A stretch of DNA of 64,000 bases from a phage. Under the pieces are notes generated by a model that saw only the letters and a program-made list of their open reading frames with translations, had not been told where the DNA came from and did no database searches. Of the stretch, positions 1 to 64,000 are shown piece by piece. The translations under genes and the position numbers were made by a program. The stretch lies in assembly GCA_011911785.1 (NCBI GenBank), contig GCA_011911785.1_4084.1; one strand, 5' to 3'. Position 1 is the stretch's first letter. Each line of letters begins with the position of its first letter.

Positions 1-2
1 TT

Positions 3-209
3 AATGAAGACCACATAAAATACTACGATAATAAAATGGCAGAAGATGATGATGTTATAATCCCAGTAGATATAGACGAAGCTTCATTTTTTCAGTTATC
101 ATTGATTTATGATCTATCTAACATTACTTATGATAATGTGAAAGACCTTTTTATATTGTACAATAAAATGTATAATTACTTTTTAAGACCTTTTTATATT
201 GTACAATAA
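3..209 (+). CDS. 3' end of a gene running off the window start (partial, 68 codons in window)
   Basis: Open frame 3 from window edge to TAA at 207-209; not in ORF track because no start codon of sufficient length lies inside the window. Confidence 0.3.
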   Translation, partial: NEDHIKYYDNKMAEDDDVIIPVDIDEASFFQLSLIYDLSNITYDNVKDLFILYNKMYNYFLRPFYIVQ

Positions 210-227
210 AATGTATAATTACTTTTT
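143..227. repeat. Tandem direct repeat, 2 copies of a 42-bp unit (period 43 bp), each with a TGTATAAT -10-like box
   Basis: agacctttttatattgtacaataaaatgtataattactttt occurs at 143-184 and again at 186-227; second copy ends ~18 bp before the ATG at 245. Confidence 0.8.
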
Positions 228-244
228 ATAACAGAGGTATAGTG

Positions 245-430
245 ATGGAATATACAATAGGTGCAGTTATATGTATCATAGCCTTACTCGGTGGCATTGG
301 TGTGATGATTTACTTTGATGCAGAACCCAGTACTGAAATGGGTACAACCCTGGAACTCAAACCTGGCATTAAGGTGAACGACTCTTACTGTTACGATCCA
401 CATAGTAATAAGTATGTGATTTGCTTATGA
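245..430 (+). CDS. Small single-pass membrane protein (hypothetical)
   Basis: ORF track 242..430; ATG at 245 preceded by GAGGTA; hydrophobic N-terminal segment IGAVICIIALLGGIGVMIYF. Confidence 0.5.
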   Translation: MEYTIGAVICIIALLGGIGVMIYFDAEPSTEMGTTLELKPGIKVNDSYCYDPHSNKYVICL

Positions 431-837
431 AAAAGTTTAATATTAAACCGATATTTGATGCTATCGAAATTAAATTGAAAGACCAACGAAAACCCGATGG
501 TACTGGTTTATTCTTTAGTTTAGATAGAACCTACGTTGAAACACATGTATCAAGTTTTGATAGAACTGGTAATCTTTTCATCCGTTCATATAACATGTTT
601 TATAGTGAAGATGTTTTTATGATAGATATCACTTTAGATGAAAGTATAGGTTTGATGTACATTGAAGATGTTCAATCAAACGATCAACGAAACGGCACAC
701 TTCCTATTGGTGCTACCGAGGAAGAGTTTATGCAATATCAGTTCATTGATGATACCTTTGGTATTGACTTTGTGACATATCAGAGTATAATGCGTGTATA
801 CGAACAGTATGAGGATTACGTAATTGGACGTTACTAA
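427..837 (+). CDS. Hypothetical protein, paralog of the following gene
   Basis: ORF track 421..837 (ATG at 427); C-terminal motif QYQFIDDTFGIDF...YEQYE shared with next ORF. Confidence 0.55.
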   Translation: MKKFNIKPIFDAIEIKLKDQRKPDGTGLFFSLDRTYVETHVSSFDRTGNLFIRSYNMFYSEDVFMIDITLDESIGLMYIEDVQSNDQRNGTLPIGATEEEFMQYQFIDDTFGIDFVTYQSIMRVYEQYEDYVIGRY

Positions 838-1246
838 AATACCCAAATTCAACGAAACGTTAAAGTACTTTTCTGAACAAGAGTTCAGTACTGAAAGACG
901 TGGTTTAGTCACATACAACCAATATCGCGTAATGTATACTAACCAGTTACAAGGAACAGTACGTATTAAAATCCGTAATGCATATGATGATGGTGATGAA
1001 TTATTAATTATACTAAGAAAAAGTAAGATAGAACTACAATACCATAGATTTGATACTTCCGATGAGTTTGCATGGAATGTGTTAGAAAAGAAAGTAGGTT
1101 CATTGCCTGTAGTTGATGATGGACCTGAAACACTTGATCAGTACATGTTCATTGATGATACATTTAGTATTGACTATTCTTCATTTCAGTATATACTATC
1201 TATACATAAACAATATGAATCCCGCTTGCGTGACAGATTAATTTAA
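824..1246 (+). CDS. Hypothetical protein, paralog of preceding gene
   Basis: C-terminal motif QYMFIDDTFSIDY...HKQYE matches preceding ORF; tandem duplication. Confidence 0.55.
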   Translation: MDVTKIPKFNETLKYFSEQEFSTERRGLVTYNQYRVMYTNQLQGTVRIKIRNAYDDGDELLIILRKSKIELQYHRFDTSDEFAWNVLEKKVGSLPVVDDGPETLDQYMFIDDTFSIDYSSFQYILSIHKQYESRLRDRLI

Positions 1247-1257
1247 TTGGAGGCTTT

Positions 1258-1380
1258 ATGATTGCAATGTTAGAAGAAGATTGGGGTGTTTCTGAACAAG
1301 GAACCGACGAATATCAAGTTCCAGAATACAAGCCAAAAGGCTTCTGGGAAAGTCTGCGTGATTGGTTGATGGGAGAATAA
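1258..1380 (+). CDS. Small ORF (40 aa), hypothetical
   Basis: ATG at 1258 directly after GGAGG; translation MIAMLEEDWGVSEQGTDEYQVPEYKPKGFWESLRDWLMGE; below the length cut-off of the ORF track. Confidence 0.3.
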   Translation: MIAMLEEDWGVSEQGTDEYQVPEYKPKGFWESLRDWLMGE

Positions 1381-1382
1381 GA

Positions 1383-2495
1383 ATGAAAAAATACCTTGTT
1401 GGTGGATACTGCCGCGACCGTCTAATGGGCATTCGTGCAAAGGACAAAGATTATGTCATTGTTGGTGCAACTGAATCTGATATAAAATACTTAGAAAGTA
1501 TTGGATATAAACAGGTTGGTAAAGATTTTCCAGTTTATCTAAGCCCAGAAGGTAACGAACACGCATTAGCCCGTACTGAACGAAAAACTGGTACTGGATA
1601 CGGTGGCTTCGAAGTGGATACAAAAGGTGTAACACTGGAACAAGATTTGTATCGTCGTGATCTTACAATTAATGCAATCGCGTATGATCCAGTACTGCAA
1701 ATTCACATCGACCCATACGGTGGTAAAGCTGATATCAAGAATAAAGTACTACGTCATGTATCCGAACACTTCAAAGAAGATCCATTGCGTGTATTACGTC
1801 TAGCTCGCTTTGCTACGCGTTATTCTGATTTCTCTATACACGAGACTACTGAAGCACTTGCAATCGATATGGTAGCGTCTGGTGAGCTAAATCACCTTGT
1901 TCCAGACCGTGTTTATGTTGAATTTGAAAAAGCACTGTCAGAAGAAAAGCCAGCTAAGTTCCTTAAAACACTAAGTAAGTTTGGTTACTATGAAAAAGCA
2001 TTTAATGCTACATTAACCAAAAAGTCATTGGAACTCATTGATCATATCTCTGATAATTGTACTGAAGCATATAAGCCATATTTCTTATGGTCTGTGCTTC
2101 TTGAGAAAGAAGAAGTTGGCGAGGATTCAGTACTGAATGGTGCTATTAAAATGCCCGTTAAGTACGTTAAATTCAGTAATTACATCAAACGTTTCCGTGA
2201 TGATATCAAGGCATTCCGTAAAAAGACCCCAAATGAAATGGGACAATTATTACTGGATATGAATATCAAGAATAACGGCGGTGAAGAATTCCTTTACAAA
2301 GTACTGGAATATTTTATTCTACGTAAAGAGATTGATTTAGACCTTGAAGATTTAATCATTAAGGTATATGATCGTTACACTGATGTAGTACTTCCAGATA
2401 TTCAACAACTGGTAAAAGACGGTGAGTTAGAAGCATCTGAAATCCGTGATTTTGTTTCAGTTTTACGTTGTGAAGCAATTCAACAAATGTTTTAA
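1383..2495 (+). CDS. cca: CCA-adding tRNA nucleotidyltransferase (class II)
   Basis: N-terminal signature VGGYCRDRLMGIRAKDKDYVIV (GGxxRDxLxG...DxD); ATG at 1383 after GGGAGA; ORF track 1362..2495. Confidence 0.9.
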   Translation: MKKYLVGGYCRDRLMGIRAKDKDYVIVGATESDIKYLESIGYKQVGKDFPVYLSPEGNEHALARTERKTGTGYGGFEVDTKGVTLEQDLYRRDLTINAIAYDPVLQIHIDPYGGKADIKNKVLRHVSEHFKEDPLRVLRLARFATRYSDFSIHETTEALAIDMVASGELNHLVPDRVYVEFEKALSEEKPAKFLKTLSKFGYYEKAFNATLTKKSLELIDHISDNCTEAYKPYFLWSVLLEKEEVGEDSVLNGAIKMPVKYVKFSNYIKRFRDDIKAFRKKTPNEMGQLLLDMNIKNNGGEEFLYKVLEYFILRKEIDLDLEDLIIKVYDRYTDVVLPDIQQLVKDGELEASEIRDFVSVLRCEAIQQMF

Positions 2496-2501
2496 AACTC
2501 T

Positions 2502-2529
2502 GGGACAAGAGAACGACTTCTGATATAAT
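2502..2529 (+). promoter_or_regulatory. Sigma70-like promoter (GGGACA - 16 nt - TATAAT with TGn)
   Basis: gggaca at 2502-2507, tataat at 2524-2529, 40 bp upstream of ATG 2569. Confidence 0.5.
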
Positions 2530-2568
2530 AATTGTATCTGGGCATCATTGCTATTAAGAGATAAGATT

Positions 2569-2998
2569 ATGCGTTATAGTTGTGGCATTATATTTTATCG
2601 TGATGGTCAGATACTTGTTGGACACACAACACGGACAGAAGCATTGGGATTTACCAAAAGGTAAAACCGAGGGCAATGAAACATTTGCTGAAGCTGCTGT
2701 TCGTGAGTGCTATGAAGAAACAGGATTTGAGATTGATGAAAAGGATCTTCTCTTATTAGGTGATGTATCATACAGGAAAGGGAAAAGATTAGTTTTATTT
2801 TTCTATACAGCTAAATACAAACCCGAACCGGATGAACTGAAGTGTAACAGTACTTATACCAATCGATATGGTAAAAGCCATCCAGAATTGGATAAATTCA
2901 TGTACATTGATGTTCAAGATTGTCAAAAGTATTTGACCGAACGAATGTGTAACAGTATAATTAAAGCTGTTAAATTGTTTCAAAAAAATAAAGGATAG
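2569..2998 (+). CDS. Nudix hydrolase, reading frame split by an apparent +1 frameshift near 2630-2660
   Basis: Frame 1 from ATG 2569 encodes MRYSCGIIFYRDGQILVGHTT... and stops at 2662; frame 2 (ORF track 2582..2998) continues with HWDLPKGKTEGNETFAEAAVRECYEETG = Nudix box Gx5Ex7REUxEExGU. Confidence 0.75.
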
Positions 2999-3002
2999 TT
3001 AT

Positions 3003-3251
3003 ATGAAAGTGAAAATTTATGGTCGCACGACTGGTTGTAATTTCTGTGATACAGCAAAAGCAATTTGTGAGAACAATTCATTTGAAATGGATTTTATCGA
3101 TGTGGTTTCTGAAGGTATTGATGGTGCTAAACTATCAGAAATTTGCGGTGAGCCAGTTCGTCAAGTTCCACAAATTTTCGTAAATGATGAGTATGTTCCT
3201 GGTGGATGTACTGGTTTTGTTAACGGGCTAAAAGAAGGTCGCTGGAACTAA
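3003..3251 (+). CDS. nrdC: Glutaredoxin/thioredoxin-like protein (T4 NrdC-like)
   Basis: 82 aa, N-terminal CxxC motif GCNFC and overall layout like T4 glutaredoxin (from memory). Confidence 0.75.
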   Translation: MKVKIYGRTTGCNFCDTAKAICENNSFEMDFIDVVSEGIDGAKLSEICGEPVRQVPQIFVNDEYVPGGCTGFVNGLKEGRWN

Positions 3252-3490
3252 TGAATATCGATAAGGTATCATCACGAGCACGTGCATTGGCTGACAGTTT
3301 GGGAGTTAAATTTGAAACTCCAGATATCAACCAATCAAAACAAAAAGCTCAAAAGAAAATTCATGAAATGAAAGAATACACATCAAGACGTGAAGAATAC
3401 GATGCTGCTATTTCTCACATTATTGAAGTGTTTAGTAAAGATGATATTTTAGCATTTATTGCTTCACATGAGGTTGTAAAAAACCCCTAA
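3251..3490 (+). CDS. Hypothetical protein (79 aa)
   Basis: ORF track; start overlaps stop of upstream gene. Confidence 0.5.
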   Translation: MNIDKVSSRARALADSLGVKFETPDINQSKQKAQKKIHEMKEYTSRREEYDAAISHIIEVFSKDDILAFIASHEVVKNP

Positions 3491-3540
3491 ATAATATTGA
3501 AGAACAACAAGTTCTTCTTAACAATTTGGGAGATACTATT

Positions 3541-3783
3541 ATGCTCAGTTTTCGTGAACAATTAGCAAAAGGTCAATTTCAGACTAAAGCTCAAACAAAT
3601 ATTCCTAAAAAATCTGCATTCTTAGGAACAATTACGGAAGATGGTTATTGTGACTTCAATCCACCAGAAGATAGCTGGTATATTGAAAAAGACACAAAAC
3701 GTAGTAATAGACTTCACAAAAGTACAATAGCAAGAAAGCATCGAAAAGAATTGAAGAAAATTCGTTTCGGTGAAGAAGAATAA
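3541..3783 (+). CDS. Hypothetical basic protein
   Basis: ORF track 3526..3783; ATG at 3541 after GGGAGA. Confidence 0.5.
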   Translation: MLSFREQLAKGQFQTKAQTNIPKKSAFLGTITEDGYCDFNPPEDSWYIEKDTKRSNRLHKSTIARKHRKELKKIRFGEEE

Positions 3784-3795
3784 CCTAATAATATA

Positions 3796-3827
3796 AAGGA
3801 CTTGAGATTATCGAGTCCTTTTCTTTT
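3796..3827 (+). terminator. Rho-independent terminator
   Basis: Hairpin aaggacttga/tcgagtcctt (one G-U) with 5-nt loop followed by ttcttttc. Confidence 0.6.
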
Positions 3828-3838
3828 CGGAGCACTAA

Positions 3839-4315
3839 ATGATACATGAACATAGCGGCAATCTGTTTGATTTATTCAGTACTGTAACTGATGATCATAC
3901 AGCATTACATATTATAGCTCATGGTTGTAACGCACAGGGTAAGATGGGTTCCGGTTTTGCAAAAGAACTCAGAATGCAGTACCCAAAGGCATATGATGAT
4001 TATAAAGAATATGAAAAGAGAATGGGTTTTCTAAGAACCGGACAAATTGCATATTCAGCAATTAATGATGATTTGATTATCGCAAACTGCATTACTCAAA
4101 AATGGTACGGAACTGATGGTGCAAAATACGTAAGCTATGATGCCATTGACGACGTTTTCATGCATTTGAATTTTTTCTGTAAAATTGAACGAAATGTTCA
4201 TGTACACTTTCCGAAAATTGGAGCCGATTTGGGCGGTGGTAACTGGAACGTTATCAAAGAAATCATTGACCACAGGCTGGTTAATGCTGAAAAACATTTA
4301 TATATTCTCAAATAA
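3839..4315 (+). CDS. Macro-domain (ADP-ribose binding/processing) protein
   Basis: Motif HIIAHGCNAQGKMGSGFAKEL resembles the macro-domain NxxGxMGxGxA signature. Confidence 0.55.
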   Translation: MIHEHSGNLFDLFSTVTDDHTALHIIAHGCNAQGKMGSGFAKELRMQYPKAYDDYKEYEKRMGFLRTGQIAYSAINDDLIIANCITQKWYGTDGAKYVSYDAIDDVFMHLNFFCKIERNVHVHFPKIGADLGGGNWNVIKEIIDHRLVNAEKHLYILK

Positions 4316-4334
4316 ACAAAAGGACTTGACAAAA

Positions 4335-4643
4335 ATGACTATTACCGTTAAACTACTAAACATCAACAACGTTGGCCCAGTACTAGCAGTTCTACAAACC
4401 GATGCTCCAGAAGCAGTAGTAGTTAACTACCCAGCACAGCTAGGTACTGACGAAAAAGGTGAAATCATTCTACGTGATTATCTAGAATTTATTAGTTCAG
4501 AAAAAGGTGTTATTTTCTTCAAATCTAACATCATCAGTATCAGTGATGCAAACCCTGCACTGGTTGATGCTTATGTTGAAGCAATTAAGACTCTAGAAGA
4601 TAAGCCAGCGTTGATTGTCCCTGACAACAAAATCATCCTATAA
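4335..4643 (+). CDS. Hypothetical protein (~102 aa)
   Basis: ORF track 4185..4643 overlaps the macro gene; first non-overlapping ATG at 4335 after AAAGGA. Confidence 0.5.
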   Translation: MTITVKLLNINNVGPVLAVLQTDAPEAVVVNYPAQLGTDEKGEIILRDYLEFISSEKGVIFFKSNIISISDANPALVDAYVEAIKTLEDKPALIVPDNKIIL

Positions 4644-4655
4644 TAGAGGTATAAA

Positions 4656-5033
4656 ATGGCTGCTAATGAAGTGAAAGCAAAAACTATTCAAGCTATCGTA
4701 GTACTGAAAGGTAAAACCCCATCACCAAAAGAATTGGTTATGGCTGGCATGACTATGCTACATCAGTACAACCCAGCATCCCCTAACTATGTTCAAGAAT
4801 ATGAAGCCAAACAGTTTAAAGCTCATTGGGATTCATGGATTAAAGACAATGAACTGGAACAAGTTGTCTATGAAGCAGATGACATGGATGAAATGATGCA
4901 GATTGAATATCTTGCGAATCAGCAGTCAGTACCACTAAGTATGTTTGGTAATGGGGAAGAGGTTCTAGTACTCGGCCCCTTCACTAAAAAAGATATTGAA
5001 CACATTGTCACTAACTGTACAAAGATAAGTTAA
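4656..5033 (+). CDS. Hypothetical protein (125 aa)
   Basis: ORF track; ATG after GAGGTA. Confidence 0.55.
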   Translation: MAANEVKAKTIQAIVVLKGKTPSPKELVMAGMTMLHQYNPASPNYVQEYEAKQFKAHWDSWIKDNELEQVVYEADDMDEMMQIEYLANQQSVPLSMFGNGEEVLVLGPFTKKDIEHIVTNCTKIS

Positions 5034-5245
5034 TGAGCGATCATCTTTTAACAGGTGTTTATAATCATAAATTAATAGTCGGGAATACTCATTACTGGAT
5101 TGAGCCAAATCAAGACTATATAATATACTATCATGATGGGAAACATATATATTCAGTTAGTATATTTGGTTTCCTTGATATGATAGATACTGAACACTTT
5201 GTTAACTTAGTTTATTTGCGTTGTTGGTACGATAGACTAAGCTAA
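5033..5245 (+). CDS. Hypothetical protein (70 aa)
   Basis: ORF track; start overlaps upstream stop. Confidence 0.5.
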   Translation: MSDHLLTGVYNHKLIVGNTHYWIEPNQDYIIYYHDGKHIYSVSIFGFLDMIDTEHFVNLVYLRCWYDRLS

Positions 5246-5296
5246 ATCAATAGCACCTCTAAATAATGTATATAAACATTAAAGAGGTGCTTTTTT

Positions 5297-6088
5297 ATGT
5301 CATATGACTATATGGGTGGAAATCCAGATGCCCCAAATTACGATCACCGTGAAAAATTAAAAGATGTGATTACACAAATGTTGGGTGCTGGTGCTGTTGA
5401 AGTTGAAATTACTGATGGACAATTAGAAATCGCAATCGATAATGCGGTATCAAACTACAGAGCATGGAGTTCTGCGTCAAAAGAAGAAGCTTTTTTAAGC
5501 ATGAAATTCTATGATTCTCAATCAGTTTACATGCTACCAACTGAAGTGGAAATTGTTAAGAAAATTTATCGTTATGGTAATGGTTATTTGAGTTCTGGTA
5601 GTGGTAACTCAGTTGATCCATTTTCAATTGCATTTACAAACACATATCTACTAACGTCTGCTCGCAACGCTGGTGGTTATGATTTAACAACCTATGACTT
5701 CAGCTTCCAGTTTCAGGAATTAGTAGGTCGTATGTTTGGACGTGAGATTATTTTCCAGTTTAACCCTATGACTAAGAAACTGGTTATTGACCGTGATATT
5801 CGCGGCACAGAAGAAGTACTGGTTCATGTGTATCATAACATCCCAGAACCACTACTATTCCAACGTCAAATGAGTTATCCGTGGCTTCGTGATTGGGCTT
5901 TATCGGAAGCGATGATTATGTTAGGTCGCAACCGTGCTAAGTTTGCTTCTTTGCCTGGACCACAAGGAACATTTTCAATGGATGGTGATACACTTCGTAA
6001 TGAAGGTATGCAACTCCAGGAACAACTTAAAGAACAGTTGAAGAGATACAAAGATGGTGGTGAACCACTTGGTATGATTATTGGTTAA
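5297..6088 (+). CDS. Neck protein, T4 gp13-like
   Basis: N-terminal KLKDVITQMLGAGAVEVEITDGQLEIAIDNAVSNY and C-terminal WLRDWA...LPGPQGTFSMDGDTL resemble T4 gp13 as recalled from memory. Confidence 0.55.
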   Translation: MSYDYMGGNPDAPNYDHREKLKDVITQMLGAGAVEVEITDGQLEIAIDNAVSNYRAWSSASKEEAFLSMKFYDSQSVYMLPTEVEIVKKIYRYGNGYLSSGSGNSVDPFSIAFTNTYLLTSARNAGGYDLTTYDFSFQFQELVGRMFGREIIFQFNPMTKKLVIDRDIRGTEEVLVHVYHNIPEPLLFQRQMSYPWLRDWALSEAMIMLGRNRAKFASLPGPQGTFSMDGDTLRNEGMQLQEQLKEQLKRYKDGGEPLGMIIG

Positions 6089-6096
6089 AATAAAAA

Positions 6097-6121
6097 AAGA
6101 CTCCATGTTGGGGTCTTTTTT
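6097..6121 (+). terminator. Rho-independent terminator
   Basis: Hairpin agactcc/ggggtct followed by T6. Confidence 0.55.
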
Positions 6122-6137
6122 CATATACGGTGATATA

Positions 6138-6395
6138 ATGACAATTGAATATGCAAAATTCAGATGTGGAAAATTAAGCGACAATTATTTCGAATCAGAA
6201 CAGTACTGGCGATTTATCAAAAATGCATTAGTAGATGTATTCACCAGGGATGTAATTAACGCATGGGCAAGTATATGCAGGGATGATAATGGAAAAACAT
6301 TTTATGTTGTATATGTGTCAGTATACAACGGTAATGAAACTATTATTGATATAGTTAGAAGCTTAGTTGGTGATGAATATATGAAGGAAGTGTAA
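6138..6395 (+). CDS. Hypothetical protein (~85 aa)
   Basis: ORF track 6081..6395 begins inside the upstream terminator; ATG 6138 is the first start after it. Confidence 0.45.
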   Translation: MTIEYAKFRCGKLSDNYFESEQYWRFIKNALVDVFTRDVINAWASICRDDNGKTFYVVYVSVYNGNETIIDIVRSLVGDEYMKEV

Positions 6396-6397
6396 CT

Positions 6398-7024
6398 ATG
6401 GAAAGAAAAATCGTAGCCATCAATGGCTCAATAGGAAGTGGTAAAGATACATACGCTAAAACATTCATCGATAATGGATATACCCGTATGTCGTTTGCAA
6501 AGAACCTGAAAGATTCAGTTGCAGCTATTTTTGGCTGGGACAGAGAAATGCTTGAAGGAACTACTAAAGAAGGTCGTGCTATTCGTGAACAACCGGATCA
6601 GTACTGGTGTAATAAATTAGGACGTGATGATGTTTCACCACGTTGGGTACTGCAAAATTACGGTACTAATGTAGTTCGTCGTTATTTGCATAATGACATT
6701 TGGGTATTCAGTTTAGAACGTTCTATGATGGAAATAGAAGGTAACATTATCATTACTGATTGTCGTTTTCCAAATGAATTGAAAATGATTCGTGAAAATA
6801 ACGGTATCATCATTGAAGTTCAACGTAATTTACCATTCTGGTATGGTCTAGCAGCATCATACAATAAAGGTGATATCCAAATGAAACCAGTTGAACTGGA
6901 ATCAGTACATGAATCTGAATGGGCATGGATTGGTATTAACAACCCACATTATATTATCAAGAATAATGGAACTATAAAAGACCTAGAAAACAAAGCACTG
7001 GATATTATTTATACGAAAAACTGA
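6398..7024 (+). CDS. Deoxynucleoside monophosphate kinase (T4 gene 1-like)
   Basis: P-loop AINGSIGSGKDT; size and layout like T4 dNMP kinase. Confidence 0.6.
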   Translation: MERKIVAINGSIGSGKDTYAKTFIDNGYTRMSFAKNLKDSVAAIFGWDREMLEGTTKEGRAIREQPDQYWCNKLGRDDVSPRWVLQNYGTNVVRRYLHNDIWVFSLERSMMEIEGNIIITDCRFPNELKMIRENNGIIIEVQRNLPFWYGLAASYNKGDIQMKPVELESVHESEWAWIGINNPHYIIKNNGTIKDLENKALDIIYTKN

Positions 7025-7118
7025 TAAAAAATCAATTAGCTCAAGTCAATTAAATCCACCAATAAATAAGACTATACGAAATATATTCGAATAACCAATT
7101 ATTTTTGGAGGATTTAAT

Positions 7119-9782
7119 ATGGCAGGAGAACTCCTATCGCCTGGCGTTTCCATTTCAGTTACTGATGAAAGTATGAGCACTGCTTCCGCACCTGGAACAG
7201 TACCACTATTCATCATTGCTACCGCAGAAGATAAATTAGTACCAGGTAGCAACACAATCGCTGCTGGAACCACAAAAGCAAATGCTGGTAAGTTGCAACT
7301 TCTAACTTCTCAGAAAAGTTCACTAGACACTTACGGCACACCGATTTTTCAATCAAGTAATGGTTCAGTTGTTCAAGGTGACGAACTAAACGAATACGGC
7401 CTACATGCTGCTTATTCTTACCTTGGTATTACTAACCGTGCTTATGTTGTACGTGCAGATATCGACTTAGCACAACTATCACCTTCTGCTACTGCTCCAA
7501 CTGGTCCAGTACCAAACGGTACATTGTGGCTAGATGTTGCTCAATCACAAGTTGAAGCATATGTTTCTAAAGTGGATTCACCAACCAGTTTCTATGACTG
7601 GCAACTAAAACCAGTAACTATTGTTAGTGCTGAAGAAGTTAGTGATGTTAGCCTAGTTGGTATTAACGTTGACGATCTAGTACTACGTTATAAGCCAAGC
7701 AATGGTCAAATGCTAATGTACAAACGTGCAGCATCTGGTCTAGTTCAAGTTGAAACTTACCTTTCACCAATCAACAAAGTACCAGTAGGTAATACAGTTG
7801 AGAAAGGTAATATCTGGATTCGTGATGGTTACACTCAAAATGGTGCTAATTACTTCGGTACTCGTTTTGTTATTAAACGTTATGCATCCCTAACTCAAGT
7901 TTGGAATCAAGTACAAGCATTCACTGGTAACAGTTTCCAAGAAATTGAATCCAAAAGTGGTGTTCTAAATAACAGCTTCATCGCTACTCGTTTTGACTGG
8001 GATAGTAAGAGTTTCTCTTTCTATATTCAAAGTGCAAAATTACCAGCACTAAGTGCTCCAGCGATTCCAGTTGGTGAAACTGTAGTTGTTCAAGCAGACC
8101 AAGATTCTTACTTGACTTTCTCTTATTTGACCAAAACTGTTAAAGTACTAGCAGTTGCACTAGGTGGTGTTATTAACACTCAAACTATTCTTGACAATCT
8201 AAATGCTTCATCTGAACTAATCAATGATGGCTTTAAATTTAAAAGAGAAAGTAATGGTGGCCTAGTAATTAATAGTTCTAAAGGTTATAGTTTCAAAACT
8301 GCACAAAGTGGTAGTGTACTATTTGATGAAGATGAATTTGCAAAACTAACTGTTGATAGTAATAACTATGCTTTGATTAACGTTAACAATTTCCGTGTTG
8401 ATAGTAACGTTCCACGTAGTATCGCTAAAGAAGGTACTCTATGGTATGATTTCAGTAATTCTGATAATCTAAATGTTACCATGTATCTAGCTGATGTTGC
8501 TAATGACAAATGGGTTGAAGTTGACGAAGCTAACAAATATGTGCAAGTTGACGAACCTGCTGCTGACCGTACAATCTGGGTTTCTCCTAAATCACAAGGT
8601 ATTGATGGCTACGATTTCTATCGTAATGTTAATGGTGAGTGGGTTAAACTTGACAGTACTGACCAAAGTACACTAAACGGTATGATCTTCAAGGACTTTA
8701 ACTTCCCTGAACAAGTTCCTGCGGCTGCTCTATACCAAAACGGTATGCTCGCAATCGACCTTGGAAATACTGAAGGTGTGGTTAAGAAAATGATCGATGG
8801 ATTTTGGCATGTTGTCAGTGGTGTTGGTCTTGATGGGAATGGCTTGTTTGGTCGTGCTGCTCAACGCCAATTGGTAGTAGAAGCACTAAATGCAGTTATC
8901 GTTGGAAACGATGATATCCGTTCTGAATTCATTGACTTTAACCTAATTTCTGTTCCTGGTTATGTTGAATGTTTAGATGAGTGTGTGACCCTAAACACCG
9001 ACCGTAAAGAAACTGCTTTCATCGTAACTGATGTTCCAGCACGTTTGAACCCAACTGGTAACGGTAATGCTGTTCAACAATGGGCAACTAACGCAAATAA
9101 CGCACCAAGTAATGGTGATGTTGGTCGTACTACTGCATATGATTATGCTGCTCAATATATGGGCTGGTGCTTAAGTACTAACGTTGATGGTGAAGAAGTT
9201 GCAGTTCCTGGCAGTACTATTGCAATGCGTACCTATGCATACAGCGACAGCGTAAGTTATGTATGGTATCCACCTGCTGGTACTACTCGTGGTGTTGTAA
9301 CAAACGCTGCATCTGTAGGCTTCATCAATGATGAAGGTGAATATCAGCCAGTGGTTTATAACCAAGGTCAACGTGATGTAATGTACACCAACAACATTAA
9401 CCCAATTGCAATGCGTCCAAATCGTGGTTTGCTAGTATATGGTGATAAAACACTATCTCCTAACCAAACTTCCGCATTAAGCCGTGTTAACGTTGCACGT
9501 TTAGTTGTTTATATTCGTCGTCAACTAGAAATTATTTCTGAACCATTCCTATTCCGTTTGAATACTCCAAGTACTCGTCAGGAATTCAGTGGTGTAGTTA
9601 ATAGCTTCCTAGCTGAAATCGTTCAACAACAAGGTCTATATAACTTCGCAGTTGTTTGTGATGAAAGTAACAACACCTCCGAGCGTATTGACCGTAACGA
9701 ACTTTGGATGGATATCGCAATCCAACCTACTAAGTCTATCAACTTCATTTACGTACCGATTCGTATTGAAAAGACTCAATAA
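7119..9782 (+). CDS. Tail sheath protein (gp18-like)
   Basis: N-terminal LLSPGV and C-terminal VVCDESNNTSERIDRNE...IQPTKSINFIYVP match conserved T4 gp18 termini; strong GGAGGA SD. Confidence 0.9.
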   Translation: MAGELLSPGVSISVTDESMSTASAPGTVPLFIIATAEDKLVPGSNTIAAGTTKANAGKLQLLTSQKSSLDTYGTPIFQSSNGSVVQGDELNEYGLHAAYSYLGITNRAYVVRADIDLAQLSPSATAPTGPVPNGTLWLDVAQSQVEAYVSKVDSPTSFYDWQLKPVTIVSAEEVSDVSLVGINVDDLVLRYKPSNGQMLMYKRAASGLVQVETYLSPINKVPVGNTVEKGNIWIRDGYTQNGANYFGTRFVIKRYASLTQVWNQVQAFTGNSFQEIESKSGVLNNSFIATRFDWDSKSFSFYIQSAKLPALSAPAIPVGETVVVQADQDSYLTFSYLTKTVKVLAVALGGVINTQTILDNLNASSELINDGFKFKRESNGGLVINSSKGYSFKTAQSGSVLFDEDEFAKLTVDSNNYALINVNNFRVDSNVPRSIAKEGTLWYDFSNSDNLNVTMYLADVANDKWVEVDEANKYVQVDEPAADRTIWVSPKSQGIDGYDFYRNVNGEWVKLDSTDQSTLNGMIFKDFNFPEQVPAAALYQNGMLAIDLGNTEGVVKKMIDGFWHVVSGVGLDGNGLFGRAAQRQLVVEALNAVIVGNDDIRSEFIDFNLISVPGYVECLDECVTLNTDRKETAFIVTDVPARLNPTGNGNAVQQWATNANNAPSNGDVGRTTAYDYAAQYMGWCLSTNVDGEEVAVPGSTIAMRTYAYSDSVSYVWYPPAGTTRGVVTNAASVGFINDEGEYQPVVYNQGQRDVMYTNNINPIAMRPNRGLLVYGDKTLSPNQTSALSRVNVARLVVYIRRQLEIISEPFLFRLNTPSTRQEFSGVVNSFLAEIVQQQGLYNFAVVCDESNNTSERIDRNELWMDIAIQPTKSINFIYVPIRIEKTQ

Positions 9783-9790
9783 CACACTAA

Positions 9791-9816
9791 GGGAACCATA
9801 TGGTTCCCTTTTTTAT
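9791..9816 (+). terminator. Rho-independent terminator
   Basis: Perfect hairpin gggaacca-ta-tggttccc followed by T-run. Confidence 0.75.
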
Positions 9817-9860
9817 TGTTTAAATTAAATACCATATATTCAGTAAGGTGAGAGGGATAT

Positions 9861-10031
9861 ATGGACGAAATAATTAAAAGTATCCTACAAGAATTGGCCT
9901 TTAATTCAGAATCACAAGAAGAAGCCCAAAATCTTATAGAAGCCTTAATGGAAGTATTAAAAGATGTGGGTATTGTGAGTGATTTTTCTGCTTATACAAA
10001 TGGCAGATGGTCAGTTCGGTGTAAGGTTTAA
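9861..10031 (+). CDS. Small acidic ORF (56 aa), hypothetical
   Basis: ATG at 9861 after GGTGAGAGGGA; below ORF-track length threshold. Confidence 0.3.
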   Translation: MDEIIKSILQELAFNSESQEEAQNLIEALMEVLKDVGIVSDFSAYTNGRWSVRCKV

Positions 10032-10132
10032 GCTATATACTGGTGAATTCCAGTACACATATTGTATTAATATGGATTGGTTCCCTATAGATAAAACATA
10101 TCATTAAGTACTACATAAAGTATGTTAATTTT

Positions 10133-10140
10133 TATAAATA
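10133..10140 (+). promoter_or_regulatory. Candidate T4-type late promoter box TATAAATA
   Basis: Only exact TATAAATA I found upstream of a structural gene, ~38 bp before tube gene ATG 10178. Confidence 0.3.
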
Positions 10141-10177
10141 ATATAAAGATCTCATTTCCTAATAGGAGAATTAATTA

Positions 10178-10861
10178 ATGGCTACTATGCTAGATCGATA
10201 TGGCGTTCCGCTTGCTGGTGGTGGTCGTATTTCAATGAAACAACCAAAAGCAAAATATAAATTCCGTGTAATTTTCTTTGGTTTTGGTGCCAATGATGAT
10301 GGCAACATGATTACACTAGATACAAACACTGTTGGTGCAGTATCTGTATCGCATGAAAACGTAACTGTTCATAGTTATAACAGTTCCGCACACTATAAAG
10401 GCAAATATACTTGGGATGCGATTGAAGTTGCTTTCCGTGATTCAGTTGGTAATGCTTCAGCAAAAGCACTTTACAACCAAATGCGTAAAGAATTCAACTA
10501 CTATAGTCAAGAATCTCGTATGACTGATTCCCAGTTTAAATTTGAAATGTGGATTCAAGAACTAGATGGTTCTAACAGCGAAAATGCAACAAACCTTTTT
10601 GAAGGTACTCTAAGTACTTGGGTTTGTCAGGGTTGCTTTATTGAATCCAGCAACTTTGGTGATTGGGATTATTCTTCAAGCGAAGCACAAGTTATTACTA
10701 TGACTGTTCAACCAGATGGTTGTGCTAAGTTGGGTCCAAACGGTGAAGCATTCGGTGATGAAGTTACTGGTTTCGGTAATCCAAGTACTGCATCTTCTAT
10801 TAGTGGTGCACAAACCAACATTAGTAGTACTACACTACCTGATACAAACTTCTTTGATTAA
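10178..10861 (+). CDS. Tail tube protein (gp19-like), paralog A
   Basis: N-terminus YGVPLAGGGRISMKQPKAKYKFRVIFFGFG and core YTWDAIEVAFRDSVGNASAKAL; position immediately after sheath. Confidence 0.6.
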   Translation: MATMLDRYGVPLAGGGRISMKQPKAKYKFRVIFFGFGANDDGNMITLDTNTVGAVSVSHENVTVHSYNSSAHYKGKYTWDAIEVAFRDSVGNASAKALYNQMRKEFNYYSQESRMTDSQFKFEMWIQELDGSNSENATNLFEGTLSTWVCQGCFIESSNFGDWDYSSSEAQVITMTVQPDGCAKLGPNGEAFGDEVTGFGNPSTASSISGAQTNISSTTLPDTNFFD

Positions 10862-10877
10862 TTAAAGATACTTCTAA

Positions 10878-10907
10878 AGCCTCGAAACTATTTCGGGGCT
10901 TTTTTTA
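10878..10907 (+). terminator. Rho-independent terminator between the tube paralogs
   Basis: Hairpin agcctcgaaa/tttcggggct followed by T6. Confidence 0.6.
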
Positions 10908-10948
10908 TGCTAAATAAAGTATAATACCTTAAATTAAAAGAGGTTGCT

Positions 10949-11725
10949 ATGGCAAAAAACATGATTAGTAAATATGGCGTTCCATTACCATCAGGAAGAA
11001 ATAAAACAATGCTACAACCTAAAGCGAAGTATAAATTTAGAGTTATTGTTTATAATTTCGGTACTGATATCGATGAGCGTGATCACATCGCATTAGATGT
11101 TGATAAAGTTGATAGACCAACAGTAACATTCAGCACTCATAAATTGAACCATTTTACTACCAATACTACATATATTGGTAATCATAACTGGGAACCCATC
11201 ACACTAACAATTCGTGATTCAATTGGCAATGAAAGTGCTAAAGCATTGTCTAGACAGTTACAAAAACAATTAGATTTTCAAAGACGTATTACCTCCAGAA
11301 GTGAACAAGACTATGGTTCGTATAAATTTGGTATGGTTATTCAAATGCTAAATGGACGTAACACAGATGATAGTATTGAAGATTTGGCAAGAAATACTGC
11401 TGTTTCTGCTGCTACCGCTGTGACAAATAATGGTGGGTTAGTTAATGCAGTAGATCAGTTCATTGGTGGCTCAAACTATAACAGTGCTGGTGTAATGGAA
11501 TACTTTGTTCTTACAGGGTGTATCATCACCAATATCAGTTACGATACATTGGAATATAGCTCTAGTGCACCAGTAACTATGGATATTACAATTAAGCCTG
11601 ATAATTGTATTCAATTTGATAATATTGAAGAAATGTATAGTACTCGCATTAATTCATTACTACCAGAAAAAGTTAATCAGGGACTAGATATCATTGACCG
11701 TGTATTCGGTAATATAGGTTTTTAA
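10949..11725 (+). CDS. Tail tube protein paralog B
   Basis: N-terminus YGVPLPSGRNKTMLQPKAKYKFRVIVYNFG and NWEPITLTIRDSIGNESAKAL parallel paralog A. Confidence 0.6.
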   Translation: MAKNMISKYGVPLPSGRNKTMLQPKAKYKFRVIVYNFGTDIDERDHIALDVDKVDRPTVTFSTHKLNHFTTNTTYIGNHNWEPITLTIRDSIGNESAKALSRQLQKQLDFQRRITSRSEQDYGSYKFGMVIQMLNGRNTDDSIEDLARNTAVSAATAVTNNGGLVNAVDQFIGGSNYNSAGVMEYFVLTGCIITNISYDTLEYSSSAPVTMDITIKPDNCIQFDNIEEMYSTRINSLLPEKVNQGLDIIDRVFGNIGF

Positions 11726-11735
11726 GGAGAGTACT

Positions 11736-13849
<2,114 letters not shown>

Positions 13850-13877
13850 CTTAAACGACCATTAATGGAGTTATTAA

Positions 13878-14408
13878 ATGAACAAACTACAACAAATTCT
13901 AACAGAAAATAAACCTGTATATGAATATCGTGTCAAATTTGCATTTGAACCTAGTACTGAACAATTGAGTAAAGTTACCCAACGTCTAGTAGATCGCTAT
14001 GATGCTTTCGAAGTTGGTGCTCTGAAGAAAACTATTTTCATGGAAAAACCACTAGACTTTTATGAACTAGATTGTGGTGAAATCTGGATGTTTGATTTCA
14101 AATGCAATCGTGGTGTACAGTCTAATGTACTAATGTATGAAATTGGAAACCTTCTATCTGTTACTGAAGCACTTATTCGTGTTCGCGGTAAAGATGAACC
14201 ACGTCAGATTGAAATGTCCATCAGTGAAGATGACGTTGATTTTGACGAAATTCGTGTTATCGGGAAAGATTTCGGTGATGCAGTAGATAGTACTGGTATT
14301 TCTGGTCAAGAACGTGCTGATAAAGCAGTTGAAGACGCAAAAGAAGAGATTAAACGTGATAATAAATACTCTCAATATATGAGTGCTGGTTTTGGTAAAA
14401 AGGAATAA
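13878..14408 (+). CDS. Hypothetical protein (176 aa)
   Basis: ORF track. Confidence 0.5.
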   Translation: MNKLQQILTENKPVYEYRVKFAFEPSTEQLSKVTQRLVDRYDAFEVGALKKTIFMEKPLDFYELDCGEIWMFDFKCNRGVQSNVLMYEIGNLLSVTEALIRVRGKDEPRQIEMSISEDDVDFDEIRVIGKDFGDAVDSTGISGQERADKAVEDAKEEIKRDNKYSQYMSAGFGKKE

Positions 14409-14411
14409 ACG

Positions 14412-14960
14412 ATGAGTATACTTAATGAAATGTTTGAGTATGAGGACAATGAACTGAATGAAGCTCGTCCTTATAGTCGTTCTCAAAGTGCTATTGATAG
14501 TGCTAAAGGGAAAGTAAAAGGTATGTTCGGTAGTGGGCAGATTGAGCAAGGTGCACAGGAAGTTGGTGCAGAAGCTAACCGCCTATGGGCTGAATTTAAA
14601 CGATATATTGGTAAAAAATATGGCAAAGCACAAAGCTCTGTTCCATATGCTGATGTTGCACAATTCTTCAAAGGTAATCAATTGGATGTGAAATTCCTCG
14701 GTAATAATCAACGCCGTTCTTTTACACCAAAAGATGTTGGTAACGCTCTATTACAGGCTGCTCGTGAATACATGAACACATATCGTGATCAAGAAGAGCC
14801 AGCACCAGCTAAACCACAAAGTGAACCAGCAGCACCACAAGCTTCAAATGAACCACCACAACCAGCGGCGAATCCATCTACCCAATCACAAGGTATTGCT
14901 GGTATTCTACAAGGTCTAAGTCCTGCTGAACGTGAGCAACTACTTCGAATGATTTCGTAA
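14412..14960 (+). CDS. Hypothetical protein with Pro/Ala/Gln-rich C-terminus
   Basis: ORF track. Confidence 0.5.
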   Translation: MSILNEMFEYEDNELNEARPYSRSQSAIDSAKGKVKGMFGSGQIEQGAQEVGAEANRLWAEFKRYIGKKYGKAQSSVPYADVAQFFKGNQLDVKFLGNNQRRSFTPKDVGNALLQAAREYMNTYRDQEEPAPAKPQSEPAAPQASNEPPQPAANPSTQSQGIAGILQGLSPAEREQLLRMIS

Positions 14961-14972
14961 GGGGATAATACA

Positions 14973-16445
14973 ATGCTTAAATTATTCAGTACTGAAAGTA
15001 CGGTAGTTCCTAATGGGTATATCTATACTTCCCATACTGGAGCAAAATATGTCTTCTTAGAAGGTATGTGGTTCAATGATAGTAATATGATGATGGTTGA
15101 TCCACAAAAATATCCAAATATGTATGCTTGTGCTCGACAACAAATTGTTGAGCACAACAATAAATCAAACACTGCATTTAAAATTGGCGAAAACTATCTT
15201 CACAATGGAAAAGAGTGTACGTTCATCGGTGAAAGCCGCTTCCATAGTGATGACGGTACTATTCTTTCTGAAAGTGAAGTTATTACAGAACTAATGGGTG
15301 ATGAACAACGTGTATATCAAGTTTCCAAAGAAACTCTACAAAAAGAGTGGAGTACTTTGAAATTTTATATTCTACCCCCACATGCACAAGATATTTCTAT
15401 CCCAGCAGGTATGGTAGTTCAAGGATATAAGTTTATTCCTAACAGTCATCGCTTTGTTGAACTAAAAAGCGGTCGCCCTGTAAGCCCAGAAATGACACGT
15501 AAGCTAAGTGAAGAAGGTCTTCGCATTGCTCGCCAATTATCTACAAACAATAAGCTAATCCCATTGAAATCTGTATTGATTCAAGGTAATGTTCGTTCTG
15601 AATGGAACGGTAAAGAATTTTGCGATAATGACGGTAATGTGGTAGTATCTGAACAAGGCTCGAAAGCTATTTTCCAAGCATATTCACAGTTCGTTAAGGC
15701 AAATCCTGAAGATTTTCCTTCTTTAACTGGTGCTAGTACTGGTGAAGAACAACGTTTTGGTTCTGTACCGAAGCCAGAAAAAGTTACCGAAGCTGAAGAT
15801 GAACCAGCAGTTGGTGTACCAGATGGATACCGTTTTACTTCTGGTAAAAACAAAACTTATGCTAAACAACGTGGTGCTTGGTTTGATGTTGAAACTAAAA
15901 AACAACTAAATTCAGGTGCTGCACAAAGTATTGAGCGTGCTGCACAACAAGCTATTCTTAAACATAACGAATCCGGTGCAATGAAAATCGGAACAAAAGT
16001 TACTTCTAAGAAAGGCAAAGAATATGTATACGTTGGTGGTGATCGATTCATTGGTCCAGATGGTAAAATGATTCCAAAAAGTGCTGCACAAGCTATTCTG
16101 GATCGTTTTGAATCTTCTAAATCAGAGAATGAACCTAAACCAAATGACGCACCACAAGAAGAACCAAAAGCACAAGAAGAACCTAAACCTGAAGCACAGG
16201 CTGAACCGAAAGAAGAACCAAAGGAAGAGCCTAAACCAGAACCGACCCCTGAACCAGAAGTTGAGCAAGGGAATGGTATGGAAGCACTTGCATCACAAAT
16301 TAAATCTTCTCCTTATGCGAAAAAGATTACAGTACTGCTAACCCGTGGTGATAAGGTTTCTTTACTAGCCGCTGACATTCTATTAGCTGGTAATAAAGAT
16401 GAAGTAGTGCAGATTTTAAAATCATTAAATAATAATGATGAATAA
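14973..16445 (+). CDS. Hypothetical protein with internal ~35-aa repeats and a PE/PK-rich linker
   Basis: Repeated pattern G-x-K-E/Y...RF...DG in four places; linker EPKPNDAPQEEPKAQEEPKPEAQAEPKEEPKEEPKPEPTPEPE. Confidence 0.55.
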   Translation: MLKLFSTESTVVPNGYIYTSHTGAKYVFLEGMWFNDSNMMMVDPQKYPNMYACARQQIVEHNNKSNTAFKIGENYLHNGKECTFIGESRFHSDDGTILSESEVITELMGDEQRVYQVSKETLQKEWSTLKFYILPPHAQDISIPAGMVVQGYKFIPNSHRFVELKSGRPVSPEMTRKLSEEGLRIARQLSTNNKLIPLKSVLIQGNVRSEWNGKEFCDNDGNVVVSEQGSKAIFQAYSQFVKANPEDFPSLTGASTGEEQRFGSVPKPEKVTEAEDEPAVGVPDGYRFTSGKNKTYAKQRGAWFDVETKKQLNSGAAQSIERAAQQAILKHNESGAMKIGTKVTSKKGKEYVYVGGDRFIGPDGKMIPKSAAQAILDRFESSKSENEPKPNDAPQEEPKAQEEPKPEAQAEPKEEPKEEPKPEPTPEPEVEQGNGMEALASQIKSSPYAKKITVLLTRGDKVSLLAADILLAGNKDEVVQILKSLNNNDE

Positions 16446-16458
16446 CTAAAAGGATTTA

Positions 16459-17409
16459 TTGAAAATGGCAAAAAAAATTAATGAAGCACAGGTTAAAATT
16501 GATATTGCTGGTCTAGAATCTGATGATCTAGAAGCACTATCCCGTATGCTTGCACTAGCTGGTCAAGCTGAAAAGCAATCATCCGTAGCACCTACTGTTT
16601 CTCCAATCGCTCCACTTGACTTCGGTTCTTTTGGTGGTTCAGCGGAAGAACCAGAAGTTGTTGCTCCAGAAATGGGTGCTGATGTAGCACCTGTTCCAGA
16701 AATTGGTGAAGAAGACCCACTAGCACAAGCTGTTGATGATCTATCTGGTTCAGTAACTGATTTCGGTGCTGATGCAGAAGGTGAAGCTGACATTCCAGTT
16801 ATCGATGTTGAAGCTCCTGGTGAAGAAGATGAACTTTCTCTTGACATGAGTGGTCAACCTAAGCTAGAATCTACTCTATCAGATGAAGACGATGAAGTTA
16901 TTGAAGAAGAATTCGATTTCGGTCGTATGATGTCTCTAGCTGGTCTTCCTGTTACTGAAGCAGTAGATGAAGATGAAGAAGAAATTGAAGAAGAAGTTAC
17001 TGAATCTCAAATCCTTCCTGACCTAAGTCTAGAAGAAGAGAGTCCAGCACTTGACACAACTGATTTTGGTCCTTTCCGTTCTGAATACGATGCTGTTCAA
17101 GATGGTCAAGCTAAAACCAATGGTGTTGAAGGTGATAACTTCATCGTAGTTCCTAAAGGAAACCAATTCTACTGGAGACGTGTTGTTCAAGAAGAACTTG
17201 ACAATGTTCCAAATCCAGAAGAATATGATAATGAAGGTAATGTACATCGTGTACATGAATTCAAGCCAAAAGCACCTGGTACTGCTCTAGGTGATAACCC
17301 ACTTAATGTTTACGAAGCTGAAGAAGAAGAGTCTGAAGAAGACGAATCTGTAGAAGACATTTTTGAAAGTCTCCAAAGTAAGTACAATAAGTTTCTAGGA
17401 GATAAGTAA
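16459..17409 (+). CDS. Highly acidic protein (316 aa)
   Basis: Very high Asp/Glu content with runs such as EEEESEEDESVED. Confidence 0.55.
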   Translation: MKMAKKINEAQVKIDIAGLESDDLEALSRMLALAGQAEKQSSVAPTVSPIAPLDFGSFGGSAEEPEVVAPEMGADVAPVPEIGEEDPLAQAVDDLSGSVTDFGADAEGEADIPVIDVEAPGEEDELSLDMSGQPKLESTLSDEDDEVIEEEFDFGRMMSLAGLPVTEAVDEDEEEIEEEVTESQILPDLSLEEESPALDTTDFGPFRSEYDAVQDGQAKTNGVEGDNFIVVPKGNQFYWRRVVQEELDNVPNPEEYDNEGNVHRVHEFKPKAPGTALGDNPLNVYEAEEEESEEDESVEDIFESLQSKYNKFLGDK

Positions 17410-17410
17410 T

Positions 17411-17812
17411 ATGTCATACAACTATCGTGAACTAGTGGAATCACTAGATGCGATTATGGCAGAAGAAGAAGTTCCTCAAGAAGAAAATGGTATCGTTGTC
17501 CAAGAAGATTCGGACAACGTTATCGTTGATTTACTAAAGGAAATCACTACATCTTTAGTTGCTTTAGTTGATAAAGCAAAAGAAGAAGGTTCTGACCATA
17601 AAGAAATCGCAGAAAAACTTAAAAAAGCATGTGACATTTTGGCAGATGTGGAATATAATGATGACTTAGAAGCAAAAGACAGTACTAAAGAAATTGAAGA
17701 AGATTTCGGTACTGAAGATATGGCTCCTAAAGTTGACAGTGAAGGTCATCGTAGCTATAAAGTTAAAGATGCTCCTTCTTATGCTGCCAGACAAGGTTTT
17801 GTGGGGATGTAA
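17411..17812 (+). CDS. Acidic protein (133 aa)
   Basis: ORF track; start coupled to upstream stop. Confidence 0.5.
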   Translation: MSYNYRELVESLDAIMAEEEVPQEENGIVVQEDSDNVIVDLLKEITTSLVALVDKAKEEGSDHKEIAEKLKKACDILADVEYNDDLEAKDSTKEIEEDFGTEDMAPKVDSEGHRSYKVKDAPSYAARQGFVGM

Positions 17813-17814
17813 TT

Positions 17815-18159
17815 ATGATACCACAACCCACTAACAGCACTGAATTTCAAAATGAAGTACTTATAAAAGTTAAAGAAGTACATGAATCGGACGCTGAAAT
17901 CACTGACAGAATGCTTCTGATGTCTATTTTTGAAAACTTCAGAACTGGTGGTGGTTTGAGGCTTAGTAAGTATGGATTTATGATTTGTGAAGAAAATAAT
18001 CTTTATGAATTTACAAAAATCCCCTTGCTAAGAGAGTTCAAAAGCTCTATAATATTTACATCGCTTGATAGAATATGTAGAAGTCCTTATTATGTTGATG
18101 GCTACTACATATATCTCTCCGATGCAATGGTAGTTACTGAATTAACATTGTGTCGGTGA
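17815..18159 (+). CDS. Hypothetical protein (114 aa)
   Basis: ORF track. Confidence 0.5.
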   Translation: MIPQPTNSTEFQNEVLIKVKEVHESDAEITDRMLLMSIFENFRTGGGLRLSKYGFMICEENNLYEFTKIPLLREFKSSIIFTSLDRICRSPYYVDGYYIYLSDAMVVTELTLCR

Positions 18160-18223
18160 TGATTTCAAGCAGTTATTTTCGATGCATATGTAGAACGCTT
18201 CGAAAATAAAAATGAAAAAGATG

Positions 18224-18251
18224 TTGACAGTACAGATTAACGTGATATAAT
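18224..18251 (+). promoter_or_regulatory. Sigma70-like promoter P1 (TTGACA - 16 nt - TGaTATAAT)
   Basis: ttgaca 18224-18229, extended -10 tgatataat ending 18251. Confidence 0.6.
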
Positions 18252-18316
18252 GAACGTCACGAAGCAAGATTTCAAAATCACAAGATGTGAGATTGAAAAA
18301 GAAAGAAAAAAAGTTG

Positions 18317-18344
18317 TTGACAAGCCTGAACGATGTGATATAAT
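18317..18344 (+). promoter_or_regulatory. Sigma70-like promoter P2 (TTGACA - 16 nt - TGaTATAAT)
   Basis: ttgaca 18317-18322, tataat 18339-18344; near duplicate of P1 93 bp downstream. Confidence 0.6.
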
Positions 18345-18511
18345 GACCACATCAAGACGGCAAACAAGATTGACCTTTTTAAACACACGGATGATTCACT
18401 GAAGATAAGGAACTGATAAGTTAAAATACTTTTAACACAGTTCCTTTACTTTTGCCAACGGATTGGTTATAATATAAACCTAGTTTTTTATCCAACAAAA
18501 GGAAAATACAC

Positions 18512-19837
18512 ATGAGCGAACAACAAGATATCCTGAACGTAAAACTGACTCCTAAGAAAGCAAAAATGGCTATGGCTCTGGCAGATAAAATTCAGGATAG
18601 TCTGATGATTTGGGGTAGCCCTGGTATCGGTAAGTCTGCGATTGCACGTCAATACGCTGACGAGAACTATCCTCTTCGTAAGGATAACTTGGCTAAAATC
18701 GAGTTCATGAAACAACAAATTGAAGTTGATACTGAAAATGCTGATGCACTTCGCCGCGAACTGGCAGCGTTTGAAGCAAAACTGATTGACCAAGACACTA
18801 ACTTCATCGACTTCCGTTTGTCACAGATTGAACCAAGTGACCTACGTGGTATCCCAGTCCCTGAAAAAGTGTTCCTGGATATGGATGGCAAACAACTGAT
18901 TGAATCTGAACTGGAAACAGCTAAAGATTACATTGCTGAAACAGCAGTTGTATGGGCAGCACCTAAAGTACTGAAACTGTCTCCAGATTGGAAAGGTGTT
19001 ATCCTGTTTGACGAAATTAACTCTGCTATGCCGATTGTACAGGCAGCGTCTTATCAGCTAATCCTCGACCGTTGTGTTGGTGAGATGAAGCTACCTAAGA
19101 CTGCACTGATTCTCGCAGCAGGTAACCGTGAAACTGATGGCGGCGTAACGTTCTCTCTGGCAACGCCACTACGTGACCGTATGACCCACATCGAAATGGT
19201 TCCTTACCATCAAGATTGGATTGACGATTACGCGATTGCTAAGCGTTTGAACCCAGGTACTGTTGCGTTCATCAACAACACTGGTGCTAAGTACTTCAAC
19301 ACCCTTAGCCCACAAGATCCTTCTCACAGTGGTGGTACTTCTCCACGTTCATGGGAAGCAGTAGCACGCTACGAAGACCTGAAGAAAGGCAACAACATTG
19401 ATAAAGAAGTGTTCCGTGCTCTAATCGCTGGTCGTGTTGGTGAAGGTGTAGCAACTGAATATATCGAATACGTAGAAAACGTATCTAAACTACCAGATAC
19501 TATGTCCATCCTACAGGGTGAGATTAAAGAGATTGATGCAACGCTGGATATTTCTGCGAACTACTTCATCTCTCTGAATCTGGTTTATAAAATTATCGAC
19601 CTGTACAATGAGAAGCAAGAACAACGTCTTCCAGTTGAAGAGTGGGGCAAGCTGTGCAACAACTTCATCACCTTCCTGGACCGTAACTTCTCCGAAACTC
19701 AGGCAGAACTGGCAGTACTAGCAATTCGTACCATCACTCAACATAAGGTAGCGATTGCGTACAAAGATGTTCCAGCGTTCAAAGACTTCGTTATGAAGTA
19801 CTCTGACCTAGTACGCAAAGCACGTTCTCTTGGTTAA
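18512..19837 (+). CDS. MoxR-like AAA+ ATPase
   Basis: Walker A GSPGIGKS, Walker B ILFDEIN, single AAA module, 441 aa. Confidence 0.85.
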   Translation: MSEQQDILNVKLTPKKAKMAMALADKIQDSLMIWGSPGIGKSAIARQYADENYPLRKDNLAKIEFMKQQIEVDTENADALRRELAAFEAKLIDQDTNFIDFRLSQIEPSDLRGIPVPEKVFLDMDGKQLIESELETAKDYIAETAVVWAAPKVLKLSPDWKGVILFDEINSAMPIVQAASYQLILDRCVGEMKLPKTALILAAGNRETDGGVTFSLATPLRDRMTHIEMVPYHQDWIDDYAIAKRLNPGTVAFINNTGAKYFNTLSPQDPSHSGGTSPRSWEAVARYEDLKKGNNIDKEVFRALIAGRVGEGVATEYIEYVENVSKLPDTMSILQGEIKEIDATLDISANYFISLNLVYKIIDLYNEKQEQRLPVEEWGKLCNNFITFLDRNFSETQAELAVLAIRTITQHKVAIAYKDVPAFKDFVMKYSDLVRKARSLG

Positions 19838-19911
19838 TAACTAAAAGAATGTTTGACAAGAAGGATGCCACATGGTATCCTTCTTTTATCTTAACTAAAC
19901 GAGGAAATATC

Positions 19912-21315
19912 ATGTCCGATAAGAAATTTAGCGACGTAACACCACAACTCCAGAAAGAATGCCAAGACCGTTTGATTCTTGCTCGTACTTCTCTGATGTT
20001 AACTGCTCCATTCTTTGGTGTACTGGCTTCACGTCTGCGTCCAGTTGCAAACAATACATGGTGTCGTACCTTAGCAGTAGATGGTAAACATTTATTCTAT
20101 AACGTAGAATTTATCATGGGTATTCAAGACCCAAGCAAGAAAGAAGCATACGAAGAAGCAATTCGTGAGAAGCATCCTGAAGTAACTGAAGAACAATTGA
20201 AAGAAATGACCGAAGGTTTGACTGATGAAAACCTGATTGCAGTTATCTGTCATGAAATTCTTCACTGTGCATACGATCACTTCCTTCGTCGTGGTATGCG
20301 TGACCCACAACGCTACAACCGTGCAGCAGACTACGCAATCAACCAAATTATTGTTCGTGAAAAAATTGGTAAGATTCAAAGTCAATGGTTGTATGATAAG
20401 AAGTATGATGGTATGACCGCCGAAGAGATTTATATTCTTCTAGAAGAAGAAGATAAACAAGATCAAGATGAAGGTGAAGGACAACCACAATCTGGTAGTG
20501 GTGAAGGTGAAGGTAAATCACGCGGTACTTTTGGTGATATCCAAAATGGTAAAGGCAAAGGCACTACCATTGACCAACACGATGTACCACAAGATGGTGA
20601 AGGTGGTGCATCTGAAGCACAAAAACGTGAATACATGGACGATTTCAAAACAGCAATGATGAATGCTGCTCGTGCAGGTGGTACTCCTGCTGAAATCGCT
20701 CGTATGATCAATAACTTTAAAGAACCAAAAATTGACTGGCGTTCTAAACTTCAACGTACTCTTCGTAGCTGGTTGAAGTCCGATGCGACCTATCAAAGCC
20801 CAAGCCGCCGTTCGTGGGGTGCTGGTTTTGGTTCTAACGGTTCATTCTACGGGAATCCAATCTTCCCAGGTATGAAACCAGATGACGATATTGATATTGC
20901 AATTGCACTCGATGCATCAGGCTCTATCAGTGAAGATATGCTTCGTGATTTCATCAGTGAAGTACTAGGCATCACTAAACAATTCAAGCAGTTTAAAATT
21001 CGTATCATGACATTTGATACTGAAGTTTATACTGTGATGGATTATAAAACTGGTGAAGAACGTAAGATTCTTGAATATCCAGTTAAAGGTGGTGGCGGTA
21101 CTGACTTTGAAGCAGTTTGGGTTCACATGAAGCATGACAATTATAAGCCTAAACAGCTTATCATGTTTACCGATGGTGAACCGTGGCAGTCATGGGGTGA
21201 TCCTAACTACTGTAAAACACTGTTTGTGATTCACAGTAACCCGAACAAAGTAGCACCATTTGGTGAAACTGTTCACTACGAATATGAAGCGGACAAAAAA
21301 CGCCAACGTTCGTAA
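19912..21315 (+). CDS. VWA-domain protein with N-terminal HExxH (DUF2201-type putative metallopeptidase) domain
   Basis: HEILHCAYDH motif; MIDAS motif DASGSIS; ORF track 19849..21315, ATG 19912 after GAGGA. Confidence 0.8.
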   Translation: MSDKKFSDVTPQLQKECQDRLILARTSLMLTAPFFGVLASRLRPVANNTWCRTLAVDGKHLFYNVEFIMGIQDPSKKEAYEEAIREKHPEVTEEQLKEMTEGLTDENLIAVICHEILHCAYDHFLRRGMRDPQRYNRAADYAINQIIVREKIGKIQSQWLYDKKYDGMTAEEIYILLEEEDKQDQDEGEGQPQSGSGEGEGKSRGTFGDIQNGKGKGTTIDQHDVPQDGEGGASEAQKREYMDDFKTAMMNAARAGGTPAEIARMINNFKEPKIDWRSKLQRTLRSWLKSDATYQSPSRRSWGAGFGSNGSFYGNPIFPGMKPDDDIDIAIALDASGSISEDMLRDFISEVLGITKQFKQFKIRIMTFDTEVYTVMDYKTGEERKILEYPVKGGGGTDFEAVWVHMKHDNYKPKQLIMFTDGEPWQSWGDPNYCKTLFVIHSNPNKVAPFGETVHYEYEADKKRQRS

Positions 21316-21325
21316 AAATAAATAT

Positions 21326-21355
21326 AGAGAACGATTCGTCGTTCTCTTTTATTTT
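21326..21355 (+). terminator. Rho-independent terminator
   Basis: Perfect 9-bp stem agagaacga/tcgttctct, loop ttcg, followed by tttatttt. Confidence 0.75.
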
Positions 21356-21361
21356 ATAATT

Positions 21362-21389
21362 GGGACAACCCAATTAACTATGATATAAT
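21362..21389 (+). promoter_or_regulatory. Sigma70-like promoter (GGGACA - 16 nt - TGaTATAAT)
   Basis: gggaca 21362-21367, tataat 21384-21389; -35 lies inside palindrome aattgggacaacccaatt (21358-21375). Confidence 0.5.
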
Positions 21390-21422
21390 GGAAATTGTAA
21401 TAACATACATGGAGAGTAATAT

Positions 21423-21665
21423 ATGAGTACTGAAAACAATGCACAAGACGAAGTAATCCTAGACCTAGTTGACCTAATCAACGCTGCTCGTATTATGGAA
21501 TCTGCGGTTGCACGTAATGCGTTTCAAGTTGATGAACTAGTGAACGTAGCACCAATTGTTTCCAAGTTCGTTAAATTTGCTGATAAAGCACTTGCTGATA
21601 TCAAAGAACGTGAAGAAGCTGCTGCTCAAGCACAAGATACCGCTGGTACAGAAGGGGAAGAATAA
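21423..21665 (+). CDS. Hypothetical protein (80 aa)
   Basis: ORF track; GGAGAG SD. Confidence 0.5.
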   Translation: MSTENNAQDEVILDLVDLINAARIMESAVARNAFQVDELVNVAPIVSKFVKFADKALADIKEREEAAAQAQDTAGTEGEE

Positions 21666-22321
21666 TGGCTGCTATTCGTCACACAGGTGTAATTCGTAAT
21701 ACTGGTTCTCGTGTTTTCGTTGTTTGGCGTTCACTTCCAGATGATCATGATCATTGTCTAGTTGTGTATCGTGACTCACTTCCAGAAGCATATGTATCTG
21801 CTGTAACCGATTTAGTTATGGGTCGTGGACAAGCTTCTGTTGAACTTTGGGAAGTTATGCATCAAGTAGGTTATCTCGATGGTCGTAAAATGCTAGATGT
21901 TCTTCACAATCTACAATATCTACGTAAAGTCCGTACTTGTGATATTGACATGCACACTGGCGGTAACAACAAGATTTCACTTGATGTACTGAATGATGCA
22001 ATCGACGGTAATGAAAGTAAAAAACATGAAGATGGTAAAGTAAAAGATTACAACCCATTCAATCCACAAGTTCAAGATACAAAAGTCGAAGATGAAACTA
22101 TTGTTGATGAACTACTAAAAACTGCTGCAAAATATGATCAACTAGCTAAAGAGCATTATGAGCGTGCTTATAACCTAGAACCTTCTCTTCGTCCCAACGA
22201 AACGATTGTGAAAACTGATTCTGATAAGAAAGTTTTTTACATTGAACTTCCAGAAGGTATTTCTCAAACCAAAGCAATTGAGAAACTAAAACTTGTTTTT
22301 GCAGAGCGTAAGAATGGCTAA
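21665..22321 (+). CDS. Hypothetical protein (218 aa)
   Basis: ORF track. Confidence 0.5.
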   Translation: MAAIRHTGVIRNTGSRVFVVWRSLPDDHDHCLVVYRDSLPEAYVSAVTDLVMGRGQASVELWEVMHQVGYLDGRKMLDVLHNLQYLRKVRTCDIDMHTGGNNKISLDVLNDAIDGNESKKHEDGKVKDYNPFNPQVQDTKVEDETIVDELLKTAAKYDQLAKEHYERAYNLEPSLRPNETIVKTDSDKKVFYIELPEGISQTKAIEKLKLVFAERKNG

Positions 22322-22619
22322 AGTTACTAGAGAAGATATCATTCTCAAAATAACTGAAGAAAGACAGAAACAAATAGATAATCCAAATACATTATCTGAT
22401 ACACTTAAAACAAAGAATGATTGGGCTTCCTTATGTGCCTATTATCTCTTCGAAGGGGCAACTCGCCCCGATAAGCATGTATCATTCGATGAATTTAGAG
22501 AGTCCTTAATCAAAGCTGGTGCTGTCATTTTGGCAGCCCTTGAAACCAGTTTCGCATTAGAGGATGAGAAATTACAAGAATTAATGTCTGCTTTGGAACA
22601 TAAGAATGACGATAAATGA
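22314..22619 (+). CDS. Hypothetical protein (~101 aa)
   Basis: ORF track 22293..22619; ATG 22314 overlaps upstream stop. Confidence 0.5.
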   Translation: MAKVTREDIILKITEERQKQIDNPNTLSDTLKTKNDWASLCAYYLFEGATRPDKHVSFDEFRESLIKAGAVILAALETSFALEDEKLQELMSALEHKNDDK

Positions 22620-23196
22620 ACTTGATGAAGCAATCAAGGGATTAACTAATACATTTTATAGCGGTGGTGCACAAGGTGCAGACCGCTTTTTCACTTTATA
22701 TGCTATGGAAAATGGTTTTAATGTAATTAACTTTTCATTCAAAAATCATAATCATAGTGTTGATGAAAGTACTATATTAGAAATCCCATCTTATATTTTG
22801 AATGATAGTTCTATTCTACATCAACTAAACATGGCATGTTATTCATTACAACGCCGTGTACCTAAACCTGGCTCGTATGTTTATAATCTATTAGCTCGTA
22901 ATAGATATCAAATTTTAAACACAGAGAGAGTTTATTGTATGGCTTCACTGGCTTCACCTACTCAAGTTAGTGGTGGTACTGCATGGGCTGTACAAATGTA
23001 TATTGACAGTACTGATAATCCTGAAATATACTGCTATGACATTAATGACAGAAAAGTATATTCATATAATCCAGTACTAAAAGAATTCGAAGAAACCGCA
23101 TCAGTACCTAAGCCGCATGGAAATTGGACGGGAATAGGCTCAAGAAATGCACAAGAAAAGCATATGATGCACTTTACAACATTTTTTCAAGGATGA
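22606..23196 (+). CDS. Hypothetical protein, possible Rossmann-like nucleotide-binding (SLOG/DprA-like) fold
   Basis: Motifs YSGGAQGADRFF and VSGGTAWAVQMY; assignment tentative. Confidence 0.4.
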   Translation: MTINELDEAIKGLTNTFYSGGAQGADRFFTLYAMENGFNVINFSFKNHNHSVDESTILEIPSYILNDSSILHQLNMACYSLQRRVPKPGSYVYNLLARNRYQILNTERVYCMASLASPTQVSGGTAWAVQMYIDSTDNPEIYCYDINDRKVYSYNPVLKEFEETASVPKPHGNWTGIGSRNAQEKHMMHFTTFFQG

Positions 23197-23199
23197 ACA

Positions 23200-24129
23200 A
23201 TGAAACAACTACAAGAACTATATCAAAAAATTCTGGATGAAGGCGTAGAAAGTACTGATCGTACAGGTGTAGGTACTATCAAACTAATCGGTCAACAAAT
23301 GCGTTTTGACCTTCAACAAGGCTTTCCAGCAGTGACAACCAAACGTTTAGCTTGGAAAGCAATGACTTCAGAATTATTATGGTTCATTGAAGGTTCTCAT
23401 GATGAGCGTCGCTTGTGTGAAATTCTACACGGCACTCGTGATTGGGAAAAGAAAACAATTTGGACAGACAACTACCTTAATCAAGGTGTAGCTCTTGGAT
23501 ATTCTAATGGTGAGCTTGGACCAGTTTATGGTAAGCAATGGCGTGAATGGGAAGATTATAAATTCAGTGCCAGTACTGTAGAAATTCAGGAATTGAAAGA
23601 TAAAGGTTATAAAGTAATTGATTATACTGGTTCACATGGTGTTGTTATGCGTCGTGTTACTGACCAACTAAAACAAGTCATTGAAGGTATCAAAGCAGAT
23701 CCATACGGTCGTCGTCACATTCTAAGTGCCTGGAACGTTGGTGAGCTTGATGATATGACTTTACCACCCTGTCATAGCTTCGTACAGTTTTGTGTCGTAC
23801 AGGGTAAGCTAAGCTGTATTCTGCATCAACGTTCAGCAGATCTATTTTTGGGCGTACCATTTAACATTAGTAGCTATTCACTACTAACACATATGATTGC
23901 TCAAATTACAGGTTTAGATGTTGGTGAGTTTATTTGGAATGGTGGTGATTGTCACATTTACAAAAACCACGTTGAACAAGTAAAAGAACAACTTCAACGT
24001 GAACCACGTGAATTACCAGAACTATGGCTAGATCCTTCAATTACCGATATTGAAGATTTTACAATGGATTCTTTCAAACTTTTGAATTACAATCCAATGC
24101 CAACAATTAAAGCACCAATGGCTGTATAA
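23200..24129 (+). CDS. thyA: Thymidylate synthase
   Basis: Signature ELLWFIEGS and active-site region PPCHSFVQFCV...SCILHQRSADLFLGVPFNISSYSLL. Confidence 0.95.
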   Translation: MKQLQELYQKILDEGVESTDRTGVGTIKLIGQQMRFDLQQGFPAVTTKRLAWKAMTSELLWFIEGSHDERRLCEILHGTRDWEKKTIWTDNYLNQGVALGYSNGELGPVYGKQWREWEDYKFSASTVEIQELKDKGYKVIDYTGSHGVVMRRVTDQLKQVIEGIKADPYGRRHILSAWNVGELDDMTLPPCHSFVQFCVVQGKLSCILHQRSADLFLGVPFNISSYSLLTHMIAQITGLDVGEFIWNGGDCHIYKNHVEQVKEQLQREPRELPELWLDPSITDIEDFTMDSFKLLNYNPMPTIKAPMAV

Positions 24130-24136
24130 TAGAAAA

Positions 24137-24162
24137 GGGAGACAAATGTCTCCCTTTTTTTT
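24137..24162. terminator. Bidirectional rho-independent terminator between convergent genes
   Basis: Hairpin gggagac-aaat-gtctccc flanked by A-run upstream and T8 downstream. Confidence 0.75.
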
Positions 24163-26134
24163 ATTTCACGGTTACTAATGTTCTTCCTGCAAAACGAACA
24201 TCAGGAGAAGAAGGAATACTATAAACTACACCAGTTAATGTAAACTTAACACTATCAACATCAACTTTAACAAATTCATCAGTTGCTACTTGTTCTTGAA
24301 TTTCAGCATTAACTATATCAGTTTCTGGAACTGTCAGTCTGTAATATGCACCATCAAGTACCCAATTATCAACAGTGAATAATGTAGTTCTTACTGTACC
24401 AGAACCAATCGGAACCCATTTACCATCAACTTTCTGCATTGATGTTCTATTCTGTTCAGAGTACGCAATCATACCATCAACACCTTCACTGTCATTAACA
24501 GTTGTTAGTACTGGTAATTGGATACCATAACGGTTAATACGTGTACGCAACACATTACTGTCATATATAGATAAATCCGCATAACCACGAACATCCATAC
24601 GCAATTCACCGTTTAGTAGTTTCATATTAATATCGTTGGTAACGTGTGCAAATCTAAATGAATTACCACTGGTTAGCAGGATTCCATTAAAATTATTATT
24701 AGCATTGTTAAAATTAGTTTCTTTATTAAACGTGGACACCGAGTTAACTGTTAATAAATTAGTTGAACTACCAGTTCCTAATATAGTATTCCCTTTAACG
24801 TTCAAATTACCATTAGTTGTAACATTTGAAACCGCCGTAACATCACCCGTTAAAGTACTAATACCATCAACTTCTAAGTTTCCATGTAATTTGGTTACAC
24901 CATTTTGCATTTCAACTTGTACTTTGTTCATAGAACTAAATGACAAAATATTATTTTCCCCACTAATACCAACATTTGTATTAGAATTATTAGCAAAACG
25001 TAATGTTGGTGCGGTTGCGGGTGCAGTGGTGCTTTGATATAAATTCAAAGAACCGTTTGTTACTCGCACACGTTCAACACCTGCTGTGGTTAAACCAATA
25101 GCGGCATCTGCTGGGTGGAAAATACCAGTTTTTGTGTCAGTCCATTTACTTGGATCGTTTCCTGGGTTAGTATTTGGGTCATATGGAGCGTTATTAAAGC
25201 CTATAGCTGGCTCTGTAGCACTACCATAAGTTACCCCTAGTCTTCCTTTGCCTATCAGTCCATCATCAACCATAGAGTCACCAGTGCGGCGTAAGCCCTC
25301 TAATACGAGGTTATCTAAGGTAGTTTGAACTGTACCTGCGTTGGTACTGAATTGACGTTGACTACCAACCATGATAGTGTTATCATACAGTACTGAAGAA
25401 GCTGAAATACTAGCTCTTGACTGACGTAGGCGAATGTTTTTAGTTTCAGTGATGATAATCCAGTCACTATCAGCTAATGCAGTTTGGCCTTGTGGTGTCA
25501 AAGATGTATCAAAAGGTGTAGTGATTGATTCGTCTTGTGCCAAATTCACAAGACCTTCATGACCACTTGCTGGGATTGCAGTTGTTACAATACGAGCAAA
25601 CGCATAACTTACCAATTTTTTAGTTGGTTCAATTGGGTTTTGATCTATATAATATAGAATTTCAATCCAATCACCTTGACCAGTTGGGTTCACTGGTGTG
25701 AATTTAACTGGGCTGGTTGTAGGGGTATTTTGTGTATAGTGCTCTTGTGCGGCATCCATAATACCACGAACTACATAATAATCACCATTCAAAGAAACTG
25801 ATGGTGCAGGTAATGCAGCATAGGATGCTGGTGGGTTTGTATCATCTTCAATTGCATCATATGTACCAAGGAATTGCAATCCACTTGTTACAGAATCTGG
25901 TAATTGAGATGACAATAGTTTACCATTTGCATCTAGGTTTGCAAAACGTCTATACGCAACTGAACCATCTTCAAATTCGAGAACACCTTCGAATGCTTTC
26001 CATTCAGTGTTGTATCGAATCATACCTGTACGCATTTGGTCTGCTGTTACTATCGTTGGGGCTTTTGGTAGTTCAAGGAATGCTTTGCTATCTATGATAA
26101 CACCACCATCACCACGAATTCTATTAATTGACAT
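24161..26134 (-). CDS. Tail fibre protein (657 aa)
   Basis: ORF track; Thr/Asn/Gly-rich repetitive C-terminal half typical of fibre shafts; first gene of the fibre block. Confidence 0.5.
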   Translation of the reverse strand: MSINRIRGDGGVIIDSKAFLELPKAPTIVTADQMRTGMIRYNTEWKAFEGVLEFEDGSVAYRRFANLDANGKLLSSQLPDSVTSGLQFLGTYDAIEDDTNPPASYAALPAPSVSLNGDYYVVRGIMDAAQEHYTQNTPTTSPVKFTPVNPTGQGDWIEILYYIDQNPIEPTKKLVSYAFARIVTTAIPASGHEGLVNLAQDESITTPFDTSLTPQGQTALADSDWIIITETKNIRLRQSRASISASSVLYDNTIMVGSQRQFSTNAGTVQTTLDNLVLEGLRRTGDSMVDDGLIGKGRLGVTYGSATEPAIGFNNAPYDPNTNPGNDPSKWTDTKTGIFHPADAAIGLTTAGVERVRVTNGSLNLYQSTTAPATAPTLRFANNSNTNVGISGENNILSFSSMNKVQVEMQNGVTKLHGNLEVDGISTLTGDVTAVSNVTTNGNLNVKGNTILGTGSSTNLLTVNSVSTFNKETNFNNANNNFNGILLTSGNSFRFAHVTNDINMKLLNGELRMDVRGYADLSIYDSNVLRTRINRYGIQLPVLTTVNDSEGVDGMIAYSEQNRTSMQKVDGKWVPIGSGTVRTTLFTVDNWVLDGAYYRLTVPETDIVNAEIQEQVATDEFVKVDVDSVKFTLTGVVYSIPSSPDVRFAGRTLVTVK

Positions 26135-26215
26135 TATTGACTATCCTCATACAATTATATCAAGTATTTATTTTAAGAAAAAGAAAAGGCCAACCATAGT
26201 TGACCTTAGTGTTTA

Positions 26216-27004
26216 TTAATTACGTACTGGGATCTTAGATTGATCTGGATATACAAAAGTTGCTGCTTTTTGTGCATCAAAAATAGTAGTTGCTGCATCA
26301 ATTGCAGTTTGTTGTGCAGTTGCTGCATCAAAGTAACCGTCGATTTGTGCCAATAGACCATTGAAAATTTCAACCATCTCATCACCATCAACTGTTACAA
26401 TCTCACCACTATCTAGATAGATATTAATAGTTTGGGAGCCATTAATCGCTTGTGTATAATAGTTGTTTAACATCTGACGACCATTAACATCACTAGGGAA
26501 TGTTACATCAACTGTTCCGTCAGCATTTTTATAATGATAACCACTATTAATTAAATTATCTCGTTCATATGCGGTTCTTTGCTTCAAATCAGCTTTAACA
26601 TCAGCCAAATCCATATCAATGTAGGTTTGTGTTTTTACTGCTGTTAATGCTGCATATGGTGCTACTTCGGTTTCGTTAAATGTAACTACTGCATCACCTT
26701 CAATTTTGCGATATTCAAGGTATTCACCCTTTGAATTTCTATCACCAACAGATACATATTCTAACCACCAAAATCCTTCTTTCTTGCGAACTTCATCAGC
26801 ATTTTGTGGGATTACTGCATTTGGGGTTATTTTTATTCCATACAATGGTCTAATATCACTATATGTGTAATGATATTTACCATTAGGATCATTGGGTGGT
26901 TGTGGACTAAATGAAAGACCTTTTACATTTTTTGGATTTGAAATAATGCTTCCTAGTTTATAATCTGCTGTTGAACTACCACTTACATATGTAAATTGAG
27001 CCAT
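26216..27004 (-). CDS. Hypothetical tail-fibre-associated protein (262 aa)
   Basis: ORF track; embedded between fibre genes. Confidence 0.4.
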   Translation of the reverse strand: MAQFTYVSGSSTADYKLGSIISNPKNVKGLSFSPQPPNDPNGKYHYTYSDIRPLYGIKITPNAVIPQNADEVRKKEGFWWLEYVSVGDRNSKGEYLEYRKIEGDAVVTFNETEVAPYAALTAVKTQTYIDMDLADVKADLKQRTAYERDNLINSGYHYKNADGTVDVTFPSDVNGRQMLNNYYTQAINGSQTINIYLDSGEIVTVDGDEMVEIFNGLLAQIDGYFDAATAQQTAIDAATTIFDAQKAATFVYPDQSKIPVRN

Positions 27005-27075
27005 AATATTACCTCATTAAAAATTAAATTATTTACAAAGAGGTACAGGAAAAATCCTGTACCAATTATTTTATA

Positions 27076-30000
27076 TTAAGCAGTACGTTGAGCAATAAAC
27101 ATATCTACTACTGGACTGTATCCATCATAAATCAACTGAACGATACTCACTCCACCTGGATTTGTGTTAATTTCACCACCAACGTTTGCATAAGTTCCGT
27201 CCCAATCAAAACTATGTCCACCAGTTGTATCTTGTGCGACATAGATATAATAAGAACCAGCTTTACCACTACCAATTAAACCAGTTATTGGTGTCATCAT
27301 TACGTTTTGATCTAGTGTTATATAATACACATTTGATAGACCATCTGGTGTCCAATTACCACCAACAGCAGCAGTACTTGCAGTAACTTTAGGTGATGGA
27401 GTAACAGCATACTTTTTAGTAGTTACACTTTCAGTTACTAAATCAGCAATATCTGTATGTAGTGTACCTTCAATAGTTACATCTTTAGCAAATGTTGCAT
27501 TTTCAGCAAATGAAGATGTACCAGTAACTGTGATTGCATCAGCAGACGCAGAACCTAGTGTTACAGCACCTTTAAGGTTAGTAGCACCAGTAATTGCTGC
27601 ACCACCCGCAACTACATTGAAGCCACCCGCAGTGATTTCGATACCACCAGTACTAACAGTTAGTTTCTTACCGATAGTAACAACATCAGATAGTGTAGTT
27701 GCACCAGTAACTGCTAGAGTTGTGTTAATCTTAGCACTTGCCATAGTTGCTAGGCCAGAAGTTGTAATAGTTGCAGTAGTTACTGCACCAGACGCACTAA
27801 CGTTTGCACCAGACACATCACCAGTTGTAGTGATTGCACCATCACCAGCGTTGATTGTAGCACCATTAGTTGCAATACCACCTTTCAAAGTACTCAAACC
27901 TTCAGCAGTGATTGTTGAACCAACTGTTAGGGTTGTACCAGCAGCGATAAAGGTTGTAGAAGTTAGAGATTTAACTTCGACTGCACTTGCAGATTGGTCC
28001 AGTGTACCAATAATCTTACCACTAACAGTAAAGTCGCCAGTAGTTACTGCGTTACCATTAACAGTTAGGCTGTTAGCTGTTGAACCTTGTGCACCGAATG
28101 TTGCAGCACGTGCGTGCATATCTTCATCAGTAGTAATATTCTCAACTGCGTGAATTGTGGTATTAGAAGTTAATGAGTTCAGGGAAATATCCTGACCACC
28201 CAAATCTACTGCACCGTTAATATTACCAGCAACAAATAGGTTACTACCAATATAAGTATCACCAACAAATTGGATAGTTTCCGGTCTTGAACTAACTTTA
28301 GGACCGATGATAATACCTTTCGCAGAAATATCAGCTTTAGGCATAGTCACAGTAGAAGCATCAGAGATGTTCACGGATGCACCATTAACAACCAAAGCAC
28401 CACCAACAGTCAAACCAGTAGTTACCGCTGCACTACCAAATGTACCTTTACCAGTTGTGGTAATTGAAGTACCAGTAATGTCACCAGCAGCAGTGATTGC
28501 GGTATTTGCACTAACAGCCAAACCACCAGTTAGAGTGCTTAGACCAGTAACTTCTAGTGTTTCTCTGGATTTCAAGCTTTTCGCATCAACTGGAGTAGTA
28601 GATAGATCCAATGTTCCAGGGTTTAGTGTTCCATTAATGGTAACATCACCAGAAACTGTTAGTGAACTGAGAGCAGCTTCACCAGCGGTTAGTTTTCCAG
28701 TTAGATTTGTAGTACCAGTAACAGCCAAAGCACCACCAGCACTTAGAGCACCAGTAACTTCCGCACTACTTAATGTAGCTTTACCACTTGTTGAAAGAGT
28801 AGTAGTGTTAGTACCACCATTTAGAGTTGAAACACCAGTAACAGTTAGTGTAGTACCAGCAGTTACAGAACCGAGTGCAGTTAAGTTAGCACTTGCATCA
28901 ACACCTTCAACGTTTAGAACAGCAGAACCTAAGTTTAGGCTACCTTCAGGTGTAAATGCACCTTTAACAGTTAGGTCACCAGTAACAACTGCATCACCTG
29001 AAACATCAACACTTGCTAGTGTTGCTTTACCAGAAGTTTGAAGAGTTGCGGATTGAACTTCACCAGTAGTTTTGATTAATGCAGAACCTGCATCAACACC
29101 ACCAGATAGAGTACTTAGTCCAGTAACACCTAATGTTTCACCAATTGTCAAATAACCACCAACAGTTGCATCATTATCAACAGCTACACCAACACCAGTA
29201 GCACTTACTTGGATTGATTTAGAAGTAATTTTACCACCAACATCAACAGTACCATCAAAAGTTGCAGCACCTACAGTATGTAGGGTTGAACTTAGTGTAG
29301 TTGCACCAGAAATTGTTGGAGCACCAGTAATTGTACCAGTAGTTAGAATTAGGTCAGTACCAACAGTAGTACTTGTAGTACTTGCTAATGAGTTAGTTTC
29401 CAAATCAGCATTTGTGATAGTCAAGTTACCATCGATAGTAACGTCATTATCAACTTGTAGTGATTTAACAGTCAAATCAGTTGTACTAAAATCAACGGAA
29501 GTTGCAGTGAAAGCACCTTCAACGTGCAAATCACCAGTAACATCTGTTGGTTTAGCTAGTGTTATTTTATCTCCAGCACTTGTGTATGAACCAGCACTTA
29601 CTGAACCATCAACCACTGCCGCAGCAGCAACTTTCAAGTTTCCAGAAGCAACAGTCAAGCCACCTTTAGCAGTAATACCACCGACGTTTACAGTTACTGC
29701 GTTACCAAATGTTGAAGCACCAGTAACTTCAAGTGCACCAGAAACGGTCGCTTTACCACCGACTGTTGCATCACCAGTAACATTCAATTTACCAGCGGTT
29801 GCTTCAGTACTTGTTAGTTTTGGTAGAATACTTGGTTCAGTATTTTCAGTAACAGTAATAACACCAGAAGAAGTTAGTGATTTAACAGTTAGATCTGCCG
29901 CAGCAGCATTAATTGCACCATCAACAGTTAAGCTTCCACCAATGGTTGCACCTTCAGTTGTTGTTAATGATTTAGAACTGATATCAACTGGGCTTAAATC

Positions 30001-32613
30001 TAATCCACCTTCAGGTGTAAATGTACCTTTAACAGTTAGGTCACCATGTGCAACTGTATCATTTTCTAAATTAATACCATCGGTATTAACAATAGAAGGA
30101 GTAGTTACAGAAACAGCAGAAACAGCAGCCAATGTACTTTCACCAGTAACATTTAATGTAGAAATGTTTGCTGTAGTTACTGTTGCTGTACCAGTTGTAC
30201 TGTTAGTTGTAGTAATATCAGTACTTTGTAATTTTGGTAGAATGTTAGTTCCAGTAGCATCATTACTAATCACAGGACCAGCACTAGTTAAAGATTTAAC
30301 ACTTACATCTGCTGCACTTAAATCTACAGTACCATCAACAGTTAGGTTTCCACCTACATGTGCACTTTCAGATACATCAAGTGTTTTAACAGTTACATCA
30401 GCCGCACTTAGGTCAATAACACCAGCCGTTAAAGTTCCAGTAACATTCAAATCACCACCAACTGATGCATTATGATCTACACTTAGACCAGTTCCGGTTC
30501 CGGTAATTTGTGCGGAAGCTGCGGTCACTTTAGTAGTTGCTGTGATATTTGGGGCAGTGATAGTACCGTCAGATTCAATTGAACCAGTTTCTAATGCATC
30601 AGAACCAACACCAGTAACTTTACCAGTAACTTCAACTTTCAAGCCACTAAAGAGTGCGTTTCCACCAACACTTAGATCAGTCCCCACTGCAACTTCTTCA
30701 GTTGTGGTTACAGAATTAGGTAGAATGTCTAGACCATCAACGTTTGCTTTAATTGCAGCACCAGATAGTGTACCAGTAACGTTTAAATCTTTAACAGTGG
30801 TTGTTTGACCAACAACTTCAAATAAACCATCAACTACCGTGTTACCAACCAATGTGGTAGTACCGTCAACGGTTAGGTTTCCAGATGCAGTTACGTCAAC
30901 ACCTTTAACATTACCAGATGCAGTTACATCTTTAGGAGTAATGTCTTGACCAGCTAGTGTAATACCAGTTGTAGTTCCAGTAACAGTCAAATCAGTTATA
31001 GTTGTGCCTTTTAGAACGGAATCCCCATCAACTGTTAGTGTACCAGAAGCATCTAGATTAACACCACTAATATTACCAGAAGCAGTTACATCTTTAGGTG
31101 TAATATCTTGACCAGAAATGTCAGGAACAAAACCAGTAACTGTACCAGTGAAATTAACGTCTTTGAATTGAGCCTTACCATCCACATCTAGAGTTAATGT
31201 ATTTGGATCTTGTACCGCATTACCAGTTATTTTCAAATAATCAAATAGGTTCAAACCTTTTGCTGTAATACCGTAGGTAGATGCAGATACATCACCAAAT
31301 GTAGCAGTTTTCAGTACTGTTAGATTTGCTGGGGTCATTAATTCGGACTGTACTTCGTTTTGTAGAATTACAGTTGGACGTAAACCAGGAGCAGTATATG
31401 TAAAGTTAACTTTAGCATTCGTGTCTGCTACGTTTCCACCTAAAGTGACAGATTTTAAATTAGCATTCGCAGTTGAACCAACAATATTAGATTCTAGGTT
31501 TAATGCACCTTTTAGTGTAGTTAGTTTTTCAACAACTAAATTATCCGCAGTAATATCACTTAGTACAAAGTTACCTGATAGTGTTCCAGTAATATCCAAA
31601 TCACCAACAGTAGTTTTACCAGTAATATTAGTAGTTCCATCAACTTGTAGGTCAGTTAATTGTGTTTTACCTTTAGTTACACGTAGAATTGGTGTGGTTG
31701 GATCTTGTATTGAGTTACCAGAAAGTGTTAGGTAATCAAATAGGTTCAAACCTTTTGCGGTAATACCATTGGTTGCTGCTGATACATCACCAAATGTAGC
31801 AGTTTTAAGTACTGTTAGATTTGCTGGAGTCATTAGCTCTGACTGTACTTCGTTTTGCAGAATTACAGTTGGGCGTAATCCTGGAGCAGTGTATGCAAAG
31901 CCTAGGCGTGCAGTCGAGTCCGCTGCATTAGAACCCAAAGATACAGCTTTTAGGTTTGCTACAGTATTAGTACCAATGATGTTTGATTCTAGGGTTACAG
32001 CACCTTTTAATGTAGATAGTTTTTCAACAACTAAATTATCGGTATTAACATCCCCTAATGTGAAATCACCATCTAATTTACCAGTTACAGTTAGATTCTC
32101 AACGGTTGCACCAGTTGCAGTAATATCAGTTGCTGATACAGTTGCAATGGTTGCTTCATTAGCAGTTAATTTATCAAAGCTTGCAGTGGTTGCTGCCGCA
32201 GCAGTGAGGTTACCATTTAATGTTGTTGTACCATTAACTTCTAATGCAGAAGTGGTGGTATCTTGAAAAATTGCTTTTCCTGATGTTTGTGTAATATCTT
32301 TGGCAAAAGTAGAAGTGCCATTAAAAGTAGCATTGGAATTAATAGTTGCTGTATCGGAACCAGCAGTAGTATTACCAATAACTGTATTGCCAAGTACATC
32401 CATTCCACCCTTAAGTGACGCTTTGCCTGTAACATCGAGTGTTGTGTTGATTGTTGCTTGATCTACTGTAATTGCAGTGAAGGTAGCATCAGCGAAACTA
32501 ACGGTCCCCTTAATGGTTACGTTTTTATCGAAGACCGCATTACCTTTAACTGATAATTCTTTACCAACATTAGTATTACCAGTTACTGCTAGATCTGTTT
32601 TTATCGAGTACAT
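27076..32613 (-). CDS. Giant repetitive tail fibre/adhesin-like protein (1845 aa)
   Basis: ORF track; T/G/S/V/A-rich beta-strand repeats, internal tandem duplications. Confidence 0.6.
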   Translation of the reverse strand: MYSIKTDLAVTGNTNVGKELSVKGNAVFDKNVTIKGTVSFADATFTAITVDQATINTTLDVTGKASLKGGMDVLGNTVIGNTTAGSDTATINSNATFNGTSTFAKDITQTSGKAIFQDTTTSALEVNGTTTLNGNLTAAAATTASFDKLTANEATIATVSATDITATGATVENLTVTGKLDGDFTLGDVNTDNLVVEKLSTLKGAVTLESNIIGTNTVANLKAVSLGSNAADSTARLGFAYTAPGLRPTVILQNEVQSELMTPANLTVLKTATFGDVSAATNGITAKGLNLFDYLTLSGNSIQDPTTPILRVTKGKTQLTDLQVDGTTNITGKTTVGDLDITGTLSGNFVLSDITADNLVVEKLTTLKGALNLESNIVGSTANANLKSVTLGGNVADTNAKVNFTYTAPGLRPTVILQNEVQSELMTPANLTVLKTATFGDVSASTYGITAKGLNLFDYLKITGNAVQDPNTLTLDVDGKAQFKDVNFTGTVTGFVPDISGQDITPKDVTASGNISGVNLDASGTLTVDGDSVLKGTTITDLTVTGTTTGITLAGQDITPKDVTASGNVKGVDVTASGNLTVDGTTTLVGNTVVDGLFEVVGQTTTVKDLNVTGTLSGAAIKANVDGLDILPNSVTTTEEVAVGTDLSVGGNALFSGLKVEVTGKVTGVGSDALETGSIESDGTITAPNITATTKVTAASAQITGTGTGLSVDHNASVGGDLNVTGTLTAGVIDLSAADVTVKTLDVSESAHVGGNLTVDGTVDLSAADVSVKSLTSAGPVISNDATGTNILPKLQSTDITTTNSTTGTATVTTANISTLNVTGESTLAAVSAVSVTTPSIVNTDGINLENDTVAHGDLTVKGTFTPEGGLDLSPVDISSKSLTTTEGATIGGSLTVDGAINAAAADLTVKSLTSSGVITVTENTEPSILPKLTSTEATAGKLNVTGDATVGGKATVSGALEVTGASTFGNAVTVNVGGITAKGGLTVASGNLKVAAAAVVDGSVSAGSYTSAGDKITLAKPTDVTGDLHVEGAFTATSVDFSTTDLTVKSLQVDNDVTIDGNLTITNADLETNSLASTTSTTVGTDLILTTGTITGAPTISGATTLSSTLHTVGAATFDGTVDVGGKITSKSIQVSATGVGVAVDNDATVGGYLTIGETLGVTGLSTLSGGVDAGSALIKTTGEVQSATLQTSGKATLASVDVSGDAVVTGDLTVKGAFTPEGSLNLGSAVLNVEGVDASANLTALGSVTAGTTLTVTGVSTLNGGTNTTTLSTSGKATLSSAEVTGALSAGGALAVTGTTNLTGKLTAGEAALSSLTVSGDVTINGTLNPGTLDLSTTPVDAKSLKSRETLEVTGLSTLTGGLAVSANTAITAAGDITGTSITTTGKGTFGSAAVTTGLTVGGALVVNGASVNISDASTVTMPKADISAKGIIIGPKVSSRPETIQFVGDTYIGSNLFVAGNINGAVDLGGQDISLNSLTSNTTIHAVENITTDEDMHARAATFGAQGSTANSLTVNGNAVTTGDFTVSGKIIGTLDQSASAVEVKSLTSTTFIAAGTTLTVGSTITAEGLSTLKGGIATNGATINAGDGAITTTGDVSGANVSASGAVTTATITTSGLATMASAKINTTLAVTGATTLSDVVTIGKKLTVSTGGIEITAGGFNVVAGGAAITGATNLKGAVTLGSASADAITVTGTSSFAENATFAKDVTIEGTLHTDIADLVTESVTTKKYAVTPSPKVTASTAAVGGNWTPDGLSNVYYITLDQNVMMTPITGLIGSGKAGSYYIYVAQDTTGGHSFDWDGTYANVGGEINTNPGGVSIVQLIYDGYSPVVDMFIAQRTA
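31205..32060. repeat. Internal tandem duplication (~494-bp period, 2 copies) inside the 1845-aa fibre gene
   Basis: tcaaataggttcaaaccttttgc...gtactgttagatttgctgg...cttcgttttg recurs at ~31241 and ~31735 with high identity; protein segments TAPGLRPTVILQNEVQSELMTPANLTVLKTATFGDVSA duplicated. Confidence 0.7.
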
Positions 32614-32687
32614 TCATTTCCCTCCATTTGGGTAAAATTAAAATACTTATTAACTGTGTTAATATGTAATTATTTATTTGTATATAT

Positions 32688-32720
32688 GAAAAAGCCAGGC
32701 ACTAAGACATCATACCTGGC
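32688..32720 (-). terminator. Candidate terminator on minus strand
   Basis: Stem gccagg/cctggc at 32695-32720 with long loop, U-run on minus strand. Confidence 0.4.
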
Positions 32721-32727
32721 ATAAATC

Positions 32728-33630
32728 TTATTTCCCAGCGATAACAATCTTACCACTGAATTGTTCATCAGATACAAAAGTAACATTACCATCTGTATCA
32801 ATTTGTGTATCCACGAATACCAAATCAAACGGTGCAGATGCTGTTGAACCAGGTACATCATTACCATAGATTGCCACGTACAAAGAATCAGGACTTTGTT
32901 TATGTGTATCAGCAGTGACAGTGTAAGTGAATTTATCAGCAGCAGCAATCCAGTCTGCTTTGTTAATCAATTTTCCGTATGGGGTAGTCATAGCGGTTGC
33001 TCCTATAATATTAACTTTAACCTCAGTAATACCATCTGGGAGGCCAAGCATTTTAATTGTAATATCCCCAAATCCAGACACTGTAATTTCGGAATTAACC
33101 ACACTACGAATATTTGGATTACCGTCTGTTGGTGTATCTTCCATTTGAACTAAAATGTCACGACCACGGTCATGTTGTGATTCAGGAATGGTATATGTAT
33201 ATTCATCGACTGTTCCAGGAATAAGAACAAATGCTGCAACTGGGACAGAGAATGAAGTTACATAAGGACTATCGGTTACTGGACCACCACCATTAAATGG
33301 TTTCCAAATCCCAAGGTCTTTAATATATATTTGAACGATGTTGGTTGCATCAACCATAAAATAAACATCACCATCAGTTCCTAGTGTATCAGCAGGAGCG
33401 ATATCACCACGCAAAATACCACTTGCACCACTACCACCATGAGCATTAAAATATGCTAAGGTTACTAGGTGTGTGTTTGCGGTTGGGTCACCAGCAGAAA
33501 CCGGAAGAAGTCTTGTTCCAGAATAATCTTGGATTTGCACAATATCACCATTTGTTGTGAATTGTGCACCATTTTTACCTAGAATAAATTTCTTCTTCAA
33601 AGTTCCTTCTAAATTAGAAAAAACTGCCAT
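32728..33630 (-). CDS. Receptor-binding tail fibre/spike protein (300 aa) sharing N-terminal adaptor with next gene
   Basis: N-terminus MAVFSNLEGTLKKKFILGKNGA nearly identical to that of 33648..35819. Confidence 0.5.
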   Translation of the reverse strand: MAVFSNLEGTLKKKFILGKNGAQFTTNGDIVQIQDYSGTRLLPVSAGDPTANTHLVTLAYFNAHGGSGASGILRGDIAPADTLGTDGDVYFMVDATNIVQIYIKDLGIWKPFNGGGPVTDSPYVTSFSVPVAAFVLIPGTVDEYTYTIPESQHDRGRDILVQMEDTPTDGNPNIRSVVNSEITVSGFGDITIKMLGLPDGITEVKVNIIGATAMTTPYGKLINKADWIAAADKFTYTVTADTHKQSPDSLYVAIYGNDVPGSTASAPFDLVFVDTQIDTDGNVTFVSDEQFSGKIVIAGK

Positions 33631-33647
33631 TTTGAAATATCTCCTTA

Positions 33648-35819
33648 TTATGGAAGTGTAATGTATGTAATTGGGGATTCGGCTAACAATGGAGTCCCAT
33701 CAGGGAAAGCAGTTTTTATTTCGTCTGCTATATCAATGCAAAATACCGAGTTGACCACGTATGTAGCTCGTGTTATATGAGTGTGGAGATCAGTCCCATT
33801 TTCACCAGCACCAGGAATTACAATTCTTGTACCTGCTGCTTTAGCATATTGGTTTGTACCCCATGCAGTGTTATGTGTTCTAATAGTTTTAGCACCAACT
33901 ACTGCTGCTTTAAGCTGTTCATATTTTCCTACGAATGCACCAGCTACTGTTACTACATATTTACCCCCAGATTGTTTGTGTAAAATTGTTCCTTTGGGGA
34001 AATATCTACCACCTGGGAATTCATCATAAGGTAGATAATATTGCTCCGTGACTGGTATCAGTACTGGGCCACGGTGACCAGTTCCATCTATTTCAGTTGT
34101 TACCGTGAAGTTATTACCAGATTGATCTATTCTATCAACATACATTCGTGAGAATGAATAATTTGATATATTAGCGTCATCTTGAACTATATTACCAATC
34201 CAACTGGTATATGTATAATTAGTTCTGGTATAAACGCCACCACCTTCACCATCTTGATATTGACCAATTACATCTAAATTTTTTGTATAAATTTTACTGA
34301 ATTTTGATGATGATGGTAATCCACGCCAATATAATTTTTCACAAGTTATATTGTGCATATCAGTTTCGTTAGTCCATGCGTTTGCACCGGATGTGTATAT
34401 TTCTATACTAGATTCAGGAATGAAAACGTTTTGAACTTTAAAATCTTTTGGTGGACCTGCATACCATGCATATTGGTGTGTTGCATCAGCAGGGTTAACA
34501 CCCCATGTAAATTTAATCATTCTGTTTGTTGGTGCAGTTGCTGGATCATCCAAATAGCGACCAGTTAATCCGTCAACAACAAAATCTTGACATCCATAAG
34601 TGATGATACCTGCGGCAGTTAAGCCAGTTCCAGTTGATATTGTGGTTGATGGAAATGTCTCATTATCTATTATATTAAAATTCTTACCGACTTCAACGTG
34701 TATACATTGACGACAGTTATATACTCTATTTCGAGCAATAGTGAAGTTTTTAACATATTGACTATCTGGAATATCAACTCCATATGGACCTTTACCAGCA
34801 ACACCGATACCGATACCCCAGTTTGATAATGGGATTGGAGCGTTAGTACCATCAACGTTTTCAATATGGTTTCCTTCAATGATTAGACCATCAGTGAAGT
34901 GTCTTGAAACTACGTTTAATTCAATACCATCACCATAGATATCGTGAATATGGTTATATGCATAGCGAGCATATTTTACTATCTCACCACTACCACCTTG
35001 CTGTAGAACACCAAAGTTAACATCGTACATTTCATTGAAACAAAAGTCGAGAATACCTTCTGAAGTTAAATCACGCATAAAGAATGCACAGGTGAATGTT
35101 GTACCATAGAAGCGGTTGAAATAGAACTTACCATTACCACCAGAAAACTGAATATAACTACGAGCAATGTTTGCCCCTTGTATTTTACAGTTGGTTGCTG
35201 ATATCATTGTTTTACCAGTGCCAGTTAATGTGCCACCATACCATTCAATATTTTCAAAATATATTGCTTTGGATAAACGATAAACACCTTTACCTTGTAT
35301 TTGGATATCATGAGCTTTAGCGTAATCAGCACAAGCTTGAACTGCGTCAGTATCATCAGCAATACCATCACCGATAGCACCAAATTCTTCAGGTGTTATA
35401 TAATACAAAGCTTGTTGTAGTGTTCCACCAGAAACCAAACCAATATAATCAGAACCATTAGTACTGGATAATACTTTAGTATTAACATACATTGATTTTA
35501 TCCATGCACCATTCTTCTTAGCGAAAATATCTAGGATACCACCACTTTCTTGGTCTAATTGCAAATAAGTATAATTATTCTTACCAAGACTATTATCTGG
35601 GATTTCATTCCCAAATAATACGGTTGGGTGGTCAGCGAGATACTTTGCAGTAATCGCTGAATTATCATTAATCGGTTCACCAACTTGTACGGGCAATAAG
35701 ATGCTTCCGAAACTATCTGTAATAGACAGGGAATTGTTAGCATAATTAATTAATGCCCCATTTTTACCAAGTATAAACTTGGTTTTCATTGTCCCTTCAA
35801 AGTTAGAAAAAACTGCCAT
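33648..35819 (-). CDS. Tailspike with parallel beta-helix, depolymerase-like (723 aa)
   Basis: N-terminus MAVFSNFEGTMKTKFILGKNGA; central repeats with NHIHDIYGDGIEL, IIEGNHIENVDG, RNRVYNCRQCIHVE typical of pectate-lyase-fold spikes. Confidence 0.6.
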   Translation of the reverse strand: MAVFSNFEGTMKTKFILGKNGALINYANNSLSITDSFGSILLPVQVGEPINDNSAITAKYLADHPTVLFGNEIPDNSLGKNNYTYLQLDQESGGILDIFAKKNGAWIKSMYVNTKVLSSTNGSDYIGLVSGGTLQQALYYITPEEFGAIGDGIADDTDAVQACADYAKAHDIQIQGKGVYRLSKAIYFENIEWYGGTLTGTGKTMISATNCKIQGANIARSYIQFSGGNGKFYFNRFYGTTFTCAFFMRDLTSEGILDFCFNEMYDVNFGVLQQGGSGEIVKYARYAYNHIHDIYGDGIELNVVSRHFTDGLIIEGNHIENVDGTNAPIPLSNWGIGIGVAGKGPYGVDIPDSQYVKNFTIARNRVYNCRQCIHVEVGKNFNIIDNETFPSTTISTGTGLTAAGIITYGCQDFVVDGLTGRYLDDPATAPTNRMIKFTWGVNPADATHQYAWYAGPPKDFKVQNVFIPESSIEIYTSGANAWTNETDMHNITCEKLYWRGLPSSSKFSKIYTKNLDVIGQYQDGEGGGVYTRTNYTYTSWIGNIVQDDANISNYSFSRMYVDRIDQSGNNFTVTTEIDGTGHRGPVLIPVTEQYYLPYDEFPGGRYFPKGTILHKQSGGKYVVTVAGAFVGKYEQLKAAVVGAKTIRTHNTAWGTNQYAKAAGTRIVIPGAGENGTDLHTHITRATYVVNSVFCIDIADEIKTAFPDGTPLLAESPITYITLP

Positions 35820-35832
35820 TAATCAATCCCCC

Positions 35833-36960
35833 TTAGATGTTGTTTTCAATTGGTTGGATTGGTGCTTGCCATGCTAGAGTACAAATTACTTTCATTTGAC
35901 CATAATTACTGTTATTAACTGATTCATTAAAAACACAAGCAATGATTTCATCTTCTGCTGACGGTTCATGGTTTGTTTCATTAACGATAAAGCGTAGTGC
36001 ACGGTTGATATCAAAATAATCAACTGGTGCAATAATAGTACCACCGATATCTTCTTGTGCTTCCCCACCTACACGAATGTGCATTTCAGTTACAGGGTCA
36101 ATATAAGCTTGGGTGATATCAACTTCAATATTAGTTACTACATAACCTGCTGGGCATGTACCGATTACCAATACTGCGTTGGTCCATGAATGATCAATCG
36201 TGTTTACAACGATAATTGAATCTTTACCATTCTGACCCGGATCACCTTGCTTACCTTCTGGACCAGGTTCACCATCTTTACCACGGAACTCAATACCTTC
36301 ACTCCATTCTTTTGTTGGAGGGGTGGTTTGCTTATTAATATCTACGTAATATAGTTTTCCATCAGTCGTGTTATAGAAGCAATAATCTTCTGGTAAGTTA
36401 TCAATACTTGGGAAAGCAGGACCATCACTGTCAATATGGAAACGACCACGTGGACCTTGTTCACCACGGAAATCAATACCATTACTCCATGAACCAGCTT
36501 TTTGATTATAAAAATACACTTTACCATCGGAAGTATTATAGAAAGTGTATTGGTCAAATAGACCAGTGGTTGGGAAAACAGGACCAGAAGAATCAATTTT
36601 AAATGATTTACCTGGTGCACCAGTATCACCTTTACCAAATTCTACTGTGTTCCAAGTACTTGGTGCTACACCAGCATCATTTGTTTTAAAATATAGTTTT
36701 GCAGTTCCATTTGCTAGACTTAAATAACACCAACCTTCTGGTTTATCAACTGCAAATGTACCGTCTGGTATTTCCATACCAACATCATCAGGATAGAAAT
36801 TTTTACCATTAGTACCGTCATGTCCAACGACTAGACCCAAATCTTGTATTGTATTATCAGCGAATGTTACAATCAAATGACCAGCAGAGTTAATTACTAA
36901 ACTCTTAATACCAGAATTGTTACATGAACCGCCAGACCCATTGTTGAATGAAATTGTCAT
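35833..36960 (-). CDS. Tail fibre protein with short collagen-like Gly-X-Y segments (375 aa)
   Basis: GEQGPRGRF, GKDGEPGPEGKQGDPGQNGKD. Confidence 0.5.
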   Translation of the reverse strand: MTISFNNGSGGSCNNSGIKSLVINSAGHLIVTFADNTIQDLGLVVGHDGTNGKNFYPDDVGMEIPDGTFAVDKPEGWCYLSLANGTAKLYFKTNDAGVAPSTWNTVEFGKGDTGAPGKSFKIDSSGPVFPTTGLFDQYTFYNTSDGKVYFYNQKAGSWSNGIDFRGEQGPRGRFHIDSDGPAFPSIDNLPEDYCFYNTTDGKLYYVDINKQTTPPTKEWSEGIEFRGKDGEPGPEGKQGDPGQNGKDSIIVVNTIDHSWTNAVLVIGTCPAGYVVTNIEVDITQAYIDPVTEMHIRVGGEAQEDIGGTIIAPVDYFDINRALRFIVNETNHEPSAEDEIIACVFNESVNNSNYGQMKVICTLAWQAPIQPIENNI

Positions 36961-37069
36961 AATTATTCCCTTTATGAATTGTTATCATATAGGAATATTT
37001 ATCTGTTCAATGCAGCAACGAAGACCAATAATAAATAAATGAAAGTTCACTACACAAAAGGGCTTAACA

Positions 37070-37567
37070 ATGGCTTTAAGATCAAAGAATTTTCTTTTCA
37101 AACGCAAAGGAAAAGATGGAGCTATTCAGGATTTTCCAGATTCTGATAGTTGGTATCCATCAAATGACGATTATCACTGGAACGAAGTGACATTACCAAT
37201 GGCAAGCGGTGGCTACTATGGTAGTACAACTGGTCTACATACAATTTCCTTCACATTACGTGAATTTATTGGAAGAATTTATGTGTTAGCAACATTAGCT
37301 AGTAACCCAACTGATGATGATTGGTTCCCGATTAAATTTACCGAATCATGTAATTATTATCTGGAATTTACTGATACCAGAATTTACAACCCAAATAATG
37401 GCGATAGTATGCTTGAGCATGGTACAACTGGCACATTTGCAGAAACACTAACTGGTAATTTTACATATTTGAAAGTTGGTATCGACCGTAATTACATTAG
37501 TCAGAATCCAACTGATATTCAAAAGAGTATGGCTGGAAAAATTGAAGAAATTTTAATAAACTTTTAA
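37070..37567 (+). CDS. Hypothetical protein (165 aa)
   Basis: ORF track. Confidence 0.5.
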   Translation: MALRSKNFLFKRKGKDGAIQDFPDSDSWYPSNDDYHWNEVTLPMASGGYYGSTTGLHTISFTLREFIGRIYVLATLASNPTDDDWFPIKFTESCNYYLEFTDTRIYNPNNGDSMLEHGTTGTFAETLTGNFTYLKVGIDRNYISQNPTDIQKSMAGKIEEILINF

Positions 37568-37576
37568 GGATTGGAA

Positions 37577-38185
37577 ATGAAATTAGAAACAGAACAACCA
37601 AAACTGTTCGTTAAGGGTCATGTACTAATTACTGACGTTACTGATCCTGCGAATGAAAAAATTGTGCTCGATAAATCGAACGCAATTCACCCAGAAAACA
37701 TGAGTACTGCAATCGCTAACGCACTAGCATATAACCAAGATAGTTCTGGTATCCCAGTTGGTTCAATATCAGAAATGCGTTTTGGTAACGGTGGTACTGT
37801 AGTATTGAGTACTGGACGTGTAACATACAAAAAACCACGTGTAACTTCATTTGGTGGTCTATATTCACAAACATATTTGAAGAAAATAAACCCACGAATC
37901 TCAAGTAGCATTGATTCACAATATAATAACATCACAACTGTTCATATTCCAGGTCAAGCATACACCGATATCGTTTGTATTTGTACTTTGGGACTAGGTG
38001 AACCAGTAGACCAGAATACAAGTTCAAGTACTAACATGGACGGTACTTACGTATTTGATGAATTGGGTTTATATACTGATGGTGATAATGGTATGCCGTT
38101 ATCTCATATTATTTTCCACCCAGTAGAGAAAAGTGCGAACCGTGTTTTACAAATAAAATATACTGTTCGTGTACAACTACAGTAA
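37577..38185 (+). CDS. Hypothetical protein (~202 aa)
   Basis: ORF track 37571..38185; ATG 37577 after AAGGA. Confidence 0.5.
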   Translation: MKLETEQPKLFVKGHVLITDVTDPANEKIVLDKSNAIHPENMSTAIANALAYNQDSSGIPVGSISEMRFGNGGTVVLSTGRVTYKKPRVTSFGGLYSQTYLKKINPRISSSIDSQYNNITTVHIPGQAYTDIVCICTLGLGEPVDQNTSSSTNMDGTYVFDELGLYTDGDNGMPLSHIIFHPVEKSANRVLQIKYTVRVQLQ

Positions 38186-38195
38186 GGAGTGGTAA

Positions 38196-39293
38196 ATGAA
38201 TAATTATACTATATATCGCAGTGATGGAAGCGTTTATGCTTCCATTCCAAACAACGTTATCCTTGGTCCTAACCAACCAGGTACTAACCCAGTTCCTATT
38301 AACTTAGTTGGGCGTAATAAGGTTGGTTATGGTCAAGCATGGAACGAAAACTTTCTACACTTAGTTGAGCATTTTAGTGGTCCATCTGCACCACGTGGTA
38401 GTGTTAAAGGACAAATTTGGTATAAAAACACTGGTAACATTGGTGAACTACTTATTTCTCTAGTAGATAACGCTCGTCAACCAATAGATACTGCTTCTGA
38501 AGCAGATTGGGCATCAATCCCAATGATCACAATTTTCAATACCATCCCAGATGGCGAAAGTAGTGTTATGGGTCGTATGGTTTTGACAAATAACGGTGAT
38601 TCACTCCGTGTTTTGATGAAAAACAAAGAATGGCGTGAAATTCAAACATCTCGTCCTGAAAACAAAGAATATTCATCACTATTGGATATAAACTATGATT
38701 TAGGTAAAAAATATATTGAATTTACCCAAACTGAAAGTACTAAGACACTTGCATATTTCAACTTAGGTGGTGGTTCTAAGGTAGATCCAGACAACTGGAC
38801 ATCATTTAGTAATGGTAATGGTGTTTTCCAATTCGGAAGTAACTATTTCTATGATTTGAAGATTATGATTCGTGAAGTACAGGATAGTACTGGTGAAGTT
38901 GTTTCTTTACCATTCAACTCCAAGACATTTATCATTAAAGGTCAATTCTATATTGACAATGAAGGTGCTTTTGTGCCAGGTTCTATACCATGTAGTGAGA
39001 TTCCAGACCCACGTCGAATTACAAGTCTGGAAGTTATTAAAGATGTTATTACCAGTTCACAACCAACTTGGGATGTTAATATGGTAGTTAATGGTGTGGA
39101 CCCAACAATTCCAAATCCAGGTGGAATGACGAAGACTGATTATGAAGCATGGGTTATCAACTCACTCAATACTAATAAACATTTAGGTTTCCGTGTTGAT
39201 GGTTCAATTTCCGGTTTAGGAACTGGTCAAAGTGTTAAGCTTCAGGCTTCAGTACTGCTTAATATAACTGGTATTCCTATTATTGGTGTGTAA
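38196..39293 (+). CDS. Hypothetical structural/fibre-associated protein (365 aa)
   Basis: ORF track; AGGAG SD. Confidence 0.45.
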   Translation: MNNYTIYRSDGSVYASIPNNVILGPNQPGTNPVPINLVGRNKVGYGQAWNENFLHLVEHFSGPSAPRGSVKGQIWYKNTGNIGELLISLVDNARQPIDTASEADWASIPMITIFNTIPDGESSVMGRMVLTNNGDSLRVLMKNKEWREIQTSRPENKEYSSLLDINYDLGKKYIEFTQTESTKTLAYFNLGGGSKVDPDNWTSFSNGNGVFQFGSNYFYDLKIMIREVQDSTGEVVSLPFNSKTFIIKGQFYIDNEGAFVPGSIPCSEIPDPRRITSLEVIKDVITSSQPTWDVNMVVNGVDPTIPNPGGMTKTDYEAWVINSLNTNKHLGFRVDGSISGLGTGQSVKLQASVLLNITGIPIIGV

Positions 39294-39305
39294 TACAAAA
39301 GAAAA

Positions 39306-39329
39306 AGGAGCCATTGGCTCCTTTTTTTT
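39306..39329. terminator. Bidirectional rho-independent terminator
   Basis: Hairpin ggagcc-att-ggctcc with A-run upstream and T8 downstream, between convergent genes. Confidence 0.75.
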
Positions 39330-39792
39330 AATATCTATATGGTAGACTATTGACAAATTGTGTACCAGCGTTTATACTTTCCCATAAAGAATAAAAATCT
39401 TTCATCAAATTAACATTTAATAATGTATTTTTAGCTCCAGGGTGAAGAGGTTTAGGCCATGAGCCAATTTTAACCCAAGCATATCCAGAGCTTTCCTTAT
39501 TGAGAATAGGAACAAACTCATTTTCAACAACAACAACGAAAGAATAATATTTGAACTTACCATTCTTAGTACAAAATACATCAAAGGGTATAATATCAAT
39601 TATATCAGGTAACGAATCTCCCAATTCTTCTCGTATTTCACGATGCAAAGCTTGCAAAGGGGATTCGTTGTATTCGAGTTTTCCACCAACAAAAGCCCAG
39701 TTGTTTGAATAGGTACTGCTTTCAGATCTAAGATTGAGCATCATATGACCAGTACTTTTAGATAAAAATATTGCTCCTACTGCCTCATTCAT
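39328..39792 (-). CDS. Nudix hydrolase (second copy, 154 aa)
   Basis: Nudix box GGKLEYNESPLQALHREIREELG. Confidence 0.8.
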   Translation of the reverse strand: MNEAVGAIFLSKSTGHMMLNLRSESSTYSNNWAFVGGKLEYNESPLQALHREIREELGDSLPDIIDIIPFDVFCTKNGKFKYYSFVVVVENEFVPILNKESSGYAWVKIGSWPKPLHPGAKNTLLNVNLMKDFYSLWESINAGTQFVNSLPYRY

Positions 39793-39801
39793 ACATCCTC
39801 C

Positions 39802-41145
39802 TTATTTGTCAGTGAATGATATCTTCCAATATCCCTGACGGTATTGCGACATAATACTCTTATGCCATTTGAATTTTTCATTGTATCTATAATAGTGACT
39901 ATCTTGACGATTGTAAACATAATTAAGTACTGAAGACGGTTCAATTAGTTCAGCACCTTCATTTGTTATTTTGAACAAATAATTTGGTGGAATAACTGTG
40001 TCTTTGTAAATTAAATCTCTTGCACTATTATTTACATAATATTGTTCAGGTATAGCTGAATACAATTCTGAATCTTTGGATATCAACGCTATGATAGAGT
40101 AATCGACAACATAATTACTACTATCCAATTGAACAACAATCTTGTTTGCCTTATCTTCGTGTCCCATTGATATTATAGTTCCACGCAAAGGATTACTTTC
40201 TTCGATTGCTTGTTGGAATTTAATACCGAGTTTCTTATCTTTGTATTCAGGCTCTAAGTACTGAATATATTTCTCCCAAGAATATATACCACCGTTGGAT
40301 GTTCTCTCACTCATACTTTGACTTACCAATGTAAGGACATAAGTATCTGCGTTTTTATCCGATGCTTCTGTTATTTCTTCAACTTTGATGCATAAATTTT
40401 TAGGAGTGAATACATCAGTAATTATATCCTGATAGTTTCCTATTTCAAAATCCAATTCATCACGACCACTTTCTATATTAGTTGTTATCTGTTGTATAAG
40501 CTTTGGCTTTTCAACGATAGCAGGTAATGATAACCATATAGTTGTTTCAAATGTAAGAACCATAATATCAAGTTCAGTATCAGTTCCTTGTGGAAATCCA
40601 CGAGTACTGAATTGACAGTCAATTAATTCCACATCACTTTGTGCCGTCCAGTCTAATGGGTTATCAGATAGTTGCAATTGAACACTTGGAGCAAACAATG
40701 TACTGATTTGCTCATATAATTCCATTTTTGTTTGCAGTTGTGTAACCCATATGTTTAAATCAAATGTAAATGTCCAAGGTACAGGGTTATGTCTTGTTAT
40801 TTTATACTGCTTATCCAACTCAGGAGTGAATTCATTTGGTGCAGGGGACTTATTTGTCCCCATAATAATAGTTTCGTTCGCATTTGAACGAATACTTTTA
40901 CGATCCAATTTCAATTGATTCACACTAATAGTCATGATCGGTGCAGTAGGCATTACGTTCTCACTGTTACCATTGATAACAGCAGCAGCCAAACGTGAAA
41001 TATCTGCATATCTACATGGAACTTGCTTGTATCTTGGTTTACCTTCGTCATCAACTCCATTTTGTACTTGAAACCCACCAAAAATCCTGATAAGATGTTT
41101 CAGTACTCGACGAAATTGACCATCATAGTAGTATTCTACTTTCAT
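39802..41145 (-). CDS. Tail sheath stabiliser/tail completion protein, T4 gp15-like
   Basis: N-terminus YYYDGQFRRVLKHLIRIF...KQVPCRYA resembles T4 gp15 N-terminus as recalled from memory. Confidence 0.55.
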   Translation of the reverse strand: MKVEYYYDGQFRRVLKHLIRIFGGFQVQNGVDDEGKPRYKQVPCRYADISRLAAAVINGNSENVMPTAPIMTISVNQLKLDRKSIRSNANETIIMGTNKSPAPNEFTPELDKQYKITRHNPVPWTFTFDLNIWVTQLQTKMELYEQISTLFAPSVQLQLSDNPLDWTAQSDVELIDCQFSTRGFPQGTDTELDIMVLTFETTIWLSLPAIVEKPKLIQQITTNIESGRDELDFEIGNYQDIITDVFTPKNLCIKVEEITEASDKNADTYVLTLVSQSMSERTSNGGIYSWEKYIQYLEPEYKDKKLGIKFQQAIEESNPLRGTIISMGHEDKANKIVVQLDSSNYVVDYSIIALISKDSELYSAIPEQYYVNNSARDLIYKDTVIPPNYLFKITNEGAELIEPSSVLNYVYNRQDSHYYRYNEKFKWHKSIMSQYRQGYWKISFTDK

Positions 41146-42650
41146 TCTTTATCCCCTTTTGCACGGTATAGAGTGTTTGGTTTTGCCGCGTCGTGTAATG
41201 GGACACGATTAGGACTGTTAACGAACTCGGTTAGGGCTAAATCTGCACCTTCCCACGGTTTACGTCCACCATAATCAAAGATTACCCAAGACTTTTTAAC
41301 TTCACTGTATTCCCAAAGAGTTACAGGGTTGTAATCAGTGCGATAGAAGTATTCACCATCAGTTGGATCAGATGGGAACGTGTCCCCTTCTTGCACAGTA
41401 CCGCGAGCAGGTGGAATTTTAGGTCTTGAATCTTGTTGCGAGTCTATGTTACCATATACACTGTTAGAACTGAAAGGTAAGTTAACATGTGTATCTGGTG
41501 GAACTTGCCATGTACCATCTAAGTACTGGTACATTGTTGGTTTTTCATATTGAATGTAAAAATCCTCAGCATTTTTCGGTGGAACGTCACCAGTTGAGTA
41601 TTCAACGTCACAATTAAGCCACTTTTTGAGAGATTTGTCATATTGATACAGGGAATATCCAGTAACATCTGAATCATTCTCTTTATAGAAGAAATCACCG
41701 TCAGATGGTTTACGTGGAAACGTTGTTCCATACGGAACTGAAACATTTTCCCAAGAATTGTTGACTTTCTCTTTCAGTACTGGTAAAGTTTTCTTCAAGA
41801 AGTACATTTTGTTAGCTGGTTCTTCTGGGAAGTCATATCCATTAAGAACAAACTTTGACAAATCGGTTGTATCTGGTCTATCATCGTATATATGTTCATT
41901 TGTGAAGTGGATGTAAGGGACTTCATCATCAGCTTGCATTATAATACGGTTCATGATATCCATTTCGTTATCATAACTGCTGTTTGGTGAAGAACCATTG
42001 GAACCACTGTTACCATTACCATTATTTGGGTCATCTGGGTTGTCTGGATAATCATTATTAGTAAGTAAGTCCGCGTACTCAGGTGAATCGGTAATAGGTT
42101 TGACACGAATTTTGTAAATGTGATGTTGCCATGTTGCAGAGTAACCTTCAGATGTTCTAAAGCCGTCCTGAACTACGTAAAAACGGTTTAAACCTGAATC
42201 TTTACCAACAACATCGAAATCACGAAGGTTTGGAAGTTCAATTACATCACCAGGCATAATTTTTCTTCCCAATCGCTGCATCATTGTGTTATAATGAACT
42301 GTAATGTCCATTGTGTTGAAGTTAAAGAACAACCCAGGAATTTTTAAATCAGGTGTTGCTTCTTGTACTTGATAAACACAACTAAGTGTGATAGCCTCTA
42401 GATTGTAACTACGATTTGAGGTTTCACCAAAAATTAGGTCACCAATACTTGACGCAGCGGAACCATCAGTGATATAATCACCACCGTAAGAATAGTCGTT
42501 AGGAGTTGATGATGGTTTAGCACCGACAAAGGCATAAAGCCACATGTCTACGCCACCAATATTGTATTGTTCAGCAATGGCAGAATCTATGAATTTATAA
42601 TCATTGGTTCTACCTTTTTTCCACATTCTGTATGCCATTTTGTTCTCCAA
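41142..42650 (-). CDS. Hypothetical neck/tail-associated structural protein (502 aa)
   Basis: ORF track; translationally coupled upstream of gp15-like gene. Confidence 0.4.
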   Translation of the reverse strand: MENKMAYRMWKKGRTNDYKFIDSAIAEQYNIGGVDMWLYAFVGAKPSSTPNDYSYGGDYITDGSAASSIGDLIFGETSNRSYNLEAITLSCVYQVQEATPDLKIPGLFFNFNTMDITVHYNTMMQRLGRKIMPGDVIELPNLRDFDVVGKDSGLNRFYVVQDGFRTSEGYSATWQHHIYKIRVKPITDSPEYADLLTNNDYPDNPDDPNNGNGNSGSNGSSPNSSYDNEMDIMNRIIMQADDEVPYIHFTNEHIYDDRPDTTDLSKFVLNGYDFPEEPANKMYFLKKTLPVLKEKVNNSWENVSVPYGTTFPRKPSDGDFFYKENDSDVTGYSLYQYDKSLKKWLNCDVEYSTGDVPPKNAEDFYIQYEKPTMYQYLDGTWQVPPDTHVNLPFSSNSVYGNIDSQQDSRPKIPPARGTVQEGDTFPSDPTDGEYFYRTDYNPVTLWEYSEVKKSWVIFDYGGRKPWEGADLALTEFVNSPNRVPLHDAAKPNTLYRAKGDKE

Positions 42651-42679
42651 AATAAATCGGTATATCTGTATTTACTAGG

Positions 42680-42707
42680 TAGACAAACTGAAAGAATGTG
42701 ATATAAT
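42680..42707 (+). promoter_or_regulatory. Sigma70-like promoter (TAGACA - 16 nt - TGaTATAAT)
   Basis: tagaca 42680-42685, tataat 42702-42707, 40 bp upstream of ClpA-like ATG; flanked by inverted repeat atgtgat/atcacat. Confidence 0.55.
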
Positions 42708-42746
42708 GATTTTAATGACAGTGAGAAGAATCACATAGGAGAGAAC

Positions 42747-45032
42747 ATGAATTTAACACAGCTATTCAAAAGCAGCGACGACCTTGCAACCTCTATGGGT
42801 CATACTTTCTTGACAATCGATCACATCAGTGCTACAGTGCTGACAGTGGATAGCATTATTGATGTATTTGGGACAATGAACGTTGACGCAACGAAAGTGC
42901 GTGATCGCTTGATTGAATATCTGAAAAATACCAATGTTCCACACGCACCACGCAGCACTATGGGGGAAGAAGTTAATCGCACTACACTAATCGTCAATCG
43001 TGTAATGCAAGAACTATCTAAGAAATCTGTCATCGAACAACTCAAACGTGACGATTTCTCAATTGATGCATTCTTTGTACTGTTTGAATGTTTGTCATTC
43101 CCAAACACTGCATTAGAAGCAGCATTGTTGGAAGAGGGTGTAACTCGTACTGAAGCGGCCCGTACTCTTCAGAAATATGTAGAATCTCTTGATTCTGAAA
43201 TTAACCTACAAAGCATCGCTGATGAACCTACTGGGGAGAAAAAGGTGGCTCAACAACAACCTGCATCAAAACAGAAATCAATCGAAGATTACACGACCAA
43301 CCTAACACAGTTGGCTAAAGATGGTAAACTGGACCCAATGATTGGTCGTCAAAAAGAACTGGACGCACTAATTGAAACTCTGGCTCGTAAAACTAAGAAA
43401 AATGCTATTCTGACTGGTGAAGCTGGTGTTGGTAAAACTCAGATTGTTGACGGTCTAGCACAAGCCATTGTTGATGGTAATGTACCAGAACATCTACAAA
43501 ACATTGAGATTTTATCTCTTAACGTTGGTGCACTAACTGCTGGTACTAAGTATCGTGGTGAATTCGAAGAACGTATTGATAATCTTCTCAAAGAACTGAA
43601 GAAACGTGAAAATACAATCGTGTTCATTGACGAAATCCATATCATGGTAGGTGCAGGTTCTGCAAGCAACGGTTCAATGGATATGAGTAACATGTTGAAA
43701 CCAGCACTATCTCGTGGTGAGATTCGTGTAATCGGTGCAACTACTTATGATGAATATCGTAAAAACATCGAGAAAGATAGTGCATTGACTCGTCGTTTCA
43801 TGAAAATTGACGTAGTTGAGCCAACTATTGAAGAAACTCGTGCGATTGTAAATGGTCTGCAAGGTACATATGAGAAATTCCATAACGTAACTTTCAGTAC
43901 TGAAGCAATGGATGCGATTGTGTCTTTGAGTGATAAGTTCCTGAAGAACAAACACTTCCCAGACAAAGCAATCGACCTTATGGATGCAGCAGCAGCTAAG
44001 AAACGTTCACGCGATGAATCTGATAATGTGATTTCACTACGCACAATTCAAGAAGTTGTTGCGGGAATTGCAAACTTGGATATCAACGTAGTAGCTTGTA
44101 CTGAAACTGAACGTATGAAGTCACTACCAGCAGCACTTCGTAGTCGTGTATTCGGTCAAGAAGAAGCAGTGGAGAAATTGGTTGATAACGTAATGGTTGC
44201 ACGTGCAGGACTTCGTGAGAAAGCAAGTGTTCAGGGTGCATTCATGTTTGTCGGTCCGTCTGGTACTGGTAAAACTGAAATCACTAAAGCACTAGCCGAT
44301 GCAATGGGTTCTGAACTGATTCGCTTCGATATGTCTGAATTTTCACAAGAACATACCGTTGCAAAACTAATTGGTTCACCTCCTGGCTATGTTGGTCACG
44401 ATACTGGTAATGGTCTGCTACTCGACAAAATTGAGCAATTCCCGAATGCAGTTCTACTGCTGGACGAAATTGAAAAAGCACACCCTAAAGTACTGCTAAC
44501 CTTCCTACAGGTTCTGGATGAAGGTCACCTAACTGGTTCACAGGGTAAAACTGTATACTTTAACAACGTAACAGTTATTATGACAACCAACTTGGGTGCA
44601 GCAGATGCAAATAAACGTAGTCTGGGTTTGAGTGGTGGTGAAACAGCACAGGAGAAGGCAGTGAAAGCTTTCCTACCACCTGAATTCCTAAACCGTATCG
44701 ATAGCATCGTGAAGTTTAATGAGCTATCCAGTGAAGCTATCCAGAGCGTTATTGATAAGTTCATGGCTGGTCTAAATGAGCAAATCAAAGAGCGTGGCGT
44801 GAAAGTAACACTGACTAAAGCGGCTCGTGAATGGTTAGAAGCAAATGGTGTTCAGCCTGGAATGGGTGCACGTCCAATGAAACGTACAATCGAGCAGAAC
44901 ATCCGTGTTCCTCTGGCTAAAGAAATGCTATGCGGTTCACTGGTAAATGGTGGTAACGTAACATTTGATGTGATTAACGGAAAGTTGGGTATCAAACCAA
45001 AACGTCAAGTTAAAACCCCATCTGTAGTGTAA
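42747..45032 (+). CDS. ClpA/Hsp100-family double AAA+ ATPase (761 aa)
   Basis: Clp N-domain-like repeats, D1 Walker A GEAGVGKT, D2 Walker A GPSGTGKT, sensor GARPMKRTIE, and LGL tripeptide where ClpA has the ClpP-docking IGL. Confidence 0.85.
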   Translation: MNLTQLFKSSDDLATSMGHTFLTIDHISATVLTVDSIIDVFGTMNVDATKVRDRLIEYLKNTNVPHAPRSTMGEEVNRTTLIVNRVMQELSKKSVIEQLKRDDFSIDAFFVLFECLSFPNTALEAALLEEGVTRTEAARTLQKYVESLDSEINLQSIADEPTGEKKVAQQQPASKQKSIEDYTTNLTQLAKDGKLDPMIGRQKELDALIETLARKTKKNAILTGEAGVGKTQIVDGLAQAIVDGNVPEHLQNIEILSLNVGALTAGTKYRGEFEERIDNLLKELKKRENTIVFIDEIHIMVGAGSASNGSMDMSNMLKPALSRGEIRVIGATTYDEYRKNIEKDSALTRRFMKIDVVEPTIEETRAIVNGLQGTYEKFHNVTFSTEAMDAIVSLSDKFLKNKHFPDKAIDLMDAAAAKKRSRDESDNVISLRTIQEVVAGIANLDINVVACTETERMKSLPAALRSRVFGQEEAVEKLVDNVMVARAGLREKASVQGAFMFVGPSGTGKTEITKALADAMGSELIRFDMSEFSQEHTVAKLIGSPPGYVGHDTGNGLLLDKIEQFPNAVLLLDEIEKAHPKVLLTFLQVLDEGHLTGSQGKTVYFNNVTVIMTTNLGAADANKRSLGLSGGETAQEKAVKAFLPPEFLNRIDSIVKFNELSSEAIQSVIDKFMAGLNEQIKERGVKVTLTKAAREWLEANGVQPGMGARPMKRTIEQNIRVPLAKEMLCGSLVNGGNVTFDVINGKLGIKPKRQVKTPSVV

Positions 45033-45041
45033 AAAAGAAAA

Positions 45042-45066
45042 GGAGAGCCAATGGCTCTCCTTTTTT
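45042..45066. terminator. Bidirectional rho-independent terminator
   Basis: Hairpin ggagagcc-aat-ggctctcc with A-run upstream and T6 downstream. Confidence 0.75.
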
Positions 45067-45067
45067 G

Positions 45068-48000
45068 TTATTGAATATTCAATAGATTTTCGATATCAGT
45101 TCCAGTAATTGACAATCCATTTCTGAATGTATCTAATGGAATTGGTGGATAGAAGTTTTGATATTGAGTAAACTTATCAATGCTCCCCAAGTTCAATCCA
45201 TTAAAGCTATAAGACGTTCCTTTAGTAAAATTATGTTCCGCACTATACATGACACCACGTAATAGACGGTCAGTGTTTCTTACCTGAACCTTCTCATATC
45301 CAACCACAATAATATCATCATTCTGTGCCGCAGCACCTGACAGTACTGAATCAGTAATGATATATGGGCTTATTGAACGAGGTTTAGCAACATAAGTGAT
45401 TGCCTCATCTTCAACGGTTGTAATGTTAATTACACTACATCCTACTTCTTTGATGAACGTGTTATTGACCACAGGTTGTGCATACTGCCACACGCGATCA
45501 TAACTTAGTACTGGTTGAATAACATCAACATCGTATTCAAATACAGTGATTTCAATACCATCAGTCATTTTAGCTCGTACTAGTTCACCCAGGACACCTT
45601 TACCAGAGATTGGCTGATTGTAACCATTATCAATTGTAATACCATCAACTTCAAAAATCTCATTGGAAACTAACCACAAATCAATTTCATCAGGTGTGAT
45701 ACCATCATTGAATTTACCACCATATAATGTTTCGTCATAGAATACTTCATAGTTCAATGCATGTATACTGTAATGACGATTATTTTCATATAGTTTAAGT
45801 CCATTGTCATCAAACTCAGGGTCTTGGAAAGTGCGGATTCTAACTAAGTTCATTGATAATGTATAAAAACGCTCATTACTTTCACGCTTAGTTATACTAT
45901 CAAACATTAACACTACACCATTACTATCAACCAACTCTACGTTACCATTACCCAATACACGTACTGTGTATAGTTTTGGTTTTTTAGAGGATTGGATTTT
46001 ACTAGCACTTAATATAGTTACCCAGTTACCGTCTTGGAATCGTACATAATCTTCACCATCTGGCGTGAAAATCATAACCTTATCACCATCTTTCAAACCT
46101 TCATCGTGAACTTTGATTTCAGTAATTGTTTTAATTTCTGAAATTGGGAAGAAGTATTTTTCAGATTCTTTGAACACATCTTTACCCATATTCTCAATGA
46201 CAATATCATATGATGGAATACTTACAACTGCTTCTGACATATTGTAAGGGTTTTGTACGATCATACCCTCAATCTGGAATCTACTTGTGTCTTTTAATTG
46301 CTCTTGAGCAACTTCATCGAAACCGTAACCATCAACAGTGAAACGTAATTGTGCCATTGTTCTTCCTGATGGGTTTAGTTCAGAAATGTCGATGATATAA
46401 GGATCAATCTCACTATCTTTAACTTCCCATTTAATGGATTTGGTTTGTGATTCCAATGCCAAGTTATCGAATGCATTCATATCATTGAAATATTTTGCAG
46501 TATTGATACTTTCCAGTACTTCAACATATGCAGAATACATTGGATTATTCTGGTCTTGTGGTAAATCATTTAAATCAATTTCAGCCAATACAACTGATTC
46601 TCCGGTTGTTATGAATAAGTCTTCCATGAAATCAGATATGCTGTAACTTTCAGGAATCGGTAGATATTCACCTGCCGCATTCACAACATACACATATTTC
46701 CTTGGCATCATAACAAAAGCATACTTATCAACTGCACGATTACTTAAGATTTCTCTAGCAACATAATAATGATCTAGAATATTCTTATTAAATGTTTGTC
46801 GCATTGCAGATAACACATGAACGGTATCAGAATAATAACGGTCATTTAATGTGGTATCATACTTGTAGCAATAAACACCATATTCTATCTCTAGTATATT
46901 ACGAACTTGGTCTTCATTAGTAAACTCAGGGTGATTTTTCTTGATCATATCGACATATTTTTCATATAGTTCAATACTAATCTCAAAATAACCATAGTTG
47001 TAATCACTACTTGCACTGAACCCAAAAGGTAGGCGAGTATTAGGATTATCATTATAGTTCGTACCCTTAAATGGACAACCAATCTCATTAGAAACCATGT
47101 CATCAGATATATTCTTAAACATTTTCACACGAGTTGCTAATGTATTGTATTGAATATATTTCTTAACGTCTTCTAAAATGTTACTGTTGTTTGTATCAGT
47201 AGTTACCTGCTCCAAATCAGCAGTAAATTGGTCAGTCATTGCAATATCAGTTGAATGGGCTTTATACCATGCATCAATTCCTTTAATGACACCATTACTA
47301 ATATCCAAATCTGAATATTTGGTAGTCATTTCAATACCAATCTGTGAAATTAAGGTATTATTATCATATTCAGGGAATGTATAAACATATCTCTGTAATT
47401 CATAATCATTTCCTATATCCGAAGCATTAGATTGATACTTACTATTGGTTGATTTCAACTCATCAATTGTATAATTACTATCATACGGGTCACATTGAAT
47501 ATTATCATAATGCATAATAACGTCGATTTCTTGGAATCGTCTGTTAGGTGTGATAAAGTCACTTGGTAGTGAACCAATCTTTTCCCAACGTTGGGTTACG
47601 TCATTAAATTGTGCATATTCTAAATCCCAAATGTCTTTTTCAGTCTTAACCCACACACCATCAACTAAAATATAGCCATCTGGGTCAAGGTCATTACTGA
47701 TACCATTAATCAAATCATCATCAGAAGTTTTCTGTTCTATTTGAGAACGGATTTTGGTTCTGTATGGTTTAACTTCTTCGAAGTACTCAACAATTTGATT
47801 AATCAAGTTGTCATTTGAGTAGTTTTGTACGAGAGATTGTTCTAAACCTACAATATAGATATATGAGGTTTTGAATACCCAGTCAACAACACTTTGTTCA
47901 GTGTGTACGTACTTAACCATATCAAAAACAATATTACTTTGATATAAGTTGAATGAATTTTTCAACAACGCTAACGCATTACGAACGTTAACCTCATGAG

Positions 48001-51000
48001 AATTCAAAGAACCATCATCATTGTAAACATTGTACCCAGAATATAACATTGAATTCAATTCAACTGTACTATTCTCACGTCCAATAGCTTTCCAGTATAT
48101 ATTATTACGAGATGCAGTCTTGATGTATAATGTCCAAACACCATCACTATCAGTTACACGGATAATATCACCAATTTGGTAATTTTTAGTGTTTGCGTCA
48201 TCTAAACTAACTTCTTGTGTATATTCAGTGTTGCTATCGTATCCAGTATCGTACCAATCAGCCAGATTCCAGTACTGGGTCATATCCAAAGATGTACCAA
48301 GTGATTCTATGAAGTCAGCTTGTTTAATCATCTTGTGTTGACCTTCACCTCTATTTTCTAGAGTGATTGTAACAGTACTTCCAACTGTACTTGGACTGTT
48401 CATCAATTGAATGTATCCATTTGGATCAATGTGAACAAAATATACTGAACTAGAAGATAATGGTGCTGGCAGAGTTCCGATGGAACTTACAAATACTGCA
48501 TCATTCTCTTTAAAGCGGTTATCTTCTGGTGCAATTACCAATTCATTGTTAAATGATAGAACACGGAATGTAATATCATTTGGGTTCATTTTTAATGTTT
48601 TCACATTAAACACATCATTCATAACAACACTGTTAGTTGTGATGTTCTGTGAACGGTAAAAGTTATTTGCACTCTCAACAAACGCACGACGAGCTTCAAT
48701 GACATTCTGGAACCAAGTTTTATTAGAACCTAAACCAGTTTCAACTTTAGGATAAATTATTTCATTTACAACACCAGTTGAAGTAGTTTCTTGACCAATT
48801 AGTGAGTTCCATAGTGAATTCCAAATATCTGGGTTAAAGTCATAACTATCACCTTCTTTACAGAGTTGATATTGATCATGCTTCAGTACTTCGATATTGT
48901 CATTTCTATATGAAATTGTCAAAATGCTTGTATCATCATTAACTTCAAATTGCATATTACTTAGAATGAAACTATTTTCATTAATAGGTGCAAACCAAGG
49001 AACATTCAATTGTGTTGGATCTTGAATAATACGTGCAATATCAGTACAAGACTTACTACGAGTAGTCATTGGTGGAACATAAATGGTATTACGAACCCAG
49101 AAATAATAACGAACTACATATGTATCAGTGATTGGATCATATTCCATAGATGAACTGTAGTTCTCATCCATTGCAATCCCACTTGGGAGATACATAGTAT
49201 TGTTTTTATTTTTATTGGCTTGTTCTGCACAATATTTTTCCCAGTTGTATGGTTCTACTGGTGAACTAACCCATTCTAGAACATCAATAACACTGTGTGG
49301 TAATAATTTACCCCAATTATAACGCTTATATTCATTAGTTGCTTTTACATCAACGTTACCATCCTCATCAAAGATTGGACGGGTATAATCCAGATAGAAT
49401 GCAGTGCTAGTGTTCCACCACACTTTACCTACCTTTTCAGCACCCCATGCTTGTAATAGTTCACCGTTACTGCTATACTGTGCTGGGTCCACTGGAGAGA
49501 TGAAATCAACATCTTGCATTGCAACCCCAGGAATAACACCGTTAATTGGGTCAAACACATTCAAATACAATGCAGTAATGTTTGTTCTTTCATCATACGT
49601 AGTAGGACGGTCAAACAAAGTGCTTTCAGGTGCACTGTAACTATATTTTTTAGCAATATATTCATCGCGTTCTTGTTGAGTACTAAATCTACTAACATAA
49701 CGATACAAACGTGGTGCTGATTCTACTGTTGAAAAGTCAATAGTAATGGAAGTGTCAAATGGCACTACCATAACTTTTGGATCTAGTCCAGAAGTGTAGT
49801 ATTGGCATTCATCACGTAGGGCATCAGGCATAAAGTTTGTTTCATCAACAAAATAATAATAATCACCATCATTGAGTGGGATATCATCAGACAATAGTAC
49901 TTTACAATATTGCTCAGCATATGGATCTTCACTTTCAATTGGTGTAATAGAAACCATTGTAATACCAGTATCTACTAAATCATACACATTCCATTCGTTA
50001 TTGATATCTTGGAACATCCAAACAGATGTTGGGATTTTACCAGAATTATTCATATAACTAATGCGGTCTTGATTTGCAGTTTCGTAATTTAATGTGGTAT
50101 AATCAATTTCATCTAGGGTTACTGGTCCAATATTAGGTAATTGGATATTCTCACTTCTCCCATTACGCATAGGGAATGAGAATTTACCTTTTGGACGACT
50201 AATCCAGCGTGAATCTTCACCAATTTCACCATAATATACAATTTCATTCTCAGATTCAACCTTATCGGAATAACGGTCAAACGTAATCATTTGTGGTTGT
50301 TGTTTAAACTCATTATTAATTAGTTTAAATTGAAGATTTTTAACACCATCAATGTTACCATAAGAACCAACACGGAATGCCCATTCTTGTAATGCTTTAT
50401 ACTCATCAGTATTATATGATTTAGATACACGTAATACTTTTTCTAGTACTTGGTTAGTGCCTTTATCATGAATAAAACCTTTATAGAAATCAATTCGACC
50501 AGGCTCATTAGTGATCATACGTTGTAAGTAATCACGAGACTGATAGCCAATTAAGTGGTTTGAAAGTTCATTTAATTGAACATCACTAACTGGGGTTTCA
50601 TTATCATAATACTGTTGGAAATTAGACACCAAAGTTTCAAATGATGGTAATGTACCAGCTTCTAGGATGATAAATCCAGGAGCTTGTAAACGTCCAGACC
50701 ATGAACCAGTGATATATCCATACAATTTAATCAATTCTTGAACTGCACCATAGGTTGGTTCATAGATATAATCACCGAAAATCGTCTGATCATCAAAAAT
50801 AACAGCATGTTCATAAGAACTGATACTTAAACGAATAAGTGCCATGCGTTTATTTGATTCTTCAGTTGTTCTTACCGTGAATATGTTACCAATACGAGAT
50901 GTTTCAATCTCAAATTGACGTATACCCTGGTTTGAATCATCTAACAATGACCAAACACCACCACTATTTTGTGCAATTGACTGTACTGAACCAAAATCTG

Positions 51001-54000
51001 TACCAAATTTAGCATTAATTGCTGATGGGGTACAAGAAATGAATTCACCAGTACTCAATTGTTGTTGACTCCAGATTAAAAAGTCTTTTGCAATTGTATT
51101 CCAGTCCTGTTGGATACCAGATTCATCAACTTCTTCAAAAATCCAACCATGTTGCTTGAGATACTCACCATAACCACAAATAAATGTGTAAACTTCCTGG
51201 AAGGTATTCATCAAAGTTCCGTAAGGAATGGATGCATCATTTTTCCACTCATTATAATGAACAACATTACGATTATCAACTTTCAAAGATACTTTATGAC
51301 CGTTTTTAACAGGCAATTTATAATTGAATGTTGCAGAAACTAAATCATAACCATCAATTTGGTAAGCACTACCAGTCCAAGTAATTTTAATTGCACTCAT
51401 TTGCTCATTTCTAATATTATTAGAACGAACTAAACCGATAGATTGGTTTTCTTGTGAAATTAGACCAGTTGCTTCTGATGTAAATGTTAATTGATCAGCT
51501 TTAGTGAATCCACCTAGTTTATGACCCACATTAATATGAGAAGAACGAACAATTTCACCGTACTTAGTTGTAATATTTTTGTTTTGATACATCAAATAAT
51601 CACTAACAATCATTTGATAACCAATAACGCGAGTACTATTCTCACCATGTACGATTGTATCACTATTAAAGTTCAAACGTAAACGAGTATCACCATATAA
51701 AAACTGTGGTTCATTACCAGATACAGTTTTTAATGTATTATTTCGGGTATCCCAGAAATAGTTTGTGAACTGTGCAGGTTTAGCTTTGAATAACATCAAT
51801 AATTCATCATATGCAAACATTGCTGTATTCATATAAGTGAATTCCATATCACCCATATCACCATAAGTCCACGGTTCAGCACGATGATTTAGACTACCAT
51901 ATACAAGACCTAAAACTTCAGGAGCAATGTACTCAATGACACAAATATCAACACCAGATGCTGTCTGCTTGCCTGTTTTAGTGATCTTAAATGGTTGTGT
52001 ACCAAAACGTTTGTACTTGTCATATTGACCTTTACGTGCACCAAACAAGATAGTACCAGTTGAGCTATCACCTTTCTCGTTACCAACGTCCCATAACCCA
52101 CTAGGAACCATGTTACCTTGTTCGTTGATAACTAATGCCTCATATACATAAACAACATCACCATCACGTTCGCCAACTTGAACTGCGGTAGGTTCATATT
52201 CCTGGTTCCACCAAACTGGACGTTGGGAGAAACCAAACATTTCCCACGGATGGGTTGCTGGGCGATATGTACCAAATTGGTCAGTGTAGATTGCTCGCCA
52301 TGAACCACGGGCTGCTATTTGTGTTTGTTGACCATTAACCATGTAATGTGTTCCAGTATAGTTCCAAGTCATCCAGTTATTTGGATCATAATCATGTGAA
52401 CTATTACTGATACCATTGGTTGCGATGAAGTTAATATAACCACGTAGTAGTAAGTTCTTTTTCTCTTCGTCATTATACTCTGTATCTCTGTAATACGGAG
52501 TTGGGAAAAGATCAGAAGCATCTAGCTTAGGTTGGTAATCTTCATCTTTGAAAATAACATCAATACTATTGAAAATTCTATTTTCTAACTCATATATAAC
52601 GTCATCCATTTTATCAACACCGTTTATTACACGGTATGCTTTAGTGATTGCACCTGTATGACTGATGTTATAACAGCTTTGCTTACTACCAGCATTCAAA
52701 AATGTTGCTTTTTCTGGAACGTGTGCTTTCAAAATACCCAAAAACTGTGGAGTTGGTGGTACAAACGCACGAATGAAGCCAGAAGTACTTGCTACGTTAT
52801 CATAATAGAATGGGAAAGTATTATCATGACCCATATTAATAATTGTTAGAATTTCATCAACAATATTAGAAGCATTATTAGCTAAGAAGTTTGCTGGGTT
52901 CTCATTGTACAAACGGATCATTTGTGTATTGAACTTGTTTACGAAACGGAAATATTCGGATTGCATAAACAATACAGATTCAAATAGGTCAATATCTTCA
53001 TTTGCAGAATGTGCCATTAACGGTAGCATTGATGCTTCGTTTTGAATAATCTTAGTACCAACGGAGTTATCCACTAATCCTTTAGACAAACGATCTTCGT
53101 AGTCGTTGAAATCATCAACGGAACCACTGGTGATATTCTTTTGAATGATATCTTTAAAATGTAATGTAAAATTACTTTGGTTGATATAAAGAATATTATC
53201 GTTGTATGGGTTATTTTGTAAGTTGATTGGGATTTCATATGCACCCAACTCTTTATTTGGTACTTCAGTACTGCTGTATGTTCTAATTTGAATCACTGAT
53301 TCATCTTTAAGAGCTACATCTTCACCTAAAGTGATGCTTTGAACCTTGTTATTATATACATGACGTGTATAATCGGTTACATCCACACCATCAACTTGAA
53401 TTTCAATGATTTCAGTACTCTTACCATCAATAATTTTCTGGGCCAATTCAAATGTGCGATTGAAACGTTCACTTTGAATACCTTCACCACTAATTACATG
53501 CCAATCCATATAGGTTTGACGTTCTTCTTTGTAATATTGATAGGTACGATCCACTTCAGTAACATATGCATACATACCTTCTAATGGATTTTTAAAGTTT
53601 TCCATTTCGAATACAGTATTGAATACACGATACATATCAGTGTGTTCTATTTGTGGCGTTTGTTTAACGAATTGCTTTGAATCTTCCTTAGAACGAACCC
53701 AATCGGTCTTAAGGTGTAGTTCATTATCTTTACCAACTACATTATAGTAGTACAATCCAGAAATTTCAGTTTCAACACCCAAATGATCATATGTATAACG
53801 AACACTTTGTAGGAAGTTTTCGTACATATAGTAATTATAATTACCTAGTTCGATATTATAACCATATACTTTATCAGTGCCGTAATTATAGTTGATTTTA
53901 AAACCAAATAGGGATGAACCAACAAAGTTACTTGATGGATAAATTGTAGAATCATTTAATTTAACACCATCACGGTCATATAATTGGAATTGTGGGAATA

Positions 54001-55075
54001 CGTTTACACCAGATTTTGTTTGTGCTCTAATCCAGTTAACACCATTCCAGTACATGGATGTATTTTTATATACATTACCATCACGCACCAAAATAACATC
54101 ACCATTATGTGGCTCACCACTTGGGCGGTCATCAGTTTCTTCATCTGGGTCCAATGCTAGACCATATGTGCGAGAACCATCTTGCATTTTCTTAATAAAA
54201 ACTTTATAAATGCGGTTGTTTTCACCAACGTTACCTATACTAGTGAAAAGAATACGCATACCATCTTGTGGAATAATCCCGTCAATACGAATACCATCAT
54301 TTACGTCTTTTTGGACGATATCTTCTGGTTTAATTGTATCAGAGAAAAGATCCACAACACCACGGAAATGTGTCCCGTAGTTAATTAATTCGATATTTTT
54401 ATTGTACTCGATGATTGGTGCTTGTGCACGAATAAAACGAGTATCTTGTGTCATGTCAGCAGTTAGTACTGTTCCATCTTCTAGTGTTTGACCAATAGTA
54501 TACCAAAAGTTCTGTAGGGACCATGTGTTTCCGTTATCAGCACCACGTTCCATAACAATAAAGTCAGGAGTTGTGATACCATAACTATTTTTACTATCCC
54601 ACAAATAGGAACTGTAGTTGGTCATTTTGTTTGGGTTAATTGGTGGTGTCCAAGAATAGAACTTACCAGAAAATAGACGGCTCTCGTTTGAAGTTAACGT
54701 GCCGTAGTGTTCCATGTAGCCAACCAAATCATCATAAAATTGAAGCGAACGAATGCTTGTGTCATCATTACGAGACACATATGCTGTTGATAATTGATAT
54801 AGCTGACGTTCAACGGTTGCTTCGTCAAGGAAAATCTTAGCAGATGCAGCAGGAGAACCCATATCACCAATATATCCATCAACGATTTCATTATCCGCTG
54901 GATTGAACCATTGTTGAATTACATCATCACTAACCTTTTGAATGTCTTCTAAGCCTTGCATCCATTCAGGTAATCTTTTAATGAAAAGCTTCTGTTGTAC
55001 TGCTTCTGCCGTTTTAGTTGGTAGAAACTTAAAATTATTAGTCATGTATAGGACTCCATAAATTCGTTCATTCAT
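45068..55075 (-). CDS. Giant protein (3335 aa), putative baseplate wedge/fibre-network component
   Basis: Single uninterrupted 10-kb ORF; follows gp25-like and 1154-aa genes in the baseplate operon order. Confidence 0.6.
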   Translation of the reverse strand: MNERIYGVLYMTNNFKFLPTKTAEAVQQKLFIKRLPEWMQGLEDIQKVSDDVIQQWFNPADNEIVDGYIGDMGSPAASAKIFLDEATVERQLYQLSTAYVSRNDDTSIRSLQFYDDLVGYMEHYGTLTSNESRLFSGKFYSWTPPINPNKMTNYSSYLWDSKNSYGITTPDFIVMERGADNGNTWSLQNFWYTIGQTLEDGTVLTADMTQDTRFIRAQAPIIEYNKNIELINYGTHFRGVVDLFSDTIKPEDIVQKDVNDGIRIDGIIPQDGMRILFTSIGNVGENNRIYKVFIKKMQDGSRTYGLALDPDEETDDRPSGEPHNGDVILVRDGNVYKNTSMYWNGVNWIRAQTKSGVNVFPQFQLYDRDGVKLNDSTIYPSSNFVGSSLFGFKINYNYGTDKVYGYNIELGNYNYYMYENFLQSVRYTYDHLGVETEISGLYYYNVVGKDNELHLKTDWVRSKEDSKQFVKQTPQIEHTDMYRVFNTVFEMENFKNPLEGMYAYVTEVDRTYQYYKEERQTYMDWHVISGEGIQSERFNRTFELAQKIIDGKSTEIIEIQVDGVDVTDYTRHVYNNKVQSITLGEDVALKDESVIQIRTYSSTEVPNKELGAYEIPINLQNNPYNDNILYINQSNFTLHFKDIIQKNITSGSVDDFNDYEDRLSKGLVDNSVGTKIIQNEASMLPLMAHSANEDIDLFESVLFMQSEYFRFVNKFNTQMIRLYNENPANFLANNASNIVDEILTIINMGHDNTFPFYYDNVASTSGFIRAFVPPTPQFLGILKAHVPEKATFLNAGSKQSCYNISHTGAITKAYRVINGVDKMDDVIYELENRIFNSIDVIFKDEDYQPKLDASDLFPTPYYRDTEYNDEEKKNLLLRGYINFIATNGISNSSHDYDPNNWMTWNYTGTHYMVNGQQTQIAARGSWRAIYTDQFGTYRPATHPWEMFGFSQRPVWWNQEYEPTAVQVGERDGDVVYVYEALVINEQGNMVPSGLWDVGNEKGDSSTGTILFGARKGQYDKYKRFGTQPFKITKTGKQTASGVDICVIEYIAPEVLGLVYGSLNHRAEPWTYGDMGDMEFTYMNTAMFAYDELLMLFKAKPAQFTNYFWDTRNNTLKTVSGNEPQFLYGDTRLRLNFNSDTIVHGENSTRVIGYQMIVSDYLMYQNKNITTKYGEIVRSSHINVGHKLGGFTKADQLTFTSEATGLISQENQSIGLVRSNNIRNEQMSAIKITWTGSAYQIDGYDLVSATFNYKLPVKNGHKVSLKVDNRNVVHYNEWKNDASIPYGTLMNTFQEVYTFICGYGEYLKQHGWIFEEVDESGIQQDWNTIAKDFLIWSQQQLSTGEFISCTPSAINAKFGTDFGSVQSIAQNSGGVWSLLDDSNQGIRQFEIETSRIGNIFTVRTTEESNKRMALIRLSISSYEHAVIFDDQTIFGDYIYEPTYGAVQELIKLYGYITGSWSGRLQAPGFIILEAGTLPSFETLVSNFQQYYDNETPVSDVQLNELSNHLIGYQSRDYLQRMITNEPGRIDFYKGFIHDKGTNQVLEKVLRVSKSYNTDEYKALQEWAFRVGSYGNIDGVKNLQFKLINNEFKQQPQMITFDRYSDKVESENEIVYYGEIGEDSRWISRPKGKFSFPMRNGRSENIQLPNIGPVTLDEIDYTTLNYETANQDRISYMNNSGKIPTSVWMFQDINNEWNVYDLVDTGITMVSITPIESEDPYAEQYCKVLLSDDIPLNDGDYYYFVDETNFMPDALRDECQYYTSGLDPKVMVVPFDTSITIDFSTVESAPRLYRYVSRFSTQQERDEYIAKKYSYSAPESTLFDRPTTYDERTNITALYLNVFDPINGVIPGVAMQDVDFISPVDPAQYSSNGELLQAWGAEKVGKVWWNTSTAFYLDYTRPIFDEDGNVDVKATNEYKRYNWGKLLPHSVIDVLEWVSSPVEPYNWEKYCAEQANKNKNNTMYLPSGIAMDENYSSSMEYDPITDTYVVRYYFWVRNTIYVPPMTTRSKSCTDIARIIQDPTQLNVPWFAPINENSFILSNMQFEVNDDTSILTISYRNDNIEVLKHDQYQLCKEGDSYDFNPDIWNSLWNSLIGQETTSTGVVNEIIYPKVETGLGSNKTWFQNVIEARRAFVESANNFYRSQNITTNSVVMNDVFNVKTLKMNPNDITFRVLSFNNELVIAPEDNRFKENDAVFVSSIGTLPAPLSSSSVYFVHIDPNGYIQLMNSPSTVGSTVTITLENRGEGQHKMIKQADFIESLGTSLDMTQYWNLADWYDTGYDSNTEYTQEVSLDDANTKNYQIGDIIRVTDSDGVWTLYIKTASRNNIYWKAIGRENSTVELNSMLYSGYNVYNDDGSLNSHEVNVRNALALLKNSFNLYQSNIVFDMVKYVHTEQSVVDWVFKTSYIYIVGLEQSLVQNYSNDNLINQIVEYFEEVKPYRTKIRSQIEQKTSDDDLINGISNDLDPDGYILVDGVWVKTEKDIWDLEYAQFNDVTQRWEKIGSLPSDFITPNRRFQEIDVIMHYDNIQCDPYDSNYTIDELKSTNSKYQSNASDIGNDYELQRYVYTFPEYDNNTLISQIGIEMTTKYSDLDISNGVIKGIDAWYKAHSTDIAMTDQFTADLEQVTTDTNNSNILEDVKKYIQYNTLATRVKMFKNISDDMVSNEIGCPFKGTNYNDNPNTRLPFGFSASSDYNYGYFEISIELYEKYVDMIKKNHPEFTNEDQVRNILEIEYGVYCYKYDTTLNDRYYSDTVHVLSAMRQTFNKNILDHYYVAREILSNRAVDKYAFVMMPRKYVYVVNAAGEYLPIPESYSISDFMEDLFITTGESVVLAEIDLNDLPQDQNNPMYSAYVEVLESINTAKYFNDMNAFDNLALESQTKSIKWEVKDSEIDPYIIDISELNPSGRTMAQLRFTVDGYGFDEVAQEQLKDTSRFQIEGMIVQNPYNMSEAVVSIPSYDIVIENMGKDVFKESEKYFFPISEIKTITEIKVHDEGLKDGDKVMIFTPDGEDYVRFQDGNWVTILSASKIQSSKKPKLYTVRVLGNGNVELVDSNGVVLMFDSITKRESNERFYTLSMNLVRIRTFQDPEFDDNGLKLYENNRHYSIHALNYEVFYDETLYGGKFNDGITPDEIDLWLVSNEIFEVDGITIDNGYNQPISGKGVLGELVRAKMTDGIEITVFEYDVDVIQPVLSYDRVWQYAQPVVNNTFIKEVGCSVINITTVEDEAITYVAKPRSISPYIITDSVLSGAAAQNDDIIVVGYEKVQVRNTDRLLRGVMYSAEHNFTKGTSYSFNGLNLGSIDKFTQYQNFYPPIPLDTFRNGLSITGTDIENLLNIQ

Positions 55076-55091
55076 TTGATTTATTTATGCT

Positions 55092-55117
55092 ATAAAAAAG
55101 GCGACCCGAAGGCCGCC
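55092..55117 (-). terminator. Minus-strand terminator with UUCG tetraloop
   Basis: On minus strand ggcggcc-uucg-ggucgcc followed by UUUUUUA. Confidence 0.6.
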
Positions 55118-55126
55118 ACGATTTTA

Positions 55127-58100
55127 TTAAAAACCAATATTAATATTACTTTTAGCTAGAGAGTTAACGATTTGTACGTTATCAACGGTAGCAGTACTAA
55201 TGAATATTTGGTCAGGTCTTGAAGGTATCTCAAACAATGAACCAAACTTAGAATTAGGGTTTTGAGCTACAATTACAACAGTACTAATGTGTCTACCAAG
55301 TTGGGTATGAAGGTACGTACACAAGTCAGTATAATAGAAACTTTCACCAAAATCCCAGTTCTCAACTGCAAAGTACTGGTTAGTTAATGAAACAATATTT
55401 TGACGAATTTCATCATCACTCATTGTACTATTAGGTAATTTCACTACTTTGAAATCAGCTTTATAATCCGGTGCTGCACTATTACCAAATAAAGGCAAAT
55501 ATTCAGCACTATGCCATATCAAACTATCACTAATTACAGTTTTCTTCTCAACATCCTTGAAGATATCTTGTAATTCAACCGATGTTGGTGGTTTAGGCAT
55601 ATCACCTTTAGCACCATTCTTCAACCAAATATCAACTTCTGTCTTATATGAGTTTGTTAAAACATACATATCAATTAAGTTGGTTCTGCTTGGGTCGATT
55701 CGATTATCATCTGGTGCATAATGCTTCCAGTGGAAGTTAATAGACGTTCTAGCATTAGTTTTTATAGTAAGTTCAGATGTAATATCCTTATAACCATAAT
55801 AATTAAGCTTTTTATTAGCGTCAACACTTGTACCCATGTTTTTAATACAACGATAGAAAGCAGTTTCTGGAGTAGCCGCACTTGGGTCTGTAACTTCAGT
55901 CATGTTCTGAATTAGAACACCCAAACGGTCATTGTTATTACCAACTGTTTGTTCGATGAAGTAATATTGCCCTTCGTATTGGAATGCAATAATAAAACCA
56001 GTACCTTTACTATATAGTTCACTCAGTGTAGTTGAGCGAATTTCATTATTACGAATGAATTCTTGTCTCTTGTACGCATTAGTTTCAGCTAATGCCTGAT
56101 CCATTGTGTAATTCCATGTTGAATCCATGATAGTGAATGATGAATTTGGTAATGTCAATGAAGAAATAGTAAAATCTTCATTTTGTTGAAATACCAATAT
56201 ACCACCATATTTTCTAGAATCTTCACCTGTCCAATCAGGAACAATAGATTGGAATTGGTTAGGATTTAATGGAATACCATTACTATCCATACTTTCTGAT
56301 GTAATTACAACTCTTGAACCATCCAAATAACCATTTTCTTGTTTTATTGTATCCAGAATCTGGAAATCAATGTTATTGGTTAGACCCACGTTACTAGTAC
56401 TGGTAGAGTTTGATGAAAGAATCTCAATTTTATCACTTTGCACTGAACCAGAACTAATATCAGTGATTTTCTTAGAGCTTACAAAGTAAAAACGAACTTT
56501 TTCTCCACCAACAAATACATACTCAACACCATTGGAATCAAATTCCCATGTTTCAGCAGTGTATTGGATGTTAACCATCACCTGTACTAACGAACCATTG
56601 TATGTTATAGTATCACTAGTGGTTGTCATTTCCAAAGGAACCCATGTAGTGGATACAATATCATAAATTAGAATAAAGTTAGTTTTCTTATCTAACATTG
56701 CAGCAATATTTTGTACTTCAACTGTATTGAAACGAGTTCTATATGGGCTAATGTACTCCTGAATCTGCATAGAGGAAGAAATCGGCGTACTTAGAACATA
56801 AAAACCGTTAGGTAACACGCTAACAATACTAGCCCATACGATATTATTTGAACTACTACCGAATTTAATTAATGTACCAACTTTATAATCACCATAAATT
56901 GTACCAGTTGCCCCAATAATACGACCATATGTATTAGTTGCATAGCTTGAACTATATGATGGAACCCAGTTTTGTTGTAATTCAACACGTACTGTATTCT
57001 GCGGATATGCTTGATACTTCTGAATAACAGCATTTTCACCAATTAATGGTTGTATATCATCGATAACAATACTAGAATTAGATTTAGTACTTGGTAAATT
57101 AACAGATTTATTGTATTTGGTGACATTTTTGTACATTGCACCATCATCACTAAACACATCAGTGTTTTGATACTTACCAGTTGGGTCATTTATGTCAATA
57201 AATCGTGATTGTCCACTGTAAATTCGGTTAATCGCTTTAGATTTCAGTACTGCATTACCTTGACTCAACGGAGCAATGTTATAATCTTCACCATTCACAA
57301 AACGGTTTTGAGTATAATACATTTGTGGTGCACGAGCTTTAATTTGTTCAAGGGTTTCTGCACTTTGTGCACGGTCTGATTCAAATTGTAAACTAAATTT
57401 AATATCTAATGTACTATTCTCATAGTTAGATTGTGATTTAGTTCTGTAAATGTACTTAACACTTTTGTTTTGAATGTCAGCAGTTTTGATGTTGTATGTT
57501 TCGCCATTACTAACACGATACCAAACGCGATATGTACCACGTGGAACAACACCACTACGTGAATCAGGGAACTTAATACTGATTTGGTCACGATCACGAG
57601 TAGTTACCGCATAAATTGTTTTAAGTTGGCGTGTTACAGTGTTATATGCGATACTTTCCATCGATGGAACCTTAGTCCATTTAGTACGAACTATACCATC
57701 TTCAGTGATTTCCTGTACCCATACGTCAGTTTCGTTAATATTGTCTACGTTTATATCCTGAATACGGTTTTCTTGTCTTACATCGTATTGGAAATCTTGA
57801 TATTGTAATGTTCCTTGAATAAAATAAACAAAGAATCCAGTATTAGGTGAACTAAAACCATTACCATCATTCTGATACACAATATATTTCTGTTCTTGTG
57901 GCTCAGGGTGTCTTTCATCAACACCAATAACGTTAATATCTGGGTTTACGACTTCAAATGTCATCGATTCACCATTTACTGTTGCGGTGAATGGTAAATT
58001 AGGTGCAGACATAGGTAAAGTGTTCATTCTATACAAATGACGAGACACACCATTAATATCTAAACGTTTTACTGGATTACCAAACTGGTTAGTACTGACA

Positions 58101-58591
58101 AATGCACTATTCATCACCAGAATAAAGTTTTCATACCAGTTAGAGTCCATTGGGTCATTCCAACGGATAATTTTATCTTTAAGAGATTCGTTATAGCTGT
58201 TGCGAACGTCTTGGTTAGTTTTAATTTCAGTTAGTTTTGCTGTTGCTCGCCCTGGATATGCACGACGAGGTGAATATGAGATCATTTTAGCTAATTTAAG
58301 TACAGATGCACGACGACTAGCAGTATCTAGGAAGTTTTCACGCGTGTTTAAATCCATACGAAATGCTAAGTTTTGTCCAAGCATCGCAATGGTATCTAAA
58401 ATGAAGATAAACTGGTCATTCTCAATCCAGTCATTGAATGAATCAGGATATGTTTGACGCAAATAATCAATCATACTTTGACGTATTGTATCGAAGTCAT
58501 AAGCCGTCAGATTTATTTTATAGAAACTTTCATATACCTGGGTCCAGTCTTCCCCCGCGTATAAATTAGATTGTCTTTTTTGTTGTGACAT
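55127..58591 (-). CDS. Large baseplate protein (1154 aa), possibly gp6/baseplate-J-like
   Basis: ORF track; assignment from synteny directly downstream of gp25-like gene, no motif confirmed. Confidence 0.45.
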   Translation of the reverse strand: MSQQKRQSNLYAGEDWTQVYESFYKINLTAYDFDTIRQSMIDYLRQTYPDSFNDWIENDQFIFILDTIAMLGQNLAFRMDLNTRENFLDTASRRASVLKLAKMISYSPRRAYPGRATAKLTEIKTNQDVRNSYNESLKDKIIRWNDPMDSNWYENFILVMNSAFVSTNQFGNPVKRLDINGVSRHLYRMNTLPMSAPNLPFTATVNGESMTFEVVNPDINVIGVDERHPEPQEQKYIVYQNDGNGFSSPNTGFFVYFIQGTLQYQDFQYDVRQENRIQDINVDNINETDVWVQEITEDGIVRTKWTKVPSMESIAYNTVTRQLKTIYAVTTRDRDQISIKFPDSRSGVVPRGTYRVWYRVSNGETYNIKTADIQNKSVKYIYRTKSQSNYENSTLDIKFSLQFESDRAQSAETLEQIKARAPQMYYTQNRFVNGEDYNIAPLSQGNAVLKSKAINRIYSGQSRFIDINDPTGKYQNTDVFSDDGAMYKNVTKYNKSVNLPSTKSNSSIVIDDIQPLIGENAVIQKYQAYPQNTVRVELQQNWVPSYSSSYATNTYGRIIGATGTIYGDYKVGTLIKFGSSSNNIVWASIVSVLPNGFYVLSTPISSSMQIQEYISPYRTRFNTVEVQNIAAMLDKKTNFILIYDIVSTTWVPLEMTTTSDTITYNGSLVQVMVNIQYTAETWEFDSNGVEYVFVGGEKVRFYFVSSKKITDISSGSVQSDKIEILSSNSTSTSNVGLTNNIDFQILDTIKQENGYLDGSRVVITSESMDSNGIPLNPNQFQSIVPDWTGEDSRKYGGILVFQQNEDFTISSLTLPNSSFTIMDSTWNYTMDQALAETNAYKRQEFIRNNEIRSTTLSELYSKGTGFIIAFQYEGQYYFIEQTVGNNNDRLGVLIQNMTEVTDPSAATPETAFYRCIKNMGTSVDANKKLNYYGYKDITSELTIKTNARTSINFHWKHYAPDDNRIDPSRTNLIDMYVLTNSYKTEVDIWLKNGAKGDMPKPPTSVELQDIFKDVEKKTVISDSLIWHSAEYLPLFGNSAAPDYKADFKVVKLPNSTMSDDEIRQNIVSLTNQYFAVENWDFGESFYYTDLCTYLHTQLGRHISTVVIVAQNPNSKFGSLFEIPSRPDQIFISTATVDNVQIVNSLAKSNINIGF

Positions 58592-58655
58592 TTATTAATC
58601 CTTTAAGCCAATAAAGTACTGGGTCAGTACTGAAATTTTATATAGAAATATTTAT

Positions 58656-58684
58656 CCAAAAGAAAAGCACTCCGAAGAGTGCTT
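58656..58684 (-). terminator. Minus-strand terminator with UUCG tetraloop
   Basis: On minus strand aagcacuc-uucg-gagugcuu followed by UUCUUUUGG. Confidence 0.6.
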
Positions 58685-58690
58685 AGTAAA

Positions 58691-59086
58691 TTATAATTTA
58701 GATGTTGTGAATGTCGCCATTCTATTATTACTTCTGGCATCAAACACTATAGTTAGTTGTTCTAATTTATCAAGCATTACATACTCTAAAATTATATCCA
58801 AACGATAACCATATTCAACATTACTAACTGTTAGATTTTTTAAATTCAAACGTGGGTCTAATGAAATAATTCTACGAGCGTCAGCTTCTAAAAGATTTTT
58901 TGTATTATAACCATCAAGTTCAAAAATCAAATCCCAAGCAATGAAACCATAATCAGCATCAAATGCTCTTTCACCTTTCTTTGTATTGAAGTGGTTCATC
59001 AAATCCTGTCTCACCAACTCAGCATCATACAGAGTTTGTGTTTTACCCACAACAGGAGTAGAGAAACCTTTAAAAACTATTGCCAT
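58691..59086 (-). CDS. Baseplate wedge protein, gp25/GPW-like
   Basis: 131 aa; motif KKGERAFDADYGFIAWDLIFE matches the gp25-family GER...FG...L.FE signature. Confidence 0.65.
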   Translation of the reverse strand: MAIVFKGFSTPVVGKTQTLYDAELVRQDLMNHFNTKKGERAFDADYGFIAWDLIFELDGYNTKNLLEADARRIISLDPRLNLKNLTVSNVEYGYRLDIILEYVMLDKLEQLTIVFDARSNNRMATFTTSKL

Positions 59087-59099
59087 AGACTTTCCTCAT

Positions 59100-59588
59100 T
59101 TATACGGATTCAACAATCCTTGCCATTTTTTCAGCACGAGAAGTTGTTTGACGATACCAAGCGGAATCACGCATTTCTTTGCCAGCGGTTTTATAATCAC
59201 CACGACCCAATGCTGCCATTGCTTTCTTAAAGTTCAATACACGAGATTTACCCATTTGGAATACCATCATCCAAAGTACACGTTGTACTTGAATAGGTGC
59301 AGTCATTCCGAATTGATCGTAAATCTCTTTTGCTTCTCTGTATGCATTTAGGGAATCTTTTTGAAGTAATGCTTCAGCTTCAGCTTCCGTTAGCCCTGCA
59401 CTGAAATTTTCACCTTTTAGTACTAAGTGACCATATCCAATGGTATCTAGTCCTAGGCTATCTTTATAAACTCTGAATTTACCATTCTTGAAATAACCTA
59501 ATTTAGTTTGGAAAGCAATAGTACCTTCAAACTCTTTAATTTCTTTCAAATACTGTGCATCATCAGGTTTAATTTCCCATTTACTCAT
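59100..59588 (-). CDS. Lysozyme, GH24 (T4 e-like)
   Basis: EFEG...YKDSLGLDTIGYGHL...MVFQMG...SAWYRQT matches T4 lysozyme catalytic region. Confidence 0.9.
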   Translation of the reverse strand: MSKWEIKPDDAQYLKEIKEFEGTIAFQTKLGYFKNGKFRVYKDSLGLDTIGYGHLVLKGENFSAGLTEAEAEALLQKDSLNAYREAKEIYDQFGMTAPIQVQRVLWMMVFQMGKSRVLNFKKAMAALGRGDYKTAGKEMRDSAWYRQTTSRAEKMARIVESV

Positions 59589-59622
59589 ATACTTCTCCTA
59601 TAATATTTATTGGATAAAATAT

Positions 59623-62286
59623 TTATTGACATGCCTCAATTCTACGTGCCATTAACTCTGCACGACGAGTTGTTTGACGATACCAAGCGGAACTACGTAT
59701 ATGAGCAGCAGCACCACGATAATCACCTTTAGCTAAACATCCAAGCATACCCTTGAATTTTTGAACTTTGTATTTGCCCATTTGGAATACCATTTGACAT
59801 AGTACTTGTTGAGCAATAACAGGTGTTTTTAAATCCCAGGCCGCATATATTGATTTGGCATCATTAATTGCTTGCGTACTGTCTCGTACTAATATTGCTT
59901 CAGCTTCTGCTTCAGTTATGCCACCAGAAAAATCTTCACCTCCGGCAATAAGGTGTCCATATCCAATTGTAGGGAATCCACGGCTATCAATATAACGCCA
60001 GAATTTTCCATTTCTGAAATATCCAAGTGCTGTTTGATATTGGATAGTACCTTCGTGTTCTTTAAGTTCGGATATAAATTGGGAATCACCCGGAGCAACT
60101 TTCCATCCAACGGCAGTTTTATCAACATTACCTACATTATAATTTTGTTCAACTTTTGGAGCGGTTCCTGCATTTCGAGGCTTACGTTCTCTACGACGAG
60201 GAACATGACGAGAACCACGTTGTGAATAACCAGTTCCAATAGTTCGTATGCGAGTTGATATTACCAATTCATCACTATCAGCAGATGGTCTGACCACATC
60301 TTTAGGGTTATTTTGTGTTGATGGTTGACCACCAATTAATGTTTTATTCGCCGCAGCAGAACCCTGACCAGTTACAGTTGTGTAGAATAATCCAGGATCA
60401 ACTGAACCACTAAAACCATAGATATTAGATGAGCGAACTCTTATTTCAAATCGTAATATACCATTAGCAGTTCCTATTACTTGTCCTTTTTCAACAACAT
60501 CTTTATTGAATAGGTCAGAAGTTAAACCATAGAAAACAGATTTATAACCAGATTTATGCTCAACAATAAGAGCATCACCACTGATACCAACAATCCCACC
60601 ATCTGGTGCAACCACACTTCCACGGGCTTGAATTTCCCATCCACTACTATCACGCTTGGTTCCATTCTCGGTCGTTACACCCTTACCCCAATAACCATTC
60701 TGGCGAATAGTACCGCTACATGGCATAAGCATATGCAAACCTTCAAACGTCTGCGAATAACCAGTCATTCCTGGTTCAGCCGCCATTAAATCTTGTGTTT
60801 GAACTTCACTAGTCTCTGGGGCATAATTTACAAATTGAATTGCTTCTGTTTCTTGTTGCTCTGCAAGTGTAGGTTGAACATCATTTGCTGGTTGTGGCTC
60901 AACTGGAGATGTTGTACTACCTTGACCACCACCACTTATACCAGGATCAACCCTATCACCGTGGTTTTCTGCATCTTTCCAGTTAGCAATCATATGAATG
61001 TGGTCATTAAGACCCACTGATGGAGTTTTGAAGTCAGGAGCCATGAATGCAGCACTACCACTATTACCTGCACTATCAACCGTTAGGTTTTGACCACCAC
61101 CACTAATGTTAACGGATGAACCACCAATAACGTTTGCAGAGGATGAACCTTTAATAGATGCAGTTGACCCAGCCGTAATATCAGTACTGCTACCACTTTG
61201 AAGACGTAATGAAGCACCAGTAACCAAACGAAGATCAGCACCAGAATTAATTACAACCTGACCATTGACCTTAGCATCCAAATTACCGACCAATTCCAGT
61301 TTGGTATTTCCACCAACACGAGTATTGAAGTCTTGCCCACTTTCAATATTATAAGAACGACCTGCAACCATGTTAATATCTTGACCTGCACGAATGTTTA
61401 TGTTTTTATCACAGTGCATTTCAATATCACCATCGCCAGTGAATTTAATACGAGCCGTACCATCACGGTTAATTAATAAAACATTACCAGTGGCTTCAGA
61501 AATAAGAAGTTGTGCACCACTACGTGTTTTAATAACAATACCTTCATTCTTTCTGGAACCAACACGAGTGTCATTAACTGGGTTGTTAAATTGTGTGTCT
61601 TGGTATCCATCAGGGTCTTGATCCCATGTTGGCTTGGTCAATTCTTCTTCTGTATATCCATCATCAAGAATAAAACTATTACCACGAGGTGTACTCATAC
61701 CATATACAGTACTGGTTGTTTGACGAGTACTGCTGCGGTTTGCAACACCTGCTTCATCATCGTATAATAAGTTTTGTTTTTTCAATCCTTCAACAGCAGG
61801 AACGTTAATATATTTGTCTTGCATGTCAGTTGTGATTGTGTTACGATCATAATCAGTTACTGGTAATGGCATATCAGTACCATTGTAATTGGTATCCGCA
61901 GTTGCCATTCCAGGAACCATTGTATTCATACGTTGGTCATAAACACATCCAATCCAGTAAGCTTGGAATGTACGTGCTTGTGCAAAAATAACAACAACAG
62001 TACATCCCACATCTGGTGGAACGGCCCAAAAACCATAACCCTTTGGATATTGTCCATAACTATCTGCACTCGGTATTCCTGGAGTTTTGCCAGCAAACGG
62101 AGCCATATAAGAAGCTTCAATCCATGAATCTTTAGAGTTTTTATCACTTTGTGAACCTTGTATCCATACTTTTAGCTTACCAGATTTCGTAGGATCACGG
62201 TTATCCATAACGGTTGCTAATTGTGGATAAGATGGGTCAAAACGACCCAACTGTTCCTTTGCATACTTTTTACTTGTATCTGCCAT
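59623..62286 (-). CDS. Baseplate central spike, gp5-like, with C-terminal GH24 lysozyme domain
   Basis: N-terminal DPTKSGKLKVWIQG like gp5/VgrG OB-fold motif; beta-helix-like repeats; M23-like segment; C-terminal ~150 aa colinear with the adjacent lysozyme. Confidence 0.75.
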   Translation of the reverse strand: MADTSKKYAKEQLGRFDPSYPQLATVMDNRDPTKSGKLKVWIQGSQSDKNSKDSWIEASYMAPFAGKTPGIPSADSYGQYPKGYGFWAVPPDVGCTVVVIFAQARTFQAYWIGCVYDQRMNTMVPGMATADTNYNGTDMPLPVTDYDRNTITTDMQDKYINVPAVEGLKKQNLLYDDEAGVANRSSTRQTTSTVYGMSTPRGNSFILDDGYTEEELTKPTWDQDPDGYQDTQFNNPVNDTRVGSRKNEGIVIKTRSGAQLLISEATGNVLLINRDGTARIKFTGDGDIEMHCDKNINIRAGQDINMVAGRSYNIESGQDFNTRVGGNTKLELVGNLDAKVNGQVVINSGADLRLVTGASLRLQSGSSTDITAGSTASIKGSSSANVIGGSSVNISGGGQNLTVDSAGNSGSAAFMAPDFKTPSVGLNDHIHMIANWKDAENHGDRVDPGISGGGQGSTTSPVEPQPANDVQPTLAEQQETEAIQFVNYAPETSEVQTQDLMAAEPGMTGYSQTFEGLHMLMPCSGTIRQNGYWGKGVTTENGTKRDSSGWEIQARGSVVAPDGGIVGISGDALIVEHKSGYKSVFYGLTSDLFNKDVVEKGQVIGTANGILRFEIRVRSSNIYGFSGSVDPGLFYTTVTGQGSAAANKTLIGGQPSTQNNPKDVVRPSADSDELVISTRIRTIGTGYSQRGSRHVPRRRERKPRNAGTAPKVEQNYNVGNVDKTAVGWKVAPGDSQFISELKEHEGTIQYQTALGYFRNGKFWRYIDSRGFPTIGYGHLIAGGEDFSGGITEAEAEAILVRDSTQAINDAKSIYAAWDLKTPVIAQQVLCQMVFQMGKYKVQKFKGMLGCLAKGDYRGAAAHIRSSAWYRQTTRRAELMARRIEACQ

Positions 62287-63983
62287 TACTCACCACCTGG
62301 GTTTATTATACTATCTTTACGTTTAAGTGCACGAGCGACAATAGCACCTTGAATTTGTTGCGTGAAAGTACCGTTTGTACCAAAATCATGAATTATTTTG
62401 TTTACGCGATAGATTGTTTCGTTGAATGTGGTTGGCGTGGTTATGTCCAAAATACCAGTATTATCATTAATTGAAACTACTGGTTGTAATTTCAATAACA
62501 AATATGCTTCAGTTGAAATATAATTTGCATATTTGAAATCCTCTGGATTTATATATAATGCTTCACCATTTACCAACATATCCAAATATTGAAGATATGC
62601 ATGATCACCCCACCCCAACCAATATGGGTCACCAATTACACGCATATCCAACTTACACATAAATGGACGGTTATAATAGTTGTCGCGTATTTTACGTCTG
62701 TCCATTTCATACGTACTACTATTATCGTTATCAGATGCCGATAAAGTTGTATGGTTGTTTGTAGCTTCAGTTGGTATAGTGAATATTTCACCCCTACGAT
62801 CACCAATTCCATCAGCACCCATGTCATTTTCTTCATATACACTACGATAATCTTCAATGTATTCAGGAAGGACATGAACTTTGTAATTCATATAAGCATC
62901 TTGTTCTTCTTGATTACCCACACCCATCGCATTTTTTAATTGCTCATCTACTTCATTTAGTAATGCAGTTTGAGCTTGTGTTATAATTTCCCCTTTACTT
63001 CGTGCTTTTCTTATATCACTAGTCTTATTCCACGCATCTAATGGGTTACTATATTGAACCCCTTGTATGGTTAATTCCTGTGATGCATGTGTACCACTTC
63101 TGTTACCTTGGTCTTGTATTGGACCTGGGTTACGTGTTGTAGCTACATAAAATTGCTGATCGAAATTCATATCCAAATCTAATATTTCATTATTCAATCC
63201 ACTGAATTGATAATTGTATATTTTCATTCTTAACTTTTCTTCATTATCTCTAGGGTCAAGATAACGTTCAGAGTTTTCTAGGAACGTTTCGAAGTTAAAG
63301 TTTTCTGGTTGTAAATCCGATTCATGAACAACATCACCAATTCGAAAACGAACAATATTAAAAATAACTTTATATACTGATGTATTACGTAAATTATCAA
63401 AACCAACATATTGTTTAAGTGGGATTATATTAACAAATTGGCGAACGCTAGTACTATCACCTTCACGAACAGTACATGCATCAATAACATCATCAATTAT
63501 TCTTGATATTGGTGTACTTGGATTCCATGAAAAGTTTTTAGAACCCTGTGAACCATTTTTTGTTGAAGTTACTTCAGTCATTTGTTTAGAATCATAGTTT
63601 ATGAACATATCAGCAAGTTCAGGTGCAACTTTAAATTCAAAAAATTTACCTTCTGCCAGTTCTGGAAATTTCATACACAAATAACCATACTGTTGTTCTG
63701 ACATTTCATTTAACTTATCTTCCAAATCATAACAAAATGCTCCAAATTGTGCAGCAGTACATGAGAATGTTTCTTTTAATGTCCATTCTACGTTATCAAC
63801 CAATGCAGCACGATTGTGTACTAAGTTAATGGTATATAACATTGTACTACCAGTTGCACTGGCACTTGCTTTAACGTTGTTAATCTTCACTGACCAACGT
63901 TTTGTAGTGTTTGGTATGACTTGAGGAACACCATCTTCATTATAACCAATGAACTTTAGTTCAAGGATTAATGGTAAATCCAT
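62286..63983 (-). CDS. Putative baseplate hub protein (gp27-like by position)
   Basis: 565 aa; stop overlaps spike start (TAATG); assignment from synteny only. Confidence 0.35.
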   Translation of the reverse strand: MDLPLILELKFIGYNEDGVPQVIPNTTKRWSVKINNVKASASATGSTMLYTINLVHNRAALVDNVEWTLKETFSCTAAQFGAFCYDLEDKLNEMSEQQYGYLCMKFPELAEGKFFEFKVAPELADMFINYDSKQMTEVTSTKNGSQGSKNFSWNPSTPISRIIDDVIDACTVREGDSTSVRQFVNIIPLKQYVGFDNLRNTSVYKVIFNIVRFRIGDVVHESDLQPENFNFETFLENSERYLDPRDNEEKLRMKIYNYQFSGLNNEILDLDMNFDQQFYVATTRNPGPIQDQGNRSGTHASQELTIQGVQYSNPLDAWNKTSDIRKARSKGEIITQAQTALLNEVDEQLKNAMGVGNQEEQDAYMNYKVHVLPEYIEDYRSVYEENDMGADGIGDRRGEIFTIPTEATNNHTTLSASDNDNSSTYEMDRRKIRDNYYNRPFMCKLDMRVIGDPYWLGWGDHAYLQYLDMLVNGEALYINPEDFKYANYISTEAYLLLKLQPVVSINDNTGILDITTPTTFNETIYRVNKIIHDFGTNGTFTQQIQGAIVARALKRKDSIINPGGE

Positions 63984-64000
63984 AAATTTATGATAACGAA

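What the first reader, a model, noticed from the sequence alone, without database searches (positions are those of the whole stretch)
59100..62286. gp5-like spike with lysozyme at the extreme C-terminus plus a paralogous free lysozyme; M23-like segment lacks canonical His motifs
The 887-aa spike has an OB-fold-like N-terminus, beta-helix-like repeats, a segment resembling an M23/LytM fold (IVEHKSGYKSVFYGLTSDLFNKDVVEKGQVIGTANG) but with ILRFEI where HxH is expected, and a C-terminal GH24 lysozyme domain. Directly downstream is a separate 162-aa GH24 lysozyme closely colinear with that C-terminal domain (e.g. GYFKNGKF / GYFRNGKF, MVFQMGK, SAWYRQTT). In T4 gp5 the lysozyme is internal with a C-terminal beta-helix, so this is a different architecture and an apparent duplication between virion lysin and endolysin.
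Basis: partly seen in the sequence, partly recalled or inferred. Interest (0 to 1): 0.55.

Follow-up and report, generated by a model that had tools for sequence, protein, structure and literature searches.

The report
Jumbo-phage tail spike carrying lysozyme cargo
This is the cell-puncturing tail spike of a known E. coli jumbo phage: it carries a catalytically dead M23/LytM domain plus a lysozyme at its far end, next to an old duplicate lysozyme gene, and most of this layout has already been published for related phages.

Summary
The window is an Asteriusvirus (Rak2-like jumbo coliphage), 99.5% identical to Escherichia phage A4. The 887-aa ORF (59623-62286, minus strand) is the baseplate central spike. 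It has a gp5/VgrG OB-fold, a VgrG-type beta-helix and an invariant HxH motif, then a linker, an M23/LytM-fold domain and a C-terminal GH24 lysozyme with Glu/Asp/Thr intact. The M23 fold is confirmed (AF2 core pLDDT >94; every listed PDB Foldseek hit is an M23/LytM domain). None of 40 family members has an HxH motif or a conserved metal ligand, so the domain is a degenerate, non-enzymatic LytM. The 162-aa ORF downstream is 55% identical (E 4e-59) to the spike's lysozyme. That duplication predates the split of the Rak2-like genera. This free lysozyme probably shares an operon with the spike and gp25. Its ortholog LysUE1 is muralytic in vitro, and four virion proteomes never detected it. It is probably not the main endolysin, because a third paralog (TM+LysM+GH24) is the published candidate. 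The RaK2 (2013) and CBB (2017) papers already describe the architecture, the three lysozymes and a possible M23 domain. What is added here is the family-wide loss of catalytic residues, the internal HxH and the swappable cargo. Interest is modest.

The parts
59623..62286 (-). Central spike (cell-puncturing) protein, 887 aa. It is the ortholog of A4_584, phAPEC6 gp241, RaK2 gp078, GAP32_234 and CBB_240.
   Evidence: ORF. 99.5% DNA identity to phage A4. [quoted passage not shown] Orthologs were detected in virions by MS.
61939..62220 (-). N-terminal OB-fold, residues 23-116 (gp5/VgrG/gpV 'Phage_base_V' domain), which in known spikes docks the spike onto the hub and tube.
   Evidence: PF04717 scores 29.4 bits, above the 23.8 cut-off, and matches 40 of 40 family members.
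61552..61938 (-). Conserved segment of unknown fold, residues 117-245, at the position where T4 gp5 carries its lysozyme domain.
   Evidence: Many invariant columns. No Pfam hit. AF2 pLDDT is mostly below 50.
61057..61551 (-). Triple-beta-helix-type repeats, about residues 246-410 (VgrG/gp5 needle).
   Evidence: DUF2345 matches 35 of 40 members and Gp5_trimer_C matches 4 of 40. phmmer hits the P. aeruginosa VgrG1 beta-helix at E 1.9e-4. AF2 shows regular short strands with pLDDT 70-85.
60994..61002 (-). Invariant HxH motif (H429-I430-H431) about 20 residues after the helix. It is the signature of the iron-binding histidine cage of spike apex domains, but here it is internal.
   Evidence: H429 and H431 are present in 40 of 40 homologs. 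The significance of the motif comes from the P2 gpV paper. Metal binding was not tested.
60748..60993 (-). Post-HxH segment and Gly/Pro/Ser-rich flexible linker, residues 432-513.
   Evidence: Variable, gap-rich alignment columns. Low pLDDT.
60325..60747 (-). Degenerate LytM (M23-fold) domain, residues 514-654, with no metal ligands.
   Evidence: AF2 core pLDDT is above 94. There are 54 PDB Foldseek hits below 1e-3, and all 50 listed are M23/LytM domains. PF01551 matches 28 of 31 and 34 of 40 members, with best E-values of 6e-11 and 7e-10. None of 40 members has an HxH motif.
60106..60324 (-). Second linker, residues 655-727, with a conserved S-x-D-S-x-E-L-V strand and a strongly basic R/K stretch.
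   Evidence: Invariant V675, G691 and P696. pLDDT about 50.
59626..60105 (-). C-terminal GH24 (T4-type) lysozyme domain, residues 728-887, with catalytic E745, D767 and T773.
   Evidence: PF00959 scores 34 bits against a 22.3 cut-off. It matches the T4 gp5 and T4 lysozyme PDB sequences. E745 and D767 are each conserved in 39 of 40 members and T773 in 27 of 40.
59100..59588 (-). Free GH24 lysozyme, 162 aa, with E21, D43 and T49. It is a paralog of the spike's C-terminal domain and the ortholog of LysUE1, RaK2 gp073, GAP32_233 and CBB_239.
   Evidence: The ortholog was purified and shown to be muralytic. It was not detected in the CBB, GAP32, RaK2 or phAPEC6 virion proteomes.
58691..59086 (-). 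gp25-like baseplate wedge protein, 131 aa, the last gene of the spike / lysozyme / gp25 block.
   Evidence: PF04965 scores 36.6 bits. PHROG 43 matches. The gap to the lysozyme gene is 13 nt.
58665..58684 (-). Terminator-like hairpin followed by a T-run, directly after the gp25-like gene.
   Evidence: It is a consensus match only.

Best explanation
The 887-aa protein is the trimeric central spike (cell-puncturing device) of a Rak2-like jumbo myovirus. Its N-terminal OB-fold seats it on the baseplate hub. A VgrG/gp5-type beta-helix forms the needle. An invariant HxH motif closes the helix, probably as a metal-binding histidine cage like the P2 gpV apex.

Unlike T4 gp5 (lysozyme inserted between OB-fold and helix) or P2 gpV (chain ends at the apex), the chain continues. 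A flexible linker leads to a C-terminal cargo of two domains: a LytM/M23-fold domain that has lost every metal ligand and cannot be a peptidase, and a GH24 muramidase with an intact catalytic triad.

On tail contraction the needle crosses the outer membrane, and the tethered lysozyme cuts glycan strands locally so the tube can pass. This step is inferred by analogy with T4 gp5 and with 'evolved' VgrG spikes that carry C-terminal effectors. The dead LytM domain most likely acts as a binding module. It could hold peptidoglycan, or hold or gate a hydrolase as other degenerate LytM domains do. This is also inferred.

The adjacent 162-aa gene is an ancient paralog of the cargo lysozyme. It is a soluble, active muramidase, probably co-transcribed with spike and gp25, and it does not seem to be a stable virion component. 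It most likely serves as a late-made accessory lysozyme, not as the principal endolysin.
For: Identity and context:
- The window is 99.5% identical to Asteriusvirus phage A4. The gene order hub, spike, lysozyme, gp25, gp6-like, giant protein is the same in A4, phAPEC6, RaK2, GAP32 and XaC1.
- The OB-fold matches 40 of 40 family members, the VgrG beta-helix 35 of 40, M23 34 of 40 and lysozyme 30 of 40. There is a VgrG1 PDB hit and T4 gp5 lysozyme PDB hits.
- Spike orthologs were found in virions by MS in phAPEC6, CBB and GAP32.

Dead LytM domain:
- AF2 core pLDDT is above 94.
- All 50 listed Foldseek PDB hits are M23/LytM. They include the degenerate regulators DipM, EnvC and SpoIIQ and the cyanophage A4 ejection protein gp28.
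- A sequence profile hits LasA, SpoIIQ, DipM and EnvC.
- None of 40 members has HxH in the domain. The ligand-equivalent columns are variable or hydrophobic, yet P522, G525, W550, H577, G580, R616 and the D630-P631-G632 motif are invariant.
- The domain subfamily occurs almost only in spikes of about 870-980 aa, always at the same position.

Lysozymes:
- E745 and D767 are each present in 39 of 40 members.
- The free copy is 55% identical to the cargo domain.
- In an NJ tree the spike-domain and free-copy orthologs form separate clades across four genera plus the unclassified XaC1.
- The free-copy ortholog LysUE1 was purified and lyses cells (PMC12805682).

Operon and cargo modularity:
- Intergenic gaps are 34 nt and 13 nt with ribosome-binding sites, and the only terminator-like hairpin between or after these three genes follows gp25.
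- Distant spike homologs carry GH19, M15, GH24 or no C-terminal domain.
Against: - No structure of this spike exists. The trimeric state, the fate of the cargo (retained, folded back or cleaved) and metal binding by HxH are all untested.
- Where the published MS peptides map on the protein is unknown, so retention of the C-terminal cargo in virions is not shown.
- RaK2 proteomics failed to detect its spike at all.
- A globular cargo of about 46 kDa per chain downstream of a piercing tip is mechanically awkward.
- The window protein's own M23 Pfam score (20.1 bits) is below the curated cut-off (28.7). Membership rests on the family-level hits and on the fold.
- The role of the dead LytM domain is pure inference.
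- Non-detection of the 18-kDa free lysozyme by MS is weak evidence. The equally small gp25 was also missed in phAPEC6 and CBB.
Confidence: 0.8

Rival explanations
1. The free 162-aa lysozyme is the phage's principal endolysin. On this view it accumulates in the cytoplasm late in infection and is released through a holin to lyse the cell, and its place in the baseplate cluster is only a remnant of the duplication.
For: - It is soluble with no TM segment.
- The catalytic triad is intact.
- Ortholog LysUE1 is muralytic, more so with EDTA, like typical Gram-negative endolysins.
- It was never detected in virions in four proteomes, whereas gp25 was seen in two.
- Its nearest relatives outside the jumbo clade (Erwinia phage KEY, Pantoea phage AAS21; 48% identity) lie beside holin genes.
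- Some depositors annotate it as 'endolysin'.
Against: - Its position between spike and gp25 is conserved across four genera plus the unclassified XaC1, with no holin or spanin nearby.
- It appears to share a transcript with baseplate genes.
- A third paralog with TM, LysM and GH24 domains is the published endolysin candidate and was reported toxic on expression.
- The RaK2 paper found no T-type holin in that genome.
Confidence: 0.3
2. The free lysozyme is a low-copy baseplate or hub component. On this view it docks in trans on the spike, for example on the conserved 117-245 segment where T4 gp5 has its lysozyme or on the dead LytM domain, so that the virion carries two lysozyme species.
For: - The gene is embedded in the hub, spike, gp25 block and the arrangement is conserved across genera.
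- The spike has a conserved segment of unknown fold exactly where T4 gp5 carries its lysozyme.
- Degenerate LytM domains characteristically bind partner proteins, according to the descriptions of the DipM, EnvC and SpoIIQ structures that match.
- Small, low-copy proteins are often missed by MS; gp25 was missed in phAPEC6 and CBB.
Against: The free lysozyme was not detected in any of four virion proteomes. No interaction evidence exists.
Confidence: 0.15
3. The M23-like domain is still an active peptidoglycan endopeptidase that uses a non-canonical active site. That would make the spike a bifunctional enzyme like phi29 gp13 or cyanophage A4 gp28.
For: - The fold is well conserved.
- Virion proteins combining a glycosidase with an active M23 domain exist; cyanophage A4 gp28 is the top structural hit.
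- The invariant residues H577, R616 and D630 could in principle form another site.
Against: - All four canonical His/Asp positions are lost, and those columns are variable or hydrophobic in 40 of 40 members.
- H577 corresponds to a structural His that is not a metal ligand in canonical M23 (from general knowledge of the family, not tested here).
- Known LytM domains lacking these ligands (EnvC, NlpD, DipM, SpoIIQ) are inactive; this is established knowledge of those proteins.
Confidence: 0.04
4. The C-terminal cargo is removed or released by proteolysis during assembly, as T4 gp5 is cleaved. On this view the mature needle ends at the HxH apex, and the LytM-lysozyme piece either stays non-covalently bound or is lost.
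For: - The HxH motif normally marks the end of a spike.
- Long flexible linkers follow it.
- T4 gp5 is cleaved during assembly (established knowledge).
- A bulky cargo at a piercing tip is awkward.
Against: - The RaK2 paper reports that the virion proteins it discusses migrate at their predicted masses, with no sign of processing, although its spike itself was not seen.
- No conserved cleavage motif was identified here.
- Cargo-less relatives P0089 and P0097 also continue for about 80 residues beyond their HxH motif.
Confidence: 0.15

Closest known systems
RaK2 gp078, CBB_240, GAP32_234 and phAPEC6 gp241 (published orthologs in Rak2-like jumbo phages; PHROG 13211)
   Same: They are the same protein family, 57-80% identical with the same length and domain order, and have the same neighbouring free lysozyme and gp25. 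The RaK2 paper (2013) calls it an unusually large baseplate lysozyme with a beta-helix and a C-terminal lysozyme, and lists three paralogous lysozymes. The CBB paper (2017) adds the gp5 OB-fold, a VgrG HHpred hit and a possible central M23 domain.
   Different: There is no biological difference. Those papers do not note that the M23 domain lacks all catalytic residues in every family member. They also do not note the invariant internal HxH, or that the duplication predates the genera.
Bacteriophage T4 gp5 (tail-associated lysozyme, cell-puncturing device) and its paralog gp e
   Same: Both have an N-terminal OB-fold, a triple beta-helix needle and a GH24 lysozyme domain with the same catalytic residues. 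In both phages the tail lysozyme is paralogous to a free lysozyme (the T4 facts are established knowledge).
   Different: In T4 the lysozyme sits between the OB-fold and the helix, and the helix ends bluntly and is capped by the PAAR protein gp5.4. Here the lysozyme is at the extreme C-terminus after the helix, an HxH motif and a dead LytM domain. The free paralog is adjacent to the spike gene here, whereas T4 gene e is distant from gene 5. All three lysozymes of this phage group share a 13-aa or longer insertion between the catalytic Glu and Asp that T4 lysozyme lacks.
P2 gpV, phi92 gp138 and R-pyocin PA0616 spikes with an iron-loaded apex
   Same: They share the OB-fold, the beta-helix and a conserved HxH motif after the helix.
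   Different: In those spikes the chain ends about 12 residues after HxH. Here 456 residues follow. Iron binding was not tested.
'Evolved' T6SS VgrG spikes with C-terminal effector domains (for example V. cholerae VgrG-3, with a peptidoglycan-degrading domain)
   Same: The beta-helix is homologous to that of VgrG1. The logic of hanging an enzymatic effector on the C-terminal end of the needle is the same, and the effector is swappable: GH24, GH19, M15 or none in relatives.
   Different: VgrG has the gp27-like hub fused at its N-terminus, whereas here the hub is a separate upstream gene. This is a phage virion protein, not a secretion-system component.
Degenerate LytM (dLytM) factors: E. coli EnvC and NlpD, Caulobacter DipM, Bacillus SpoIIQ, H. 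pylori Csd2
   Same: They have an M23 fold with the metal ligands lost, and they are among the best structural and profile matches.
   Different: Those are cellular regulators or scaffolds that bind amidases or other partners. No partner is known here. The domain is fused to a lysozyme in a virion protein and forms its own narrow sequence subfamily.
Virion proteins pairing a glycosidase with an active M23 peptidase: cyanophage A4 gp28 (ejection protein) and phi29 gp13 (tail tip)
   Same: They have the same two-domain cargo logic, a glycan-cutting domain plus an M23-fold domain delivered by the virion. A4 gp28 is the top Foldseek hit. The phi29 gp13 comparison is from memory.
   Different: In those proteins the M23 domain keeps its catalytic residues. 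Here it is dead. They are also not OB-fold/beta-helix central spikes.

Membership tests
gp5/VgrG/gpV-type central spike of contractile injection systems | N-terminal OB-fold (Phage_base_V, PF04717) | tested here: met
   29.4 bits against a 23.8 cut-off at residues 23-116. Matches 40 of 40 homologs.
gp5/VgrG/gpV-type central spike of contractile injection systems | Triple-stranded beta-helix repeats after the OB-fold | tested here: met
   DUF2345 matches 35 of 40 and Gp5_trimer_C 4 of 40. The VgrG1 beta-helix is hit at E 1.9e-4. For the window protein alone DUF2345 scores 28.8 bits, just under the 30.7 cut-off.
gp5/VgrG/gpV-type central spike of contractile injection systems | Encoded in the baseplate hub/wedge gene cluster | tested here: met
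   It is flanked by a hub-like structural protein and by gp25-like and gp6-like genes. The order is the same in RaK2, GAP32 and XaC1.
gp5/VgrG/gpV-type central spike of contractile injection systems | Present in the virion as a trimer on the tail-tube tip | not testable with these tools
   Orthologs were detected in virions by MS according to papers. Trimer state and location are not resolved in any Rak2-like phage.
T4 gp5 architecture specifically | Lysozyme domain inserted between the OB-fold and the beta-helix | tested here: not met
   The lysozyme is at residues 728-887, after the helix. Residues 117-245 have no lysozyme hit.
Apex-domain spikes (P2 gpV / phi92 gp138) | Conserved HxH motif after the beta-helix | tested here: met
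   H429 and H431 are present in 40 of 40 members.
Apex-domain spikes (P2 gpV / phi92 gp138) | HxH lies near the C-terminus, so the apex is the end of the chain | tested here: not met
   456 residues follow H431.
Apex-domain spikes (P2 gpV / phi92 gp138) | An Fe ion bound by six His residues of the trimer | not testable with these tools
   Needs a structure or metal analysis.
Peptidase M23 (active LytM-type metallopeptidase) | M23 fold | tested here: met
   AF2 core pLDDT above 94. There are 54 PDB hits below 1e-3, and all 50 listed are M23/LytM.
Peptidase M23 (active LytM-type metallopeptidase) | Sequence match to PF01551 above the curated cut-off | tested here: inconclusive
   The window protein scores 20.1-22.4 bits against a 28.7 cut-off. 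At family level 34 of 40 members match, with a best E-value of 7e-10.
Peptidase M23 (active LytM-type metallopeptidase) | Zn ligands HxxxD and HxH plus the catalytic His | tested here: not met
   None of 40 members has HxH. The equivalent columns read S/R/N, E/I/T, I/V and variable. The only invariant His (H577) lies in the non-ligand 'xDHxxGY' strand.
Degenerate LytM (dLytM) regulatory domains (EnvC/NlpD/DipM/SpoIIQ type) | LytM fold with the metal ligands lost but the domain conserved | tested here: met
   DipM, EnvC and SpoIIQ are among the best matches.
Degenerate LytM (dLytM) regulatory domains (EnvC/NlpD/DipM/SpoIIQ type) | Binds and regulates a partner protein, typically a peptidoglycan hydrolase | not testable with these tools
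   No complex prediction or experiment was available.
GH24 T4-type lysozyme (both copies) | PF00959 match above the cut-off | tested here: met
   34.0 bits for the spike and 38.2 bits for the free copy, against a 22.3 cut-off.
GH24 T4-type lysozyme (both copies) | Catalytic Glu, Asp and Thr aligned with T4 lysozyme E11, D20 and T26 | tested here: met
   E745/D767/T773 and E21/D43/T49 in the alignment with T4 e. Family conservation is 39/40, 39/40 and 27/40.
GH24 T4-type lysozyme (both copies) | Muramidase activity | not testable with these tools
   Free-copy ortholog LysUE1 lyses cells in vitro (PMC12805682). The spike domain has not been assayed.
Canonical endolysin of a lysis cassette (free 162-aa copy) | Encoded next to holin and spanin genes | tested here: not met
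   It lies between the spike and gp25 in all five genomes examined.
Canonical endolysin of a lysis cassette (free 162-aa copy) | Required for lysis from within | not testable with these tools
   Needs genetics.

The most novel reading that the evidence does not exclude
The dead LytM domain is not a relic. On this reading it is a delivered hydrolase regulator. Like EnvC, NlpD or DipM, it would use its metal-free groove to bind and switch a peptidoglycan hydrolase. The target could be the lysozyme fused to it (kept off in the virion, released in the periplasm), the free paralog encoded next door, or the host's own amidases AmiA/B/C. If so, the spike injects an 'activator plus enzyme' pair and partly hijacks the cell's own autolytic machinery to open the wall.
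Probability: 0.15. Interest if true: 0.7.

Novelty: already known. Interest (0 to 1): 0.3.

Why it matters
It shows how jumbo myoviruses of the Rak2 group equip their puncturing needle. Wall-degrading cargo hangs on the far end of the spike, as in 'evolved' VgrG effectors, and is not inserted in the middle as in T4. The cargo is swappable among relatives (GH24, GH19, M15 or none). The one piece not yet in the literature is that the M23 domain is catalytically dead in every family member yet strongly conserved. That makes the spike a possible virion-borne example of the degenerate-LytM regulator class and a tractable test case. For phage-derived enzybiotics it clarifies that this genus has three related lysozymes with probably different jobs. 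Overall it is a correct but largely already published observation.

Tried and rejected
I used it only to place the H260-equivalent position, not as evidence of homology.
2. Full-length AF2 as a monomer gave mean pLDDT 68 and below 50 for residues 117-245. It says nothing about the trimer or about domain contacts, so I ran no fold search on it. T4-lysozyme fusion entries would also have swamped such a search.
3. phmmer of the LytM region against 1.84 billion representatives found only 10 proteins and no canonical active M23. No active ancestor could be identified this way.
4. The sigma-70 promoter scan gave 17 sites against 14.9 ± 4.1 expected. No promoter inference was drawn.
5. I looked for a recent gene-conversion tract between the two lysozyme copies. 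There are only patches of 74-78% identity, and the longest identical run is about 24 nt. Rejected.
6. I tried to locate the MS peptides on the spike, to see whether the cargo is retained. phAPEC6 supplements are not held, and the CBB supplements give detection calls only.
7. A literature search for a degenerate LytM domain in a central spike found nothing. The cryo-EM paper on the Rak2-like phage phiKp24 does not mention the spike's lysozyme, baseplate hub or M23 domain.
8. I considered that HxH proves a terminal apex. This was rejected as stated, because even the cargo-less relatives P0089 and P0097 continue about 80 residues beyond their HxH.

Full report
**Where the window comes from.** Positions 59100-62286 are 99.5% identical over their full length to Escherichia phage A4 (ON286972, genus Asteriusvirus). 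They are about 77% identical to PBECO4, 121Q, phAPEC6 and some 35 other jumbo coliphages and Salmonella phages. [quoted passage not shown] The feature therefore belongs to a sequenced and annotated phage group, the Rak2-like jumbo myoviruses.

**Check of the observation.** Both ORFs are on the minus strand as described: 887 aa at 59623-62286 and 162 aa at 59100-59588. BLASTP aligns spike residues 728-885 with residues 4-161 of the small protein, without gaps, at 55% identity and E 4e-59. At DNA level the copies lie in register 526 nt apart with patches of 74-78% identity and no long identical tract.

**Anatomy of the spike, N-terminal half.**
- Pfam finds the gp5/VgrG OB-fold (Phage_base_V) at residues 23-116, above its cut-off, and DUF2345 (the VgrG beta-helix) at 280-321.
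- Across 40 full-length homologs (36-80% identical, alignment A1), the OB-fold is hit in 40, DUF2345 in 35 and Gp5_trimer_C in 4.
- Residues 240-470 alone hit the beta-helix of P. aeruginosa VgrG1 in the PDB at E 1.9e-4.
- Between OB-fold and helix lies a strongly conserved segment (117-245) with no family match and low AF2 confidence. This is the position where T4 gp5 carries its lysozyme.
- About 20 residues after the helix there is an L-N-x-H-x-H motif whose two histidines (H429, H431) are invariant in all 40 proteins.
- According to the P2 gpV study, HxH is the one universally conserved feature of spike apex domains, where three copies cage an Fe ion. The same motif also registers trimers in fibres.
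- I infer a histidine cage at this point. This is not tested. It is atypical because 456 residues follow it.

**Anatomy of the spike, C-terminal cargo: the M23-like domain.** After a Gly/Pro/Ser-rich linker comes the M23-like domain.
- The window protein's own Pfam match is sub-threshold (20.1 bits against 28.7). At family level, however, 28 of 31 and 34 of 40 members hit PF01551, with best E-values of 6e-11 and 7e-10.
- A profile of the region hits LasA, SpoIIQ, DipM, zoocin A and EnvC in the PDB.
- An AF2 model of residues 470-720 has a core (about 514-654) with pLDDT above 94.
- Foldseek against the PDB gives 54 hits below 1e-3, and all 50 listed are M23/LytM domains. They are led by the cyanophage A4 ejection protein gp28 and by DipM, and include EnvC, SpoIIQ, Csd1/2/3, lysostaphin and LytM.
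- The viral structure library returns M23 domains of tape-measure proteins, tail proteins and lysins.
- The fold assignment is therefore solid.

**The M23-like domain is catalytically dead.**
- No member of the family has an HxH motif in this domain.
- The columns equivalent to the HxxxD and HxH ligands are S/R/N, E/I/T, I/V and a fully variable position.
- The only invariant histidine (H577) lies in the non-ligand 'DHxxGY' strand.
- The domain is nevertheless under strong constraint, with P522, G525, W550, H577, G580, R616 and D630-P631-G632 invariant.
- It is almost confined to spikes of this type. A search of 1.84 billion representative proteins with the domain alone found 10 proteins, 8 of them 870-980 aa spikes with the domain at the same place.
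- It is therefore a degenerate LytM domain in the sense of EnvC, NlpD, DipM and SpoIIQ: a binding module, not a peptidase.

**The two lysozymes of the window.**
- A second linker (655-727, with a conserved strand and a very basic stretch) leads to a GH24 domain at 728-887. It scores above the Pfam cut-off and matches T4 gp5 and T4 lysozyme in the PDB.
- Aligned with T4 lysozyme, E745, D767 and T773 correspond to E11, D20 and T26. The first two are each conserved in 39 of 40 homologs and T773 in 27 of 40.
- The free 162-aa protein has E21, D43 and T49.

**A third lysozyme paralog in the genus.** phAPEC6 gp293 (308 aa) has an N-terminal TM segment, a LysM domain and a GH24 domain, and is 30-34% identical to the other two. 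Its ortholog lies just beyond the start of the window. All three paralogs share an insertion of 13 or more residues between the catalytic Glu and Asp that T4 lysozyme lacks.

**Age of the duplication.** In a neighbour-joining tree the spike-borne domains of A4, phAPEC6, RaK2, GAP32 and XaC1 form one clade. The free lysozymes form a second clade, with the gp293 type outside both. Within one genome the two copies are 44-60% identical, whereas orthologs are 52-79% identical. The duplication therefore predates the divergence of Asteriusvirus, Alcyoneusvirus, Mimasvirus and the XaC1 lineage, and both copies have been kept ever since.

**Context.**
- The order hub-like structural protein, spike, free lysozyme, gp25-like, gp6-like wedge protein, 3335-aa giant protein is the same in A4, phAPEC6, GAP32 and XaC1. 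It is also the same in RaK2, apart from four small inserted ORFs.
- The spike and lysozyme genes are separated by 34 nt with an AGGAG ribosome-binding site, and the lysozyme and gp25 genes by 13 nt.
- The only terminator-like hairpin between or after these three genes follows gp25, at 58684-58665.
- The three genes therefore look co-transcribed. This is an inference from sequence only.

**What is already published.**
- The RaK2 paper (2013) states that the phage encodes three lysozymes (ORF029, 073, 078) with 50-66% similar lysozyme domains. It describes gp078 (886 aa) as one of the largest baseplate lysozymes, with 'a very unusual domain composition': a beta-helix flanked by two unmatched regions plus a C-terminal lysozyme.
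- The CBB paper (2017) describes CBB_238, 239 and 240 as gp25, a T4-type lysozyme and a gp5-OB-fold protein with a C-terminal lysozyme. It contrasts this with T4 gp5 and notes a possible central M23 domain (E 6.5e-4) that is also found in the other Rak2-like phages.
- The same paper reports that only the gp25 and spike homologs, never the free lysozyme, have been confirmed as virion proteins. It names the TM-LysM-lysozyme protein (CBB_187) as the predicted endolysin, toxic on expression.
- phAPEC6 proteomics detected the spike (gp241, 7 peptides) but not gp242.
- The free-lysozyme ortholog LysUE1 of Asteriusvirus UE-S1 has been purified. It lyses E. coli, more strongly with EDTA.
- No structure of the baseplate spike of any Rak2-like phage was found. 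No paper discussing a degenerate LytM domain in a central spike was found either.

**Most likely mechanism.**
- Shown here or in the cited papers: this is a virion protein with spike-type OB-fold and needle domains, encoded in the baseplate hub cluster, carrying a dead LytM fold and an intact-looking GH24 domain at its C-terminal end.
- Inferred: the trimer forms the puncturing needle, closed by a histidine cage. The three C-terminal arms are tethered by flexible linkers, probably packed back against the needle. On contraction they reach the periplasm, where the lysozyme locally cuts glycan strands.
- The architecture works like an 'evolved' VgrG that carries its effector on the far end of the needle. 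It is evidently modular: more distant spike homologs carry GH19, M15 peptidase, GH24 or no C-terminal domain.
- The pairing of a glycan-cutting domain with an M23 fold recalls cyanophage A4 gp28 (lytic transglycosylase plus active M23). It also recalls phi29 gp13 (from memory). The simplest history is a bifunctional cargo whose peptidase half lost catalysis and was kept for binding.
- Whether it binds peptidoglycan, gates its own lysozyme, docks the free paralog or engages host amidases cannot be decided with these tools.

**Role of the free lysozyme.** It is an active, soluble muramidase that appears to be made together with baseplate proteins, and it has not been seen in four virion proteomes. 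I rate a role as a non-virion, late accessory lysozyme most likely. A role as the principal endolysin is plausible but less likely, given the TM-LysM-GH24 paralog and the lack of a lysis cassette. A role as a low-copy hub component is possible.

**Verdict.** The 'endolysin' label is unproven. The finding is not new for this phage group. The additions from this analysis are the family-wide catalytic death of the LytM domain, the invariant internal HxH, the age of the duplication and the cargo modularity. Interest is 0.3. The most novel surviving reading, a delivered dLytM regulator of wall hydrolases, has a probability of about 0.15.

Noticed in passing
Just outside the window start; phAPEC6 locus L003:22101-23027 (minus strand): The genus has a third GH24 paralog of 308 aa, with an N-terminal TM segment, a LysM domain and a lysozyme domain. 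It is 30-34% identical to the two copies in the window and is the published endolysin candidate (CBB_187 type). It is flanked by a ribosome hibernation-factor-like gene, not by a holin.
   Followed up: partly
Proteins P0088, P0091, P0093, P0094, P0101, P0102, P0106 and P0107 (metagenomic spike homologs): Distant spike homologs lack the L-N-x-H-x-H motif. After the beta-helix they instead share a conserved R-x-P-x-x-E-P-x-x-x-H-E-N-L-D/N-P motif, followed by different cargo: GH19, M15_4 peptidase, GH24 or nothing. P0089 and P0097 have an HxH and also a C-terminal H/Y-E-P motif. This may be an alternative tip or metal site.
   Followed up: no
window 61552-61938 (minus strand), spike residues 117-245: A highly conserved segment between the OB-fold and the beta-helix has no family match and very low AF2 confidence. 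It sits exactly where T4 gp5 has its lysozyme domain, and could be a docking surface for the hub or another subunit.
   Followed up: partly
window 58665-58684 (minus strand): A strong terminator-like hairpin (8-bp stem, TTCG loop, T-run) lies directly after the gp25-like gene. It is the only one between or after the spike, lysozyme and gp25 genes, which suggests the three form one transcription unit.
   Followed up: partly
window 45068-55075 (minus strand): A 3335-aa ORF lies downstream of the gp6-like wedge gene (the 382-kDa phAPEC6 gp245 ortholog, detected in virions). It is a giant baseplate or fibre-associated protein with no function assigned here.
   Followed up: no
Locus L006 (Xanthomonas phage XaC1) and proteins P0067, P0069, P0070, P0073 and P0075: In one subclade the spike-borne lysozyme has lost 7 residues of the Glu-Asp insertion, and in all but P0067 and P0073 the Thr26-equivalent is Ser. 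In XaC1, the one genome of this subclade examined, the free lysozyme keeps both. The two paralogs are evolving under different constraints.
   Followed up: partly
Locus L004:4391-5884 (Klebsiella phage RaK2): RaK2 has four small hypothetical ORFs, two on the opposite strand, inserted between the spike and free-lysozyme genes. This breaks the tight operon seen in A4, GAP32 and XaC1.
   Followed up: no
window, about position 24000: GC skew changes sign near 24 kb (positive before, negative after). This may mark a switch in the predominant coding strand; gene orientation was checked only for 45-64 kb, where the large ORFs are on the minus strand.
   Followed up: no
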